In this document: piece after piece, positions 1-45,658 of the stretch
How positions within the stretch are numbered: the stretch's first letter is position 1
How the letters are laid out: every line of letters begins with the position of its first letter
Sequence record: PQ423993.1
Reading direction: 5' to 3' (one strand)
DNA length: 45,658 nucleotides
From: Escherichia phage vB_VIPECOMC04
Notes under the pieces: model-generated
Told to the model about the DNA's origin: nothing
Databases searched by the model: none
The model's input: the letters and a program-made list of their open reading frames with translations, nothing else
Made by a program: the position numbers and the translations under genes

Positions 1-546
1 TCATTCCTCTACCTCACCCATATTCGTTGTTACAATTTTACCTACAGGCTCTGCAACACTGAAAACAATCTCGGTAGGCGCTGTTTCTTCGGTGGATTCA
101 ACCGGTTTCTCTTTGCCGAGGCCCAGTTTCGCGGCAGCAAACGTAGCGGAGATACCGGCAGCGCCTGTCTCAGTGAAATACGCCTCTTCCAGCGCCTGTG
201 CTGTTTCATAAGCTTCTGCAAATGCAGGAATCTCGCGCAGCCACAGCTTAATAATCGGGATAGTGACGCCGATATGTAATGCGAAGCGGGCCAGTGACGG
301 GGGTTTATCCTGAATCAGCGGGCGTTCGTCACCCTTGGACGTGGGCACAAGTTCCCATGACGTGCGGTCGAAGAACTCGATTAACGCGTCGCAATAGTCC
401 GGGTCCCACAACGCGGCGGAATTACGGGACGATTGATAAAGGCTCTGTTTACCGCGCGGTCGTTTACGGCGACGGTTTGCGCTAACAGCTTCTTCATGTG
501 CAGCTTGCACCACCTCTGGCGATGGCTGCTTGAGTTTCAGCTTCAT
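1..546 (-). CDS. terS: terminase small subunit (C-terminal end runs off the window start)
   Basis: Minus-strand frame open from ATG at 544-546 (RBS-like AAGGGG upstream) to position 1 with no stop; basic N-terminus (RRRKRPRGK) and helical core typical of small terminases; in circular order it sits directly upstream of the terL fragment at the other edge. Confidence 0.55.
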   Translation of the reverse strand: MKLKLKQPSPEVVQAAHEEAVSANRRRKRPRGKQSLYQSSRNSAALWDPDYCDALIEFFDRTSWELVPTSKGDERPLIQDKPPSLARFALHIGVTIPIIKLWLREIPAFAEAYETAQALEEAYFTETGAAGISATFAAAKLGLGKEKPVESTEETAPTEIVFSVAEPVGKIVTTNMGEVEE

Positions 547-640
547 AGAATCCCCTTGCGTATGCGTCTGACCATCAGAGCGCATCAGACGCGCCCTACG
601 CGTCTAAAGGGATTATATAAGGGGAATGGGTGGGATGTAC

Positions 641-662
641 AGAAAAGCCCTCCGTAGAGGGC
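641..662 (-). terminator. putative intrinsic terminator
   Basis: GCCCTC-cgta-GAGGGC hairpin; the A-run at 641-646 gives a U-tract after the hairpin on the minus strand; lies downstream of the 670..810 ORF. Confidence 0.4.
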
Positions 663-669
663 TTGTTGG

Positions 670-810
670 TCAGGAGATAGCCTTAAATACGAAGGCTACT
701 GTAACACACGCGGCAAAGAACGTAACGCAGTTCAGCAACCATTGAATGACCCAATATCGATATGGTTTAGCCGTAATCCAGTCGCCTAGTTTATCCAGAA
801 TATTTTTCAT
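670..810 (-). CDS. small hydrophobic protein (46 aa)
   Basis: ATG at 808-810 preceded by GGAGAG; translation MKNILDKLGDWITAKPYRYWVIQWLLNCVTFFAACVTVAFVFKAIS; below the ORF-track size cut-off. Confidence 0.35.
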   Translation of the reverse strand: MKNILDKLGDWITAKPYRYWVIQWLLNCVTFFAACVTVAFVFKAIS

Positions 811-925
811 CTCTCGCTCTCCAATCAGTTATACGGGCCGTGTCGTGGCGCTCTTTTACCATCGCCGCCGTAATGGTCGTTAGCTACGGCGATAGCCCAG
901 GCGTTTTGCAGGATTAGTAGTCTCA

Positions 926-1126
926 TCAGCAAATATCTTCCAGTACGTCGTAATTATCACTTAGATACTGGAATGCAGCCCCTCTTTCTACAAACTCGTC
1001 GCCAATAGCAAATGTCCCACCATAGACGTCGATTAGGAGGTCATCGCGCCCGGTAAACTGGAATACCACCTGCCCGTTGTCATCAAGAAGCGTATGCAGC
1101 ATAAGTAACAATAGTTTTTCGCTCAT
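926..1126 (-). CDS. hypothetical protein
   Basis: ORF track; start overlaps the stop of the upstream gene (translational coupling). Confidence 0.4.
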   Translation of the reverse strand: MSEKLLLLMLHTLLDDNGQVVFQFTGRDDLLIDVYGGTFAIGDEFVERGAAFQYLSDNYDVLEDIC

Positions 1127-1383
1127 TCCCCACTCTCCTCTTTAGCAATGCGTTGCTCAGTTTTAGTGATACCACGGCGCGTGAATAGCACCGGGCTTGT
1201 CTTAACGTGCGTCATAAGACGGTTGTTATAAATTACATGGCGCTCGCAATCAACATCTTTGCTGTACTTCGCAATAGTCATTTCGTTGATGCCGGTTTGT
1301 CGGCATGTCTCCGCCATCGTACCAAATTCTTTAATCAGGTTCGGAATGCTGGTAATCATCCTAAGAAATTCCTCGTTGTCCAC
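1123..1383 (-). CDS. hypothetical protein, possible HTH
   Basis: ORF track; segment GTMAETCRQTGINEMTIAKYS is HTH-like. Confidence 0.4.
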   Translation of the reverse strand: MDNEEFLRMITSIPNLIKEFGTMAETCRQTGINEMTIAKYSKDVDCERHVIYNNRLMTHVKTSPVLFTRRGITKTEQRIAKEESGE

Positions 1384-1528
1384 ATCGCATTCGGATATTT
1401 GTTATCACGGTCCTGCACTACGGCGACCATATTACCGCGTTGCACCAGGCAGAAGTGCCGCTGTTGCTCGCCGTTGTAGCGACGCCAGATTGCTTCTTCG
1501 ATTGCTGCGTTGATGTCACTGAACATAA

Positions 1529-1711
1529 CTACCCCACTATCTCATCACCCAGCCACGCCGTTTCTCGTATATCATCGACCACACAAGCGGCGTGCTCACG
1601 GCTAATTGCAAAAATGTAGAAGCTGAACTTCTTCCCGTCGGCGTCGATGTGGTTAACCGAGTAGGGTTTCCACAGGACGCCATCAATAACTACCGGTTCA
1701 GGCTCTTTCAC
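1529..1711 (-). CDS. hypothetical protein
   Basis: ORF track; one of a tightly packed minus-strand small-gene array. Confidence 0.35.
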   Translation of the reverse strand: MKEPEPVVIDGVLWKPYSVNHIDADGKKFSFYIFAISREHAACVVDDIRETAWLGDEIVG

Positions 1712-1908
1712 AACCTTGACCCTTCATACTGTTCGCGCAGTTCTTCCTCGTAAGCCTTATTACGCAGTTCTTCCAAAAACAACTTAAACGCCGCCAGTTG
1801 AAATTCACCGTTAATTGACAGTTGCCCGCCTAACGTCTGTTTCTCTGACTCAAGCACCAGAATACGGCGCTCGAGTGATGCGATTGTGATTTTAGGCATT
1901 GGTATCAC
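1708..1908 (-). CDS. hypothetical protein
   Basis: ORF track; overlaps its neighbours by 4 nt. Confidence 0.35.
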   Translation of the reverse strand: MIPMPKITIASLERRILVLESEKQTLGGQLSINGEFQLAAFKLFLEELRNKAYEEELREQYEGSRL

Positions 1909-2077
1909 CTTTGTTCAGGTTGAAGCGGTTAATCAGTTCACGGCGAGTCTCGTAAAGCGACTCTACCATTTGCTCCGCTACTGCGATTTTAGTATTCAGG
2001 ACGTGCATCACGTGGCTGATGTCTACGCCGCTGTTAACGGCCTCTACCATCATCTTTTCGTATTCACGGTCAGTCAT
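1892..2077 (-). CDS. hypothetical protein
   Basis: ORF track; ATG at 2075-2077 overlaps the stop of the 2074..2232 ORF. Confidence 0.4.
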   Translation of the reverse strand: MTDREYEKMMVEAVNSGVDISHVMHVLNTKIAVAEQMVESLYETRRELINRFNLNKGDTNA

Positions 2078-2232
2078 TCTTTACGCTCTCCCCACATGCG
2101 ATTGAGATACTTGTTCTTGTCCGGGCCAGGGAAACTATTACGTTTCATCAGTTCCTCGCGTGTCGGGAACGGGGTGTGATTGACCTTACGGCCTACTCGT
2201 AATGGTTGGCTTACTTCACCTTGTTCGCTCAT
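2074..2232 (-). CDS. small hypothetical protein (52 aa)
   Basis: ATG at 2230-2232 with AGGAGA upstream; ATGA overlap with both neighbours; below track cut-off. Confidence 0.3.
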   Translation of the reverse strand: MSEQGEVSQPLRVGRKVNHTPFPTREELMKRNSFPGPDKNKYLNRMWGERKE

Positions 2233-2378
2233 TTCTTCTCTCCTGCATAAGCTGCTTTAAGTGTCTGCATCGCGGCGAACCAGAACGCGTCCGCCGGGAT
2301 GCTGTTGCTCAGGTTACTAACGGCGATACGCGCCATCAGTTGTGCGTCTTTGAATGCTTCGGTATCTGTGATTTTCAT
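2229..2378 (-). CDS. small hypothetical protein (49 aa)
   Basis: ATG at 2376-2378 with GGAGTAGAG upstream; translation MKITDTEAFKDAQLMARIAVSNLSNSIPADAFWFAAMQTLKAAYAGEKK. Confidence 0.3.
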   Translation of the reverse strand: MKITDTEAFKDAQLMARIAVSNLSNSIPADAFWFAAMQTLKAAYAGEKK

Positions 2379-2461
2379 CTTCTCTACTCCGTTCTCGTTG
2401 TCGATGAAGTAAATATAATAAGGTCGTAGTTAATAGTCAACTAGTCATTACAGAAAATAGA

Positions 2462-2493
2462 TAAAAAAAATCCCGGCTGGGTCAGGGCCGGGA
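2462..2493 (-). terminator. intrinsic terminator
   Basis: CCCGGC-N9-GCCGGG hairpin; the A8 run at 2462-2470 gives a U8 tract on the minus strand. Confidence 0.6.
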
Positions 2494-2566
2494 TAAAACT
2501 GGAGAGCTGAGGTATGGAGCAGAAGGTGATTTAAGTATCGTCGAATTAGTCTCAGGTGTCAATTGG

Positions 2567-2597
2567 TAAAATAAAACCCGGATTCGCGGTCCGGGTT
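2567..2597 (-). terminator. intrinsic terminator (second of a tandem pair)
   Basis: AACCCGGA-ttcgcgg-TCCGGGTT hairpin with an A-rich run upstream on plus, giving a U-tract on minus. Confidence 0.55.
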
Positions 2598-2725
2598 TCG
2601 GCCATAAGCCCCTGAACCCTACGCAGTCTCCACCGCTTGGGCTGCTGCTTCAGGTTTACCGGGGCTTAGTATGCAGGCACAAGCAGCGTAGGGATAAGTT
2701 TACTAAACGCCTTCATATTCGTCCA

Positions 2726-3211
2726 TCATTTAACAGCCCTCCCAATAGCCTCAGCCTCTTGCCACGGTTTACCGTCGAACAGCGCCAGACGACCCGCAGT
2801 ACGGCGACGCAGACCAAGTAACGGTTTGCCGTTCTGGTTGATGAACAGCGCCAGCTTAGCCCGCAGCGTCGCGATATTACCAGAACGCAGCGCCTTACCC
2901 GTGCCGGTAGTAGCTGCAATCACGCCAGCACCTGCGTTATACACCAGGTCACACACGGCATCGAACTGTGCCTGTGTCAGTGAATGGTGTGCTGCGGCAT
3001 CAACTGCGGCTACGGCTTTAGCCATATCGCGATTCAGTAACAGGAGGCCTTGTCCTGGAGTGATAGTCTTACCTGGGGTTACGTCAGGCCCATAGTGCCC
3101 GTAGCCTATAGTCAGGTACTTCTCGTTCGGTGTCGCGCGGTAGGCGGTCCCGCGGAAATCCTCCCACGCGGCGGTGAAATGCAGTCCATTATCTGAAATA
3201 TTTCGAGACAC
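2726..3211 (-). CDS. endolysin, GH24 (T4/P22-type) lysozyme
   Basis: Motifs AAWEDFRGTAY and TIGYGHYG match the lysozyme family; start placed at GTG 3209-3211, which has GGAGGG 7 nt upstream (the track start at 3262 is TTG). Confidence 0.75.
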   Translation of the reverse strand: MSRNISDNGLHFTAAWEDFRGTAYRATPNEKYLTIGYGHYGPDVTPGKTITPGQGLLLLNRDMAKAVAAVDAAAHHSLTQAQFDAVCDLVYNAGAGVIAATTGTGKALRSGNIATLRAKLALFINQNGKPLLGLRRRTAGRLALFDGKPWQEAEAIGRAVK

Positions 3212-3461
3212 GCTTATGCCCTCCGTATGACAGCCACGCCTGGCGAATCTGGCGCAGCGCAACTAATGTGATTAATGCCTCAGGCAACGTCGGTGACATG
3301 CTGCCCTGTAACAGGTGGATACATCCGGCGGCGCAGACAATAGCAGTCAGGATATATAGCACCCTGCCAAATAACCCGTCGTCAACGCTGGGGTGATACA
3401 CATTAAACAGCGATGTGCCTCCGATTGCCAGCATACCGCCGAACCAGAATAACTCATTCAT
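3189..3461 (-). CDS. putative holin or antiholin (90 aa, two predicted TM segments)
   Basis: ATG at 3459-3461 with GAGGAGG upstream; two hydrophobic helices and a charged C-terminus; directly upstream of the endolysin. Confidence 0.5.
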   Translation of the reverse strand: MNELFWFGGMLAIGGTSLFNVYHPSVDDGLFGRVLYILTAIVCAAGCIHLLQGSMSPTLPEALITLVALRQIRQAWLSYGGHKRVSKYFR

Positions 3462-3762
3462 CTGTGCCTCCTCGACGCGCGATGTATTCTCCGGCGACGA
3501 TACCGGAGAGGCGGGAATAGATAGGCATCCAGAGAATTGCGATGATGAATCCCAGGCCAGCGATTTCACGCTCGCCGGTAATACCGAACCATTGAGCGGC
3601 AAGAGGTGCACCAAATACGGCGCAGGTGAAGCCAGTTGCGATAAAGCAGAAGCCGTCGATATGGCCGGAAATAGCGGACTTATGCTGTCGTAGTCCGATT
3701 ACCCCACCGGCTAGTGCGGCAGCCAGAAGCCAGCCTGTCACTGTTTCAGTAAATTTATCCAA
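3454..3762 (-). CDS. putative holin (membrane protein)
   Basis: ORF track; several hydrophobic segments; first gene of the lysis cassette. Confidence 0.45.
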   Translation of the reverse strand: MDKFTETVTGWLLAAALAGGVIGLRQHKSAISGHIDGFCFIATGFTCAVFGAPLAAQWFGITGEREIAGLGFIIAILWMPIYSRLSGIVAGEYIARRGGTDE

Positions 3763-3821
3763 GATGAATCCTCCAGGTGCGTATTAAGTATGCAGTAACT
3801 GGAGGATAGCACGGTTAGGAA

Positions 3822-4262
3822 TTATCCTAATAGTTGTTTGGTAATAATCTTGCCGCCGGTGTTGGTGTCGAACTTCGATGCAACGGCTACGCCACCATGC
3901 GCCGAATACCCACATTCCATAGCCGCCAGTGCATAAGGAGAGCCGGACCCAACGGCGGCAAAGCCGTCTGCAATTGGAATAACCGAACTAAGGGCACAAT
4001 CCCATGATTTGTAGAACTCCACCTTACACAACGTTTCTATGTCTTTAACCCACACCAGGGCAGAGAAATCAAAATCATAATGCTTAGGCACTAAAATACC
4101 GTCGTCCTTCACTAAAAGGATTCCAACCCCGGCATCACCAACCACCCCGATAACAACAAATTCGTTCTCATATATCTTTGTGTCTGTGTTGTAATAGTTA
4201 CTTCCACTCACAACACGCGTGTCACAAGCCATTGTCTTTCCGTCGAATGCGATAGTAGTCAT
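3822..4262 (-). CDS. HslV-like / proteasome-beta-like Ntn-hydrolase peptidase
   Basis: N-terminal MTTIA (Thr directly after Met) and GSGSPYALAA match the E. coli HslV MTTIV and GSGGPYAQAA signatures as recalled; about 30 aa shorter than HslV. Confidence 0.6.
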   Translation of the reverse strand: MTTIAFDGKTMACDTRVVSGSNYYNTDTKIYENEFVVIGVVGDAGVGILLVKDDGILVPKHYDFDFSALVWVKDIETLCKVEFYKSWDCALSSVIPIADGFAAVGSGSPYALAAMECGYSAHGGVAVASKFDTNTGGKIITKQLLG

Positions 4263-4597
4263 TTATGTCTCCAGATGTATTGTCGTCTCTGCGGTTTCGT
4301 CGGAATATCATCGTATCCCAGCGATTTCCAGTAATTAAATAACCGATTAGCGATTGCTGCGCGTTCCGGTGTTTTGAACTCACCAAGATTCACGGCCTTC
4401 CCGTTCTGGAATCCGCAGGCGCGGACTGCTTTGCGTCTGGCTTGAATCTCAGGGTACAGCGCGTTACGGCGGCGCTTGTATATTCGGGTGTTCGTTCTCG
4501 GTGACAGCGGCGCAAGGCCGCTTCGTTTCAGGATGTCAGTTGCAAGGCTCATATTCCGAGAATCTCGCGGGCCATTTCTTCTGTAACTTTCGAACAA
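4259..4597 (-). CDS. AP2-like DNA-binding domain protein
   Basis: Segment RRKAVRACGFQNGKAVNLGEFKTPERAAIANRLFNYW resembles the AP2 domain found at the C-terminus of the HNH endonucleases in this genome; no HNH motif present. Confidence 0.4.
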   Translation of the reverse strand: MFESYRRNGPRDSRNMSLATDILKRSGLAPLSPRTNTRIYKRRRNALYPEIQARRKAVRACGFQNGKAVNLGEFKTPERAAIANRLFNYWKSLGYDDIPTKPQRRQYIWRHK

Positions 4598-4743
4598 GGT
4601 TCGTATATTACCTGTTCAGCGAATTCACGTAACTTTGCTTCCAGTTTAAGATAAGCGTCGTATTCTACATAATCGCCGTATGCGTACTCAGCCATCTCAG
4701 GCTCTGGCAGGCCCCATTTTTCCACCTCATACCTCTGTACCAT
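4549..4743 (-). CDS. hypothetical protein (tandem paralog A)
   Basis: Likely ATG at 4741-4743, giving N-terminus MVQRY; paralogous to the adjacent gene. Confidence 0.4.
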   Translation of the reverse strand: MVQRYEVEKWGLPEPEMAEYAYGDYVEYDAYLKLEAKLREFAEQVIYEPCSKVTEEMAREILGI

Positions 4744-4946
4744 CACTCCACCCCTTCCAAATGTGTAACTGACCCACAGTTCGCGCACTCTACGTAATCA
4801 GGGAACTGGTCTTTGTATTTCTGTAACTCGGCTTCAACTTCCAACAGCTTGTGGTCAAGATTCTGGTAGTCCTCAAACTTAACCCACGCCCCGTGACGGT
4901 CCCCGAAATGGTTGTCAGACCCATACTTAGAGTATCTCTGTACCAT
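4743..4946 (-). CDS. hypothetical protein (tandem paralog B)
   Basis: Likely ATG at 4944-4946, also giving MVQRY; shares an acidic helical segment with paralog A. Confidence 0.4.
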   Translation of the reverse strand: MVQRYSKYGSDNHFGDRHGAWVKFEDYQNLDHKLLEVEAELQKYKDQFPDYVECANCGSVTHLEGVE

Positions 4947-4948
4947 AA

Positions 4949-5206
4949 TCACTTCTCCTGTTTACCAAGTCGCTTAGGTGAGCAGATAGCGCGTACCTCT
5001 GAATCGTTGGGCTTGTCGCCCTGGAACAGGAAGTGCGCGTTCTCTGCGGCGCGTGCCGCTGACTGGCACGCCTCCATCGAGTAAAACGTTTCTGATGCCG
5101 CCAGTTGCATCTGGCCTGCGGACAATACCCAGATAAACAAGATGCTGGTCATTTGATTGCCCCGCATTTTAGAGCACTGCTGTAAGTCGCTACACCACGG
5201 AACCAA
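4949..5206 (-). CDS. hypothetical protein with possible signal peptide
   Basis: ORF track; internal MTSILFIWVLSAGQMQLAAS looks like a secretion signal; start codon uncertain. Confidence 0.3.
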   Translation of the reverse strand: MVPWCSDLQQCSKMRGNQMTSILFIWVLSAGQMQLAASETFYSMEACQSAARAAENAHFLFQGDKPNDSEVRAICSPKRLGKQEK

Positions 5207-5221
5207 ACGATAGTCATGTTC

Positions 5222-5629
5222 TCACTCCTGTGTGTCAATCTTGTATTCCACTATGTCTGCGTATGTTCTATCCCAAATCCATGACCGCTTTTCTGCTGCT
5301 ACACTGTGTTTCGGCTCCTCCCCGTTGCGATACCGGATAAATACCATAGTCCCATCCGGCACAGGTTGTCGTGCACCATAATGCGGCCTCCAGGCGTTGT
5401 ACTGAGTATCTTCCTTACGGCAACCAGATTGCTCTGCTGCTATATAAGCGCCTACGTCACCTGTAGCTGTAGCCAACGCCTTACGCAACTCCTTAATATG
5501 TTCTGACGCATCACGTAACTGATTCTTGAGTGACAACACCTCGTGCGCCAGGTCTTCGCACTGGTTGCCATTTACCTGCTGCCGTAACTGGCCAATCAGG
5601 TACTCGAATACCTCGTTTTTGTTACTCAT
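5222..5629 (-). CDS. hypothetical protein
   Basis: ORF track, start moved to ATG 5627-5629 (MSNKNEVFEY); coiled-coil-like N-terminus. Confidence 0.4.
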   Translation of the reverse strand: MSNKNEVFEYLIGQLRQQVNGNQCEDLAHEVLSLKNQLRDASEHIKELRKALATATGDVGAYIAAEQSGCRKEDTQYNAWRPHYGARQPVPDGTMVFIRYRNGEEPKHSVAAEKRSWIWDRTYADIVEYKIDTQE

Positions 5630-5754
5630 CCTCAACCCCCATTTTTATCGCTTTAGTGTCACCGTCGCGCACCGAAGTGCTACCCATTATTTCGTAAGCA
5701 TCTACCAGTTCGCCTAAAGTAAATTCACTGTACATCTTCTGTCTCTCCTCTCGT

Positions 5755-6027
5755 TTACTCAACAGCGCCGGTTATCGCTATAAGCCCGGTATTACCACGG
5801 CGGCGATACTTACGAATCACAGTTTTAAGTTCGTCGTTACTACTCTGATGCCCGAAAGTGATCGGCAACTCGTCTCCGCCTGACATCCCGAACTCAGTGT
5901 CTGTCGGTTTGTTCCGCCACCCCTGAATAAATCCGTTGCGGTCGCGTGTAACATATCGGTAGTTATTCGGGAGGGGTAACTCAAGCCCCTCAAAATCAAC
6001 GGTCACGGTGTAACTGTTAAAATTCAT
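5755..6027 (-). CDS. hypothetical protein
   Basis: ORF track, start moved to ATG 6025-6027 (MNFNSY). Confidence 0.4.
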   Translation of the reverse strand: MNFNSYTVTVDFEGLELPLPNNYRYVTRDRNGFIQGWRNKPTDTEFGMSGGDELPITFGHQSSNDELKTVIRKYRRRGNTGLIAITGAVE

Positions 6028-6197
6028 AGTCAATTACCCCGAACTCATTTATGATTTGGGCCTTGTAGAAGTTGCCGTTTGATGCCAGGTGATACGCCTG
6101 CGCCATAGTCATCTCGCGATAAGTTGCTGCGCTGTTTTCGAATTCCATAACCATCAAAGTAACCATCTTCCGTCTCTCCTCTCGTTTGCGTAAATGA

Positions 6198-6226
6198 ATA
6201 GTAGCCTATTCTATCTTACTATGCAA
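6198..6226 (-). promoter_or_regulatory. sigma70-like promoter (class B) with operator palindrome
   Basis: Minus-strand reading TTGCAT-17-TACTAT; the palindrome GAATAGT-ag-CCTATTC (6196-6211) overlaps the -10; lies upstream of the gene starting at 6166. Confidence 0.45.
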
Positions 6227-6300
6227 GTAAATTTTATTGGTGCTTGTATTGTTGCATCTCCTGCAATAGTCGCTTCTATTGTTGCGTTTGGTGAAATAGA

Positions 6301-6340
6301 ACAAAAATGAGAAAAATGATACGCTGCTGTGTAGCAGCGT
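6301..6340 (-). terminator. intrinsic terminator
   Basis: ACGCTGCT-gtgt-AGCAGCGT hairpin; A-rich 6301-6320 gives a U-rich tract on minus. Confidence 0.5.
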
Positions 6341-6676
6341 AAGTCACTAAGCCAAATAGTAACCTATTGACCTGTTACACCACCTGTTACACCAGCACGA
6401 GCCAGCACACCAGCTTTCCACGCCCGCCACGCGAGACGCGTCTTAACGTTCAGGTACTCTTTCTTCGAACCCTTGTTAACCGGCAGACCCTCTACGACAG
6501 CCCACCGTTCGAATGCCTGTCTCATACCAGAACCTCGCATTCATCCCGATACACGAACAATAACGACCCTTTGTACTCAATCATAAAACCATAATGGTTG
6601 CTGCTGAACGCCAGGAAAACATCACCTACCGAGATACCGAAATCTATAAGCCTGCGGTCAGTTATTCGTATTCTCA

Positions 6677-6970
6677 TTAACGGCAACCTCCCTCAGAGTC
6701 GTCAGCACGAGCATCATGATTCGATGCCGTTCTCATAAACAATTTGCCCTTGCGCTGTAATAAGTCCATCGTTACCGCACCTGCGCCTGACTTATTAGGG
6801 CGACGCAGTATGCTAAAGTTCCATACCCTGGCCTTTGTTACGTCTCTGGCGTTACACACCCACAGAGCACCATTTTCTCTTAGTTCCAGTAAATCAGAAA
6901 TGCTGAAATTATTTACCGGGATAAACCCGCTAATGAACTGGAGTTCGCATTGATGTAATTCTTCCATCAC
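6677..6970 (-). CDS. hypothetical protein
   Basis: ORF track. Confidence 0.35.
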   Translation of the reverse strand: MMEELHQCELQFISGFIPVNNFSISDLLELRENGALWVCNARDVTKARVWNFSILRRPNKSGAGAVTMDLLQRKGKLFMRTASNHDARADDSEGGCR

Positions 6971-7158
6971 TTCGCCCCTTTGAATTTAAAATTGTTGCCG
7001 ATGAGTTTTATTTCGTACTCTCGGTAATACGCCGCGTAATCTAACCCGTGCCCCCTGAGTAAGCTAACGACATAAGAACTTCGGTACACTGTCGATTTCT
7101 TTTCAATAATACCTAAGCTACCGTACATCGTTTTCACCAACTGACCCTTCTTAAACAT
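6967..7158 (-). CDS. hypothetical protein (first gene of the leftward transcription unit)
   Basis: ATG at 7156-7158 with GGAGTGAAGG upstream; product MFKKGQLVKT... Confidence 0.45.
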   Translation of the reverse strand: MFKKGQLVKTMYGSLGIIEKKSTVYRSSYVVSLLRGHGLDYAAYYREYEIKLIGNNFKFKGAK

Positions 7159-7192
7159 AACCTTCACTCCTCAGTCTCGTTTCGATAAGTGA

Positions 7193-7221
7193 ATAGTATC
7201 CTATTATGTTGGGGTGTGCAA
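7193..7221 (-). promoter_or_regulatory. sigma70-like promoter (class B) with operator palindrome
   Basis: Minus-strand reading TTGCAC-17-TACTAT; spacer accccaacataatagga is identical to the plus-strand copy at 29936-29952; palindrome GAATAGT-at-CCTATTA at 7191-7206. Confidence 0.55.
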
Positions 7222-7276
7222 GAGAATAGTTACGTTGCCGTTGTTGTGCCTTTATTCTTATTACTTGGTAACTAAA

Positions 7277-7315
7277 GGGCAGGCTTAAGGCCTGCCCGGT
7301 AAGGGTTACATTTTT
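7277..7315. terminator. strong hairpin with T-run, candidate insulating terminator
   Basis: GGGCAGGC-ttaag-GCCTGCCC stem at 7277-7297 flanked by GTAAC/GTTAC, then TTTTT at 7311-7315; lies in the ORF-free divergent control region. Confidence 0.4.
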
Positions 7316-7579
7316 ACGGTTGCGAATCATTCGGCACTTTAAGAAAATCAGATACTTAAGAGATATGCTGTCGATGTGAATAGAGCTTGCCCAGGGCAAC
7401 CGGAGATACTAAGGAAAGTAAAGTTACGATAATTCTTGTGTTCAGTAAACTGCCGCCTAACACTTCGCGTTGGGCGCTCGTTTTCGGCGGGTTTTACAAG
7501 GTGAACAGGAATCAAAGTAACTAAGATATAGAAGCACCTTAAACGAAGATTTTCATAATGTCAATAGGTGTGATTATGT

Positions 7580-7608
7580 TTGATTTCCCATTATTCGCAA
7601 TGTATACT
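7580..7608 (+). promoter_or_regulatory. candidate early promoter
   Basis: TTGATT-17-TATACT about 30 nt upstream of the first plus-strand gene (ATG 7641). Confidence 0.35.
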
Positions 7609-7640
7609 TGATTTCGTTAACTGATAATGAGGGTTTGAGA

Positions 7641-7811
7641 ATGACACAGAATGAGGTAGCTGAGCGTATCGGGGTTACTCGTCGCACACTGAATAACTGG
7701 TTAAAGAGCGGGAAGTTCCCGGATTGTTGTATTCGCATTATGGGTCGCCGTCAGCCTGGTACGTTTGACCCGGAGAAAGTGGAAGCGTGGATTAAGGAGA
7801 ACGTGAAATGA
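7641..7811 (+). CDS. small HTH DNA-binding protein (AlpA/Xis-like)
   Basis: ATG 7641 with GAGGG upstream; VAERIGVTRRTLNNWLKSGKFP is an HTH signature. Confidence 0.5.
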   Translation: MTQNEVAERIGVTRRTLNNWLKSGKFPDCCIRIMGRRQPGTFDPEKVEAWIKENVK

Positions 7812-8041
7812 CCGAGTTCCAGTCACGCGTATTTACGGCAGTCGTTTCGTTAACACGCAAAAAAGGTTCGTGCAGCGTTATCGACTTGCGCCGTAGCTAT
7901 TTTAAGTACTATAGTTCCGCCATTATTGAAGGGTCGTTGAAGGTGCTGGTTAAATCTGGTGTCGTGAAAAATGTTGGCGGGAGATATAGTGCCGTTGCAG
8001 AAGTTCGCGGAATGACCGCTACTTTAGAAGACCTGGAATAA
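7808..8041 (+). CDS. hypothetical protein with C-terminal EDLE tail
   Basis: ORF track; ends ...TATLEDLE, the same tail as the primase/helicase and exonuclease. Confidence 0.45.
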   Translation: MTEFQSRVFTAVVSLTRKKGSCSVIDLRRSYFKYYSSAIIEGSLKVLVKSGVVKNVGGRYSAVAEVRGMTATLEDLE

Positions 8042-8099
8042 AAGAAAGCCCCGACGCGGTGAACGCCGAGGCAAAATTACTTGCTGAAGGAAATACAAC

Positions 8100-10340
8100 A
8101 TGACCGATGTAATTTTATCCTACTCGTGGTCTCGTCGCAACGCGCGGGCAGAGAAAAAGGATATAAACGTCAGAACCACACACACGGCAACACTGGACGA
8201 CCTGAAAGAGTTAATACAGCCGCTTGATGCCGTTCGTGGCGGAATTAACCCTAAGACCGCACCAGGCTACATCACCGCCGCGTGTGACTCAACGCACAGC
8301 ACCGTAAAAGACCCGGAAACAGGTGACTTTAAGCAAGCGCGCAAAGGTTTCTTTTATCGCTGTGACGCGTCTGTAATCAAATCGTCACTTGCGTATCTGG
8401 ACTTCGACAGTGCAACGCCGGAAGAGTATCGGGAAGCGGTGCGCCTGGTTAAGCGCAGCCGCCCAGCGATGTGCCTCTACACTACGGCATCACATACCGA
8501 TGAGTCGCCGCGCTTTCGCGTCGTCATGCCGCTGGCCCACCCGGTTGAAGGGGGTGACATCATCCGTGTTCGGCATGGATTGCTGGAGCACTTCTTCAAA
8601 GGCATGGGTGCGGACCGTAGCGGGTTCACTCTGTCTCAGCCGATGTACCTGCCGCCGGTTGGCTCTACTGTTATCTGGTCGCGCCGTAACGACCTGATTG
8701 ACCCCGACGAGTTACTGGAAGGTATCCCCGCCGTTGATGTTAGCAGCGCATCGGATTACCAGATACCAGAAGAACTGCGCACCGCGTTTACAGCTGCGTT
8801 CGAAGCCCTGGCGTTCGAATACGGCGGCATCATGACCCCACGCGGCCTTAAGATGCCAGCTACACCAGAACACGCAGAGAACTACAGCGACCCGACGCCG
8901 CGCCCAGACGACTTCCTGTTGTGCTTCCCGCGCGCCGGGTACGAAGCACCGAACGTAACCATGATTCACGACACCGACATTACTGCAACAGAAGGCATGT
9001 CACCGAAAGAGGTGTGGAAGTATGCGTGTGACGCTACCGGGCTGCCGTTCAGTGAAGTGGCTGAGGCCATCGGATGGGGTGCGCGGGAGTCCGTTTCATG
9101 CAGCCTGGACGACCTGGAAGATGACGAGGACTCAGAGGGTGACGAGTTACCAGAACCGGTAAAGGCTGATTTCGTCGTAGAAGGGTACATGCCGTCGGAT
9201 TGCATATGGGATATTGTTGGGGAATCCGGTACGTATAAATCATTCTATACGCTTGGGATGATGTACCTGAGCGCCGCCGGATACCGGTTTGCGGGAGCCG
9301 ATACCCAGCGTTGCCACCATTTCTATATTGACGGTGAGGGTGGCGCGACCACACGCACACGTATCGATGCGCTCGCGGCTAAATATGGTGAGGAAGGTAA
9401 AGATTATGTACATGTCATCGACATGGGTGAAGTAGGCAAACTGAAAAGCCTGATCAAGCTAATGCGCGAAACTGCTGGTGACGAGCCAATTGGCATGGTT
9501 GCGTTCGACACACTCAACCAGACACTGGCACTGACGATTGATAAGTTCGACGAGAACAGTTCATCAACGGCAATCGGCATGGGTAAAGTTATCGCCATCC
9601 TGAAAGAAGTGCGTGACGCTACTAAAGCCGCGGTAGGCGTTGTTCACCACACACCGAAGGGTGGAAAGAAAGCCCGTGGTAGCGGGGCGCTGTATGCCGG
9701 TGTTGATGTGGAGCTTACAATTGAGCGCGCAACCGACCGTCAGATAAACGTATACCACTCGAAATTTAAGCACGGGCCCCAACAGAAAACGGTTGGCATG
9801 GTGCTGGAGTCTGTACAGTTCCGTGAAGCCCCGCCGCCGAAAGAGTACCGTGCAGTTGAGTTCCTGGGTAACACAGAGGAATACGGCGCAATCGTAAACC
9901 TGGACTTGCCGGAACCACACAAAGCGCTTGTGCTGATGCCGTGGGGCTTCGAGCCGTTCAAAACTGACGAGGAGAAAGAGCGGGAAGAAGGGCTGACAAA
10001 GGAAGGTAAAGAAAACGTAAAGAATGCTGTAAAACGTGGGAAGGATGAAGGGCGTAAGGAATCAATACTCGCCGCGCTGGAAGACCTGCAACAGTCCGAC
10101 GACACAGGCCGCGGTTTTACCCAACGGCAGATAGTGGCGAACTCAGGCGACCACGCTATCACAAACCACCATCTTGAGAAGATGCTGAAAGAAGGTGAGT
10201 TGATGCTTGGGTGTGATGCCAACGGTGAAGTTATACCGGGCACATACCGGATACCTGAAAAGATGGGTGACAGATTAAGACCGAAGACAATATACGAACC
10301 GAATGGAATGCTGGTGGTGACAGAAGAGGATTTGGAATAG
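8100..10340 (+). CDS. primase-polymerase (AEP-like) fused to a RepA/DnaB-like AAA ATPase
   Basis: N-terminal AEP-like motifs (LDFD, ASHTDES); central Walker A GESGTYKS and Walker-B-like MVAFD; ends ...VVTEEDLE. Confidence 0.7.
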   Translation: MTDVILSYSWSRRNARAEKKDINVRTTHTATLDDLKELIQPLDAVRGGINPKTAPGYITAACDSTHSTVKDPETGDFKQARKGFFYRCDASVIKSSLAYLDFDSATPEEYREAVRLVKRSRPAMCLYTTASHTDESPRFRVVMPLAHPVEGGDIIRVRHGLLEHFFKGMGADRSGFTLSQPMYLPPVGSTVIWSRRNDLIDPDELLEGIPAVDVSSASDYQIPEELRTAFTAAFEALAFEYGGIMTPRGLKMPATPEHAENYSDPTPRPDDFLLCFPRAGYEAPNVTMIHDTDITATEGMSPKEVWKYACDATGLPFSEVAEAIGWGARESVSCSLDDLEDDEDSEGDELPEPVKADFVVEGYMPSDCIWDIVGESGTYKSFYTLGMMYLSAAGYRFAGADTQRCHHFYIDGEGGATTRTRIDALAAKYGEEGKDYVHVIDMGEVGKLKSLIKLMRETAGDEPIGMVAFDTLNQTLALTIDKFDENSSSTAIGMGKVIAILKEVRDATKAAVGVVHHTPKGGKKARGSGALYAGVDVELTIERATDRQINVYHSKFKHGPQQKTVGMVLESVQFREAPPPKEYRAVEFLGNTEEYGAIVNLDLPEPHKALVLMPWGFEPFKTDEEKEREEGLTKEGKENVKNAVKRGKDEGRKESILAALEDLQQSDDTGRGFTQRQIVANSGDHAITNHHLEKMLKEGELMLGCDANGEVIPGTYRIPEKMGDRLRPKTIYEPNGMLVVTEEDLE

Positions 10341-10357
10341 GTAAAAAGAAAGGGGCG

Positions 10358-10573
10358 TTAAGCCCCTTCACCGAACGCCAGCCACTTGGCGTCTACTTCC
10401 AGTACTTCCGCCAGTTTAAACAGCGTTGCCGGGCGGACGTCCTGAGTTACCCCAAGTGCCAGCTGGTTAATTGCGCCCTGGGACACCCCAGTCAGGACAG
10501 CCAGACGGCGCTGGGAGATGCCAAGTTCTTTACGGCGTTGTTCTACACGAATGCCTAGTTCAGATGGTTGCAT
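10358..10573 (-). CDS. XRE/Cro-CI family HTH transcriptional regulator
   Basis: 71 aa; ISQRRLAVLTGVSQGAINQLALG is a classic XRE helix-turn-helix; AAGGAG RBS; divergent from the class A promoters. Confidence 0.75.
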   Translation of the reverse strand: MQPSELGIRVEQRRKELGISQRRLAVLTGVSQGAINQLALGVTQDVRPATLFKLAEVLEVDAKWLAFGEGA

Positions 10574-10593
10574 TTCAATTACTCCTTAGTTAG

Positions 10594-10622
10594 TTGACAT
10601 GTGAATAGTACCATATTAATTA
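10594..10622 (+). promoter_or_regulatory. promoter-like element, class A (degenerate -10) with operator
   Basis: TTGACA-17-TAATTA; contains GAATAGT-ac-CATATTA; sits 44 bp upstream of a better copy. Confidence 0.35.
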
Positions 10623-10637
10623 TTTTAGAAAAGCCCA

Positions 10638-10666
10638 TTGACATGTGAATAGTTCGCTATTATAGT
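10638..10666 (+). promoter_or_regulatory. sigma70-like promoter, class A, with operator
   Basis: TTGACA-17-TATAGT; spacer holds the palindrome GAATAGT-tc-GCTATTA (10647-10662); 32 nt upstream of ATG 10698. Confidence 0.6.
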
Positions 10667-10697
10667 TAACCCATACCAAACGAGAGGAGAGAAACAA

Positions 10698-11198
10698 ATG
10701 TTAGAGAAATTCTTAGTATTACTGGAACGTTTCGTAGTTGCGCATGAACTGATTGCTGCGAATAGTGCGAAACAGTTCGCGCCAACTACTGCCAAAGAGG
10801 CTGCCGCAGTAGCCGCTCATAAAATTGAGCAGTTCTCTGAAAGTATTAAAGAAGAAACAAAAGAAATCTCGGTCGAAGGTGAAGACGTCGTTGACACTAA
10901 ACCAGCAGAAGAAGAGAAGCCTAAACGCAAGCCGCGTAAAGCTAAAGTAGAGGAACCAACGCCAGAACCGGAAGAAGAGAAAGAAGAAGTCGATTACCAG
11001 TCTCTGCGTGACCAGATTCAGGCTATCGACGATGCGATTAACGAAGGTCCGAGCGACGCCGCGTGTGATGATTCCGATGAACTGCTTGAAGAGTTCACCG
11101 GTAAGAAGATGAAGATTGCCGCGATTAAAGACGAAGACCTGGCTGAATACCTGGAACGACTGACAGCAATCAAGAACAAGTATTTCGAAGAAGAATAA
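10698..11198 (+). CDS. acidic low-complexity protein
   Basis: ORF track; E/K/P-rich, ends ...KYFEEE; GAGGAGAGA RBS. Confidence 0.45.
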   Translation: MLEKFLVLLERFVVAHELIAANSAKQFAPTTAKEAAAVAAHKIEQFSESIKEETKEISVEGEDVVDTKPAEEEKPKRKPRKAKVEEPTPEPEEEKEEVDYQSLRDQIQAIDDAINEGPSDAACDDSDELLEEFTGKKMKIAAIKDEDLAEYLERLTAIKNKYFEEE

Positions 11199-11241
11199 CT
11201 ATCCTGCGGCCCTCGGGCCGCTTTAACTGAGGGTCGGAATT

Positions 11242-11514
11242 ATGATTTACCAACTCTACCGTGCCGTTGACAGGCGGGATAACACAGAGGCGCTATGGTT
11301 ATTGCGTGCGCCGTCCGGTGCTCACCAGATGGAAGAGATGGCGTACTTAGGCAAAGTACCGCGGGCTAAAGATATAAGCCGTCATGTGTCGCAGATTAAG
11401 CGCACGACTTTTGCCAAGCCTGACTTTTATGTCTTCGAGTCGATGTATGGATGGGCCATGCATTGCCAGCACCCGACCAGACATTTAATTGACCAGTGGG
11501 AGAGCAGGGTATGA
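11242..11514 (+). CDS. hypothetical protein
   Basis: ORF track. Confidence 0.4.
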   Translation: MIYQLYRAVDRRDNTEALWLLRAPSGAHQMEEMAYLGKVPRAKDISRHVSQIKRTTFAKPDFYVFESMYGWAMHCQHPTRHLIDQWESRV

Positions 11515-11858
11515 CGGATAAATGGTGGCTTAATTTGCGCAGCGGTGACAAGGTTTACACCGTCGGTGACCGCAGAAAGAACAGCGGCGTAGCTACTGTG
11601 TTACAAAACGGCAAAAAGTACATCCACATTGCGCATGAAGCCCGGGCGCTCCGCGTGAATAAATCTTCTGGTAGGCTTGAGGATTACCCGAAAACATTAA
11701 TATACAAAAGTGAAAAGCATCACATGGCCGCTGTTGACGCAAGACGTCAGTTCGCAGGAATGTTGCGACAGTTAAGCGACTTACATCGCGATGATTCTTT
11801 CACACCCTCAGAAGAACAGCTACAGGCATTAAACTTGTATTTGGAGAGTTTACGATGA
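11511..11858 (+). CDS. hypothetical protein
   Basis: ATG 11511 overlaps the upstream stop (ATGA); ORF track frame. Confidence 0.4.
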   Translation: MTDKWWLNLRSGDKVYTVGDRRKNSGVATVLQNGKKYIHIAHEARALRVNKSSGRLEDYPKTLIYKSEKHHMAAVDARRQFAGMLRQLSDLHRDDSFTPSEEQLQALNLYLESLR

Positions 11859-13096
11859 TTCTAAAAGAACGCGGCGGCAATAACGATGTTCACGCCTTAC
11901 TTTCGCCGTCAGGTGCTAAAAAATGGCTGTCATGCGCTGCATCACTGGCCTGTGAAAAAGATATTCCTAACACGTCGGGTAAATCCGCCGTTACGGGGAC
12001 AGCGTGCCACACCATAGCTGAAGTCCATCTCAACGCCTATATCCGCGGCACTGCGTTGCCGTTAGAGCGTGAAGTTGGCGCTTACGTGCTGGATGAGGGT
12101 AAAGGCCAGATTAAGGCGCTAATCAGCCCGATGAAAGGCGCGGTACTGATTACGGCGGACATGATTGAGCAGGTGCGCAAGTACACCGACTACTGCAAAG
12201 CGATTATCGACGTTGCAACTTACGCAAAGCTGGAGATGCGGGTAAATCTTACTGAGGTGCTGCATCCTGGTTACGAAGGCGTTGAGACATTCGGAACTGC
12301 TGACCTTGTTGCCGTTCAGGAACTGGCGAACACAGACGAGCACATGCTCATTATCGGAGACCTTAAAACAGGACGGCATCGTGTTGAAGCGAAAGAAAAC
12401 AAGCAGCTTATGCTCTACGCTCTCGGTGTTTATCGCCGACTCAAGAGACGTTATAACATCACCGCGGTTCGTCTGGCCATCTTTCAGCCATACGCTGGCG
12501 GCGCGTCGGAGTGGGACATCTCGGTTGAAGGTCTGGAACTGTTCGCTAAGTTTGCGCAGAAACGGGCGCTGTTAGCTCTTGATGCGTATTTCCGTGGTAA
12601 AAAGAACCTGAAAGCGTCGGACTTCAGGCCGTCTGTCGACGGTTGCCAATGGTGCCGTTTCTCAGAGCAGTGCGCCGCGCGTACAAAAACCGTCAACGCG
12701 GTGCTGGCGGAAGAACTGGAGGACGACTTTGCGCTGGAACTGACGCCGGAGCAACTCGTCGCTGAGTATGAGAAGCTGCCGCTGTTGCGCCAGCACATCG
12801 ATAAGGTTGAGAAAGCTATGGCTGCTGCGTTGCATTCCGGTAAGAAAGTTCCTGGGTACAAGCTGGTTGAAGGTAAGATGGGCAATCGTGCGTGGAAAGA
12901 CGCGGAGAAAGTAACAGAACTCTACGGCGACAAGCTGACTAAAGAAGTGCTCATGACGCCAACCGAAGCTGTTAAAGTGATACCGGAAGAAGAACTGAAA
13001 GACTTCATCACACGTAAGCCAGGTGCCCCATGCATCACAACGGCAGACGACAAACGGCCTGAGTGGAATCAGGTTAGTGAAGAAGATTTGGAATAA
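11855..13096 (+). CDS. PD-(D/E)XK exonuclease, Cas4/RecB-like with Fe-S cysteines
   Basis: Motifs IIGDLKTG and QLMLYALG plus Cys pattern C...CQWCRFSEQC; ends ...VSEEDLE. Confidence 0.7.
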   Translation: MILKERGGNNDVHALLSPSGAKKWLSCAASLACEKDIPNTSGKSAVTGTACHTIAEVHLNAYIRGTALPLEREVGAYVLDEGKGQIKALISPMKGAVLITADMIEQVRKYTDYCKAIIDVATYAKLEMRVNLTEVLHPGYEGVETFGTADLVAVQELANTDEHMLIIGDLKTGRHRVEAKENKQLMLYALGVYRRLKRRYNITAVRLAIFQPYAGGASEWDISVEGLELFAKFAQKRALLALDAYFRGKKNLKASDFRPSVDGCQWCRFSEQCAARTKTVNAVLAEELEDDFALELTPEQLVAEYEKLPLLRQHIDKVEKAMAAALHSGKKVPGYKLVEGKMGNRAWKDAEKVTELYGDKLTKEVLMTPTEAVKVIPEEELKDFITRKPGAPCITTADDKRPEWNQVSEEDLE

Positions 13097-13101
13097 AGTG
13101 T

Positions 13102-13130
13102 TGACACCTGAATAGTTAGCTATTATAGTT
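13102..13130 (+). promoter_or_regulatory. sigma70-like promoter, class A, with operator
   Basis: TTGACA-17-TATAGT; palindrome GAATAGT-ta-GCTATTA at 13111-13126; upstream of the SSB gene. Confidence 0.6.
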
Positions 13131-13184
13131 CTAATCACTGGCCGGGCAGCTCCCGGAGTAAACTGAAAACTGAGGAATCGAGAA

Positions 13185-13811
13185 ATGGGGCTGAAATTAA
13201 ATCTGCGTAAAGTAAACACTGCCTGGGTTAACGTATTCGAACGCGAAAAAGACCGTGAAAATGATGATGGTTCAATCACTAAAGGTCAGTACAGCGCGAC
13301 TATTATCCTGCCGTCCGACCACGCGCAAATCGACGCGCTCTACGACACCGTTTACGCTGTAGTTGAAGAAGCGTTAGGTGCAGCCGCCGCTGAGAAGTGG
13401 ATGAAGTCTAACTACGGCGAAGGTAAGCACATGGATAAATGTGCGATTAAAGACATTGCTGAGCGTGACAATCCGTTTGAAGACTTCCCGGAGGGCTTCT
13501 ACTTCAAAGCGAAGGCACAGAAACAGCCGCTGATTGTTACCTCTAAAAAAGGTGAGACTCAGGTAGAGCAGGACTTCAATGTAGACGGCGAACAGATTGA
13601 AGGTGAACAAGTTTACAGCGGCTGCGTCGCTAACGTAAGCGTCGAAATCTGGTTCAGCCAGAAATACAAAGTCCTCGGCGTTAACCTGCTGGCTATTAAA
13701 TACGTAGGCGAAGGTAAAGCGTTCGGCGGTTCTAAAGTCGCCGCAAGCGTCAATGACCTGGAAGATGACGAAGAAGAAGAAGCACCGCGCCGCGAACGTC
13801 GCCGCCGCTAA
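13185..13811 (+). CDS. ssDNA-binding protein, T7 gp2.5-like
   Basis: Beta-rich core resembling gp2.5-type SSBs; tail DLEDDEEEEAPRRERRRR (acidic then basic). Confidence 0.55.
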   Translation: MGLKLNLRKVNTAWVNVFEREKDRENDDGSITKGQYSATIILPSDHAQIDALYDTVYAVVEEALGAAAAEKWMKSNYGEGKHMDKCAIKDIAERDNPFEDFPEGFYFKAKAQKQPLIVTSKKGETQVEQDFNVDGEQIEGEQVYSGCVANVSVEIWFSQKYKVLGVNLLAIKYVGEGKAFGGSKVAASVNDLEDDEEEEAPRRERRRR

Positions 13812-13830
13812 TATCTGAATGAATTTAACT

Positions 13831-13856
13831 AAGGCCCTTCATTGGGCCTTTTTACC
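13831..13856 (+). terminator. intrinsic terminator
   Basis: AAGGCCC-ttcatt-GGGCCTT followed by TTTACC. Confidence 0.5.
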
Positions 13857-13865
13857 GGAGTCAGA

Positions 13866-14339
13866 ATGGAACATATAAAAGATTTTCTTAGCTATAACCG
13901 AGAAACCGGAATATTCATATGGATACAACCTACATACAGACGAGGGAAACCTGGAGACATCGCAGGATGCATCAATAGTAGTGGATACTGGCGAATACCT
14001 TATATGGGTAGATATTACATGGCCCACAGGCTCGCTTGGTTTTTCGAGTACGGTGAATGGCCCGAGGGTCCTCTTGACCACATAAACCGTGACAGGTTAG
14101 ACAATAGGATTTCTAACCTAAGGAAAGCAACCACCGCAGATAATGTGCGAAACGCTAAAAATAAGGGGGCTAGAACGGGAGTTAAGGGAGTAGTTAAAAC
14201 CGACAACCGATTTTATGGGCGGGTACATTTTAACTACAAAAGTTATAATGCGGGTAGCTACGGAACTCTTGAAGAAGCAGAAAGCGCTGTAAAGAAATTA
14301 AGAGAAAAATTGCATAAGGAATTTTATTGCCATGACTAG
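13866..14339 (+). CDS. HNH homing endonuclease with AP2 domain
   Basis: HRLAWFFEYGEWPEGPLDHINRDRLDNRISNLR (HNH) followed by an AP2-like segment; abuts the DNA polymerase start. Confidence 0.8.
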   Translation: MEHIKDFLSYNRETGIFIWIQPTYRRGKPGDIAGCINSSGYWRIPYMGRYYMAHRLAWFFEYGEWPEGPLDHINRDRLDNRISNLRKATTADNVRNAKNKGARTGVKGVVKTDNRFYGRVHFNYKSYNAGSYGTLEEAESAVKKLREKLHKEFYCHD

Positions 14340-16530
14340 TTTATTATACCTGGATACCGAGACATTCTCCGAAGCAGACTTAAAGAAAGTCGGGTCGTAT
14401 GCGTATGCGGAGCACCCAACGACAGAGGTTATAATTTGTACATATGCCGTTGATGATGGCCCTGTAGAAATATGGGATTGCACTTCCGAACCTGTAATGC
14501 CGATAAGCCTCTGTGTGGCTCTCCGTAATGTTATGCGTGGGCGTATGAAAATCGTGGGCCATAACTTTTTAATGTTCGACAGGCTCGTCATGAAACACTG
14601 CTGGGACTTTGATATTCCTGTAGGCAACACCATTGATACGATGATTTGGGCGTTTCGTCACGCGCTGCCGGGTTCCCTCGATGCGTTGTGCGAAGTGCTG
14701 GGCGTGTCAGCAGACAACGCGAAAGACAAACGAGGCAAGGCGCTGATTCAGCGTTTCTCTAAACCGACGCCGAAGAACTACAAAATCCGTCGCTACACCG
14801 CTGAAACACACCCGGACGAGTGGGCACTGTTCATCAAATACGCCGTGAGTGACATCACCGCAATGCGTGAAGTCTTCCATAAGCTGCCGCGGTGGGGTAA
14901 CTCCGAGTTAGAAGACCGTGTACTGGAACTGGACCAGTTAATCAACGACCGCGGGTTTAAGGTTGACGTTGCTCTGGCAGAAGCCGCGATTGAAGCTGTG
15001 GAGAAGCACAAGGCACAGTTACAGGAAGAAGCCCAACGCAAATACGGCGGCTCGCTTACCGGAAAGGACTTCCTTCCTATTCTGCGTGAACTTGCCCCAG
15101 CGCACCGCATACACAACGCACAGAAGTCGACGCTTAACGACCTGTTGGCGGACGATGATTTACCGGACGATGCTCGCACGATTATCGAAATGCGCCTCGG
15201 GGCCGCATCCACCGCGTCAACGAAATATAACCCATTGCTGTTGGGCCGCTCATCGGACGACCGCCGCCGGGGTTGTTTACAGTACGGTGGGGCAAAACGC
15301 ACTTTGCGGTGGGCGGGTAAAGGCTTCCAACCACAGAACCTGGCGCGCGGGTACTATCACGATGATGAACTGGATAAAGGCATTTCAGCGTTACTTAAAG
15401 GCCGGGCACACCGCCGTTTTGATGTAGCCAAGCTAACGGCATCGACGGTACGTAGCTGCATCATACCGGAAGTGGGGCATAAGTTTGTTGTTGCCGATTA
15501 CTCTAACGTTGAGGGTCGTGGGCTTGTGTGGTTGGCAGGCGAAGAAACCGCGCTTGATACTTTCCGCGCCGGGTTGGATATTTATTGCGTAACTGCAGGT
15601 AAGATGTTTGGCATGGACCCCGACGATATTAAGAAAAACTTTAAGGAAATCAGACAGATAGGCAAGGCTTGCGAACTGGGCCTCGGTTACGAGGGAGGCG
15701 TCGGAGCATTCGTTACGTTCGCCAAAAACTTAGGCCTCGACCTTATTGAGATGGCTAAAACAATGGACGGTACGTTCCCCGACCACATCTGGGCCGCTAC
15801 CGCACGCGGGTATGAGTGGGCGCGCATCCAGGAAGCCAAGCGCCCCCCGCATCCAGGTGAGAAGGATGACCGACCATCGTATATTCTGGACAAGAAAGTG
15901 TGGCGCACCTGCGACGCAATCAAGCGTATGTGGCGCGAGTCACACCCGGAAACAGTAGCGTTCTGGCGCGACCTCAAAGACGGTATTTTAGCCGCTGTAA
16001 GAAATCCGGGTCGTGAATTTTGGGCGGGGGCGCATCTGCGCAAGAATGGCGAGCGCGCTATCCGAATCTGGAGAACAGTAGAAACCGATTCATCCGGTAG
16101 GAAGGTTCCCGGTTGGTGGTTGTGTATGGAGTTGCCGTCGGGCCGTATCCTCTCGTATCCAGGAATCGGCGTTAGCGTGACAAAAGAAACAGACGAAGAC
16201 GGACGGGTAAACACGAATGTGCGAATCAAGTACCAAGGTGAAAACCAGTTAACCCGCCAATGGACTACCCTGTACACCCACGGCGGCAAAGCCTGCGAAA
16301 ACATTGTTCAGGCGCTGTGCCGTGATTTACTCGCATATGCGATGGTTAATGTTGAGGGTGGCGGGTATCCAATCGTGCTTTCGGTACACGATGAACTGGT
16401 ATGTGAAACTCCAGATACGCCGGATTACACGGTGCCTGAGCTGGAAAAATTAATGTGCACGTTGCCTGAGTGGGCAGAAGGCTTCCCTCTTGTCGCGGAA
16501 GGTAGCGAAATGTACAGATATGCTAAATGA
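14332..16530 (+). CDS. family A DNA polymerase with 3'-5' exonuclease
   Basis: Exo I YLDTETFS; motif A DYSNVEGR; motif B RQIGKACELGLGYEGG; motif C VHDELVCE. Confidence 0.9.
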   Translation: MTSLLYLDTETFSEADLKKVGSYAYAEHPTTEVIICTYAVDDGPVEIWDCTSEPVMPISLCVALRNVMRGRMKIVGHNFLMFDRLVMKHCWDFDIPVGNTIDTMIWAFRHALPGSLDALCEVLGVSADNAKDKRGKALIQRFSKPTPKNYKIRRYTAETHPDEWALFIKYAVSDITAMREVFHKLPRWGNSELEDRVLELDQLINDRGFKVDVALAEAAIEAVEKHKAQLQEEAQRKYGGSLTGKDFLPILRELAPAHRIHNAQKSTLNDLLADDDLPDDARTIIEMRLGAASTASTKYNPLLLGRSSDDRRRGCLQYGGAKRTLRWAGKGFQPQNLARGYYHDDELDKGISALLKGRAHRRFDVAKLTASTVRSCIIPEVGHKFVVADYSNVEGRGLVWLAGEETALDTFRAGLDIYCVTAGKMFGMDPDDIKKNFKEIRQIGKACELGLGYEGGVGAFVTFAKNLGLDLIEMAKTMDGTFPDHIWAATARGYEWARIQEAKRPPHPGEKDDRPSYILDKKVWRTCDAIKRMWRESHPETVAFWRDLKDGILAAVRNPGREFWAGAHLRKNGERAIRIWRTVETDSSGRKVPGWWLCMELPSGRILSYPGIGVSVTKETDEDGRVNTNVRIKYQGENQLTRQWTTLYTHGGKACENIVQALCRDLLAYAMVNVEGGGYPIVLSVHDELVCETPDTPDYTVPELEKLMCTLPEWAEGFPLVAEGSEMYRYAK

Positions 16531-17042
16531 TGATGGGGTGGTTTATGAGAGATTTAATTAATTGGCATGACCATTTCTACTACGAACCTGACACGGGGAA
16601 GATACGATGGAAGTATTCCCCGAGACACAGTATAAACGCCGGAGACGAAGCCGGTAGTCCAAGTAAGAGAGGATACATCTGTATCGTCGTCAGAGGGGTT
16701 AGTTACAGGGCTAATCGTATCGCATGGGGGATGTATAACAATGACCGTTTAGGGCCTGATGATGAAGTAGACCATATAAATCATATCCTGGATGATAATC
16801 GTGCATGCAACCTTCGGAAAGTATCCCGTACTGATAATAACCGAAACGCATCTCGCAGAAAAGATAACAAGTCAGGTATCACTGGTGTGCACTGGAACGC
16901 ACGGGCGGCTAAATGGAAAGCAGGTATATTCGTTGACGGTAAACTTATATTCCCGGGCCACCATGACAATATATTTGACGCGGCTTGTGTACGGAAATCC
17001 GCGATTGTTCGCTACGGCTTTCATGAGAATCACGGAGGTTAG
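16527..17042 (+). CDS. HNH homing endonuclease with AP2 domain
   Basis: HNH core EVDHINHILDDNRACNLR plus AP2-like C-terminus; overlaps the DNA polymerase stop. Confidence 0.8.
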   Translation: MMMGWFMRDLINWHDHFYYEPDTGKIRWKYSPRHSINAGDEAGSPSKRGYICIVVRGVSYRANRIAWGMYNNDRLGPDDEVDHINHILDDNRACNLRKVSRTDNNRNASRRKDNKSGITGVHWNARAAKWKAGIFVDGKLIFPGHHDNIFDAACVRKSAIVRYGFHENHGG

Positions 17043-17043
17043 A

Positions 17044-17175
17044 ATGCTAAGTAAACTGATTATCGCGATACTGGCGGGATTCGCCGCCGGTGTCTATTGT
17101 CACGAGGGCCAATACGGCATGATGGTCGCCGTATTGGGTATGTTCATCGCAATTTATCTGTGGGTGCTGGAATGA
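17044..17175 (+). CDS. small membrane peptide (43 aa)
   Basis: ATG 17044 with GGAGG upstream; hydrophobic throughout. Confidence 0.3.
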   Translation: MLSKLIIAILAGFAAGVYCHEGQYGMMVAVLGMFIAIYLWVLE

Positions 17176-17257
17176 AAATCTACTGGTTCTACGAAGAAGA
17201 CTGCCGAATCTGTCCGCGCTGCGGTATTGCGCATACGAAACGGGAGGGGTGCGTATT

Positions 17258-17410
17258 ATGAGAATGTTCGTATTCGGGTCGATAGTAACCATGCTCGCAC
17301 TGTCACTCGGTGCGGGAATAGCTGCTATGTTCTGTTACGGCCTGTTCTTTCAGTTTGCCGGTGTTGCCATTCTAGGCGGGGCTTTCCTTACCTGGATGCT
17401 GCGGTCATGA
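17258..17410 (+). CDS. small membrane peptide (50 aa)
   Basis: ATG 17258; two hydrophobic segments; its stop overlaps the VRR-NUC start (ATGA). Confidence 0.3.
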   Translation: MRMFVFGSIVTMLALSLGAGIAAMFCYGLFFQFAGVAILGGAFLTWMLRS

Positions 17411-17739
17411 CTAAAGAGGGGCGCATCCAGAAATACGCAAAAGAGCGATTCGAGGCCATTGGTGGCCTCGTTCGTAAATTGTCGTACGAAAACAGAGTGG
17501 GAGCCCCTGACCTGCTGGTAATTCTACCCGGCGGCATCGTCTGGTTCGTCGAGGTTAAGAAAGACGAAAACACGAAGCCAGACCCGCACCAGCTACGGGA
17601 ACATGAGAGATTCCGAAAACGTGGAGTTAATGTTTTTGTCGTTGGTTCGTTTAAACAGGTTGACGCCCTAATAGCATACTATTATAGTTATCACATACCC
17701 CAACAATATAAGGAATTGAGAAATGAAATACGAATATGA
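17407..17739 (+). CDS. VRR-NUC domain nuclease
   Basis: GAPDLLVILPGGIVWFVEVK fits the PD-(D/E)XK VRR-NUC signature; start taken at ATG 17407 within the track ORF. Confidence 0.6.
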   Translation: MTKEGRIQKYAKERFEAIGGLVRKLSYENRVGAPDLLVILPGGIVWFVEVKKDENTKPDPHQLREHERFRKRGVNVFVVGSFKQVDALIAYYYSYHIPQQYKELRNEIRI

Positions 17740-17914
17740 CCGCAAGCCCGCACGTGACATCGTACCGGGCGACATGATTTTCAACGTTAAGACACGTCGT
17801 CCTGTTGCCGTTGATACGGTGTTCGTCGAGTCGAATGGTAAACTGGTTATCGAAGATGCGACCGGTAACGTTACGGCGTTCGGGCGTAAAGAGCTGGTGC
17901 TGGTGGTGAAATGA
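17723..17914 (+). CDS. hypothetical protein
   Basis: ORF track. Confidence 0.4.
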   Translation: MKYEYDRKPARDIVPGDMIFNVKTRRPVAVDTVFVESNGKLVIEDATGNVTAFGRKELVLVVK

Positions 17915-18855
17915 ACTATTACAATGAGTGGGATAAAGGCGCAGCCGCGTGGCTGCGTGAATTAATAAAACAGGGTCACATACCTTTTGGAGTTGTAGAT
18001 GAAAGAAGCATTACAGAAGTTAAGCCAGAAGACCTCGACGGGTTCACCCAGTGTCATTTTTTCGCTGGTATCGGCGGCTGGCCTCTCGCGCTCAGACTTG
18101 CGGGAGTTTCGGAAAATACGCCTCTCTGGACGGGAAGCCCGCCTTGCCAACCGTTTAGCGCGGCAGGAAAGCAACTCGGACATTTCGACCCGAGACACCT
18201 CGCGCCGGTATTCCTTGACCTCATCAGCGAGTGCCGCCCTCCAGTCCTCTTTGGGGAACAGGTTGCGCCAGCAATTGCAAAATCGTGGATGTGCGATTTA
18301 CAAACTCATCTGGAAGGAGAAGACTACTCCGTCGGGTTTGCCGTACTCCCAGCTTGTAGCGTCGGTGCCCCGCACAAACGCGACAGACTGTTCTTCGGCG
18401 CGTACAACCTGGCTGAGTCCTTGTGCGCAGAACGGGACCGTGAACGGCTACACGGATTGGGAAAAAGTAATCAAACGCAAGGAAGCAGGACGGCAGCAGA
18501 ACCTACGGGACGTGGTTATTCTGGCGGCTTGGTCTACCCCGACAGCGAACGACTTCAAAGGGAGCGGAGAGACAGTGATTCGCAAGGACGGAAAGGACAG
18601 AACATTCGACAGGCTGGACTACTCAACGGAACAGGGACTGAAAATAACACAACCAATTCGGATAACAGTTTCTGGTCCGACGCTGACTGGCTCGGATGCA
18701 GGGACGGAAAGTTCAGGCCAGTTGAATCCGGCACATTCCCGCTGGCTAATGGGATACCCGCCAGAGTGGGACGATTGCGCGGTTACGGCAATGCCATCGT
18801 CCCGCAAGTAGCCGCTGAGTTTATAAAGGCATTTATGGGGGGTATTCATGTCTAA
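17911..18855 (+). CDS. DNA C5-cytosine methyltransferase (frame integrity questionable)
   Basis: FAGIGG (motif I), SPPCQPFSAAGK (IV), GEQV (VI), GAPHKRDRLFF (VIII) and C-terminal GYGNAIVPQVAAEF (X); the motif IX-like segment is in the overlapping +1 frame (see findings). Confidence 0.7.
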   Translation: MNYYNEWDKGAAAWLRELIKQGHIPFGVVDERSITEVKPEDLDGFTQCHFFAGIGGWPLALRLAGVSENTPLWTGSPPCQPFSAAGKQLGHFDPRHLAPVFLDLISECRPPVLFGEQVAPAIAKSWMCDLQTHLEGEDYSVGFAVLPACSVGAPHKRDRLFFGAYNLAESLCAERDRERLHGLGKSNQTQGSRTAAEPTGRGYSGGLVYPDSERLQRERRDSDSQGRKGQNIRQAGLLNGTGTENNTTNSDNSFWSDADWLGCRDGKFRPVESGTFPLANGIPARVGRLRGYGNAIVPQVAAEFIKAFMGGIHV

Positions 18856-20272
18856 GTTTCAAAGGCGCGAGTACCAGAAACTCATGACTTCGTTCATGTT
18901 GAGGCACAATCGCTGTAATATTTGGGCGAGCATGGGTGCCGGGAAGACTGGCAGCGTATTGTGGGCGTTAAACCGATTGTTCCGCAACGGCCAACTTAAT
19001 GATGACGACCGCGTGTTAATCCTCGCCCCACTACGTGTTGCGTCAGGTACATGGCCGGCAGAACAAGAGAAATGGAACTTCCCGTGTCTGAGTGTCGTAG
19101 ATGCGACCGGTTCAGAGAAGCGCCGCATCGCGGTGCTGGAGTCAGATGCTAACGTGGTGTGCACTAACTACGAAGTTATCGAGTGGCTGATTGACTACTA
19201 CGGCGAAGACGACTGGCCTTTTACAGTTATTGTCGCCGATGAAAGCACGAAGCTGAAATCGTTTCGCAGCCGTTCAGGTGGTAGCAAGCGTGCAAAGGCG
19301 CTCAGCAAAGTGGCGTTTGGTAAGGTTAAGCGTTTTATCAACCTGACCGGTACGCCGTCACCAAACGGCCTCAAAGACTTGTGGGGGCAGAACTGGTTTA
19401 TAGACGCAGGCGAGCGACTTGGTTCTTCGTACACGGCATTCACTGACCGCTGGTTTAACTCGGTGCAGAAAGGGAAGTCCGCGATGGCGCGCGAGTATCA
19501 CACACGACCGGGTGCAGATAATGAAATTCATCAGAAGATGAAGGATATCAGTCTCACTATCGATGCCGCAGAGTGGTTCGGTTGCGAAGCGCCGATTATT
19601 GTTCCGGTTGAAATTGACCTGCCGAAGAAAGCACGTCAGGCGTACATCGATATGGAGGAGAAGTTATTCGCGGAACTGGAGAGCGGAGAAGTTGAAGCTG
19701 CTAACGCCGCGGCGAAGACGTCGAAGTGTTTGCAGATTGCATCTGGTGCCGTGTATGTATCGGGACCGGACGGAGAAGCAACGAAAGACTGGGAGAAAGT
19801 GCACGACACGAAACTGGATGCGCTGGAGTCTATTGTCGAGGAGTTACAGGGCGCGCCGTTGCTGGTGGCTTATCAGTTCAAGCACGAACTGGAGCGCATC
19901 CTTAAGCGATTCCCGCAGGCCCAGGCATTTGCCAAAGGTGCGAAGGGTAATAAGCAGATGGAAGCGTGGAACCGAGGTGAAATACCTATGCTCCTGATAC
20001 ATCCAGCCTCCGCGGGCCACGGGCTGTCGCTACAACACGGCGGACATCACATAGCCTTTATGAGTCAGGGGTGGAACCTGGAACACTATTTGCAGGTTAT
20101 CGAGCGCATAGGTCCGGTGAGGCAGATGCAGTCTGGGTACAAACGGTCTGTATTCATTTATCAAATAATAGCCCGAGATACTCTAGATGAAGTTGTCGCA
20201 GCGCGTACGGACGAGAAAAGGTCTGTACAGGACGAACTACTTAATTATATGAAGAGACGAGGTAAGAAATGA
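18848..20272 (+). CDS. SNF2/DEAD-like helicase
   Basis: Walker A GAGKTG, DExx box VIVADEST, motif III LTGTP. Confidence 0.75.
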   Translation: MSKFQRREYQKLMTSFMLRHNRCNIWASMGAGKTGSVLWALNRLFRNGQLNDDDRVLILAPLRVASGTWPAEQEKWNFPCLSVVDATGSEKRRIAVLESDANVVCTNYEVIEWLIDYYGEDDWPFTVIVADESTKLKSFRSRSGGSKRAKALSKVAFGKVKRFINLTGTPSPNGLKDLWGQNWFIDAGERLGSSYTAFTDRWFNSVQKGKSAMAREYHTRPGADNEIHQKMKDISLTIDAAEWFGCEAPIIVPVEIDLPKKARQAYIDMEEKLFAELESGEVEAANAAAKTSKCLQIASGAVYVSGPDGEATKDWEKVHDTKLDALESIVEELQGAPLLVAYQFKHELERILKRFPQAQAFAKGAKGNKQMEAWNRGEIPMLLIHPASAGHGLSLQHGGHHIAFMSQGWNLEHYLQVIERIGPVRQMQSGYKRSVFIYQIIARDTLDEVVAARTDEKRSVQDELLNYMKRRGKK

Positions 20273-20408
20273 ACGTCATAGCCCCGATTCCGGCATTGCA
20301 AAAACGTATCAAGGAACTCGAGGAGGAGGTTCTACGCCTACGGCAGCAGAGAGATGCCGCTAATGCGCAACTGGCGTTTGTACTGGAGAAGCTATCGGAA
20401 GAGTAGAG

Positions 20409-20436
20409 AAAGGCCCCAAACGGGGCCTTGTTTATT
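20409..20436 (+). terminator. intrinsic terminator closing the plus-strand replication block
   Basis: AAGGCCCC-aaac-GGGGCCTT followed by GTTTATTT; overlaps the tail fiber stop on the other strand. Confidence 0.6.
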
Positions 20437-22784
20437 TAACTGTTTGTCAGGGTAGCCACTAATGTCTCAAGCGCTATAATCCTTTTCTCTAACTGAGCTG
20501 CTTTACGTCGCTGTAACGCAGCCTCTAATATCAATACCTCATCATAACGAATACCATACCGCTCCCCTGCCGCCGTAGCTTTTGTTAATACTTCCCCAGA
20601 TTCCTCATCAATAATTTCCGGAGACGCTTCCCACTTATCGTAGCACAGGAAACCGTACTTAGTCGCGTCCAACCCGTGCCGGGTAAACGCCTCAATTGCT
20701 CGTTGGGCTACTACTCCAAAGTGCCACCTAGCTGCATCCTCCCCCTTCTCTGCAACCCTATCCAGGTACTTATATTGAACTAAATTAACTTCAGCCCAAG
20801 CGTCTAACATAGCGTCAGTTAATTCCAGGGGTAGTGTCTTGGCTCTCTCGTCAGACGTAACCGTAAACGCTGTTTGAGTGAATCCGCCGGACAAAGCGAG
20901 ACTTGCCGACCCGATAGTGACGGTGTTTGCACTGGATGGTGTAATAGCCGTCGGGGCTATTTGAATATACGCCGATTCGTCAGAGGCTAAGCGTAAATTA
21001 CCATTAACCAGAGAAATAGTTCGAGAAGTAGTTCGAGAAGTACCATCAGATGTGAGTAATTTTATCTGAGAGGTCGTACCTCCACCAATAGCCAAAGATG
21101 TAGCCCCATCGGAAATTAGTCTGAATTTATCAGCTGTCACAAAAGGCAATGCAGAAGTATCTATATACTTAGTGAACCACTCAAACCTACCGGACATGGA
21201 CCCTATGTATTGTCCTATAGCGGGGGCGTGTACCACGTTACTGGTGGTAGTACCATCAATGCTAGAGACCCCGGTTATAGTAGATAGTGAACTAAGAAGA
21301 CTGTTCTTGGGTCCAGGGTGCTTTACTTCCACAAAGTTACGGGTAGTCCCTGTCGCTAGCGTAACAACCCCGGAAGCACTATACATAGGGAAAACCGATG
21401 CGTAGTTATTACTAGCTCCGTCTAAAAACCTAATAGAAGTCGCGGTTTGCGTTTGCCCTAAACTATTAGTTCCGCTGCACCCAACCATTAGAATATTATC
21501 AGCGGCATTATAGTTGCCTTGTAATGTAACGCCGTGTGCTTGCGTGGCCTCGGAGGAGGAGTAATCAGCTACAACATTTGCCACCAGATTACCTGAACCC
21601 TTGCCGGCGATCACAGCGGCATACTTAGCGTTATTAGCAACAACATTACTGATAATATTACTGCTAGGGGCATTGGTCGTCTCGGTGCCATTATAAACAA
21701 CGTGCTGACAGCTTTGCCCAATGACGCCACTAACAACATTACATTTAGCATCTGTTTTCAACTCAACCGCCCCAAATTGGGGGTAGTTTCGGGCGATAAC
21801 ATCGTTGATTATAGTATTACTTGCGGACTCAAACAGCACGCACCCCGCTGTTTTATTTGTAGCATACCCGGAGTAGTCGCCCCGTATGCCGCTTACAATG
21901 TATCCAGACGGACCCCCATCACTAGGGTATGCTATTAAACTAAATCCAGTTCCCTTTGCATTTTTAAAATCAATACCTTTAATAGTAACGTCCTGCCCAC
22001 CGGCGAAGGAAACCTGCTGACCCTGTGTGAAGTCCGTTGCCTTATTTCCTACAATACTCAGGGTGCTAAGTAGCCCTCCTGCAGGTTTATCAAAGATTAA
22101 GTGGTTTCCAGAATCGTTTGATTGTTTTAAAACCCCACCCCCTGTTCCGAATAGAGAGCATGTCGGGTGGGAGAGTAGCGACGTACTATACTCCCCTTGC
22201 GGTACAAGCACCCCGTTACTAGCTGTAAGCGCTCGGTTAAGGGCGTTTGTGTAATCAGGGTCAGTACCTAAATAGAAGTCCAGAACGGAAACTACTTCTC
22301 TATTTTTATCGTGTTGCGTCCTGCCGACAGCGTCGGTAAATGGTTGTCGGACGCCGACCATGGCATCACCTAATGTCGCATTGTCTGTGCTGGATAAATC
22401 ATTGCGCAAATCCGGGTCAGTACGCGGCTCCCAGTTAGCGTTTCCTACCGGGTTAAACCCAGCCGGGACAACAACTGGTAAGGTACCTGCATACGAGTAC
22501 CACGTCTTGCTTACAGGGTCATACACCACTTTGTCGCGGTCATTAGCGGTTAACGTACCACCAGTGGAAAAGTCCCATGACACCGGAGAAAAACCAGCGC
22601 CACGCAACACGGCTGGTAACGTCTTTTGGGTCTGCCCTGTAACGGCATTTGTCGCGTAATCAATATCGGCGCCACCTGCAACACCGCCGGATTTGCCGGT
22701 GATAACCTCGGCTTCGAAAATCTGGTGTTTCTTGGCGGTCTGTAAATCCGCCAGGCTTAAAACGTCACCGCATCCGCTTGACAT
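20436..22784 (-). CDS. tail fiber / tailspike with beta-helix region and C-terminal S74 intramolecular chaperone
   Basis: C-terminal SDERAKT...WHFGVVAQRAIEAFTRHGLDATKYGF matches the auto-cleaving chaperone domain of endosialidase/L-shaped fibers; central G/N/S/T-rich repeats. Confidence 0.85.
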   Translation of the reverse strand: MSSGCGDVLSLADLQTAKKHQIFEAEVITGKSGGVAGGADIDYATNAVTGQTQKTLPAVLRGAGFSPVSWDFSTGGTLTANDRDKVVYDPVSKTWYSYAGTLPVVVPAGFNPVGNANWEPRTDPDLRNDLSSTDNATLGDAMVGVRQPFTDAVGRTQHDKNREVVSVLDFYLGTDPDYTNALNRALTASNGVLVPQGEYSTSLLSHPTCSLFGTGGGVLKQSNDSGNHLIFDKPAGGLLSTLSIVGNKATDFTQGQQVSFAGGQDVTIKGIDFKNAKGTGFSLIAYPSDGGPSGYIVSGIRGDYSGYATNKTAGCVLFESASNTIINDVIARNYPQFGAVELKTDAKCNVVSGVIGQSCQHVVYNGTETTNAPSSNIISNVVANNAKYAAVIAGKGSGNLVANVVADYSSSEATQAHGVTLQGNYNAADNILMVGCSGTNSLGQTQTATSIRFLDGASNNYASVFPMYSASGVVTLATGTTRNFVEVKHPGPKNSLLSSLSTITGVSSIDGTTTSNVVHAPAIGQYIGSMSGRFEWFTKYIDTSALPFVTADKFRLISDGATSLAIGGGTTSQIKLLTSDGTSRTTSRTISLVNGNLRLASDESAYIQIAPTAITPSSANTVTIGSASLALSGGFTQTAFTVTSDERAKTLPLELTDAMLDAWAEVNLVQYKYLDRVAEKGEDAARWHFGVVAQRAIEAFTRHGLDATKYGFLCYDKWEASPEIIDEESGEVLTKATAAGERYGIRYDEVLILEAALQRRKAAQLEKRIIALETLVATLTNS

Positions 22785-22796
22785 ATAGAGTCCTCT

Positions 22797-25343
22797 TTAA
22801 TTAAAACCATTGCTGAATCCGTCGGAGAAACCGCTACCGTATGGAGCGACGCCGTCGTATTTATAGAATCCGTCGTCATAGTTGTAGCCTGTAATCTTGA
22901 CCGTGCGGTCGTCGCCCGGGTCGATTGAAGAAACAACTATCTTCTGTGCATTATGCCTTGCTTCGTTGCCGAATGAAAACTCAGTTTTTAGTGCGCTATT
23001 CCCCGTGTATATTGCCTCCTGCGGTGCGGAGAGCATAATCACTTCACGGTCGTGGTTTCCTTTGATAACAGAAATACTCTGCACGGAGCCATCGCGCTTC
23101 TTGAGGATGATGGAGTGGTCATCGCCGGGGGTAAACGTAACCGGCTGTGACAGTGTCAGCGTAAGCCCATTAACGGCAACAACATAGCCATCCTGCGGCG
23201 CGATACGCGAGCCTTTAACGACACTGATTACGCCGCCCGGTGTAGCGAGTGCCCCCTCTTCGGTAGCTTCAAACTCTACGACAACTTTACTTAACGCATT
23301 GCGCTGATAGCGACGCCACGCCAGCCAGTACGCCTGCTGATAGTTGCGCACGCCTTTCGATTCGTATTCCTCAGTGTTTGCACCGAGTTCTTCCGGGATA
23401 TAAATAGTTTCCTGTACGTTTGTATCCGGGTCGATGTACGAGAACGACAGGCTATCGTAGGTAGTAGAATCGTTGAATGTGCGCGTCCATTTCTCTGTAC
23501 CGGTAGTTTTACTGCGGTGGGTAAACACCATTTCAGGACCAGCAACCGGACGGTCGAAGCGCAACATAATATCCGCGCCTTTACGGTACGCGGTACAAAA
23601 CACGGCTTCCGCTATGGTCTGAACAATGTCCTGCATCGTTGTATCATAATCATCAAACGTGTAGCAGAACTGCCCGGCTAACTCGCTGCCAAAATAGGAC
23701 TCAATCTCTTCCTGCACAGCAAGTAACTTGTCCATGTTTGCGGTTGTCAGTTCTAAGTTACCTACCGCCGGGTCGCGGGCCAGTCGAATTAGTGATTGCA
23801 CCGCCTGCGTATTAGGTGTCATTACCGTATCGAATACCCCATTTCCGAGGTATTTGTAACACATCTCAGTCGCAATCATGCGCAGTTCAGGGTTGTCAAT
23901 ACTAGCGGCCCGCGGTGTCTGTTTACGGGCGCAATGTACTGTTGTCCGGTTGCCGTAGTGCGGGGTTGTGTCCAGAGACTGCCCGTACAGGTTGATGAAT
24001 GTTATCTCATCGCTTACGGTACCGTCGTAGTCCTTATCAAAATTCGTTATACGACGCATACGGGCGCGGAAACGCGATGCAGTAGGCAATTGCCCGTAGA
24101 TAGACGTGCCAACGTAATCCGTGCTATTACCGGTAACGGTGCCTTGTACGGTGTAGATATCACCAATCGGGTTACGCTGAGAATCTATCATCTGGTACTG
24201 GAGTTCTACGGTTACATTGGCTCGGCTATAACCGCCGTCGTATTTGTAGAGGCCGTTCTGCCCGGCAACGTTAGCAAGCACCCGGTCAACTTCTCCGCGC
24301 ACCATGTAATACCAGTCGGTCAGGGATACGTCGTAGGTGTCTCTAGGACCAATGAAAGTATCAGAACGCTCTGTTAAGGTATACGTCTGCCCACTGGTTA
24401 ACGCGTCCCAATTAGAAGCACCATTCACCGCCAGTCTTACTTCGAAGTCATCGACATATAAAACCTCAAACGAGCCGTTGAGATTAGTGACGCCTGCAAC
24501 GTCAAAGTTGCTCAGCACCGCGACATCACCGACGCTAAGAAACTCAGAAAAAGCGGAGTTACCCGACGGGTCATAGATGTAGCCGGTGTTTGAAATACGT
24601 TTCGCGGTGCCATCGGCGCTTGGGTTAGCCCCGATGTCGTTTGGCGCTTTCAGTACAATACCGTCAACGTCGTCGTTGGAGTATGTCACATAGAGTTTCT
24701 GGTCAATGACGTCCCTGATTTGTAGCTGCGGAGATGTGGTGTTGTTCGGGGAGGTATATGGCGCATACACGGCAACAGAGGAGCCTGTGATGTCACTTAT
24801 CAGGGTATCGCCCTCTGTGACCCCATCAGCCTCAATATGTAGATGCCCCCGCCCGGCGTCATAGTACGAGTATTCTAGTAAATTCCCGATATTGTCGAAC
24901 GCCTTATACGTCTGCATCAGGTCATTAGGGATTGTCTGCACAGTCCCGCAGATGTCATAGGAGCGCTCGTAAGGACGCGGCTTGTTGGAGCGGTCAGTAA
25001 GGCTGTTATTAGCGGATTTTGCTTGGTTATTTGTCGCTGTTACCGCCAGATTCGGTTTCTTAGTTAGTAAAACCGTAGCCGCGACGACGACCAACGCAAC
25101 AAGCGCACCTACTACAAGCGCACCCCCACCAGCTCCTTCCACTATGTGATACACCGCGTCTTCGTCTTTAAGCGCTTCGAAGTCGTCCGTTACGTCTGTA
25201 TCATCACCAATTTCGCCGAGGTAGACGCGCACAGGCACGCCGTCAGGAATACGGTTAACGACAAACTCCATCGGCATCCCGACGTGTTTTGTGCGGTCGA
25301 AAACACCGTTAGCATTTCGCGTGTAGTGCAGGATTATCGCCAA
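22797..25343 (-). CDS. tail tip / host-specificity protein (gpI-like N-terminus fused to gpJ-like body)
   Basis: Position after the gpK-like gene; N-terminal 100 aa with a hydrophobic stretch, then a large beta-rich body. Confidence 0.5.
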   Translation of the reverse strand: MAIILHYTRNANGVFDRTKHVGMPMEFVVNRIPDGVPVRVYLGEIGDDTDVTDDFEALKDEDAVYHIVEGAGGGALVVGALVALVVVAATVLLTKKPNLAVTATNNQAKSANNSLTDRSNKPRPYERSYDICGTVQTIPNDLMQTYKAFDNIGNLLEYSYYDAGRGHLHIEADGVTEGDTLISDITGSSVAVYAPYTSPNNTTSPQLQIRDVIDQKLYVTYSNDDVDGIVLKAPNDIGANPSADGTAKRISNTGYIYDPSGNSAFSEFLSVGDVAVLSNFDVAGVTNLNGSFEVLYVDDFEVRLAVNGASNWDALTSGQTYTLTERSDTFIGPRDTYDVSLTDWYYMVRGEVDRVLANVAGQNGLYKYDGGYSRANVTVELQYQMIDSQRNPIGDIYTVQGTVTGNSTDYVGTSIYGQLPTASRFRARMRRITNFDKDYDGTVSDEITFINLYGQSLDTTPHYGNRTTVHCARKQTPRAASIDNPELRMIATEMCYKYLGNGVFDTVMTPNTQAVQSLIRLARDPAVGNLELTTANMDKLLAVQEEIESYFGSELAGQFCYTFDDYDTTMQDIVQTIAEAVFCTAYRKGADIMLRFDRPVAGPEMVFTHRSKTTGTEKWTRTFNDSTTYDSLSFSYIDPDTNVQETIYIPEELGANTEEYESKGVRNYQQAYWLAWRRYQRNALSKVVVEFEATEEGALATPGGVISVVKGSRIAPQDGYVVAVNGLTLTLSQPVTFTPGDDHSIILKKRDGSVQSISVIKGNHDREVIMLSAPQEAIYTGNSALKTEFSFGNEARHNAQKIVVSSIDPGDDRTVKITGYNYDDGFYKYDGVAPYGSGFSDGFSNGFN

Positions 25344-25699
25344 AATTCAATCTCCGTGTACAGGTCGCTCAGGTCAACAAGCCGGTCTAGCCGTACCTGA
25401 CGGGAGGCCATCTCGCAATGACTCACCATTCCGTCAAAGTAGACCCCGGCGTGCCACACGATTCTGCCGCCGCGGCGCCTACCCATAAGAACCGCGCACA
25501 AGTTCTCAGGCTTATCAATTTTCGTAAGCCCCTTCGTGTTGCGATGCCCTTCGTCAAACGCGTCGTTAATTGCCGTTGGGCTTGTAGCGTCGAACGCCGG
25601 TGTGGCTAACCCGGCATCCGCACGGACAATACGCACGTGATGCCAGCAATTGCGTTTGCGAAAGTCGTAAGGTATCCCCGTGTAGTCGTTAATGTTCAT
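25334..25699 (-). CDS. tail assembly protein gpK-like (NlpC/P60-type)
   Basis: Cys/His pattern NCWHH ... HAGVYFDGMVSHCE; position between the L-like and tip genes. Confidence 0.6.
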   Translation of the reverse strand: MNINDYTGIPYDFRKRNCWHHVRIVRADAGLATPAFDATSPTAINDAFDEGHRNTKGLTKIDKPENLCAVLMGRRRGGRIVWHAGVYFDGMVSHCEMASRQVRLDRLVDLSDLYTEIEFWR

Positions 25700-26211
25700 G
25701 TGATTAACAGGCCGCGTAATAAAGGTATCTCTTTAGGTGTCATGAGTATACCAGTGCTTCGTTGGTTAAGCATAGGTGTCCCTAAATTAGCGGAGAATCG
25801 CCCCTTGTCCTGAGCTATGGTCTGCGCCCCGTATGCCACAGGGCCGTCTGCCGGGTAAGACAGGTCGGTGCTGACATAACGGCGAAATATGAACTTCGGC
25901 AACTCAGTACTATCCATCGGAATATTATCCAGTTCATCGTCCAGTAAATTTCCGACGTCAGGAAGTGTAAACGTCGTCGTCTGGTCCATGTCGTTATTGT
26001 TAGCGGCTCCCGACGCTTCCATCGGTGTTGGCTCGAACGTGATTGTTTCGCCTGTCTCCAGTGTTGCCGTAAGTTCCTGTAGCCCTCGAACAAGATAGTA
26101 CGTCTTCGACAGCAACGGGTGGCTGATTTGCAACGTGATGTAGTCCATCTCGCCGTCGGGATTCGAGGCCAGCTTACGGCGATAGGCGGCTTCTACTGAT
26201 TCCTGGCTCAT
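25696..26211 (-). CDS. minor tail protein (gpL-like)
   Basis: Position; ATG 26209-26211 overlaps the upstream stop (ATGA). Confidence 0.45.
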   Translation of the reverse strand: MSQESVEAAYRRKLASNPDGEMDYITLQISHPLLSKTYYLVRGLQELTATLETGETITFEPTPMEASGAANNNDMDQTTTFTLPDVGNLLDDELDNIPMDSTELPKFIFRRYVSTDLSYPADGPVAYGAQTIAQDKGRFSANLGTPMLNQRSTGILMTPKEIPLLRGLLIT

Positions 26212-26708
26212 TGCATCGGGTCCCAAATTCGTGGAAACGTTGATTGCGCGGTTCCGTAGGCTTTAAGGAAGCAATTAAGCCCGTCGCCATAACAACCATA
26301 CAAATCCGGCAGATTGCTAACAAGGCACTGGTTATATTCATCCTGGAACGGCGATTTCTCGGCGGTTGCCGTGAATGTAATCGTCCAGTTAATGCCGTCT
26401 TCGGTGGACTCCGCGATGGTGGATGTAATTGTTACCTGGTAATCCTCAATGCCCATGCCGAAGTCGTGCGCCATCCAGAAACTTGAAGCACCACCATCGA
26501 CTTTCTCAATGAACGACAGAAACGCCTGTCGCCCTAGTGCTGAGGTAATCAGGGTTACGCTTATCGGGAACACGTCGTAATACGTGTCACGGCCCTGACG
26601 CACCCCGCCACCGGCTAAATCTACACTCCAGACGTTGTTACGTCTGGTCATTGAGTAGCCTTTTGATACCACCGGCTTAAGGCTACGTGGAAAGTATAAG
26701 TCGCTCAT
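26208..26708 (-). CDS. minor tail protein (gpM-like)
   Basis: Directly downstream of the tape measure gene; coupled start. Confidence 0.45.
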   Translation of the reverse strand: MSDLYFPRSLKPVVSKGYSMTRRNNVWSVDLAGGGVRQGRDTYYDVFPISVTLITSALGRQAFLSFIEKVDGGASSFWMAHDFGMGIEDYQVTITSTIAESTEDGINWTITFTATAEKSPFQDEYNQCLVSNLPDLYGCYGDGLNCFLKAYGTAQSTFPRIWDPMQ

Positions 26709-29047
26709 TATTTAAACCCCGGCGCATTTCTTGTGGCCTTGCGGGCCTTGCTAATCTTACTGTTGCTGTTCTGCAAAGAGGCAGCCACCTGCTCTTCTAT
26801 GATGATGCGCAAACGGCCTTCGTCATCCTGCTCGGTAGATACGTTGCCAATCTGACTCGATGTGTTATTTACAATGGTAACATTAGATGGGCCAGAAGAA
26901 GACCCATTTTGCCCCATAATTTCTTTCATCTGCTGCGCAGTTCGTACGCGCGATGCACCAGCAGGCATGATAACTTCTGGTTTACCGCGTTCGGCGATGG
27001 TGGAAGCCTGCCCCGCAGATAACTGACCGCCCTGTTCACGTGCGGACCTGATAGCGGAAACCTGCGCCATACCCGCCCCAACGGCAGTGGCAGCGGCTAC
27101 AGGGGCCAGGAACGGGCCAACTACAGGGATAGCCGCCGTGGACTTGTATGCCTCAATAGCTGCGGTGTACGTGGCTATAGTGGCCTGTACGATAGCGAAT
27201 GCCTTATACGCGCCAGAAGCCTCACCCAACGCAGACCCGATGTTTGAGGCCATGTTGCCAAAGGCCGTTGCCGTTGCGTCGGCGCGCTTCGTAGCATACT
27301 GCTCATTGATAGCGTTAAGCGCCGCCTGATACTGTTCCTCGTTAATAAGCCCCTGTTCACGGTATTTATCTGCGACCGCCAGTTTCTGCTGTTCCTGGAT
27401 GTCGAGAAGCTCAAGCTCAGCGGCGTTCTGACCCATAATCTGAGCCATGAAGTCGTCGCCTTTCTGCTGCTTTTCCTGCTGCTCTTTTCTTTTCTTATCC
27501 AGTTCTTCCTGTCTGGCCTGCTCGGCTGTGAGCATAATTTGAGTTTTGGCTTTCTCGTATTGCTGGTCGCTAAGAAGCTGATTGCCGTAAAACTCCTGTA
27601 GCTTGGTTAGCTGCTGTTCCTGGTTGGCTTCTATTTTCTGGAATACGTCATCATTGAGATGAATCGACTGGTAGTAGAAATCCTCAGCGGCTTTCTTCTG
27701 GCGCTCGAACGCATCTGCGGCTTTCTTAGCGGCTTTTGCACCTGCGCTATCATCTTCGGACCCGCCACCAGTACCAGTTACCTTAAATTTACTAAGACCT
27801 TCTTCCTTAGCGGCTTCTTTGTCGATGTCATATGCCGCGCGTTTAAGCGCGACAATATTTTGCTGAGCCTCCACCTGTTCGCGGAAACTTTTACGGGTCA
27901 GGTCCGCAACATCACGCTGAGTATCCAGTGCCATCCCTAGCTGGAAGTTAATGTTTTTTGCTACGTCTACGGATTCCCCTGGTGTGAAGGCAGCTTTCAC
28001 CAACCGGCCAGCGTCCTGTGCCCCTTTAACCATATCTTCAAAGAATCGCTCCATCGCGGTAAATTCTTCCGCGATGAAATCGAGCGCATCGGCGGCTGAT
28101 TCCGCGATGGTTGTCGCCGTTTGTTCACCGCTATCGGTGATACTTTTACTGCTAAAGTCCCAAAGTTCATTCAGCCCGTTTATTGCGTCGCCTACGAAAC
28201 CAAATGCCGCGTCGAACGACATCTCTATCGCGCTTCCCACTTCTGACGCGATGTCGCCCCACATACGCATCTCAGCAGCGAGTTCGCCGGATGCTACCTG
28301 TGCGTTAAGTTCCTGGATTAAATCATCGATGTACCGGATAGGCTCCGCAAGAGCACCAACATCAAGGCTGGTAGCCAGTGTCATTTTTAACTGCGACCAT
28401 GAGTCGCTGGCACTGGCGATGGCGCCGTTAAGTGTGTTGGCCTGGTCCGCCATAGCCCCCGCGAAGTTTACGTTACCAATGTTGAGCAGGTATTGCTCGA
28501 TGTCGGCAGCGCTCTTCTTAACTACCGTAGTGGTGCCCTGGAATGTAAATTCAACATCGTTTTTGTTCTGCTTGGCCTTGATACCAAATTCTTTAAGGCG
28601 CTCAAATTCAAATGTACTAGCGTCCGCAACGGCCTCAATCATCTGATTAAGGTCTTTACCCATAGCAGCGGCAGTGTTGCCATAGGAGCGCAACGCTTCT
28701 TCTGAGGGGGTAAGGCCGAGAGCCACCAGTTTACGGAATCCCTCTACCGCCTGTTCAAGGCCATACGGAGTGTCGCGCGCGAAGTCTTGCAGGATGCTTA
28801 ACGCCTGCCTTGCCCCCTGCGTGCTTCCGGTTAGCGTTTTCAGGCTGGCGGACATCTTGTCCAGTTGCCGTTGGGAGTCTACCAGTTCCTGTGCGGCCTT
28901 GTACGCTGTCGCGGCGACAATTGAAGCGAGTCCGGCTACGGCTGCCCCCGCTACTTTTGCCGACTTGGAGAGATTATCAAGACGGTCCGATGTAGCTTTC
29001 GCGCCTTGCTCTGATACCTTTACAACTAAACTAGCTACATCAGCCAT
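26708..29047 (-). CDS. tail tape measure protein
   Basis: 779 aa, Ala/Gln-rich coiled-coil, positioned after the G/GT chaperone pair. Confidence 0.85.
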   Translation of the reverse strand: MADVASLVVKVSEQGAKATSDRLDNLSKSAKVAGAAVAGLASIVAATAYKAAQELVDSQRQLDKMSASLKTLTGSTQGARQALSILQDFARDTPYGLEQAVEGFRKLVALGLTPSEEALRSYGNTAAAMGKDLNQMIEAVADASTFEFERLKEFGIKAKQNKNDVEFTFQGTTTVVKKSAADIEQYLLNIGNVNFAGAMADQANTLNGAIASASDSWSQLKMTLATSLDVGALAEPIRYIDDLIQELNAQVASGELAAEMRMWGDIASEVGSAIEMSFDAAFGFVGDAINGLNELWDFSSKSITDSGEQTATTIAESAADALDFIAEEFTAMERFFEDMVKGAQDAGRLVKAAFTPGESVDVAKNINFQLGMALDTQRDVADLTRKSFREQVEAQQNIVALKRAAYDIDKEAAKEEGLSKFKVTGTGGGSEDDSAGAKAAKKAADAFERQKKAAEDFYYQSIHLNDDVFQKIEANQEQQLTKLQEFYGNQLLSDQQYEKAKTQIMLTAEQARQEELDKKRKEQQEKQQKGDDFMAQIMGQNAAELELLDIQEQQKLAVADKYREQGLINEEQYQAALNAINEQYATKRADATATAFGNMASNIGSALGEASGAYKAFAIVQATIATYTAAIEAYKSTAAIPVVGPFLAPVAAATAVGAGMAQVSAIRSAREQGGQLSAGQASTIAERGKPEVIMPAGASRVRTAQQMKEIMGQNGSSSGPSNVTIVNNTSSQIGNVSTEQDDEGRLRIIIEEQVAASLQNSNSKISKARKATRNAPGFK

Positions 29048-29414
29048 CGTTTCTACCCTCGAAAATAGCGTCTAAGCTCATGATGATGTCAGATTCAAAC
29101 ATGCCTATATCCTGGCCTGAAACTGTGCTGTATGCCACTAAATCCGACCATCTTAACTGTTCGCGCGGGTACATCTTGATACCATCATCGTCCACTCGGC
29201 GGGTGAATTTGATTTCCCTGTACTTCTCGAAGGTGGTTAATAGCTCAGGGGGGCATTCCGGCCCTGTGTCCTGCGTTGCTTCCGGCGCGTCTTGCATAAC
29301 CCCCATAGCAATTAGCGCGGCTTTATGCCCGTCGGCGATACTGTCAAACTCCCGCCGTTTGTGGCGGGTTATGAAGTTCCAACGGGCAAACTGGAGCAAC
29401 GCGTCTACTTTTCC
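29040..29414 (-). CDS. tail assembly chaperone GT extension (-1 frame)
   Basis: Frame open in -1 relative to the G-like gene from the GGAAAAG site (29408-29414, minus strand) to the stop at 29040. Confidence 0.45.
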   Translation of the reverse strand, partial: GKVDALLQFARWNFITRHKRREFDSIADGHKAALIAMGVMQDAPEATQDTGPECPPELLTTFEKYREIKFTRRVDDDGIKMYPREQLRWSDLVAYSTVSGQDIGMFESDIIMSLDAIFEGRNDG

Positions 29415-29821
29415 TGCAATTGGTGGAGCTGTTCATTGTGGAAAACAACAACGTGTTCAGCGAGTCGTTTATATTGTGAGAAAAGAGTATTCAGGTTCTC
29501 TTTATTAAATTCATCGTCGAGACTCCAACCGTTAACCAGTTCAAGCGCTAACTGGCGGTTAAGGTCCGTTGCGGCGTCTTCCATCTTGATGTTGTATTCC
29601 GAGAAATCTTTCAGTTCCTCGCATTTATCGCGAAGCGGTTTCAATTTACCTAATGCCGCGCGGTACGCAAGTGTAAACGCCCTCATAGCTTTAACAGCAA
29701 CGTCTGCCTCCGGTGAAACAACGTTCAGCCACTCCCCTGAATCGGTGCCGTCTTTCAGTGGTATCGGCATACGGGCGCCTTTTTCTGCCTCAGCTTCGTA
29801 ATAAAAATCAGAAAGTTTCAT
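29405..29821 (-). CDS. tail assembly chaperone (gpG-like)
   Basis: ORF track; immediately upstream of the tape measure gene; slippery heptamer at its 3' end. Confidence 0.5.
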   Translation of the reverse strand: MKLSDFYYEAEAEKGARMPIPLKDGTDSGEWLNVVSPEADVAVKAMRAFTLAYRAALGKLKPLRDKCEELKDFSEYNIKMEDAATDLNRQLALELVNGWSLDDEFNKENLNTLFSQYKRLAEHVVVFHNEQLHQLQEK

Positions 29822-29929
29822 TCTTTAATCCTTTGGTTAAGAGGTTACAGGTTAATGGTAAATGCGCCAGACGGGAACCACCCGCTTTTCGTGTGCGACA
29901 CTAGGCGCAAAATTATTCTATCACATTAC

Positions 29930-29958
29930 TTGCGCACCCCAACATAATAGGATACTAT
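29930..29958 (+). promoter_or_regulatory. sigma70-like promoter (class B) with operator palindrome
   Basis: TTGCGC-17-TACTAT; palindrome TAATAGG-at-ACTATTC at 29945-29960; drives the plus-strand moron cassette. Confidence 0.55.
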
Positions 29959-29999
29959 TCACTTACACCAACAATGTTAACTCAAACAGGAGCTACACC

Positions 30000-30191
30000 A
30001 TGACAGGTATTACTATGTTCTTCTTAATCATTATCGTTTTAGTTTATTTTATCCCGTTTTTAGTGGCCCATATGCGGGGTCATAAAGCGAAATTAGCGAT
30101 ATTCATGGCCAATCTGTTTCTTGGCTGGGTTCTGCTGCCGTGGGTATTTATTTTAATCTGGGCTTGCAACTCGAATGTCAAAGAGAAGTGA
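30000..30191 (+). CDS. superinfection-immunity-like small membrane protein
   Basis: ATG 30000 with AGGAG upstream; YFIPFLVAHMRGHKAKLAIFMANLFLGWVLLPWVFILIWAC resembles the superinfection immunity family as recalled. Confidence 0.5.
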   Translation: MTGITMFFLIIIVLVYFIPFLVAHMRGHKAKLAIFMANLFLGWVLLPWVFILIWACNSNVKEK

Positions 30192-30230
30192 GCTAGTATA
30201 GGACAAATCCTAAACGCGAGGAAGTAAAGC

Positions 30231-31361
30231 ATGGCCCAGATTAAAATAACCGACGAACAGTTACAGGAAGAATTGAACGCCGGAACAAAGATTATCGACA
30301 TATCCCGTAAATACGGCATCTCAGACCGAGTTATTCGTATCCGTAAAGCGAAGCTGGCGAAGAAAGGCGTAGGTCACGGTCGTGACGTTAGCCATCTTGT
30401 CCCGGACGGCTACAAGATTAAAGGCACGTCGTCACTTGTTGACGAGTTCGGCAACACTAAACTGCAATGGGTTAAGACTGATACCGACGCCGAACGTCAG
30501 GTTGAATTGATGAAAGCCGTAATTGAAGGCATGAAGTCAGAGATTACGCCCGTTGCGCCTGTTAAAGCTGTTCGCGCCAAACGCGACGACAAGCTACTCA
30601 ATCTTTACACGGTATCTGATTTCCATCTCGGTATGCTGGCATGGGCTGATGAGAGCGGAGACGACTGGGACATGAAGATTGCAGAAGACCTGTTCTCCCG
30701 ATGGTTCGACGCGGCGTTCCAGAAAGCACCGGATGCAGGAACAGGAGTTATTAACCTTCTGGGCGACCTCGCTCACTTCGATAGTCTGGATGCGGTTACA
30801 CCTGCAAGTGGTCATGTTCTTGACGCGGACACGCGCTATCAGAAACTTGTACGCTACATGATTCGTATGGTCCGTCGTGTCGTTGATATGGCTCTGGTTA
30901 AACATAAAAATGTTCGCTTGCTTATCGTGCAAGGGAATCACGACGAAAGTGGCATGATTTGGTTGGCTGAGATGTTCAGCACGCTGTACGACAATGAGCC
31001 GCGTGTGTTCGTCGATACGTCGCCGGATGTTTACAAGATGGTGCAACACGGCAAAACGACGCTGTTCTTCCATCACGGACATAAAGCACGCTTCGACGCT
31101 ATCGAACCGATTATGATTGCCAAGTTCCGCAAAGCGTTCGGCGAGAGCGTTTACAGCTACGCCCACGTAGGCCACCTGCACCACCAGAAGATTGTAGAAA
31201 GCCGTAACATGGTTGTTGAGCAACACCGCACCCTGGCGGCTAAAGACGCCTACGCCTCTCGCGGCGGATGGATGTCAGGTCGTAGTGCAAATGTAATTAC
31301 TTATAGCGCCGAATATGGCGAGGTCGCACGTTTAACTATTTCACCGGAGATGCTGGGATGA
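30231..31361 (+). CDS. metallophosphoesterase (calcineurin-like) with N-terminal HTH
   Basis: Ordered motifs VSDFHLG, GDLAHFD, GNHDES, FFHHGH, GHLHH; N-terminal IIDISRKYGISDRVIRIRKAKL looks HTH-like. Confidence 0.7.
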   Translation: MAQIKITDEQLQEELNAGTKIIDISRKYGISDRVIRIRKAKLAKKGVGHGRDVSHLVPDGYKIKGTSSLVDEFGNTKLQWVKTDTDAERQVELMKAVIEGMKSEITPVAPVKAVRAKRDDKLLNLYTVSDFHLGMLAWADESGDDWDMKIAEDLFSRWFDAAFQKAPDAGTGVINLLGDLAHFDSLDAVTPASGHVLDADTRYQKLVRYMIRMVRRVVDMALVKHKNVRLLIVQGNHDESGMIWLAEMFSTLYDNEPRVFVDTSPDVYKMVQHGKTTLFFHHGHKARFDAIEPIMIAKFRKAFGESVYSYAHVGHLHHQKIVESRNMVVEQHRTLAAKDAYASRGGWMSGRSANVITYSAEYGEVARLTISPEMLG

Positions 31362-31558
31362 AAGACATGTATGAATGCACCGAGGTAAGTCCGTATGCAG
31401 AGAAAAATGGGTTCGAAGTAGGTGCGGTGTACGAAGGAGTCACCCTAGAGAATGGCGATGTAAGAATGTATTCGCCTAAATATCGCAGCTTCTTTGAAAT
31501 AGGCAACATTAACGAGTCAGGCATAGCCAGATTTAAGAGAGTTAACAGTGACAAATAA
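31358..31558 (+). CDS. hypothetical protein
   Basis: ORF track; start overlaps the upstream stop. Confidence 0.35.
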   Translation: MKDMYECTEVSPYAEKNGFEVGAVYEGVTLENGDVRMYSPKYRSFFEIGNINESGIARFKRVNSDK

Positions 31559-31778
31559 ATACAACCGCACAATGACAAACACCTACGGCAGCACTATGAC
31601 TGTAGACGTTTACGATGTACTACGCGCATTCGATATACGCGACCCGGCGTTACAGCACGCATTGAAGAAGTTATTGTGCATGGGTCTTCGCGGCCACAAA
31701 GATACCGGGACAGACTTAGCGGAAGCAATTGAAAGTCTGGAGAAGTTACGGGAGTACCGAAGCAATATTGATGAGTAA
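31548..31778 (+). CDS. hypothetical protein
   Basis: ORF track; last gene of the moron cassette. Confidence 0.35.
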   Translation: MTNKYNRTMTNTYGSTMTVDVYDVLRAFDIRDPALQHALKKLLCMGLRGHKDTGTDLAEAIESLEKLREYRSNIDE

Positions 31779-31810
31779 GAAAAAGGCCCCGAAAGGGGCC
31801 TTTTTCTTAC
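31776..31810. terminator. bidirectional intrinsic terminator
   Basis: AGGCCCC-gaaa-GGGGCCT flanked by an A-run upstream and TTTTCTT downstream. Confidence 0.65.
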
Positions 31811-32979
31811 GCGTAGCTAATACGCTGTATTACAATAGAAGATTGATATTGATTGCCTGTGGCCTGTCCTTCTATGCTCTGAGTGATTGACTCAGGCCCG
31901 CCAATCTCTGGTGTGACCGCCGTAAGTTCGGCACGTTTCAAACTGAAAGACATAGCCCCGTTTACCCCCGCCAGAATAGAGTTAATCTCTACCTGCTGCT
32001 CGTTGATAAACTTCTGAATCATCGCCATGTCGTACAGCTTACCGGAGATGGAGAAGGTGTTGGCCGCGCGGCTACGCTCAACAAATGCAACGTTAGTGTT
32101 GCCGAGTTCGAACTGCGCAGACGCGCTGTTATCGTTGGTGATGGTCAGGCTGTCGCAACGCAACGGCGTTGAGCCATCGAACACAGAAACGTCAACAGAG
32201 GAGAACGGCTCGTCACCAAACGTAACAGAAGAGAAATTAGAGCCGGACGGCGACGTAGCGAGAATCTCCTGGCTGCGCCCGATGAACGGGAAGCTGCCCG
32301 TTACCATCGCGTTAACTGCCTGCTCGACAGTGAAGCCAGAAACTTCCACGCCTTTGGTCAGTGTGTACGCGTCGGTCCCGCCGCACTGGCCTTTGTACCA
32401 GGTGAGAATAGAGAACGTCTTACACTGGCTACCGGTTTCCAGTTTGTCGCCGGTCTTAGCGTCGGTTGTTACGGTCTCGGTGGTCAGAGTATGTTGGATA
32501 CCCGCACCGGTGACAACAGTCGCACTTACCTCGGTTACAATAAACGGTTTTGCGTTGTCACCGGTTAAATCAGTGAACGCAATCAGGTCGCCTACTTCAA
32601 CGCCATCAGAAATAAAGCTGCCATCAGCACGGGTGAACGTCTTGCCCGCCGGTGCGACGGTAATTGACAGGTCAGTCAAGGATACACCTGATTGCCACGT
32701 AGAGCCTAAAGCCCCAGCTAACCAGTCGTCCTGGCTTTTCGAGCTAAGCTCGATCGCGTATTCACCGCTAACCTGTTTGTTACCGGTGCGGATGGATGTA
32801 GTTTCACGGCTGCCGTCCAGTTCGTTGGAGGTCAGCGTGTCGCGGGTAATAGCAGGAACACCGCCCGTGTTACGCAACGGCGACCATACCGGGTTAGTTG
32901 GTGTTACGCCAGGGGTGACTTCCGCCACATAGAATTGCGCGGTAGTCGCGCCCTTAAAAGGAGTTGTAGCCATATTCAC
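31807..32979 (-). CDS. major tail protein
   Basis: 390 aa, beta-rich; position between the tail completion genes and the chaperone/tape-measure genes. Confidence 0.5.
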   Translation of the reverse strand: MNMATTPFKGATTAQFYVAEVTPGVTPTNPVWSPLRNTGGVPAITRDTLTSNELDGSRETTSIRTGNKQVSGEYAIELSSKSQDDWLAGALGSTWQSGVSLTDLSITVAPAGKTFTRADGSFISDGVEVGDLIAFTDLTGDNAKPFIVTEVSATVVTGAGIQHTLTTETVTTDAKTGDKLETGSQCKTFSILTWYKGQCGGTDAYTLTKGVEVSGFTVEQAVNAMVTGSFPFIGRSQEILATSPSGSNFSSVTFGDEPFSSVDVSVFDGSTPLRCDSLTITNDNSASAQFELGNTNVAFVERSRAANTFSISGKLYDMAMIQKFINEQQVEINSILAGVNGAMSFSLKRAELTAVTPEIGGPESITQSIEGQATGNQYQSSIVIQRISYA

Positions 32980-33392
32980 AGCCTCTTGGTGAATGCTATA
33001 AAGTTAATTGACAATGGCCGTTTGGCCCATCCGTTTTCTACAATCAGCGGCCCCAGGCTAACCGATTGAACCTCGGCGCAGATGTCGTTACGTGAAAATG
33101 ACTTACCTGCTTTAAATGCCGTGTTAAGTAAGTCTGCCATTTTATTGATTGGCGCGCTACCTTTCACCGATGCGTAGTTAATGTCGACCTGATAAACACC
33201 TGAGCGTTGTTCTGTGAAGAACAAATCTGCCTGTTCTGTATCCGCAAGTAACATGTAACTTGCCAGATACGGCGTATCGGTTGACGTCGGAGCGTCGATG
33301 TTCTCAAGCGCTATCTTGATGCCGTTGGTGTTTCCGAAGGCTACCAGCGGCACGTCGAACGCTTTGGTTAAGTCTTCAAAGTAGCCCATCAT
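32976..33392 (-). CDS. tail completion / tail terminator-like protein
   Basis: Position and size; coupled to its neighbours. Confidence 0.4.
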   Translation of the reverse strand: MMGYFEDLTKAFDVPLVAFGNTNGIKIALENIDAPTSTDTPYLASYMLLADTEQADLFFTEQRSGVYQVDINYASVKGSAPINKMADLLNTAFKAGKSFSRNDICAEVQSVSLGPLIVENGWAKRPLSINFIAFTKRL

Positions 33393-33784
33393 TTTACCTT
33401 ATTGGCTTCTTCATTAATTAGTTGCTGGAAACGTGACACGTTAGTCCTGACCATACCTTGCGGGGCCTGTTGCGACCAACCGTACTCCAGCCGTTGCGCA
33501 TACGGCAGGTTATTAGTCAGCGTAAACTCGCGCCAGTCTGCGGCTTTCAGCACAAAACTAGTGGCGTTTCCTATTGCGATGTTACCAGACTTGTCGGTAG
33601 CGTCTGTAGTTCCGGAAGCGGGGGTTCCTCCCGACGCCATCCAGTTCATACGAAAACGCCCTTTGTCTACCGGACTCGCCTTTATAATAGCGGAAAACAG
33701 CTTGATAGACACCTGACGCATAACCGTTTCAGGGTTCTTCTTCGCCTTCTCAACGAACTTAGAGACATCAAGCGCGAAACTCAT
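33389..33784 (-). CDS. HK97 gp10-like tail component
   Basis: C-terminal LPYAQRLEYGWSQQAP resembles the gp10 family motif as recalled. Confidence 0.45.
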   Translation of the reverse strand: MSFALDVSKFVEKAKKNPETVMRQVSIKLFSAIIKASPVDKGRFRMNWMASGGTPASGTTDATDKSGNIAIGNATSFVLKAADWREFTLTNNLPYAQRLEYGWSQQAPQGMVRTNVSRFQQLINEEANKVK

Positions 33785-34221
33785 TTTCTCACCTGAATAA
33801 AGTAGGCCACGACATCATTGTTAACCATCTTCTTCTCGATAGCTACGACAGACCATTGCTCGCCGCCGAATTGCACCTTATCTTCCATTTTCGGGACGAC
33901 GCTGTAATCGGCTTTAACAATCATGTCTCCCGCCTGAATGGTTATGCCGTTAACCAAGCCCGCGTTAACCGGAACAGGTACGGCTTTCAGCGGCAGCACT
34001 TCATCCGCAGACCAGATGTACTCTCCGAGAACCTCATCCCACACTTTCGAGCCAGCGCGAACAAGAGATACCGTGCTACCGAATTTGGTTAGCAGGCGTG
34101 TACCGACGCCTTGCATACGTTTACTGAAAGCGGTGCTCATTTTAGCACCTCTTGCAGCGTCAAAAGAACACCGTAACTGTGCAAGGCTACCGCGGTAAGA
34201 AAACCAAAAACTACACCACAT
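33781..34221 (-). CDS. head-tail joining protein
   Basis: Position in the head-tail connector block. Confidence 0.4.
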   Translation of the reverse strand: MWCSFWFSYRGSLAQLRCSFDAARGAKMSTAFSKRMQGVGTRLLTKFGSTVSLVRAGSKVWDEVLGEYIWSADEVLPLKAVPVPVNAGLVNGITIQAGDMIVKADYSVVPKMEDKVQFGGEQWSVVAIEKKMVNNDVVAYFIQVRK

Positions 34222-34234
34222 GTGAACTTATTCA

Positions 34235-34849
34235 TCAGGCGGCCTCCAGTCTCGAAATAACCAGTAATGTGGATGGTGCTGTACCCCATGCGGTTACGGT
34301 AGCAACTTGCGGATATACGCCGCCGAAGTTACTCCCGGCACTATCCCGCATAATCTGAACGGCAAACGTCTGGCCTGCGGTGGGGTTAATAACGACGCGA
34401 GATTCAATCGGGATTGTAGTATCCGTGCTAACCAGTTTCGTGGCGGCGGGTGAGCCGTACTGAGCACCGTTTACAAGGATGCGAGATAACAGAATAGACG
34501 TCCCGCTAGCACCGGAGCGCCCTGCCTGTAACTTGATGCGAACGGCGTAGTTACCCGCAATGTTAAACGTAACCAGTCCCGCAGCATTAATCATTACCGG
34601 GTCAGATGCACTACCCTGAGCAGAGCCGAACGATACCTGCAACGCCGTATCTACTGCGGTAGGCGCTTGCGCTACTGTCGACGCAGCGCGGAGAACTTCA
34701 ACCTCTTTAACACCCGGAGTGGCGTAAATAGGTGAGTCAGCCATCTGGGTTAATACCCCGCGCAACTTCGCAGGCGTAATAAGTCCGGTCGTGTTGTCCG
34801 GTAGCTCGGAACCGATTAGCGTGAATATCTCTGATTTAGTCTTCGCCAT
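34235..34849 (-). CDS. structural protein, unassigned
   Basis: ORF track; Ala/Thr-rich; in the structural operon. Confidence 0.35.
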   Translation of the reverse strand: MAKTKSEIFTLIGSELPDNTTGLITPAKLRGVLTQMADSPIYATPGVKEVEVLRAASTVAQAPTAVDTALQVSFGSAQGSASDPVMINAAGLVTFNIAGNYAVRIKLQAGRSGASGTSILLSRILVNGAQYGSPAATKLVSTDTTIPIESRVVINPTAGQTFAVQIMRDSAGSNFGGVYPQVATVTAWGTAPSTLLVISRLEAA

Positions 34850-34851
34850 TT

Positions 34852-35364
34852 TTAACCCCGGTACACGTTAAACGAGAAACCATTGTTAAGACCACCACAC
34901 AATAACGGGCGCAAAGCGTCGTCAGCAGCGGTAATCGCGGTCGTAGCGCCACTGTTGCCATTGTTGAAGTAGGTCACTGTTACCGCACCCTCGACACGCT
35001 CAGTCTGCACGGCGCGGCCGTCTGAGTTAGCCCGGACTTCGGTGCCCTCGCCATATGTAGCGGCAGCGATTACCTGCGCAAGAATCACCTGTTTCGGAAT
35101 GGCGTTGTTGGCCACCGGGAACCCGTTTAACGTAACGCCGGTGCGGGGGTACGCCAGCGACTGTTCGGCGGATACACGACGACCGCACATCTGAGGTTCT
35201 GCAAGCCCGACATAAGTAGCGCCGTTGCGCAAGGCTACCTCGGCAGCGGTATCGTCAGCAGGTAGCTCAAGACCATAATTAGCCGCTAACGCGCGGGCGT
35301 CAGCCAGACTAATGTAACTGTCAGCATTAGGGACGATTTCACCCGTTTCCACGATTAGCGGCAT
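34852..35364 (-). CDS. head-tail connector / head completion protein
   Basis: Position downstream of the capsid and decoration genes. Confidence 0.35.
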   Translation of the reverse strand: MPLIVETGEIVPNADSYISLADARALAANYGLELPADDTAAEVALRNGATYVGLAEPQMCGRRVSAEQSLAYPRTGVTLNGFPVANNAIPKQVILAQVIAAATYGEGTEVRANSDGRAVQTERVEGAVTVTYFNNGNSGATTAITAADDALRPLLCGGLNNGFSFNVYRG

Positions 35365-35583
35365 AAATTATTCCTCTGACTTACGGCGGCGACGCTTAGT
35401 ACCACCGCCATTGTTGTGTGCTTCTTCGTTGTCCGGTTGAGTCGCAACCAGTTCATCCGCTTCTTCCACACCGCGAACAGGCATCACCTGACCGTCAACA
35501 ATATCGACATGGGTGTACTTTTCGCGGATTACATAATTATCTGCCATGACCTTTCCTTATTACGGCCCCGAAGGGCCGCTGTA

Positions 35584-35925
35584 TTAAGACACAGTTGCTA
35601 CAGTGCTGCTGGAGATAATATTACCATACGCATCGTGAACAACCACTTTATACGTACCGGAATCAGCGGTAGTGGTTGACGCTTTAGTATAGGTAGCCTC
35701 GGTAGCCCCGGAGATGGCGTTGTTATTCTTATACCACTGGTGAGAATACGGCTCCAGACCGCCAGTTACGGTTACGGTCAGTGTCATGGTTTCGCCCGCG
35801 GTAACGGAGGTAGTAGCCGCCAGCGCGGGTGAGAAAGACGCAGGAGAAATAGTCGCCATGTCAATCTTAGCACCAGGGGCGTCAGCGGAGACGACGGTGA
35901 TGCGTCGCTTCAATACGTCTGCCAT
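35584..35925 (-). CDS. Ig-like domain protein (likely head decoration)
   Basis: YSHQWYKNNNAISGATEATYT...SGTYKVVV is an Ig-like pattern; directly downstream of the capsid gene. Confidence 0.5.
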   Translation of the reverse strand: MADVLKRRITVVSADAPGAKIDMATISPASFSPALAATTSVTAGETMTLTVTVTGGLEPYSHQWYKNNNAISGATEATYTKASTTTADSGTYKVVVHDAYGNIISSSTVATVS

Positions 35926-35986
35926 TTAGGAATCCTCTTAGTAAATGAAAAGAGGGACCGAAGTCCCTCTCGATTATAGCTTAACC

Positions 35987-37036
35987 TTAAGCACCGACAC
36001 CAGTTACCAGGAAGGCAATCGGTACATGCTTACGTTCAACCACACGGTTCCAGTTGGAGGCATTCGCCAGGTCCTGCCAGGAAGCGGAGCGTGCTACCGT
36101 CTCGGTGCCGTTGCCGGTGATTACTGCGCTGGTGAAGCTGTATCCCAATGGGTGCAGCAACCAGGTCTTACGGGTCCACAGGGTTTCAACGCCGCCACCG
36201 TTGCCGCGGGACTCTTCACGTTCATATGCCAGCGGATTGGTCGGGTTACCTTCGCCGTAACCGATAGCGCCGTTGCCGAAGATGATGGAGATGAACTTAC
36301 GGCTCGGGCCGGTGCCAACTACGGTCATGCTGTCATCAACAATCACGCGGTAACCCTGGTAGGTGGCGAACAGGGTGTCGTTGTCAGCGTTTTTGATGAA
36401 GTCGATAAGCTGCTGCTTACGTGCCTGCGCATAAACGAAGCTGTGCATCGCGATAGCACCCAGCACTTCTCCGCCGTTGCCTATCAGCGCATCACCCATA
36501 GTCTGGGTGGCGTCGATGAACGCACCTGCGTCGAAGCCCAGAGTAGCAGACACGTCTACAACCATGTCATTCCGCTCGTGGTATGCGTCGGTAGCGGCTA
36601 CGTTGTCATTGTACAGACCGAGCGCGGTAGCGATCAGACGGCGTTGCGCCTGGCGCTGCCAGAAGTTATCCAGACGGGACGCTACTGATTGCAGCGGGTT
36701 CTGGCTGGTCAGTTCGACAGTCAGGTCCGCCTGACCAAAACCTTCGTTCAGGTACGCAACGCGCGCCATCATCTCACCGGTCTGCACGTTACGCGGGGTA
36801 GCGATGTCCTGGTATACGTCGTTCGAGTAGTTCGGCTCGATGGAAGTGTCAATCGCTTTCCAGAAAGGAATATTAGCGACGTTGGACGGGCCGCGGGCAA
36901 TCTCGGCAGCGTATGGGGTCGGGGTCAGAATACCAGACTGGAAGAACGCGGTTTTTTCTACCGGGTCCTCGGTCATATAAGACGCCAGGACCGGGATGTT
37001 GCCAGTTACGATATCGCCGATAGTGGTAATTGCCAT
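35987..37036 (-). CDS. major capsid protein
   Basis: 349 aa; immediately after the scaffold gene; RBS-coupled. Confidence 0.7.
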   Translation of the reverse strand: MAITTIGDIVTGNIPVLASYMTEDPVEKTAFFQSGILTPTPYAAEIARGPSNVANIPFWKAIDTSIEPNYSNDVYQDIATPRNVQTGEMMARVAYLNEGFGQADLTVELTSQNPLQSVASRLDNFWQRQAQRRLIATALGLYNDNVAATDAYHERNDMVVDVSATLGFDAGAFIDATQTMGDALIGNGGEVLGAIAMHSFVYAQARKQQLIDFIKNADNDTLFATYQGYRVIVDDSMTVVGTGPSRKFISIIFGNGAIGYGEGNPTNPLAYEREESRGNGGGVETLWTRKTWLLHPLGYSFTSAVITGNGTETVARSASWQDLANASNWNRVVERKHVPIAFLVTGVGA

Positions 37037-37038
37037 TA

Positions 37039-37740
37039 TTATTTCCTCAGGGCTTTAAGTTGCCGTTCAAATTCGGCAGGGTTCGATTTATACAGGGCTA
37101 AACGCTCTGCTTCACTCATGTCTTTAAACGCTGGTGCGGCCCCGCCGCCTTTGCTACCGGAAGCCCCGCCGCCGGAAGCTGCATTTGCTTTAATCAAATG
37201 CGAAAACGCTTTGTGTTCACGCAGGTATTTGCGGAACTGTTCCGGGTCAGTTGTGATTACGTTACCGTCTGCGCCGACAAACTTAGTAACCACGTCATCG
37301 CCTTCGAACTCAGTCTTAACGAACGGAGCGAGAATGTCTACCGCTTCCGGGGTAATAAAGTCGCCCGCGAAAGAGCCTAACACCGCTTTACGTTCGCTGC
37401 CGAGGATGCGCTCTGCCATTCTGGAGATGCGACCATCTTTCTCGGCTAACACCGGGTCATACTGGCTACGAATCGTCTTTTCGAACTCATCCATCTTACC
37501 AGCGGCTTTTAACGCCTCCTGGTGTGCGCGCTGCCGTTCTTCTTCAGCCTCTTTTGCTTTACGAGCGGCTTCTTTCTTCTCCGCCAGCAATGCTTCCTGA
37601 TTAGCCTTAAGCCCGGCGACTTCTTTTTCAATCAGCGCCTGAACTTCTTCAGCAGTGAACATTTTCGGCGCGTCACCGCCGCCAGATTTATCTTCTGCCC
37701 CAGCTTCTTCCTGGAACGGATAGCGTAAAAAACGATTCAT
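37039..37740 (-). CDS. scaffolding protein
   Basis: Start moved to ATG 37738-37740; Ala/Glu/Lys-rich coiled coil; directly upstream of the capsid gene. Confidence 0.55.
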   Translation of the reverse strand: MNRFLRYPFQEEAGAEDKSGGGDAPKMFTAEEVQALIEKEVAGLKANQEALLAEKKEAARKAKEAEEERQRAHQEALKAAGKMDEFEKTIRSQYDPVLAEKDGRISRMAERILGSERKAVLGSFAGDFITPEAVDILAPFVKTEFEGDDVVTKFVGADGNVITTDPEQFRKYLREHKAFSHLIKANAASGGGASGSKGGGAAPAFKDMSEAERLALYKSNPAEFERQLKALRK

Positions 37741-37822
37741 AGTCAGTATGTCCCCTGGACGTTGGAACCCGGGCCACCCGGATTTACATGTCAAGAATAA
37801 ATTATTCCAACATGCAAGGCAA

Positions 37823-38062
37823 CTATTCCAGAATATTCCTCACGTAATCCTGCAACATGAACACTTTCAGTCTCAGTTGCCGTGCGCATTCGGCGTTCTG
37901 AACGTCGATAGCTAAATCCTCGTCCGCGTCGCTACTTGGCGGTGCCAGTTTGCACGGTGGTTGCATCATCGTCGTATCCGGGGATGGAATTGGCGTTTGC
38001 AACGGCGCGGGACTTGAGCACCCGTAGCACCCTATAACTAAGAGCAATATTGGCAGTCGCAT
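37823..38062 (-). CDS. Rz1-like outer-membrane lipoprotein (o-spanin candidate)
   Basis: Signal peptide with lipobox-like LLVIGC, then proline-rich SPAPLQTPIPSP. Confidence 0.45.
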   Translation of the reverse strand: MRLPILLLVIGCYGCSSPAPLQTPIPSPDTTMMQPPCKLAPPSSDADEDLAIDVQNAECARQLRLKVFMLQDYVRNILE

Positions 38063-38607
38063 TTGAAAAAATCTCCATGTAGCTTCTTGGCAGCTTGCAC
38101 GTAGGCCATGTGTGCGTCGACGGGGGAGTCGAACTGACCGAGATATTTGGTCTTGTTGCGGATTCTTATGTCCGCACGGAATCTGCCGTTCGGGAACCTA
38201 GAAACCCCCTTGAACCCTGTACTATTAGCGGACGTGAGACCAACGTTACGGCTGTTCTCTTGGCTAGTAGCAAGCCTGAGATTTTCTATACGATTGTTGA
38301 GTGGGTTCCCGTCAATGTGGTCTATCTCATATGGTGTCGGAATCGGCCCATTGAAAAGTTCCCATATAAGCCGGTGCGCTTGAAACGCCTTACCCATCCA
38401 TCTAACCTCTATCGTCTGTCGCCGTTTTGCGCCTTTCGGCGTGGTCAGGCACCCTGCCGGGGTTCCTGTTTTATTAGCGAGCTTACTGCTACGCCAGTAA
38501 AGAACCCCATCGTCGTAGTAGAAAGTATCATTCAGTATAGTCATATCCTGGTATCCCGTTTGCATTGCTGATAGCGTCGTATTTGACTCTAACTCTATCA
38601 GCGTCAA
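38038..38607 (-). CDS. HNH homing endonuclease with AP2 domain
   Basis: HRLIWELFNGPIPTPYEIDHIDGNPLNNRIENLR plus AP2-like segment; overlaps both spanin candidates; true start probably internal. Confidence 0.75.
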   Translation of the reverse strand: MTLIELESNTTLSAMQTGYQDMTILNDTFYYDDGVLYWRSSKLANKTGTPAGCLTTPKGAKRRQTIEVRWMGKAFQAHRLIWELFNGPIPTPYEIDHIDGNPLNNRIENLRLATSQENSRNVGLTSANSTGFKGVSRFPNGRFRADIRIRNKTKYLGQFDSPVDAHMAYVQAAKKLHGDFFKCDCQYCS

Positions 38608-38887
38608 ACTTGCAAGATACTTTATTGGGCCTACTTATGTACTTAACGACTTCACGGGTAATCACCTCTGATTTCGTCTTGCCTTCGTTGTCGGCGGCTG
38701 CGGCCTTTGATTCATCCTGCTGCTGCCGTTGTGTTTTCTTCGCTAACTCAGCCTGCGCTTTCTGCTGTTGCTGCGAAACGAGATTCGCCCGGCCTTCATT
38801 CCAGCCGCTGCGGTACTGATAGATGCCGTGTGCGTAAGCCAGGATGATGAAACATGCTCCTGCTACGACAGTTGCTTTAAGATTCAT
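38528..38887 (-). CDS. Rz-like inner-membrane spanin candidate
   Basis: N-terminal TM anchor MNLKATVVAGACFIILAYAHGIY, then a Q/A/K-rich coiled coil. Confidence 0.45.
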   Translation of the reverse strand: MNLKATVVAGACFIILAYAHGIYQYRSGWNEGRANLVSQQQQKAQAELAKKTQRQQQDESKAAAADNEGKTKSEVITREVVKYISRPNKVSCKFDADRVRVKYDAISNANGIPGYDYTE

Positions 38888-39138
38888 GTTTCCCCTTTCT
38901 CGATAAGTAAAGCCCCGCCTTAAAGCGGGGCGCTAGTCCTTATCATTTAAACATAGAAACGGCGTAATCTCAGTAAACCAGTTACTTTTTACACAAGCAA
39001 TAGAGTATGGCCCTTCCGAACGCGTCAGCGTAACTACACTCAGGACTTACGTCCCGCTCCGTTACCTGCCCGCGCCGCGGTCGCTTGTTCATACTTCACA
39101 AGCTCAGGTGGAGCTTAGCACATTTTTAGTGAAAAGTC

Positions 39139-39154
39139 AACTATTCGAATAGTT
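39139..39154. promoter_or_regulatory. perfect 16-bp palindrome built from the operator half-site
   Basis: AACTATTCGAATAGTT; same GAATAGT/ACTATTC half-sites as the promoter operators but in everted order; abuts a TTGACT hexamer on the minus strand. Confidence 0.4.
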
Positions 39155-39206
39155 TATTCCAACGTTTACAATTGAGTGGAATAACTGGAATACGTAAATA
39201 AATAGT

Positions 39207-39235
39207 TTGCGCGCACCAACATAATAGGGTACTAT
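39207..39235 (+). promoter_or_regulatory. sigma70-like promoter (class B) with operator palindrome
   Basis: TTGCGC-17-TACTAT; palindrome TAATAGG-gt-ACTATTC at 39222-39237; 28 nt upstream of the mini-clamp ATG. Confidence 0.55.
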
Positions 39236-39262
39236 TCGGTTAACTTAAACAGGAGATGAGAA

Positions 39263-39784
39263 ATGGTTACTACAGTAATTACTTTCCCTGCGTATGTAGG
39301 GGCGAAAATATGCAGGGCTAAAAATGATGTTCGCTACTATTTGAACGCTTTTTACATAGACCCTGAAGGATTGATAGTGTCTACGGACGGTCATAGATTG
39401 TTCTGCGACAATGTGAAGACCAACGTTGAGAAAGGGACTCTCATAGACATCAAAGGGAGAGAGCCTTCTAAATTTAACTACGCGGAGGTAAACCACGACA
39501 ACGGCAGTGTATCTTTCTATGACGATAATCGTGCGCTTATATGTACACTTCCGGTAGATGTTGTAGAAGGAAACTTTCCTGACTGGAGACGCGTGGTGCA
39601 CATCACACCGGGTGTTGTCGATAGTATAGGGTTCACCCTGCGCTATTTGGCAGACGCGTACAAGATTTCTAAGGCATACAAAAATGAAATTGCTCGTTTC
39701 GATTTCCAGGACCAAACCAGAGGATGTAAAATACTATTTTCAAACACGGCCTTTATGGTGTTAATGCCTGCGCGATTTAAATAA
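39263..39784 (+). CDS. truncated beta sliding clamp homolog (DnaN domain II plus C-terminal segment)
   Basis: DVRYYLN, TDGHRL, GNFPDWRRV, IGFTLRYLAD and VLMPARF align with E. coli DnaN DVRYYLN, TDGHRL, GRFPDYRRV, IGFNVSYVLD and VVMPMRL as recalled; AGGAG RBS; own promoter and terminator. Confidence 0.8.
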   Translation: MVTTVITFPAYVGAKICRAKNDVRYYLNAFYIDPEGLIVSTDGHRLFCDNVKTNVEKGTLIDIKGREPSKFNYAEVNHDNGSVSFYDDNRALICTLPVDVVEGNFPDWRRVVHITPGVVDSIGFTLRYLADAYKISKAYKNEIARFDFQDQTRGCKILFSNTAFMVLMPARFK

Positions 39785-39788
39785 AACT

Positions 39789-39816
39789 AAGGCCCCTTAC
39801 GGGGCCTTTTATCATT
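39789..39816. terminator. bidirectional intrinsic terminator
   Basis: AAGGCCCC-ttac-GGGGCCTT with TTTTATCATT downstream and an A-run upstream. Confidence 0.65.
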
Positions 39817-40273
39817 CTGGCTTAGTGACCTTCGCCGCTTTGCTTACGGCCTCTGCACCATCGGCATCGGTAACTTTAATGAAGTATTCGCCCGCCGCAT
39901 TAACCGTCAGAGACAGCGCCTCTTCAGGGGCATTTACCACTTCCTTCCCGTCTTTGTACCAGGTCAGTACATACGGCGCTTTACCCGCCTTAACTTCGAC
40001 GGTGATGGTGGCGCTACCGTCGACCAGCTCGGTGTCTTTCGGCTGCACAGAGAAATACACATCACCAGCGTCCGCCAGATACGGAATCTCATAAAGCATA
40101 CCCGCCGCGGGCAGCGCAATACCGGTTTTATCTGCAAACGGCATATCGTCTACCGGCGTACCTAGTACACTTTCATCTTCAATAAATACCACATTCTCAC
40201 CAGAACCGGATACACGGGCGTACTGGACTACACGACGCGACGGCACATCAGTTACTTTGAAAAAGCCCATCAT
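39812..40273 (-). CDS. Ig-like domain protein
   Basis: YVLTWYKDGKEVVNAPEEALSLTVNAAGEYFIKVTDADG is an Ig-like pattern; follows the head morphogenesis gene. Confidence 0.4.
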   Translation of the reverse strand: MMGFFKVTDVPSRRVVQYARVSGSGENVVFIEDESVLGTPVDDMPFADKTGIALPAAGMLYEIPYLADAGDVYFSVQPKDTELVDGSATITVEVKAGKAPYVLTWYKDGKEVVNAPEEALSLTVNAAGEYFIKVTDADGAEAVSKAAKVTKPE

Positions 40274-41349
40274 TATTCCCCTTTCAGATAATCAGCAACA
40301 CGTTTATCGAGTTCCGCCATCTGCTTAAGCGTGAGCGGATTCCCGAAACCATCTACAGATATTACGCGAAACTCTTCCGGCGATATACCGCTGTTACGGA
40401 AAATCTTACCGCGGGTCGGCCCGAGTGCTTCATCCACGAACCATGCCGGTTGTTGTTTAAGGAACTCGTAATAGGTGGTGTCTGCGCTTACCTGAGTACC
40501 TCCGTCCGCACCCTTAGCTGCTCGTTTCGCGCCTTTATCGAGGAAGTCGAACTCGGAACTGATTACCGGAGCCGTGGTACTTCTGCACCCAAAATGTGCT
40601 GGCGGCATCGGCCCTTTACCAATTTCCCACGTCATTCCGTCTCTGGCCCTGCAAATCGTACTGGTGCGGCTGTCCAGCGTCGACACCCACTCGTATTTCT
40701 CGATGATGTCGTCGTTCCGGCGGTACGTCTCGTTACGGGCCTCGTTGGATACATGAGACAGCGCGGTGCGGATTACAGTAGCCGCATTACGTTCTGAAAT
40801 GTCCGCCAAACCACCAGCACCAACAACATTCTTAACAATCTGCCGTGTTGTCTTACCCTGAACAAAGCCCATCTTAACGCCTGTTACAAGGCGCGATACT
40901 TCTGTTCCACCCCAGCCAGACATCAGCTTGGTGAAATCAACAGGCTTGTCGCTCAATGATAATGGCTGAAACTCAGCCGCAGCCCATACCTGCTCGGCGG
41001 TAGGCGTGACAAATTCCGCGTCTATGTTGGCGGTCAGTGTCTTTACGTTCCACTCAGCCTCATACGCCGCCAGTTCCTTAATGTCTTCTGTCAGCTTTGT
41101 TTGCCAGTCGCCGGTAAGTCCGGTTAGTGCTTCTTCTAGGTCACGTAACAGTTTATTCAGTCGGGCGGTGCTGCGACCGTCGTCGCCGAATAACAGCACC
41201 TGCCGTTTGATTTCGTCTCGCATTTCCTGAAGAAACGGCGCGAGGTCTTTCACTTCGCCGGATGCGGTACGTTGCAACCATATCTGGTGACTGATTAGGG
41301 ATGTAAGTAAGCTCATAGATAAACCCTGTGGCGCTAAAGTTAATAGCAT
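40273..41349 (-). CDS. head morphogenesis protein (Mu gpF / SPP1 gp7-like)
   Basis: WVSTLDSRTSTICRARDGMTW...PPAHFGCRSTT matches the Mu-F signature; directly downstream of the portal gene. Confidence 0.7.
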   Translation of the reverse strand: MLLTLAPQGLSMSLLTSLISHQIWLQRTASGEVKDLAPFLQEMRDEIKRQVLLFGDDGRSTARLNKLLRDLEEALTGLTGDWQTKLTEDIKELAAYEAEWNVKTLTANIDAEFVTPTAEQVWAAAEFQPLSLSDKPVDFTKLMSGWGGTEVSRLVTGVKMGFVQGKTTRQIVKNVVGAGGLADISERNAATVIRTALSHVSNEARNETYRRNDDIIEKYEWVSTLDSRTSTICRARDGMTWEIGKGPMPPAHFGCRSTTAPVISSEFDFLDKGAKRAAKGADGGTQVSADTTYYEFLKQQPAWFVDEALGPTRGKIFRNSGISPEEFRVISVDGFGNPLTLKQMAELDKRVADYLKGE

Positions 41350-41382
41350 ATAAGAAAGCCCCTTTCGGGGCTATATGTGAAC

Positions 41383-42864
41383 TTACTGCTGAGTGACATC
41401 TTGTTGCTGCGCCGACTGCGGAATCTCTCCTGCCACCTGAGTAACAGCACCTAACGGCAGAGGTGCGTCCTCAATAGCGTTCTGAATATCCTCGTCGGTC
41501 CAGTCAGTCACCCCTGCTTTACGCAACGCGGCGTAGTAAGCGGTCGCTGGCAGCAGACCGGTATTAATGTCCGCCATCCACTGAGCGCGGTCCTGAGCGG
41601 TCATCGGTTGCAGGAAGAACTCCATGTTAAGTTTGAACTCAATTTCAGTACCGTCACTAAGCCCAAGCATACCCGCAACCCATTTCAGCGCATCGGTATA
41701 CGCCATGCTTACATTACGCGCGATTGTCGCCATAACGGACGTGTCAGCGCCGCGTTGCAGGCGGGCGGATTCAGCGGTAATTTGCTGCGTCGGGGTAATA
41801 AGCTGCGCACCAATCTGGATAGCCTGATTCTCTTTATCCAGCATATTCTGTTTGGCGAGGTTGTTCTCTCCGGCCTGAACAAGAAACGCATTGCCGCCGG
41901 AGCCGATGTTATGGCCTGAACGCGACCCCATGCGCACGCCGTGTGGGTTGGCTTCTTTCCACTGTTCCATGCTCATGTTCTCACCGGGGGCGATGAACAG
42001 AGTGGGCTGGCCTACAACGAAGCTGGATTCCTCATTGTCTGCGCTGTTGCGGAAATGTCCGATATTAAGCTCAGCTAACGGTAGCAAAGGTGCATCGTCA
42101 ATGGTGGCATCGTTGTTGCTCGCCCCAATGAACGTGAACGGGATTTTGCCGCGTAACTGTTCGCCGAGTTCCGGGAAGATTTCGATTACTTCGCCCTGAG
42201 CGCCACCCTCGGCGTCGAAACGGTAAATGCGCTGGCGGTAGCGACCATCAATCAGGTCAAGGACGCGGTACTGTTCACCGAACTTAGTTTCGAACTCTGC
42301 TCCAGGTTCTGAGTATTCCCACACTTCACGCAACACGACCATCGTCACACGGTTAACAGAACCGACGCGGGTCAGTCGCCAGTTGATGATGTTCTCTGCG
42401 GTGTAGAATGCGATGACTGGGTTTAATAACCCTGCGTTCTGTTCAGCTGCCGTTGCGGCAGCAGTCTCCGGGGCGTCAACCAGCAACCCACCACGTCCTA
42501 TCGAGTTAATCTCCATTAACGTATCCTGCGCGTGCTGCCACAGCCCGACGCCTGAACCGTCAGCGTTGTGCAACAGGTATTCCAGTTCATGCGGGATAAT
42601 TTGCTCAGGGTCTTTACGCATCACCGACCCCGTCATCCCCGCCAGGGTACGTTTTGTGAAATTGTAGCAGATAGCGCCTTTCTCGTATTCTTCCTGTCGC
42701 TGTGCTGCGTAGGTCGGGTCAGGCTCGTTCTTCCCGACGTTGCGCAGGTAGCGAATAAGGTCGCCCTCCAGCGCGTGGCGTACCTTCTGCCATTTATCGA
42801 AGTGGTGCAGCCATTCCCGGTGTTTTGTCTTAACACCCTGATTCTGACCGTTCATAGTTAACAT
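41383..42864 (-). CDS. portal protein
   Basis: 493 aa; position between terL and the morphogenesis gene. Confidence 0.65.
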   Translation of the reverse strand: MLTMNGQNQGVKTKHREWLHHFDKWQKVRHALEGDLIRYLRNVGKNEPDPTYAAQRQEEYEKGAICYNFTKRTLAGMTGSVMRKDPEQIIPHELEYLLHNADGSGVGLWQHAQDTLMEINSIGRGGLLVDAPETAAATAAEQNAGLLNPVIAFYTAENIINWRLTRVGSVNRVTMVVLREVWEYSEPGAEFETKFGEQYRVLDLIDGRYRQRIYRFDAEGGAQGEVIEIFPELGEQLRGKIPFTFIGASNNDATIDDAPLLPLAELNIGHFRNSADNEESSFVVGQPTLFIAPGENMSMEQWKEANPHGVRMGSRSGHNIGSGGNAFLVQAGENNLAKQNMLDKENQAIQIGAQLITPTQQITAESARLQRGADTSVMATIARNVSMAYTDALKWVAGMLGLSDGTEIEFKLNMEFFLQPMTAQDRAQWMADINTGLLPATAYYAALRKAGVTDWTDEDIQNAIEDAPLPLGAVTQVAGEIPQSAQQQDVTQQ

Positions 42865-43019
42865 AGATATAGACCCTCGGGTATGGGTGTCAAAAGCCTA
42901 ATAAAAATTAGGTTGCAAGTCACCAGAAACTCGCTACTGCGAGTTTTACTTGCACCGGGCTGGCGGTCAATATATCTTATCATTAAGCAGATAAAAATGA
43001 ATTGTTGGAGGGGGTACGC

Positions 43020-44399
43020 ATGGGCAGAAGAATAACTGAAGAAGAAATCAAAAACCGGTTAGCTATGTTTGGGTTTAAATTGGTTAAATATGGCGGGTCG
43101 CAAGTAGCAAAATCCGTTATAAAATGCCCCAATGGACACGAGGAATTGAAGTCGCTTAACACCTTCACAGCTAATGGTGTGCGCTGTAAATCTTGCGCTG
43201 CTGCTGAAAGGAGTCTGGCGTACAGCACCGACGAGACCGAAGCGAGAAGGATAGTCGAGGACATGGGGTATTCGCTGATAAAATACGGCGGCGATTTGTA
43301 CCGCAAAAAATCTACCGTCCAATGTGCAAACGGTCATGTGCGCGAAGTTCGCATAGGAAATATGGTTAAGGGTCATCGCTGCAAAAAGTGCGTGGCGGAA
43401 GCAATGTGTTTGGCGGAAGACGGGGTTAACACCAGACTACCAGATGGGGTCAAGATGGATTTTTACTGCGGCAACACGCGGGGGCTTAGTCTATTTTCTT
43501 GCGAAAAAGGGCACTCGTGGTCCGCATCCGTGAATAACGTAGTGTCTCAACAAACGAAATGTCCTAAATGCTCTAATAACGTAAGTGGTATGGAAAAAGA
43601 AGTTCTGTCGTTTATCCGCGGAGTATACCCAGGTGTTGTCAATACGTCCGTACGGTCGCTTATCTCGCCGTTTGAGCTGGACATAGTATTGCCGGAGATT
43701 AAGGTGGTCATAGAATTTAACGGCATCTATTGGCATTCCGAGGCGAATGGTAAACACCGTAACTACCACATAAATAAGAGATTAGCGTGTGAGAAACTTG
43801 GGTACAGGCTGATAAGCGTACGAAGCGACCTTTGGTTAGAGAAGCGAGAGCATATTGAGCGCATTTTGAAGAACGCGGTAGGGGTACGTACTGTGTCTAT
43901 TTTTGCCAGAAAATGTCGTGTGGTAGAAATAGCCAACAAAGACGCATTCCGGTTCTGTGAGGACAATCACATCCAGGGTGGGACAAAGGCTACAAAAGCG
44001 TATGCATTACTTCACGCTGGTGAGGTGGTTGCGGTAATGACTTTGGTACATTGGCGCAGCAAGGACTCATGGGAGCTGGTGCGATATTGCACCAGTACGT
44101 CCGTGCCCGGTGGCCTAAGTAAGCTGTGGAAACATGTGACGCAAGAAAACAACATTAAGCAAGCGTTCACTTATACCGACCGTGACCTTTTCACCGGTGC
44201 ATCTTACGCAGAAGCTGGGTTTATATTTGATAGCTGCTCCGTAGGGTTTCGCGTTGTCGTAGGAACTCGTACAGAATCCCGCCAGAAATGGGGCAAAGCT
44301 CCTGATGGTCTTACCCAAACAGAGTGGTACGAACGAGAAAAAGTGACGCGCATATGGGATAGCGGTCAGGATAAGTGGGAATGGGTTAAAGGGGCATAA
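43020..44399 (+). CDS. homing-endonuclease-like protein (three Cys4 zinc-ribbon repeats plus nuclease-like domain)
   Basis: ATG 43020 with GGAGGGGG upstream; repeats CPNGHE...CKSC, CANGH...CKKC, CEKGH...CPKC; ELDIVLPEIKVVIEFNGIYWHSE resembles Vsr/DUF559-type nuclease cores; opposite strand to its neighbours. Confidence 0.45.
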   Translation: MGRRITEEEIKNRLAMFGFKLVKYGGSQVAKSVIKCPNGHEELKSLNTFTANGVRCKSCAAAERSLAYSTDETEARRIVEDMGYSLIKYGGDLYRKKSTVQCANGHVREVRIGNMVKGHRCKKCVAEAMCLAEDGVNTRLPDGVKMDFYCGNTRGLSLFSCEKGHSWSASVNNVVSQQTKCPKCSNNVSGMEKEVLSFIRGVYPGVVNTSVRSLISPFELDIVLPEIKVVIEFNGIYWHSEANGKHRNYHINKRLACEKLGYRLISVRSDLWLEKREHIERILKNAVGVRTVSIFARKCRVVEIANKDAFRFCEDNHIQGGTKATKAYALLHAGEVVAVMTLVHWRSKDSWELVRYCTSTSVPGGLSKLWKHVTQENNIKQAFTYTDRDLFTGASYAEAGFIFDSCSVGFRVVVGTRTESRQKWGKAPDGLTQTEWYEREKVTRIWDSGQDKWEWVKGA

Positions 44400-44411
44400 G
44401 CCCCTTTTTAC

Positions 44412-45658
44412 TTAAAGTGCGAAAGTCACCGGGATGTTGATTACTGGTTTAACCACCGGCATCTCGTAAACTACCGGATAGCCGAGAGCATCCGCCATAT
44501 GGTCAATGACGCCGTCTTTAGCCGGCTCTCCGTTATCGTCGTATGCCTGCTGCTCCAGCGTCTTGGCTATCTCGGGGCATAAGTGGTCGTTAACCCACAG
44601 CTTACCTTTTTCCAGCGCGGTATTCACGGCTAAAACACGGTCTTTAACCGGGGGGTTGGCAGATTTAGCGCGAACATCAAAACCGGCCTGCTGTAGTAAC
44701 GCGATATCTGAGATTGATGCCGAGTTGGTCTTGCGGTTCTTGCCGCTGGCGTCGGGGTAAACGACTATGCGGTGGCCTTGTGACTTCCACTTCTCAGTAA
44801 TCACTCTCACCGTGTCCGGCGTATCAAACATGCCTTTCAGTTCTGCTACTGCGTGCCACCCGTTCGGGCGTTGCACATACACGGCGCTGGCGTTCTTCGT
44901 AACGTTGAAGTCCTGCCCGATGTACAGCGTGTCGCCTGGCTGTATTGTCTCTTTGCTGCGGTGTTTACGGCGGTCGTATGCGTAATACACGCTGCCGGAT
45001 GTCAGGTTAACGAACTCACCATTCAGGTAGGCGTTAATCAGTTGCGCCGGGTAAGTCTCGGTTAGTGAGCTAATGTAATCCGGGGGGAGGAACCGCGCAT
45101 TCTCGTGTGTGGAAGCCTGCACCATTGAGTAACTAGGTGTCGGGTTCTCTTTGAACTTGGCATAGACGAACTTGAATCCCTCCGGTGTCGTGGTAACGGA
45201 GATGTGGTTTACCACTCCAGGGATAACCAGACGCATACGGGCTACGATTTTGTTCCACGCCAGTTCCGCTTTCTCGCGGCTCAGAACGTCCAGTTCATCC
45301 ACGACCGCCGCGGCGATTTTGAAGCCGACTATCGAGCCAGGATTATCCATCGAGCGGCAGATAACGGTCCCGAGCACCGTCTTTCCGCGAGTAACCACGA
45401 CTTCTTTGTCGCCAGATTTAACCAGTACATCAAGGCCGAGCAGGTTAGCTGCTTCCTCGAATGTCGGATAGAAGATGTCACGGATAGCGGGGTATGTTGG
45501 GCCGAAGTAGCCCAGGCGGGTACCGGGATGCTTGAGCATGAACGTAAGCAGGTCCAGACAGCCGACAAATGTCTTGCCGCTGCCGAAGCCCCCGACATAG
45601 GCCTTGTATTTATTGTCGCAATTCAGGAACAGTGCCTGTGGTGCGGATAGTTGAATAC
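44412..45658 (-). CDS. terL: terminase large subunit (N-terminal end runs off the window end)
   Basis: Frame stays open upstream of the track start to the window edge and encodes Walker A GGFGSGKT; Walker B AAVVDELD; C-terminal nuclease-like region. Confidence 0.85.
   Translation of the reverse strand, partial: IQLSAPQALFLNCDNKYKAYVGGFGSGKTFVGCLDLLTFMLKHPGTRLGYFGPTYPAIRDIFYPTFEEAANLLGLDVLVKSGDKEVVVTRGKTVLGTVICRSMDNPGSIVGFKIAAAVVDELDVLSREKAELAWNKIVARMRLVIPGVVNHISVTTTPEGFKFVYAKFKENPTPSYSMVQASTHENARFLPPDYISSLTETYPAQLINAYLNGEFVNLTSGSVYYAYDRRKHRSKETIQPGDTLYIGQDFNVTKNASAVYVQRPNGWHAVAELKGMFDTPDTVRVITEKWKSQGHRIVVYPDASGKNRKTNSASISDIALLQQAGFDVRAKSANPPVKDRVLAVNTALEKGKLWVNDHLCPEIAKTLEQQAYDDNGEPAKDGVIDHMADALGYPVVYEMPVVKPVINIPVTFAL

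Follow-up and report, generated by a model that had tools for sequence, protein, structure and literature searches.

The 45,658-nt window analysed here, from Escherichia phage vB_VIPECOMC04 (PQ423993.1), contains a C5-cytosine methyltransferase locus whose conserved motifs are divided between two overlapping reading frames. The phage is Kagunavirus-like. The question that the locus raises is whether we are looking at one damaged gene, one gene that is read by a change of frame, or two genes that share the same DNA. An earlier note on this sequence favored a gene damaged by decay or sequencing error, in which two frameshifts compensate each other, kept recoding as a fallback, and regarded the similarity in the second frame as coincidental if homologs should prove collinear with the listed frame throughout. 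All coordinates below are positions in the window, and all features are on the + strand.

Motifs in the longer reading frame

The longer gene, alpha (17911..18855), codes for a protein of 314 amino acids that, judged by motifs and profiles, makes up the large, catalytic part of a C5-cytosine methyltransferase. We found motif I (FFAGIGGW, nt 18058-18081, alpha residues 50-57), motif IV (GSPPCQPFS, nt 18133-18159), motif VI (LFGEQV, nt 18247-18264), motif VIII (GAPHKRDRLFF, nt 18364-18396) and motif X (GYGNAIVPQVAAEF, nt 18781-18822) in the alpha frame, as the earlier note had reported. Alpha has the hallmarks of a C5-methyltransferase in motifs IV (PCQ), VI (ENV-like) and VIII (QxRxR-like), and both AdoMet-binding motifs, I (FxGxGG) and X (GNxVxxxV); motif X was called by pattern only, and the segment GYGNAIVPQV (alpha residues 291-300) shows no variation among relatives. 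The Pfam domain DNA_methylase (PF00145) matches alpha residues 74-165 with an E-value of 3.4e-16 and a score of 60 bits, where the cut-off is 22, and alpha matches phrog_363 at 1e-86.

The canonical arrangement, with motifs in the collinear order I-II-III-IV...IX-X in one chain, is not seen here: alpha is permuted, and motif IX is in the other frame. Two segments resembling motifs II and III (YYNEWDKGA and VVDERSITEV) are located 5' of motif I, giving the order II-like, III-like, I, IV, VI, VIII, unconstrained linker, X. Profile alignment pairs alpha residues 3-11 with M.HhaI residues 37-45, alpha residues 35-66 with M.HhaI residues 2-33 (so that the motifs I of the two proteins coincide), and alpha residues 73-162 with M.HhaI residues 75-168. 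Motif I lies unusually near motif IV, as had been remarked, because the II-/III-like segments sit upstream of motif I. The description of the middle third of alpha as low-complexity, R/G/S-rich sequence also holds: residues 165-253 are rich in G, R, S and N, and 21% of them are hydrophobic as compared to 46% in the remaining protein.

The nested reading frame and its relatives

The second gene, beta (17999..18811, 270 amino acids), lies within alpha, shifted to the +1 frame, and codes for a putative small subunit. It is open as the earlier note had claimed, and contains the two segments that the note had singled out, WSTPTANDFKG (nt 18530-18562) and QLNPAHSRWLMGYPPEW (nt 18719-18769). Its length exceeds chance expectation: in simulations that kept the alpha protein and codon usage, 3 of 20,000 shuffles reached 270 open codons in the +1 frame. 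Among 76 related loci, which were retrieved with alpha as the query and are biased towards an intact alpha, the +1 frame stays open along 88% of alpha at the median, versus 18% for the +2 frame. WSTPTANDFKG belongs to a variable region in which W-x-[ST]-P units occur twice, at 18410-18436 and at 18530-18562; the number of such units is 1-3 among close relatives, with one in K1G, and 0-8 across the whole family. QLNPAHSRWLMGYPPEW fits the motif IX pattern, and in a single BLASTP comparison beta residues 241-258 match, weakly (E = 0.003), what we take to be the motif IX segment of M.HhaI. This motif IX-like segment in beta ends four codons (12 nt) before motif X begins in alpha, in agreement with the few codons previously noted. 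We putatively assign to beta both motif IX and the variable region, the one concerned with target recognition.

A putative translation start for beta is present at 17989..18001, consisting of GGAG (17989-17992), a 6-nt spacer and ATG (17999-18001), all of it built out of alpha codons G27-V28-V29-D30-E31. An ATG is found upstream of the beta core in 63 of 65 relatives, and in 52 of the 65 it is combined with a Shine-Dalgarno-like element, at recurrent positions. These signals suggest that beta may have a translation start of its own.

By its sequence relationships beta is a large protein family in its own right. It matches phrog_1008 at 1e-53, and its relatives comprise 9,882 clusters (50% identity, E <= 1e-3). 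There is no Pfam domain in 124 of 126 diverse representatives of the family; likewise, we found no Pfam match to full-length beta at E <= 1 or to the beta C-terminus of four phages at E <= 10, no match in NCBIfam, and no match at E <= 10 when the PDB sequences were searched with a beta profile. AlphaFold models of both chains are poor because the alignments are shallow and limited to close relatives: alpha (44 sequences) has a mean pLDDT of 35, and beta (62 sequences) has a mean of 45, with residues 80-120 (about 77) as the sole well-predicted part. We also checked ten longer beta-like proteins as possible single-chain ancestors. In two of them, read-through joins the beta-like part to a downstream Dam or DUF2800 gene, and the other eight lack any Pfam domain. 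A beta-like match of 4,633 amino acids is a low-complexity artefact.

Conservation of the layout and selection on both frames

The region is matched in 354 phage records, and a tblastn search with the C-terminal half of beta matched 234 phage records. We inspected nine divergent phages: N15 (gene 58), SW5, ST101-KPC2phi6.1, RcMrWorf, EBPR podovirus 2, phita81A, NINP13076, pEp_SNUABM_08 and DvV-SI2, a set that includes N15 and P2-like, Casjensviridae and Vequintavirinae phages. In all nine, the beta match is in the +1 frame relative to the annotated methyltransferase CDS. The homologs are thus collinear with both frames of our locus and not with the listed one alone. On this comparative evidence, the two overlapping frames are a conserved gene-within-a-gene that is widespread in phages. 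Our literature search for nested methyltransferase genes in phages found nothing specific. Nested genes as such are familiar in phages–for example, in Rz/Rz1 and other pairs the inner gene is read in the +1 frame of the outer one, and their products cooperate. The overlap of alpha and beta (about 810 nt) is much longer than that of Rz/Rz1, and ranks among the longest for same-strand nested gene pairs in phages, but only about 300 nt of it are truly constrained in both frames.

The overlap divides into four zones, which we distinguished by comparing the rates of substitutions that are silent in alpha, silent in beta, or silent in neither frame; these rates are pairwise counts that ignore kinship among the sequences. 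In the first zone (17999..18240), amino-acid selection acts on alpha alone. The rate is 0.048 for alpha-silent substitutions, 0.011 for beta-silent ones and 0.006 for those silent in neither frame, and in a wider set of sequences the beta-silent rate (0.080) is about the same as the neither-silent rate (0.088). Identity to distant relatives in this zone is 0.65 for alpha and 0.30 for beta, whose product here is a leader of about 75 residues, rich in S, R and L, that stays open and is otherwise unconstrained. The second zone (18241..18400) shows selection on both frames, with alpha-silent (0.061) and beta-silent (0.023) rates that both exceed the rate for substitutions silent in neither (0.007), and with identities to distant relatives of 0.54 for alpha and 0.44 for beta. 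Here alpha codes for motifs VI-VIII, and beta codes for a conserved helix and hairpin (LQxSLxxRL...GSxLYKLTWKxxxTPSGxxxxxLxASxxRT), the stretch that AlphaFold predicts well.

The third zone (18401..18660), which codes for the variable region of beta, is the converse of the first, with selection on beta alone. Beta-silent substitutions have a rate of 0.087, whereas alpha-silent ones (0.041) do no better than those silent in neither frame (0.048), and variability is greatest at the third codon position of beta. The G/R/S-rich linker of alpha, which this zone encodes, is unconstrained yet stop-free in 26 of 26 diverse loci. The probability that it would stay open by chance is 0.001-0.6 per locus, with a summed log10 P of about -31, and openness of this kind is required only if alpha is translated through to motif X. 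In the fourth zone (18661..18808) there is again selection on both frames: the two silent-class rates (0.060 and 0.037) both exceed that for substitutions silent in neither (0.021), and alpha and beta have identities to distant relatives of 0.67 and 0.58. The beta product of this zone is RITxSGxxLTGSxAG...QLNPAHSRWLMGYPPEW, ending in the motif IX-like segment, and the alpha product is FWSDADWLGCRDGKFRPVE...FPLANGIPARVGRLRGYGNAIV, with motif X beginning at 18781. Taken together, the substitution patterns indicate that both frames are under purifying selection.

A proposed two-chain methyltransferase

We propose, with a probability of about 0.8, that the locus encodes a C5-cytosine DNA methyltransferase made of two polypeptides from nested genes, of the same type as M.EcoHK31I. 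Alpha would be read straight through, giving an AdoMet-binding catalytic domain, then a floppy linker, then motif X. Beta would be initiated within alpha, in the +1 frame, from an ATG and ribosome-binding site of its own. Its leader of about 75 residues would be dispensable; the helix and hairpin that follow would probably dock on alpha, and beta would then supply the W-x-[ST]-P variable region and motif IX, which together would stand in for the small DNA-recognizing domain that a single-chain enzyme has. Alpha and beta would join non-covalently into an active enzyme that methylates the phage DNA, presumably to evade host restriction. We infer that the pair assembles and is active, that target recognition belongs to beta rather than alpha, and that the enzyme acts against restriction. 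No recognizable restriction enzyme was found among the seven neighboring ORFs scanned, so this is probably an orphan phage methyltransferase.

M.EcoHK31I, from E. coli HK31, is a two-chain C5-cytosine methyltransferase (Lee, Kam & Shaw 1995; we rely on the accounts in PMC2836561 and PMC3404938). [quoted passage not shown] Both chains are needed for activity, and alpha is inactive alone once the beta starts are removed (PMC2836561). The likeness to our locus is one of nested layout and motif split, taken from the published descriptions. The phage beta, too, is contained in alpha, with the same strand but a different frame being read, as it is in 9/9 of the distant phages, and nearly all of the 76 loci have an open +1 frame. 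The allotment of motifs is the same, with I, IV, VI, VIII and X in alpha and a motif IX-like segment, assigned by pattern and a weak alignment, in beta. The unconstrained leader and the several recurrent putative starts of the phage beta parallel the dispensable N-terminus and internal starts of M.EcoHK31I beta. If we interpret the plasmid names M38 and C23 as chain sizes, the M.EcoHK31I chains are about 38 and 23 kDa, close to those of N15 (331 and about 214 amino acids) and of our locus (314 and 270 amino acids).

There are also differences. M.EcoHK31I is part of a restriction-modification system, whereas we recognized no restriction enzyme in the seven neighboring ORFs scanned at the phage locus. 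The literature assigns the target-recognition domain of M.EcoHK31I to alpha, whereas the constrained variable region of the phage locus is in beta, and the spacer between motifs VIII and X in the phage alpha is unconstrained at the amino-acid level. A nested alpha/beta pair is already known from M.EcoHK31I; what the phage sequences appear to add is a beta that holds the variable region and an alpha with the order II-III-I-IV. Another natural heterodimeric C5 enzyme, M.AquI, is split inside its variable region (PMC3404938). [quoted passage not shown] The orphan C5 methyltransferases of Bacillus phages (SPR and phi3T type) carry an array of several target-recognizing modules in the variable region, by which they are believed to give protection from many different restriction systems (review PMC12707154). 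Their arrays of modules resemble the variable number of W-x-[ST]-P units in beta, but each is a single polypeptide from a single frame, unlike the phage alpha and beta. We tentatively suggest, while thinking it rather less than an even chance, that beta is a modular, exchangeable specificity subunit whose W-x-[ST]-P units are tandem target-recognition modules. Because the alpha linker is free of constraint, such modules could be gained, lost or exchanged without harm to the catalytic chain, as long as each change is a multiple of three bases.

Among the other explanations, we consider it unlikely that beta is an independent protein, such as a DNA-binding or anti-defence protein, next to an alpha that works alone as a methyltransferase of low specificity. 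The missing Pfam and PDB matches would suit this idea, as would the full set of catalytic and cofactor motifs in alpha, but the motif IX-like end of beta sits exactly at the place of motif IX, while alpha has no constrained variable region or motif IX of its own. Beta was also nested in a methyltransferase of the alpha family in every one of the nine phages, and the inactivity of M.EcoHK31I alpha without beta speaks against it (PMC2836561). Less probable still is a programmed double frameshift, the recoding fallback, in which ribosomes starting on alpha would shift +1 after motif VIII and -1 back after motif IX, to make a single-chain methyltransferase. Along the DNA the motifs follow one another (I-VIII, variable region, IX, X) exactly as they do in a single chain, only 12 nt separate motifs IX and X, and in-frame fusions of the alpha N-terminal part to beta do occur naturally. 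These fusions are rare, however (P0251, P0112, P0253 and L081), and with four different junctions and motif X regained in none they look like sporadic indels. Recoding is unneeded and fits less well: it leaves unexplained the openness of beta in 17999-18240 and of alpha in 18401-18660, it predicts a sharp switch instead of two zones selected in both frames, and it has no use for the putative start codon and Shine-Dalgarno element of beta. We also found no X XXY YYZ slippery heptamer for a -1 shift in the beta frame between motif IX and the beta stop, and M.EcoHK31I functions as two separate chains (PMC2836561).

The decayed or mis-sequenced gene that had been favored at the outset, with the +1 ORF as a remnant of a single-chain methyltransferase hit by two compensating indels, is in our view very improbable. 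Two such frameshifts would give this layout, and the middle third of alpha does resemble out-of-frame sequence in being of low complexity and unconstrained. Against this, the identical layout recurs in the 354 phage records and in independently sequenced, distant phage families, beta is under purifying selection, and the alpha linker has been kept open against a joint chance of about 1e-31, whereas a pseudogene would gather stops in both frames. Two compensating frameshifts may nevertheless be how the arrangement arose long ago.

Most of the records that we inspected annotate alpha only. Where beta is overlooked, its family, with 9,882 clusters and no Pfam model, goes unannotated, and the out-of-frame linker of alpha may be misread as a target-recognition domain. 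If the modular reading were true, the target-recognition domain would be in the small chain, contrary to what is stated for M.EcoHK31I, and the nested layout would let phages quickly alter or widen their protective methylation. If beta sets specificity, a recognition code for these abundant anti-restriction methyltransferases might be worked out by setting beta modules against the methylomes of the phages. The clear division into alpha-only, beta-only and dual-coding zones makes the locus a good natural model of how overlapping genes share sequence. K1-type Kagunavirus phages are candidates for therapy, and any recoding of the locus must respect both frames. Both ORFs are annotated in the K1 phage records (K1G, K1ind and their RefSeq copies), where beta is a separate CDS called 'Mte8-like protein'. 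The only relevant paper that we found on the origin of the 'Mte8' label just repeats it; the label may point to M.EcoHK31I.

Methyltransferase motifs in two overlapping frames

The alpha ORF (17911-18855, + strand, 314 aa) has the motifs of a C5-cytosine methyltransferase, and the beta ORF (17999-18811, + strand, 270 aa) is nested within it in the +1 frame. On this strand, alpha carries motifs I (FFAGIGGW, nt 18058-18081), IV (GSPPCQPFS, nt 18133-18159), VI (LFGEQV, nt 18247-18264), VIII (GAPHKRDRLFF, nt 18364-18396) and X (GYGNAIVPQVAAEF, nt 18781-18822), which is the set that the earlier note had assigned to it. The match to the Pfam DNA_methylase model is confined to residues 74-165. The middle third of alpha is of low complexity, as that note had said: residues 165-253 are rich in G, R, S and N, and only 21% hydrophobic, compared to 46% in the remaining protein. 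Beta, also on the + strand, encodes WSTPTANDFKG (nt 18530-18562) and the motif IX-like segment that had been seen shortly before motif X (QLNPAHSRWLMGYPPEW, nt 18719-18769); its end is four codons from the start of motif X in the alpha frame. Of 20,000 shuffles in which the alpha protein and codon usage were kept, only 3 attained an open run of 270 codons in the +1 frame; the same alpha-preserving shuffles revealed nothing unusual about the +2 frame.

The N-terminus of alpha appears to be permuted relative to canonical C5 methyltransferases, with the motif order II-like, III-like, I, IV, because this is how its alignments to M.HhaI and to the TIGR00675 model run. Alpha residues 3-11 (YYNEWDKGA) resemble M.HhaI 37-45 (YSNEWDKYA, motif II), residues 35-66 align with M.HhaI 2-33 (motif I), residues 73-162 align with M.HhaI 75-168, and profile positions 26-161 of TIGR00675 align to alpha 4-166. 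The motif II match on its own is not significant (HMMER score -3); its residues are invariant among relatives. In the putatively permuted region (residues 3-57; 17917-18081, + strand), YYNEWDKGA and the motif III-like VVDERSITEV lie upstream of FFAGIGGW. Motif I is as unusually close to motif IV as had been remarked (~20 residues), because the II-like and III-like segments precede it. In two related loci (L025 and L041), the T6 run before motif I (window 18055-18063, CAT TTT TTC) differs in length by one base. This puts the first 51 codons of alpha out of frame, and the frame opened by beta's ATG then leads into motif I and beyond; the +1 relation of the frames is retained downstream. Either a sequencing error in the homopolymer or genuine variation could account for the change.

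The window comes from a Kagunavirus-like (Guernseyvirinae) E. coli phage, and its methyltransferase region matches 354 phage records, with phage Ivi at the top (95%). The K1G and K1ind3 records annotate both ORFs, as a "putative C-specific methylase" and a "putative Mte8-like protein" nested in it. Each frame also has its own PHROGs family (alpha: phrog_363, 1e-86; beta: phrog_1008, 1e-53). A tblastn search with the C-terminal 123 residues of beta found 234 phage records. We opened nine of them: N15 (gene 58), P2-like Salmonella phage SW5, Klebsiella phage ST101-KPC2phi6.1, Rhodobacter phage RcMrWorf, EBPR podovirus 2, Pseudomonas phage phita81A, Salmonella phage NINP13076, Erwinia phage pEp_SNUABM_08 and Dunaliella viridis virus SI2. 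In all nine, the beta match lies under the annotated methyltransferase CDS in the +1 relative frame, at offsets (532, 523, 526, 94, 859, 475, 547, 493 and 634 nt) that are all 1 modulo 3. In these phages the open stretch of the +1 frame spans 105-394 codons (230-394 without the truncated DvV-SI2 copy) and has a common architecture, S.SA.LQ.SL..RLQ...GS.LYKLTWK...TPSGR....L.AS..RTS...GWPTP.A.D...[variable]...AGW.TPTA.D.KG...RLT..GE.LTGS.AGM..GGQLNPAHSRWLMG.P.EWD.C. A wider set of 76 loci consisted of the window itself, 11 records from phages and 64 contigs from IMG/VR. In this set, the median share of alpha's length that is open is 88% in the +1 frame and 18% in the +2 frame. The nested layout is already half-recognised in some databases, yet it is absent from most of the phage annotations we inspected. 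The Dunaliella viridis virus SI2 record (NC_023841), placed in Caudoviricetes though its host is given as a green alga, contains at 1107-1511 a 134-aa 'cytosine methylase' remnant that keeps the N- and C-termini of alpha, has lost motifs I-VIII, and has a 105-codon beta remnant still in the +1 frame.

Selection, open frames and start signals

We threaded the codons of 64-65 non-identical relatives on protein alignments and sorted the nucleotide differences between pairs according to their consequences in the two frames; differences silent in neither frame alter the amino acid in both. Zone rates come from 15 close relatives. The counts are pairwise and uncorrected for shared ancestry, and are therefore taken as patterns, not p-values. 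Before beta begins (17911-17998; beta-silent not applicable) the pattern is that of an ordinary single frame (alpha-silent 0.066, alpha-changing 0.001). In 17999-18240 alpha is selected (alpha-silent 0.048, beta-silent 0.011, neither 0.006). In the full set, beta-silent changes in this zone are not more frequent than those that alter both proteins (0.080 against 0.088), and identity to 44 distant relatives is 0.65 for alpha but only 0.30 for beta, so the first ~75 residues of beta are unconstrained. Both frames are selected in 18241-18400, which contains alpha motifs VI-VIII (alpha-silent 0.061, beta-silent 0.023, neither 0.007); here the identity of beta to distant relatives reaches 0.44, well above the 0.30 carried passively in the preceding zone. 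In 18401-18660 beta is selected and alpha is not (alpha-silent 0.041, beta-silent 0.087, neither 0.048): the most variable position is beta codon position 3, and alpha is unconstrained because alpha-silent changes are tolerated no better than those silent in neither frame. In 18661-18808 both are selected again (alpha-silent 0.060, beta-silent 0.037, neither 0.021), with identities to distant relatives of 0.67 for alpha and 0.58 for beta. Judged from these sequences, the constrained variable region is in beta, not alpha. It is made of W-x-[ST]-P units, 1-3 in close relatives and 0-8 family-wide.

Each frame stays open past its constrained part. The alpha linker, between motifs VIII and X, is stop-free in 26 of 26 diverse loci despite the absence of amino-acid constraint. 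In beta-preserving shuffles, the probability that alpha is open by chance is 0.001-0.6 per locus (summed log10 p of about -31, assuming independence), and in 73 of the 76 loci alpha runs uninterrupted as far as motif X. The unconstrained beta leader opens ~50-106 nt past the alpha start in nearly all loci, the main exception being N15 (193 nt). These open frames fit with translation of alpha through to motif X, and with initiation of beta far upstream of its functional core.

A putative beta start, consisting of GGAG (17989-17992), six bases and ATG at 17999 (+ strand), is made of alpha codons G27-V28-V29-D30-E31. An ATG is present upstream of the conserved beta core in 63 of 65 relatives, and in 52 of the 65 it is accompanied by a Shine-Dalgarno-like element (at least 4 nt, spacing 4-12 nt). 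Putative starts recur at three sites, which are 80, 74 and ~17-18 codons before the core. The site at 74 often has AGGAG at -8, formed by alpha E-R-S codons in which Arg is AGG, and in N15 the ~17-18 site has GGAGG at -8.

A probable two-chain enzyme and its alternatives

Because its layout and features match the literature on M.EcoHK31I, an E. coli enzyme whose beta chain is encoded within the alpha gene in another frame, we read the locus as most likely a nested two-chain C5 methyltransferase of this type, likened to it by layout and published description. M.EcoHK31I activity needs association of both chains; silent removal of the beta starts from its alpha gene abolished methylation, which was restored by co-expression from separate plasmids; the first ~42 residues of its beta chain are dispensable, and Met codons at positions 17 and 26 are usable as alternative starts (PMC2836561, PMC3404938, both citing Lee, Kam & Shaw 1995). 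The nested layout is the same here, the dispensable N-terminus parallels our unconstrained beta leader, and the multiple starts parallel the recurrent putative start sites. The two systems differ in that the published target-recognition domain of M.EcoHK31I is in alpha, whereas the constrained variable region here is in beta; the published placement may simply reflect the position of the VIII-X spacer. In the phage enzyme, alpha would form the large domain, responsible for catalysis and the cofactor. At the point where single-chain enzymes carry their small domain, alpha would have a floppy loop, and beta would supply that small domain. A conserved helix and hairpin (beta residues 76-122) is a candidate docking element. 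AlphaFold models of alpha and beta were both poor, with some confidence in beta only for residues 76-122.

The earlier note was right that the motifs are split over two frames, but its suspicion of a decayed or mis-sequenced gene is contradicted by the +1 layout in nine of nine phages, the PHROGs family for each frame and the openness across 76 loci; since the layout also recurs in 354 matching records, a pseudogene or sequencing error is hardly credible. A neat single chain would result from a double programmed frameshift, which we consider very improbable: it leaves unexplained the open frames past the junctions, the dual-selected zones and beta's own putative start, no -1 heptamer was found in the beta frame after motif IX, and four natural alpha-beta fusions have four different junctions, none regaining motif X. 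That beta is instead an unrelated protein overprinted on the methyltransferase gene seems unlikely; a single comparison of QLNPAHSRWLMGYPPEW with the M.HhaI motif IX segment gave 6/18 identities (E = 0.003).

In the rare natural fusions, an N-terminal part of alpha is joined in frame to beta after motif VIII (L081, IMG/VR 2916627578_000005, and P0253), motif VI (P0112) or motif IV (P0251), and all four end with beta's stop codon and lack motif X. Since the junctions differ and motif X is never regained, these fusions resemble sporadic indels; mutants carrying an indel, errors of assembly and variant enzymes are all conceivable.

Beta family, neighbors and apparent endonuclease insertions

With the beta core as query, the clusters found (at 50% identity) number 9,882 for E <= 1e-3 and 6,065 for 1e-10. 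A Pfam domain is absent from 124 of 126 diverse beta representatives. In two representatives the beta frame runs on into the next gene, forming a long ORF with a Dam N6-adenine methyltransferase (P0256) or a DUF2800 / PD-(D/E)XK gene (P0260); either genuine fusion or the loss of a stop codon could explain these ORFs.

The methyltransferase's neighbors form a replication module: DUF2800 / PD-(D/E)XK, an Enc34-type ssDNA-binding protein, DNA polymerase A, an HNH protein, a weak VRR-NUC match and a SNF2 helicase. Since no restriction enzyme was recognisable among the neighbors scanned, the gene content points to a probable orphan phage enzyme, presumably with an anti-restriction role. An HNH_3 endonuclease ORF (window 16527-17042, E = 6e-6) and the VRR-NUC match (window 17227-17739, E = 8e-4, below Pfam's cut-off) sit between the genes for DNA polymerase A and the methyltransferase. 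The corresponding stretch of phage Ivi is annotated differently, as small hypothetical proteins and a 'nuclease'.

In two IMG/VR contigs (3300045988_050163 and _074615, loci L034 and L036, at about 600-2040), a ~500 nt insert between KFRPVE and IPARVARLRGYGNAIVPQ enlarges alpha to 478 aa. Within the insert, directly past beta's stop and in the same frame as beta, lies an ORF for an HNH endonuclease, and the alpha frame is open throughout; the HNH ORF is a second gene nested in alpha. In L035, L038 and L083 (IMG/VR 2974755584_000001 and relatives), the beta frame extends ~440 nt beyond alpha's end, with a fused endonuclease VII / HNH-like module (CAICG...HVDHCH...CRGCN) that is followed by a second, partial copy of the alpha C-terminus (VAAEFIKAFM). 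This arrangement resembles the insertion of a homing endonuclease at the gene's 3' end.

Follow-up and report, generated by a model that had tools for sequence, protein, structure and literature searches.

A spanin gene pair of a Kagunavirus, probably separated by a mobile cassette carrying an HNH-AP2 homing-type endonuclease gene

Separation of a spanin gene pair by an endonuclease gene has been described in the T5 family, where a GIY-YIG homing endonuclease gene lies between the two spanin genes of phages Shivani and phiR201 (Kongari et al. 2018, BMC Bioinformatics 19:326, PMC6139136). The locus of Escherichia phage vB_VIPECOMC04 resembles these cases: the pair is overlapped in most members of the family and separated in a few by ∼0.6-0.7 kb with a free-standing endonuclease gene, and a comparison of the two states shows changes in the i-spanin at the very C-terminus alone and in the o-spanin in the lipoylation signal sequence alone. 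Unlike in the T5 family, however, the endonuclease of vB_VIPECOMC04 is of the HNH_3 and AP2 type, the spanins belong to the Jersey family and the phage to the Guernseyvirinae, both junctions are dual-coding, and the cassette is found in several divergent lineages. Moreover, relics of both old gene ends are present and give the direction of the change, which Kongari et al. left open. The split of the spanin genes by an HNH gene is a well-resolved example of an event already described in T5-like phages, not a new phenomenon, and leaves the current picture of spanins and homing endonucleases unchanged.

Spanins of the Jersey family have been described in an overlapped form (Jersey, K1G, K1H and others) and in a separated form (FSL_SP-031 type) (PMC6139136), both without an endonuclease gene, which sets them apart from the present locus. 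With the separated form it shares a short i-spanin, 118 aa and ending at GYD in L006, while the o-spanin signal reads MRLPIL... here, MKSLSTLKRL... in the overlapped form and MNKLF... in the separated form. The same cassette as in vB_VIPECOMC04 is carried by phage fEg-Eco19 (OL539727, gp25-gp26-gp27) at 95-96% DNA identity. In the paper on that phage the three products were named i-spanin (gp25), HNH (gp26) and o-spanin (gp27) and the split was left undiscussed (PMC9038960); in its GenBank record gp25 and gp27 are ‘hypothetical’, and gp27 is cut to 48 aa without a signal peptide.

The locus is also comparable to the genes in pieces of T4-like phages, in that a free-standing homing endonuclease gene sits inside coding sequence and function survives as separate pieces. 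In the study of Friedrich et al. (2007), nrdA of phage Aeh1 was reportedly split by mobE, and the topoisomerase of T4 into gp39 and gp60. In the T4-like cases one gene gave two polypeptides that reassemble, whereas at the spanin locus two overlapping genes have been separated and each polypeptide is complete. Finally, the catalytic core of the HNH protein aligns with that of I-HmuI (PDB 1U3E), an HNH nicking homing endonuclease from an intron of Bacillus phage SPO1; unlike the intron-encoded I-HmuI, the present gene comes without a detectable intron and its DNA-binding module is an AP2 domain.

The window, i.e. the whole stretch of DNA analysed (45,658 nt), is a complete, circularly permuted Kagunavirus genome, ∼96% identical to that of fEg-Eco19. 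An earlier note, made from the sequence alone, had placed the spanin genes between a scaffold gene and a clamp gene and the holin and endolysin genes at 2726..3762, and both placements hold: the scaffold gene is at 37039..37794 and the clamp-like gene at 39263..39784, and the interval 2726..3762 (minus strand) contains an endolysin and two holin-family ORFs by PHROG matches (endolysin E 1e-47, holins E 6e-33 and 5e-29). The distance of 35 kb which it gave between the two sets of lysis genes is, however, an artefact of where the stretch was opened. Base 1 and base 45658 adjoin in fEg-Eco19, so that the spanins are ∼9.5 kb from the holin and endolysin genes across the ends of the stretch (7.9 kb in fEg-Eco19). 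Nor is the location unusual as had been supposed, since the spanins lie between the scaffold and clamp genes in every Kagunavirus or Jersey-type relative examined. HNH-less relatives carry the pair at the same site, and the distance from the holin and endolysin is therefore normal for Kagunavirus, as is already published; T4 is the textbook precedent for spanins apart from the rest of the lysis genes (PMC6139136). No second spanin or u-spanin was found beside the endolysin. Just upstream of the ribosome-binding site of the i-spanin, a GC hairpin with a T run after it (38912..38931, minus strand) resembles a terminator and is kept in relatives. All features of the spanin locus given below are on the minus strand.

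The i-spanin gene (Rz-like, 119 aa, 38528..38887) matches PHROG 2536 ‘Rz-like spanin’ with an E-value of 1.9e-50, its product shares 81% identity with the i-spanin annotated in phage Schulenburg (P0088), and P0001-P0004 are homologues of 119 aa. An inner-membrane anchor is predicted at codons 3-19 (LKATVVAGACFIILAYA, 38831..38881), where the Kyte-Doolittle mean is 1.94 over 17 residues, with no further hydrophobic stretch in the protein; the Rz-like protein with a membrane anchor proposed previously is borne out by this segment together with the family match. The N-terminal TMD (∼residues 3-21) is followed by a long, presumably periplasmic helix and by Cys92, which is nearly invariant. An AlphaFold monomer has helices at residues 3-84 and 96-109, which at low confidence (mean pLDDT 65) are at most consistent with an i-spanin. 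The C-terminus reads ...IPGYD-YTE*, its last three codons and the stop lying inside the HNH gene, and the old C-terminal tail of 12 residues is gone. Since L006, a natural HNH-less relative, has an i-spanin of 118 aa which likewise ends at GYD, this tail is apparently dispensable (cf. Kongari et al., PMC6139136).

The o-spanin gene (Rz1-like, 79 aa, 37823..38062) follows 466 nt after the i-spanin stop and reads MRLPILLLVIGCYGC... It matches PHROG 5672 (E 8e-30) and PHROG 1267 (E 2e-18), both of which are labelled ‘Rz-like spanin’. The proline-rich character claimed for this ORF is also found, with 9 Pro in the mature part. The N-terminus is MRLPILLLVIG-C12-YG-C15-SSPAP..., and further cysteines are Cys37 and Cys59. 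Homologues with the same MRLPIL start exist, and the o-spanin of Sciku/Shashou (P0121) is 94% identical over 84% of the length.

The putative signal peptide and lipobox region of the o-spanin, codons 1-15 (38018..38062), was assessed by motif tests and by alignment of o-spanins. VIG|C12 fits the simple DOLOP motif [LVI][ASTVI][GAS]C, but neither Cys12 nor Cys15 passes PROSITE PS00013: the signal does not have the necessary length, and a Cys stands at -3 relative to Cys15. In the alignment, Cys15 corresponds to the lipobox Cys of all other lineages, and those pass at Cys15. Canonical lipoboxes (LAGC, LVGC, LSAC) occur in the other four lineages, with the TMD and Cys residues conserved. In fEg-Eco19 a G11W change in this region gives VIWCYGC, which fails both the DOLOP motif and PS00013. 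At position +2 there is Y or S and no Asp, as outer-membrane sorting requires. By these motifs the lipobox of the Kagunavirus copies is atypical, and the o-spanin is therefore a putative lipoprotein. The Shine-Dalgarno sequence of the o-spanin, GGAGA at 38072..38076 as read from the sequence, lies 9 nt upstream of the ATG and is made by HNH codons of a conserved H-G-D/E motif (CAT GGA GAT); GGAGA or GGGGA is present at the equivalent site in L004, L005, L009, L010 and L014.

Between the spanin genes lies a free-standing endonuclease gene of 168 aa (38038..38544), with Pfam matches to HNH_3 (E 7.7e-23) and AP2 (E 2.5e-6; at 28.1 bits this is below the gathering score of 33.3) and a match to PHROG 99 (E 4e-59). 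It has the I-HmuI-like catalytic core E-I-D-H-I-D-G-N...N-N...N-L-R, and in the match to I-HmuI (E 0.0018) the DH..N..N core is aligned. The HNH-AP2 ORF had been correctly recognized in the earlier note as lying between the two spanins and overlapping each, but not its extent, 38038..38607. A product of 189 aa from TTG 38607 was rejected in favour of the start at ATG 38544, since the homologues all begin with MTIL(N/S)(D/E)TF and a stop codon stands just upstream in other lineages. The overlap with the i-spanin gene is therefore 17 nt, not 80. At the other end, the start of the o-spanin gene is superimposed on the HNH tail ...LHGDFFKCDCQYCS*, with an overlap of 25 nt. A shared tail, (F/Y)(K/R)CDCQYCS, defines an HNH clade of five clusters (P0180-P0184, 59-99% identity), and four of the five (P0180-P0183) are in spanin context; P0184, which is on a contig of 927 nt, was left out. 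The next relative whose context was examined, P0186 (46%), sits elsewhere.

A search for self-splicing introns gave no Rfam match at E ≤ 1 in 37500..39300. A group I intron or an intein was discarded on this result and because the HNH ORF is out of frame with both spanins; overlapping both neighbours in different frames, it leaves no room for an intron. A terminase-associated packaging HNH was ruled out as well, since the terminase is not among the neighbours of the gene, whose HNH_3/AP2 composition is of homing type.

The borders of the inserted DNA were determined by DNA alignment. Identity to phages Ivi and Schulenburg is lost at base 3 of i-spanin codon 84 and regained at TGCTCAAGTCCC, i.e. 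at o-spanin Cys15. These borders delimit a mobile cassette of ∼616 nt (∼38021..38636), which replaces 47 nt of HNH-less Kagunaviruses. Inside it are codons 85-119 of the i-spanin, the HNH gene and codons 1-14 of the o-spanin, and on either side there are diverged direct repeats (two ‘..AV.NAN.IPGYD’ copies). HNH-less relatives with 95-96% DNA identity have an i-spanin (128 aa) and an o-spanin (87 aa) that overlap at the same site. Comparison with relatives lacking the HNH gene had been proposed as a check, and these near-identical genomes indeed carry an uninterrupted pair. The interruption of a two-gene locus by an endonuclease gene, as suggested earlier, thus stands, but it was not a plain insertion, as 616 nt replaces 47 nt. 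The phrase ‘two-gene locus’ is also incomplete, for the ancestral genes overlapped by ∼155 bp, and the cassette brought new ends and left relics of the old ones.

The relic of the ancestral i-spanin C-terminus (..RAVANANSIPGYDDDATTVQTGTAK*, 37932..38018) lies in the -1 frame under the o-spanin, matches PHROG 2536 at profile positions 102-129 (E 1.7e-6) and occupies a position identical to that of the live C-terminus of Ivi and Schulenburg. It is no longer joined to the i-spanin; it is intact in vB_VIPECOMC04, L004 and L010, and stop codons break it in L005 and L009. The relic of the ancestral o-spanin start (38635..38655) was recognized by frame translations against Ivi and Schulenburg in the +1 frame of the i-spanin, where GTG AAG TCG TTA AGT ACA TAA reads VKSLST* and is closed by a stop, corresponding to VKSLSTLKRLAAAC... 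in those phages. Read in these frames, what is left of both old gene ends points to an ancestor with overlapped genes into which the cassette was inserted.

The three-gene arrangement is present in at least four more divergent metagenomic lineages (loci L004, L005, L009, L010 and L014-L020). Across these loci the i-spanin has 118 or 119 aa, the HNH protein 168-171 aa and the o-spanin 78-83 aa; the i-spanin/HNH overlap is an invariant 17 nt and the HNH/o-spanin overlap is 25-31 nt. Both spanin ORFs are intact in all of the >10 HNH-bearing loci. With dN/dS of 0.14-0.49 for the i-spanin, 0.07-0.30 for the o-spanin and ≤0.08 for the HNH gene (pN ∼0.2 versus saturated pS in five lineages), all three genes are under purifying selection. 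Selection of this strength on an HNH gene over deep divergence is not expected of a purely selfish, decaying homing endonuclease gene.

Comparing L004 with L005, i-spanin identity is 69% over codons 1-83 and 95% over codons 84-113; it is 90% for the HNH gene, 96% for the o-spanin signal and 63-68% for the remaining o-spanin. The cassette borders recur in this mosaic, which shows that the cassette is transferred in one piece. A point against homing is that such transfer could also come about by ordinary mosaic recombination between phages; cleavage by the HNH protein, a target site and super-Mendelian inheritance would be expected of homing. Among isolates the cassette is rare. Besides vB_VIPECOMC04, one isolate (fEg-Eco19) among ∼100 Kagunavirus records carries it, and it is absent from the others, of 95-96% identity. 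Searching 50,697 phage records by blastn and tblastn for a donor returned only fEg-Eco19, the next best match being 45% identical and at other loci. In IMG/VR, a search with the HNH protein found only two distant (38-40%) endonucleases, and an exact-pattern scan for the HNH/o-spanin junction had zero matches.

Anatomy, homology, presence/absence polymorphism, relics, purifying selection and mosaicism are covered by direct evidence. On this basis it is likely that a two-component spanin pair of the Jersey family was turned from the overlapped into the separated form by a cassette with a free-standing HNH-AP2 homing-type endonuclease gene. The cassette provides a new i-spanin 3′-end, which ends at GYD and three HNH-derived codons, with loss of the old 12-residue tail, and carries the HNH gene, with its ATG 17 nt before the i-spanin stop. 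The o-spanin likewise takes its Shine-Dalgarno sequence, its ATG and the codons of its signal peptide from the cassette, where they are written over the final 25 nt of the HNH ORF. We suppose a single origin of the cassette, by insertion in an overlapped ancestor and duplication of ∼60 nt of the shared region, with later spread among Guernseyvirinae-like phages and a recent entry into the Kagunavirus backbone. Replacement of the 47 nt most likely occurred via endonuclease-triggered recombinational repair, i.e. intron-less homing with co-conversion of flanks. We infer the endonuclease activity, its target, the homing mechanism and the function of the spanins. Both spanins are probably still functional, in which case the i-spanin would be anchored in the inner membrane, the o-spanin would be a lipoprotein in the outer membrane, and both would act after the distant holin and endolysin genes.

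One alternative is a loss of spanin function: the insertion would have inactivated the spanins, the ORFs would be pseudogene remnants, and HNH-bearing phages would lyse without a spanin complex. Spanins are dispensable in shaken laboratory conditions (lambda Rz/Rz1), and the atypical Kagunavirus-type lipobox, absent altogether in fEg-Eco19, and the missing i-spanin tail would agree with this. We consider it very improbable, however. The ORFs are unbroken in all of the >10 loci, and their dN/dS stays far under 1 even though divergence is saturating; the other four lineages keep the TMD, the Cys residues and canonical lipoboxes; and a short i-spanin also occurs in natural HNH-less relatives. Phage fEg-Eco19, with the same cassette, is viable and plaque-forming (PMC9038960). 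The reversed polarity, with the separated HNH-bearing arrangement as ancestral and the overlapped Kagunavirus form derived by HNH deletion, would have a possible substrate in the direct repeats flanking the cassette, which could in principle mediate deletion, and the direction was left open for T5 and Shivani by Kongari et al. (PMC6139136). Deletion between these repeats would, however, take out the o-spanin start. The i-spanin-like segment in the -1 frame of the o-spanin, decaying to stops in L005 and L009, implies that the overlapped state came first; the i-spanin contains what remains of the old o-spanin start, now closed by a stop, and among Jersey and Kagunavirus phages the overlapped form predominates by far (PMC6139136). 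We therefore give this direction hardly any weight.

Less remote, though still unlikely, is that the HNH gene has become domesticated and vertically kept, e.g. only for the spanin ends encoded in it or for another late function, and that nothing but ordinary mosaic recombination between phages carries the cassette from genome to genome. The low dN/dS of the HNH gene (≤0.08, with saturated synonymous sites across five lineages), the invariant dual-coding of both of its ends with the spanins, and the rarity of the allele among isolates would all be compatible with domestication. But dual-coding ends do not account for a catalytic core and an AP2 domain that are conserved throughout, the core retains an intact D-H...N...N motif, and polymorphism among genomes of 95-96% identity together with a cassette-shaped mosaic is a classic footprint of homing with co-conversion.

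Beyond separation of the pair by a homing-type cassette, we tentatively consider, at somewhat less than even chances, that the cassette is a self-sufficient ‘gene-splitting’ mobile module, which is still actively homing among Guernseyvirinae and is effectively addictive. The spare gene ends that it carries, overprinted on its own ORF ends, would let an overlapped dual-coding pair survive invasion. With the o-spanin start located within the HNH ORF, lysis would fail if the element were cleanly lost, and this addiction would account for purifying selection of such unusual strength on the HNH gene. The locus suggests a possible and testable route by which a selfish endonuclease gene ties its own retention to a host lysis gene. 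If the module is real, relics would here reveal for the first time the direction of a switch in spanin architecture, from overlapped to separated, and the module would represent a general route for homing endonuclease genes to resolve gene overlaps.

The locus is a clean natural experiment in pulling overlapping genes apart, and it also bears on annotation. Spanins of HNH-bearing Kagunaviruses are easily mis-called, as in the GenBank record of fEg-Eco19, and the relic ORF of 48 aa at 37932..38078 could be mistaken for a gene.

Three overlapping ORFs coding for an Rz-like, an HNH and an Rz1-like protein were described in the earlier note; they lie on the minus strand, and PHROG and Pfam matches bear them out. 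The locus is flanked by the scaffold gene (37039..37794) on one side and by a clamp-like gene (39263..39784, +) in opposite orientation to the spanins. The 119-aa i-spanin (38528..38887, −) matches PHROG 2536 'Rz-like spanin' (E 1.9e-50) and has a single N-terminal hydrophobic segment (residues 3-19, Kyte-Doolittle 1.94), and the 79-aa o-spanin (37823..38062, −) matches PHROG 5672 (E 8e-30) and PHROG 1267 (E 2e-18), both 'Rz-like spanin'. The middle ORF encodes a 168-aa HNH-AP2 endonuclease (Pfam HNH_3, E 7.7e-23; PHROG 99, E 4e-59; AP2, Pfam E 2.5e-6, under the gathering score), whose catalytic core aligns with the nicking homing endonuclease I-HmuI (PDB 1U3E). Since all homologues begin with MTIL(N/S)(D/E)TF and a stop codon lies directly 5' of this start in other lineages, the real start is the ATG at 38544 (−), and the previously assigned TTG at 38607 is ruled out. 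With this correction the HNH gene still lies between the spanin genes and overlaps both, by 17 nt (i-spanin) and 25 nt (o-spanin).

The spanin region is 95-96% identical to that of Kagunavirus (Guernseyvirinae) coliphages. Among 482 matching phage records, full query coverage was found only in Escherichia phage fEg-Eco19 (OL539727) and its RefSeq copy, and ∼100 further Kagunaviruses align on both sides of the site without ∼570 nt. Comparison with these HNH-less relatives, a check proposed earlier, revealed an uninterrupted overlapped spanin pair at the same site: in Ivi, Schulenburg and others, a 128-aa i-spanin is annotated, and an 87-aa o-spanin starts within the i-spanin gene and ends past its stop. 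In alignment with Ivi and Schulenburg, identity is lost from the third position of codon 84 in the i-spanin gene (∼38636) and is back at TGCTCAAGTCCC, the o-spanin Cys15 codon (38020), and 616 nt of the window stand in place of 47 nt. The proposed homing-endonuclease insertion into a two-gene locus is thus supported as to the interruption of the pair but incomplete, since the spanin ends were swapped too; the replaced-in block is more than an endonuclease gene.

Both junctions of the block are dual-coding. Its left part carries a divergent i-spanin 3' end, ..SRPNKVSCKFDADRVRVKYDAISNANGIPGYD, corresponding to ..KTPGRSVCTFDDARVLLKSHAVANANSIPGYD-DDAAAVQTGTAK in HNH-less phages. The window i-spanin stops three codons past GYD; since the HNH ATG arises inside the TAT GAC (Tyr-Asp) codons, these last codons (YTE*) belong to the HNH sequence. 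At the right junction, the o-spanin ATG sits within HNH codons ..AAA TGC GAC TGC.. (K-C-D-C), the codons for H-G-D/E, a conserved HNH motif, form the o-spanin Shine–Dalgarno sequence GGAGA (38072..38076), and o-spanin codons 1-8 (MRLPILLL) and the HNH tail CDCQYCS* share one DNA stretch. Most HNH-AP2 proteins of the outgroup stop 4-8 residues past HGEF and are without this Cys-rich tail. The overprinted tail (38038..38062, −; C-D-C-Q-Y-C) is invariant across all lineages, and may either have a role in the endonuclease, e.g. metal binding, or be a mere by-product of dual coding.

Relics of both old gene ends are preserved. The old i-spanin C-terminus, ..RAVANANSIPGYDDDATTVQTGTAK*, lies at 37932..38018 (−) in the −1 frame under the o-spanin, matches the i-spanin profile (PHROG 2536) at positions 102-129 (E 1.7e-6) and has the same stop as in HNH-less phages. 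Because it is still readable there, '..AV.NAN.IPGYD' is present twice, live 5' of the HNH gene and dead beneath the o-spanin, the two copies being strongly diverged by now. In two divergent lineages (loci L005 and L009) the dead copy has gained stop codons, which fits sequence held only by the o-spanin frame. The old o-spanin start, GTG-AAG-TCG-TTA-AGT-ACA-TAA (VKSLST*), is found stop-closed within the i-spanin gene, in frame +1 (38635..38655, −). These relics can be understood only if the genes overlapped at first and were later pulled apart by an insertion that duplicated about 60 nt of their common stretch; together they set the polarity of the event, from overlapped to separated. The dead i-spanin end also makes up an ORF of 48 aa that has an ATG of its own (37932..38078, −; the same PHROG 2536 positions 102-129), without TMD or signal and stop-broken in L005 and L009, which gene callers could miscall as a gene. 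In GenBank, fEg-Eco19 gp27 is just a 48-aa signal-less fragment named 'hypothetical protein', and the i-spanin is likewise 'hypothetical'.

In a search of ∼5.8 billion proteins, the 119-aa i-spanins fell into four clusters (P0001-P0004) and o-spanins of 78-80 aa with an MRLPIL start into one group. The HNH proteins form a tight clade (P0180-P0184, 59-99% identity, common tail (F/Y)(K/R)CDCQYCS), beyond which identity falls to ≤51%. Every member of these groups with retrievable context has the three-gene arrangement, in divergent Guernseyvirinae-like phages (L004, L005, L009, L010, L011) and Kagunavirus-like genomes (L014-L020), with an i-spanin/HNH overlap of always 17 nt and an HNH/o-spanin overlap of 25-31 nt; P0186 (46%), the next HNH relative with context examined, lies in an unrelated context. 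Among five lineages, the Nei–Gojobori dN/dS of the i-spanin was 0.14-0.49 and that of the o-spanin 0.07-0.30, and the HNH gene showed pN ∼0.2 against saturated pS of 0.74-1.0, with dN/dS of 0.07-0.08 where measurable. Hence, all three genes have probably been kept functional over a long time.

Between L004 and L005, identity is 69% in i-spanin codons 1-83, 95% in codons 84-113, 90% in the HNH gene, 96% in o-spanin codons 1-15, 68% in codons 16-36 and 63% in the remaining o-spanin, and these borders coincide with the Kagunavirus replacement borders. L005 and L009 show the reverse pattern (o-spanins 92% identical, HNH genes only 69%). Such mosaicism indicates that the cassette moves as a unit and, with the presence/absence polymorphism among Kagunaviruses of 95-96% identity, is what intron-less homing with flank co-conversion would leave behind. 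The old 'GYDDD' region is still intact 3' of the HNH gene, thus the insertion point itself is unlikely to be the endonuclease target; the obvious candidate is the replaced 47 nt (i-spanin codons 85-100 of HNH-less phages).

At all loci both spanin ORFs are intact and show purifying selection, the i-spanin TMD and Cys92 are conserved, and canonical lipoboxes at Cys15 (LAGC, LVGC, LSAC) are present in the four other lineages. In the Kagunavirus o-spanin signal, MRLPILLLVIG-C-(Y/C)-G-C, VIG|C12 matches [LVI][ASTVI][GAS]C, but neither Cys fits PROSITE PS00013. The fEg-Eco19 o-spanin (1824..2063, −) carries G11W (MRLPILLLVIWCYGC), placing W at −1 of Cys12, and the sole canonical lipobox match is gone; fEg-Eco19 is a viable lytic phage (PMC9038960). 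A Logan contig (SRR22560134; L006, 2237..2825) has a Kagunavirus-like backbone with a third, HNH-less 'separated' module, so that three alternative modules occur at one junction on the same backbone. Its 118-aa i-spanin ends GYDHE* and is almost the same as that of the window over the N-terminal 83 residues, and its o-spanin (MNKLF...ITGC) overlaps the i-spanin by 8 nt. It belongs to the FSL_SP-031 type described by Kongari et al. (PMC6139136); they concluded that partner binding does not require the i-spanin's extreme C-terminus. The intact ORFs, selection, conserved TMD and Cys92, lipoboxes elsewhere, viable fEg-Eco19 and L006 module favour functional split spanins, with the atypical o-spanin signal of the Kagunavirus copies as a caveat.

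The split of the spanin pair by an HNH gene is real and well explained. In the T5 spanin family ('caught in the act'; Kongari et al. 2018, PMC6139136), seven members are overlapped; differences among the i-spanins are confined to the extreme C-terminus and those among the o-spanins to the lipoylation signal, which, as the authors note, must be regenerated by any such insertion or deletion. They left the direction open. The window locus represents the same kind of event, but in another spanin family (Jersey) and with another endonuclease family (HNH-AP2). The fEg-Eco19 paper lists gp25 as i-spanin, gp26 as HNH and gp27 as o-spanin without comment (PMC9038960), and we found no paper on a spanin split in Guernseyvirinae. 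The present analysis adds precise borders for the cassette, its dual-coding junctions, the polarity-fixing relics, its spread across lineages and the selection data.

The window is a reverse-complemented, circularly permuted complete genome. Since its terminal bases adjoin in fEg-Eco19, the spanins lie ∼9.5 kb from the endolysin and two holin ORFs (2726..3762) across the window ends (7.9 kb in fEg-Eco19), not 35 kb as had been counted. Nor is this location unusual, as had been supposed: K1G, K1H and Jersey phages form one overlapped spanin family, T4 is the classic example of spanins apart from lysis genes (PMC6139136), and the remote site is genus-wide and already published. Directly 5' of the two holin ORFs is an HslV-family peptidase-like ORF (3822..4262, −; PHROG 1040, E 5.5e-35).

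Between the portal (41383..42864, −) and large terminase (44412..45539, −) genes, a ∼1.5-kb stretch (42878..44411) with no counterpart in fEg-Eco19 bears a 465-aa ORF on the opposite strand (43002..44399, +). It matches the treble-clef zinc finger DUF4379 (Pfam, E 3e-7) and weakly the nuclease-like REase_MTES_1575, and resembles another free-standing insertion of endonuclease type, which would be the second in this genome. Labels clash for the 'mini-clamp' ORF (39263..39784, +), which matches PHROG 3007 'RusA-like Holliday junction resolvase' (E 9e-36) and PHROG 947 'processivity factor' (E 8e-9), its GenBank relatives being labelled DNA polymerase III sliding clamp or beta subunit.

Follow-up and report, generated by a model that had tools for sequence, protein, structure and literature searches.

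Proteins of bacterial replication, repair and replication control dock on the beta sliding clamp, a central hub that is also an antibiotic target. The E. coli clamp protein DnaN (PDB 1MMI and 2POL) has 366 aa arranged in three domains. A shorter, UV-inducible product, beta*, was reportedly described in 1996 papers from the Livneh laboratory; it is said to arise from a start site within E. coli dnaN, to contain domains II and III, and to oligomerise into a ring-like clamp. Full-length DnaN homologues of the same superfamily are also found in phages (phrog_947, 'DNA polymerase processivity factor'; 345-400 aa in BFVD), where they have three domains and presumably form rings. The clamp-fold subunits of herpesviruses (HSV UL42, CMV UL44 and KSHV PF-8) consist of two complete domains and bind DNA via a basic face. 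Other phage proteins manipulate the beta-clamp interaction hub by binding the host clamp itself, either as a channel plug or by docking through a clamp-binding motif (CBM). Gp168 of phage Twort acts on the host beta clamp (PMC8565349), and MuC of phage Mu carries a CBM (PMC12867686).

We analysed a 45,658-nucleotide stretch of DNA from Escherichia phage vB_VIPECOMC04 (PQ423993.1), referred to below as the window, which encodes a short DnaN-like protein that we call the mini-clamp. The 173-aa product is encoded at 39263..39784 on the + strand with an ATG start, and has a pI of 8.3. A ribosome-binding site (AGGAG, 39251..39255, + strand) lies 8 nt upstream of the ATG, and an equivalent site is annotated in phage Schulenburg. 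The flanking genes are on the - strand, with a Hoc-like decoration protein, a MuF-like protein and the portal on one side, and an i-spanin, an HNH endonuclease and the scaffold on the other. The gene therefore does lie antisense within a morphogenesis block, as a first-pass annotation made from the sequence alone had proposed. Comparison with the Schulenburg gene gives a dN/dS of 0.24, which is weak alone (n=15 substitutions). The sole Rfam match at or near the locus is sub-threshold (Atu_C8, 20 bits against a cut-off of 50) and falls over the terminator described below.

The mini-clamp is a true DnaN homologue and derives from the beta sliding clamp of gammaproteobacteria. The first-pass annotation had aligned it block by block with E. 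coli beta, and every block that it named is present: DVRYYLN corresponds to beta 150-156, TDGHRL to 172-177, FPDWRRV to 241-247, IGFTLRYLAD to 317-326, and VLMPARF to 360-366. Overall identity to E. coli beta is approximately 27%. Searched against the PDB as a single sequence the mini-clamp gives E=4e-5, and a profile of its family retrieves E. coli beta at E=2.3e-27, confirming the DnaN similarity. The central domain of phrog_947 matches at E=8e-9. In Pfam, the sole match at E<=10 is PF02767 (E=0.0068; 17.1 bits, under the gathering cut-off of 27) rather than the PF00712, PF02767 and PF02768 set of a three-domain DnaN, and TIGR00663 is matched at E=3.9e-4 with 19.5 bits, far under its cut-off of 137.65. 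The AlphaFold model (pLDDT 95.7, pTM 0.91) has the beta-alpha-beta-beta-beta repeats of the DnaN/PCNA-type fold. Its strong Foldseek matches are all sliding clamps, with alignments of approximately 257 columns that cover domain II, skip about 60 residues, and resume in the C-terminal half-domain. A mis-assembled fragment of host dnaN is ruled out by the low identity to E. coli beta and by the presence of the gene at the same locus in at least 15 independent phage genomes.

The protein consists of domain II minus one channel-lining helix, followed by the last half of domain III. Residues 1-50 (39263..39412, + strand) align to beta ~138-180 and form the first half of domain II, modelled as a strand, a helix (residues 8-17), the RYYLN loop and the TDGHRL strand. 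Residues 51-101 (39413..39565, + strand) form the second half, from which the channel-lining helix is deleted: the model has four strands (59-63, 73-77, 82-86 and 92-101) uninterrupted by any helix, and longer homologues keep an insert there (alignment columns 99-115). A connector at residues 102-117 (39566..39613, + strand) carries the motif (D/E)G-x-FPDWRRV and aligns to beta 238-253. Residues 118-173 and the stop codon (39614..39784, + strand) make up the second half of domain III, with the IGF-x-x-x-Y helix, three strands and a C-terminal MPxR; positions 125-181 of the profile align to beta 314-366 and stop exactly at the beta C-terminus.

Neither domain I (beta 1-137) nor beta 254-313 has an aligned counterpart in the mini-clamp, which upholds the earlier claim that domain I and the first half of domain III are lost. 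Two residues of the beta dimer interface, I78 and F106, lie in domain I, and two more, I272 and L273, lie in the first half of domain III (PMC11139829). All four residues go with the missing segments, leaving no head-to-tail dimer interface, and a canonical ring is not expected. The mini-clamp is probably monomeric, at about 20 kDa. The exposed edge of its domain III half-domain suggests a partner or self-association. Compared with E. coli DnaN, the mini-clamp also differs in missing one channel helix and in being encoded by an accessory phage cassette. It resembles beta* in being an N-terminally truncated beta that keeps the pocket region, but beta* has two complete domains and is a product of host dnaN, whereas the mini-clamp has one and a half domains and is encoded by an independent, diverged gene. 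It is likewise distinct from the three-domain phage DnaN proteins, since mini-clamps are a separate, stand-alone short form of 169-252 aa.

The segments that remain are those that carry the CBM-binding pocket. Eighteen pocket residues have been published for beta (R152, L155, T172, G174, H175, R176, L177, P242, R246, V247, N320, Y323, V344, V360, M362, P363, M364 and R365) (PMC11139829). Fifteen of these are identical in the mini-clamp, against an overall identity of approximately 27% (Fisher p=2e-7), and when the 173 family columns are ranked by conservation, the top 25 include 13 of the 18 (p=2.5e-9). Most of the other top-25 columns are immediate neighbours of pocket residues in the same motifs. 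Residues 1-50 contribute R24, L27, T41, G43, H44, R45 and L46, and residues 118-173 contribute Y128, V166, M168, P169 and R171. Within the connector, P106, W108 and R109 are invariant in the family, and R110 and V111 reach at least 90% conservation. Judged by sequence, both subsites (I and II) of the hydrophobic pocket are present, in keeping with the earlier suggestion that the pocket residues are retained. Rigid-body superposition scores of the model, taken with the residue identities, suggest that the geometry of the cleft is preserved as well.

The moron concept reportedly comes from lambdoid and other tailed phages (Hendrix/Juhala). The mini-clamp gene sits in such a unit, a cassette of putative promoter, ribosome-binding site, ORF and terminator (39195..39811, + strand) that lies antisense in a late operon. 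Its GC content is 42.5% against 50.7% for the window, at the 2.5th percentile of same-size windows. Phage K1G has an empty site where the cassette is missing, and many other Guernseyvirinae also lack the cassette. A 97% identical cassette is present in phage fBC-Eco01 at another site, between the portal and MuF genes, and in Jerseyvirus S100 the mini-clamp ORF is exchanged for a DNA methyltransferase within the same promoter and terminator. Moron status had been proposed in the first-pass annotation, and this presence and absence, relocation and swapping of cargo among relatives make the case stronger than a single sequence could. An own terminator and atypical composition combine here with presence/absence among close relatives, and the cassette is horizontally mobile, accessory and dispensable. 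It differs from the classical moron in two respects: the expression socket (promoter, ribosome-binding site and terminator) is reused for other cargo ORFs, and the unit occupies two different sites within one genus.

The putative promoter (39207-39235, + strand) has a -35-like hexamer TTGCGC (39207..39212), which matches the consensus at three of six positions, and, 17 nt later, a -10-like hexamer TACTAT (39230..39235) that was read directly from the sequence. With 7 of 12 consensus matches it is too weak to be listed by a consensus scan. Schulenburg and S100 conserve the hexamer, fBC-Eco01 does so in part, and the architecture travels with the cassette among related phages. A palindromic operator, AATAGGGTACTATT (39223-39236, core AATAG-N4-CTATT), overlaps the -10. 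Three further sites in the window, at 29930 (+ strand), 7221 (- strand) and 6226 (- strand), combine this promoter architecture with the same palindrome; there the -35-like hexamer is TTGCGC or TTGCAC/TTGCAT at equal spacing. Searching the window for the operator pattern AATAGTNNNNTATT yields 22 strand-matches, spread over 11 sites, where 2.3 would be expected; 0 of 100 shuffles reached this count. The sites fall within the promoters of replication and recombination operons. The motif also matches the PHIRE 'phage promoter' consensus of fBC-Eco01 (PMC9825357). By its sequence, the mini-clamp promoter is one of a putative genome-wide, operator-bearing class that also drives replication operons.

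The operator-bearing promoter had been proposed earlier, and the recurrence of its architecture at three further sites supports this part of the proposal. The palindrome that opened the interval described at that time does not belong to the cassette. This element, AACTATTCGAATAGTT (39139..39154), is conserved flank outside the cassette, because it is present in K1G, which lacks the mini-clamp; it is also found in S100. It adjoins a leftward promoter-like site, TTGACT-17-TAAGCT, for a 36-aa ORF on the - strand (38982..39092). At the other end of the cassette, the claimed bidirectional terminator is borne out: AAGGCCCCTTACGGGGCCTT (39789..39808), a hairpin followed by a T-run, is detected on both strands of the window and annotated on both strands in Schulenburg, and the same hairpin ends the methyltransferase cargo of S100.

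The mini-clamp belongs to a large phage family. The PHROG 3007 profile matches at E=9.3e-36 (mini-clamp residues 13-172 on positions 12-186 of 190), and a tblastn search returned 222 phage records. More than 2,580 protein clusters match the family at E<=1e-5; the best 120 of these are all stand-alone proteins of 169-252 aa, with no domain fusions among them. Carriers include phages of Escherichia, Salmonella, Klebsiella, Serratia, Proteus, Vibrio, Shewanella, Burkholderia and others. Labels in use are 'DNA polymerase III sliding clamp', 'beta clamp domain-containing protein' and 'RusA-like'. The clamp similarity itself is therefore not new, since the family is already annotated as beta clamp (PHROG 3007). 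No functional work on a truncated phage clamp turned up in our literature searches, and an RNA-seq paper on Kagunavirus K1B4 does not mention the gene. The view that no phage protein of this type has been characterised thus agrees with these searches, even though annotation already recognises the family.

We tentatively favour, with somewhat less than even confidence, a role for the moron-encoded mini-clamp as a pocket-only clamp derivative, a soluble, non-ring CBM decoy or sponge that competes with the host clamp. The horizontally mobile cassette would encode one contiguous arc of the clamp, comprising both halves of domain II and the C-terminal half of domain III. In this arc the parts that form the hydrophobic CBM cleft would be retained and those that close the ring lost. 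Expression would occur early to mid infection, from a type of promoter that the phage replication operons also use. The soluble mini-clamp would then bind the CBM peptides through which host proteins ordinarily dock on beta, and compete with the host clamp for them. It might target the clamp-loader delta subunit and Pol III, Hda, MutS/MutL, translesion polymerases, or RecB. Of these, delta is known to bind monomeric beta about 50-fold more tightly than the ring (PMC11139829). Unlike Gp168 and MuC, which bind the host clamp and have unrelated folds, the mini-clamp would imitate the docking site itself.

This reading requires a functional cleft, a host CBM ligand, and competition rather than recruitment, all of which we infer. 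A host ligand is favoured over a phage ligand because the same canonical pocket is kept by carriers with unrelated replication modules. These include phages with Pol A, a lambdoid phage with O/P-type genes, and others in which the mini-clamp gene accompanies ParB-like, helicase or primase genes. The phage studied here has its own replication set of a family-A polymerase, a primase-helicase-like protein and an SSB, and the annotation of its close relative fBC-Eco01 lists no clamp loader. A host ligand is further favoured because ten proteins of the phage replication module have no terminal CBM; one weak internal match, QAGLL, occurs in the product of 17911..18855. Across all ORFs of at least 50 aa, the only terminal CBM-like motif is an N-terminal 'YQKLMTSF' in the SNF2 helicase, which is the helicase Q-motif region; neither scan yielded a CBM-bearing phage partner. 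A complication is that some carriers apparently lack their own polymerase (the lambdoid Hafnia phage yong1 and certain Klebsiella and Salmonella phages) and presumably rely on the Pol III and beta of the host. Such phages would be harmed by a general CBM sponge, so either the target must be selective or the mini-clamp is an adaptor.

As an adaptor or tether, the pocket would capture one CBM-bearing host replication or repair protein, and lineage-specific surfaces would hold the captured protein at the phage replisome or origin in a positive replication role. By analogy, such a protein might be likened to the monomeric clamp-fold processivity subunits of herpesviruses; those subunits are essential to their cognate viral polymerase, however, and no such partner is identified for the mini-clamp. 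Co-regulation and co-location with replication genes fit a positive replication role equally well. The gene order is cII, mini-clamp, O-like, P-like in Hafnia phage yong1, and ParB-like, mini-clamp, helicase in Serratia phage Eta, with a primase close by. In Klebsiella and Salmonella phages the gene shares an operon with a ParB-like gene, and in Skarpretter it lies near primase, dUTPase and methylase genes. Against an adaptor, the family conserves no second surface, the top-conserved columns being nearly all in pocket motifs, and the gene is dispensable and exchangeable within the Guernseyvirinae. The absence of a canonical CBM from the termini of phage replication proteins, and of replication-domain fusions among the best 120 family members, also argues against it, and we regard the adaptor as somewhat unlikely.

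The conserved surface might instead serve a role unrelated to CBMs, either in binding single-stranded or primed DNA, or in sensing or blocking a defence protein through another epitope. The pocket region of beta contacts DNA in a clamp-DNA crystal structure, and the mini-clamp, a basic protein by its pI, may bind DNA directly. A defence-related role is consistent with the alternative cargo of the same slot, a DNA methyltransferase, which is a typical anti-restriction function. In Dhillonvirus the mini-clamp gene adjoins Nmad5, and Nmad5 mutations allow phage escape from the Tmn defence (PMC11846954). The conserved residues, however, are almost one-for-one those that touch CBM peptides in solved complexes. 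The mini-clamp matches no PADLOC family at E<=1, no literature link was found, and we consider a role of this kind distinctly unlikely.

A real sliding clamp, as the GenBank label implies, would require protomers of one and a half domains to form a closed ring by half-domain complementation, and to act as the processivity factor of the phage polymerase. The arithmetic is compatible with this, since three half-domain units in each of four protomers give the 12 units of a clamp ring, possibly as a dimer of dimers. The half-domains are pseudo-symmetric repeats, HMMER can place the C-terminal module on either half of domain III, and the truncated half-domain should expose an edge usually covered by its partner half. 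Yet the canonical dimer-interface segments are absent, and one of the three channel helices expected per protomer is deleted in this subfamily. The phage polymerase is of family A, fBC-Eco01 has no annotated clamp loader, and many close relatives replicate normally without the gene, all of which makes a ring-forming clamp very improbable. A RusA-like Holliday junction resolvase, the PHROG 3007 label carried by several GenBank and RefSeq records, has that label alone in its favour and merits practically no credence, since Pfam at E<=10 yields the beta-clamp central domain and no RusA, every strong fold match is to a sliding clamp, and the fold matches include no RusA structure. The name is a misnomer that has spread between records.

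Correcting the labels 'DNA polymerase III sliding clamp' and 'RusA-like resolvase' matters for phage genome annotation, and the locus is a clean case of a reusable promoter and terminator socket whose cargo is swapped between related phages. The mini-clamp might also provide a compact reagent for mapping proteins with functional clamp-binding motifs, and a minimal scaffold for screens for pocket-directed inhibitors. If the proposal of a pocket-only decoy is true, it would represent a new mode of phage interference, in which the hub is mimicked rather than bound. Trapping of delta or Pol III might stop host replication, or stripping RecB or MutL/MutS from the clamp might protect phage DNA, from a cassette interchangeable with a DNA methyltransferase in one expression socket. 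It is possible, although we hold this view with rather less than even confidence, that mini-clamps are widespread and unrecognised phage effectors that imitate only the docking site of the clamp and jam or re-route the beta hub as counter-host or counter-defence cargo.

The window is the genome of a Kagunavirus (Guernseyvirinae), a siphophage of E. coli. Around the mini-clamp gene its sequence matches phage vB_VIPECOTPH05A at 98.6% identity and phage Schulenburg at 96%. The mini-clamp, a cut-down DnaN homologue of 173 aa, is encoded at 39263..39784 (+) with an ATG start and AGGAG 8 nt upstream. It is antisense to both flanks (Hoc-like decoration, MuF-like and portal genes versus spanin, HNH and scaffold genes), all of which lie on the minus strand. 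An intrinsic terminator is predicted on each strand at the 39789-39808 hairpin, bearing out the bidirectional terminator proposed in the first-pass annotation.

In the model secondary structure, the first half of domain II comprises a strand, a helix (residues 8-17) and three strands. The second half has four strands and no helix, and longer homologues retain an insert at the position of the missing helix. An FPDWRRV connector joins domain II to the second half of domain III, which consists of a helix (126-138) and three strands. The pocket of E. coli beta, the hydrophobic cleft in which clamp-binding motifs (CBMs) dock, is formed solely by residues 152-177, 242-247, 320-323, 344 and 360-365 (PMC11139829), so the retained pieces are exactly the pocket-forming ones. 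Residue positions and rigid-body superposition suggest that these pieces would make one contiguous arc of the ring. Domain I and beta 254-313 have no counterpart in the mini-clamp, and the hydrophobic dimer-interface residues of beta (I78, F106, I272 and L273; PMC11139829) therefore have no equivalent, in keeping with the earlier expectation that no closed ring forms. The mini-clamp subfamily has additionally lost one of the helices that line the channel. Among the phage's gene products are a family-A DNA polymerase, an AAA_25 primase-helicase-like protein, an SNF2 helicase, an Enc34-type SSB and a DUF2800 nuclease; the annotation of its close relative fBC-Eco01 lists no clamp loader. Given the lost interface residues and helix and this lack of an annotated loader, a canonical loaded ring is unlikely. 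The PDB holds no short-clamp structure, every profile match being a chain of at least 366 aa.

The pocket is retained at the sequence level, as first claimed. Fifteen of the 18 published pocket residues are identical in the mini-clamp (R24, L27, T41, G43, H44, R45, L46, P106, R110, V111, Y128, V166, M168, P169 and R171), against an overall identity to beta of ~27% (Fisher p=2e-7). At the other three positions, N320 and V344 are replaced by T and M364 by A; V344 is unconserved among clamps too. When the 173 positions are ranked by conservation in the family, 13 of these 18 residues come in the top 25 (hypergeometric p=2.5e-9), and the rest of the top 25 are mostly direct neighbours of pocket residues (e.g. 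D42, D107, W108, R109, Y25, Y26 and N28). Selection on the family is thus concentrated on the cleft.

Related phages do carry the clamp fragment: tblastn matched 222 phage records. A profile search matched >2,580 clusters, every one of the best 120 being a stand-alone protein of 169-252 aa, and BFVD contains similar short clamps from phages of Serratia, Pantoea, Burkholderia, Xanthomonas, Bacillus, Rhodococcus and Gordonia. The sole hint of a fusion is a clamp-like region (BFVD entry A0A6J7W9M3_1, rank 29; Foldseek E=1.8e-5, TMq 0.54) within an uncultured phage's 1,394-aa protein labelled 'large polyvalent protein-associated domain'. Longer members of 200-234 aa (P0042, P0047, P0053, P0059, P0060, P0071 and P0073) have a C-terminal tail after MPxR with a recurring [VL]P[AGT]W[VA], often ending in AA (alignment A1, columns 255-290); this tail, which the window's mini-clamp lacks, might mark the protein for degradation or serve as a peptide that binds a partner or the protein itself. 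Gene neighbourhoods vary. In Klebsiella and Salmonella phages the mini-clamp and a ParB-like gene share an operon, and in Serratia phage Eta it lies between a ParB-like gene and a helicase, with a primase alongside. The lambdoid Hafnia phage yong1 has it flanked by cII on one side and by replication genes of O-like and P-like type on the other. In Skarpretter it lies amid Dam/Dcm methylases, a dUTPase and a primase, and in Shewanella phage 1/41 it is antisense between sheath and head genes. In Dhillonvirus EP23, a Shigella phage (L002, 4007-5365), it is antisense in the head block and adjoins an Nmad5-domain gene (PF18757, E=2e-58) in the same orientation; an Nmad5 gene missense mutation allowed phage escape from Tmn defence, and the gene resisted cloning through apparent toxicity (PMC11846954).

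Within the Guernseyvirinae, the putative promoter, RBS, ORF and terminator behave as a cassette (39195..39811). In K1G, the type species, and many others, the stretch from ~39195 to 39790 is simply missing (L011, 780-960), and the flanks, including a palindrome at 39139-39154, are kept. A few phages, fBC-Eco01 among them, have the cassette (window 39196-39810) at 97% identity, relocated between the portal and MuF-like genes. In Jerseyvirus S100 and relatives the promoter, RBS, first codons and terminator are shared, and the ORF between them encodes an N6_N4 DNA methyltransferase, the cargo being swapped at the ORF boundaries (Salmonella phage S100, L010, 1700-2660). Inserts of further sizes occupy the site in K1H, ZCEC5, LM02P1, PK1 and HSE2. 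Cassette GC is 42.5% against 50.7% for the window (2.5th percentile), and comparison with Schulenburg gives a dN/dS of 0.24, from few substitutions. Absence, relocation, cargo exchange and atypical GC establish the gene as accessory and horizontally mobile, a true moron as originally proposed.

The promoter-like site of the cassette, TTGCGC-N17-TACTAT, embeds the palindrome AATAGGGTACTATT. The pattern AATAGTNNNNTATT (core AATAG-N4-CTATT) gives 22 strand-matches in the window against 2.3 expected, at 11 14-nt palindromic sites (2432, 6197, 6355, 7192, 10604, 10648, 13111, 17670, 29946, 39132 and 39223), and the exact promoter architecture recurs at 29930 (+), 7221 (-) and 6226 (-). Operator-bearing promoter-like sites fall into two subclasses, TTGCGC/TTGCAC-N17-TACTAT and TTGAC(A/G)-N17. 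The latter has four sites, three with TATAGT as the -10 element, upstream of the DUF2800-nuclease, SSB/Pol A and SNF2-helicase operons; overall, operator sites precede replication, recombination and small early genes. The same motif is given as the PHIRE 'phage promoter' consensus for fBC-Eco01 (PMC9825357). Since no phage RNA polymerase is annotated in fBC-Eco01, we read the sites as putative host-type promoters with a common operator. Because promoter and operator are common to non-structural operons, the mini-clamp probably belongs to the early/middle regulon. The gene goes unmentioned in the sole RNA-seq paper on a Kagunavirus.

Other features of the window were also observed. A second plus-strand island, at 29862-31361 within the late-gene block, has a putative promoter nearly identical to that of the mini-clamp, TTGCGC-acccca-acat-AATAGGATACTATT. 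The unit at 38912-39154 (-), found in K1G, S100 and Schulenburg (Schulenberg_008), carries a conserved 36-aa ORF (38982..39092, -). The ORF has a terminator of its own (38931..38912), as well as its own leftward promoter-like site (TTGACT-17-TAAGCT), which adjoins the palindrome AACTATTCGAATAGTT. Compared with Schulenburg, an HNH/AP2-type endonuclease gene of ~600 bp (38038-38607, -, with 37823-38078 and 38528-38887) is inserted in the i-spanin/o-spanin overlap. The i-spanin 3' end just upstream is recoded (...NANGIPGYDYTE) and the original end (...NANSIPGYDDDATTVQ) persists as a remnant downstream, which looks like a homing-endonuclease footprint.

The canonical pocket is the one feature kept in all family members, the host is the one feature common to carrier phages, and a scan of this phage's replication proteins found no terminal CBM; the simplest reading is therefore a host-CBM-binding module. 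The mini-clamp would be a soluble, non-ring module that binds the CBMs of host clamp clients and competes with the host clamp for them. Such a decoy is a credible if tentative reading, and it fits a gene that is dispensable, swappable with anti-restriction-type cargo and devoid of a second conserved surface. We suggest delta, which binds monomeric beta ~50-fold tighter than the ring (PMC11139829), and RecB, recently reported to degrade DNA with full activity only if it has a CBM (bioRxiv 10.1101/2025.08.20.671105), as concrete candidate targets. The main difficulty for a decoy lies in phages such as yong1: presumably reliant on host Pol III, they hold the gene within the replication operon, a placement that speaks for an adaptor role or for a target that is selective. 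We regard an adaptor as somewhat unlikely, and another use of the conserved surface as more doubtful still. Assembly into a non-canonical ring is highly improbable, given the missing interface residues and channel helix and the lack of an annotated clamp loader in fBC-Eco01.

That the protein is a RusA can be dismissed. It belongs fully to PHROG 3007, and the label 'RusA-like Holliday junction resolvase' of PHROG 3007 and phrog_12598 is wrong for what is clearly a beta-clamp derivative, although it has propagated to many phage records (e.g. GenBank PQ429079, NC_016566, NC_048112 and NC_025458). Equally, the mini-clamp is a DnaN homologue without the architecture and interface that define the family, and 'DNA polymerase III sliding clamp' should therefore not be used as its functional label. 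The earlier view that no phage protein of this type had been characterised stands in that we found no functional study of a truncated phage clamp in the literature searched. It does not extend to the gene itself, which is no discovery, its clamp similarity being already noted in many GenBank annotations. In the sources searched we found no description of the pocket-only architecture, of conservation centred on the cleft across the family, or of a cassette whose cargo is swapped.
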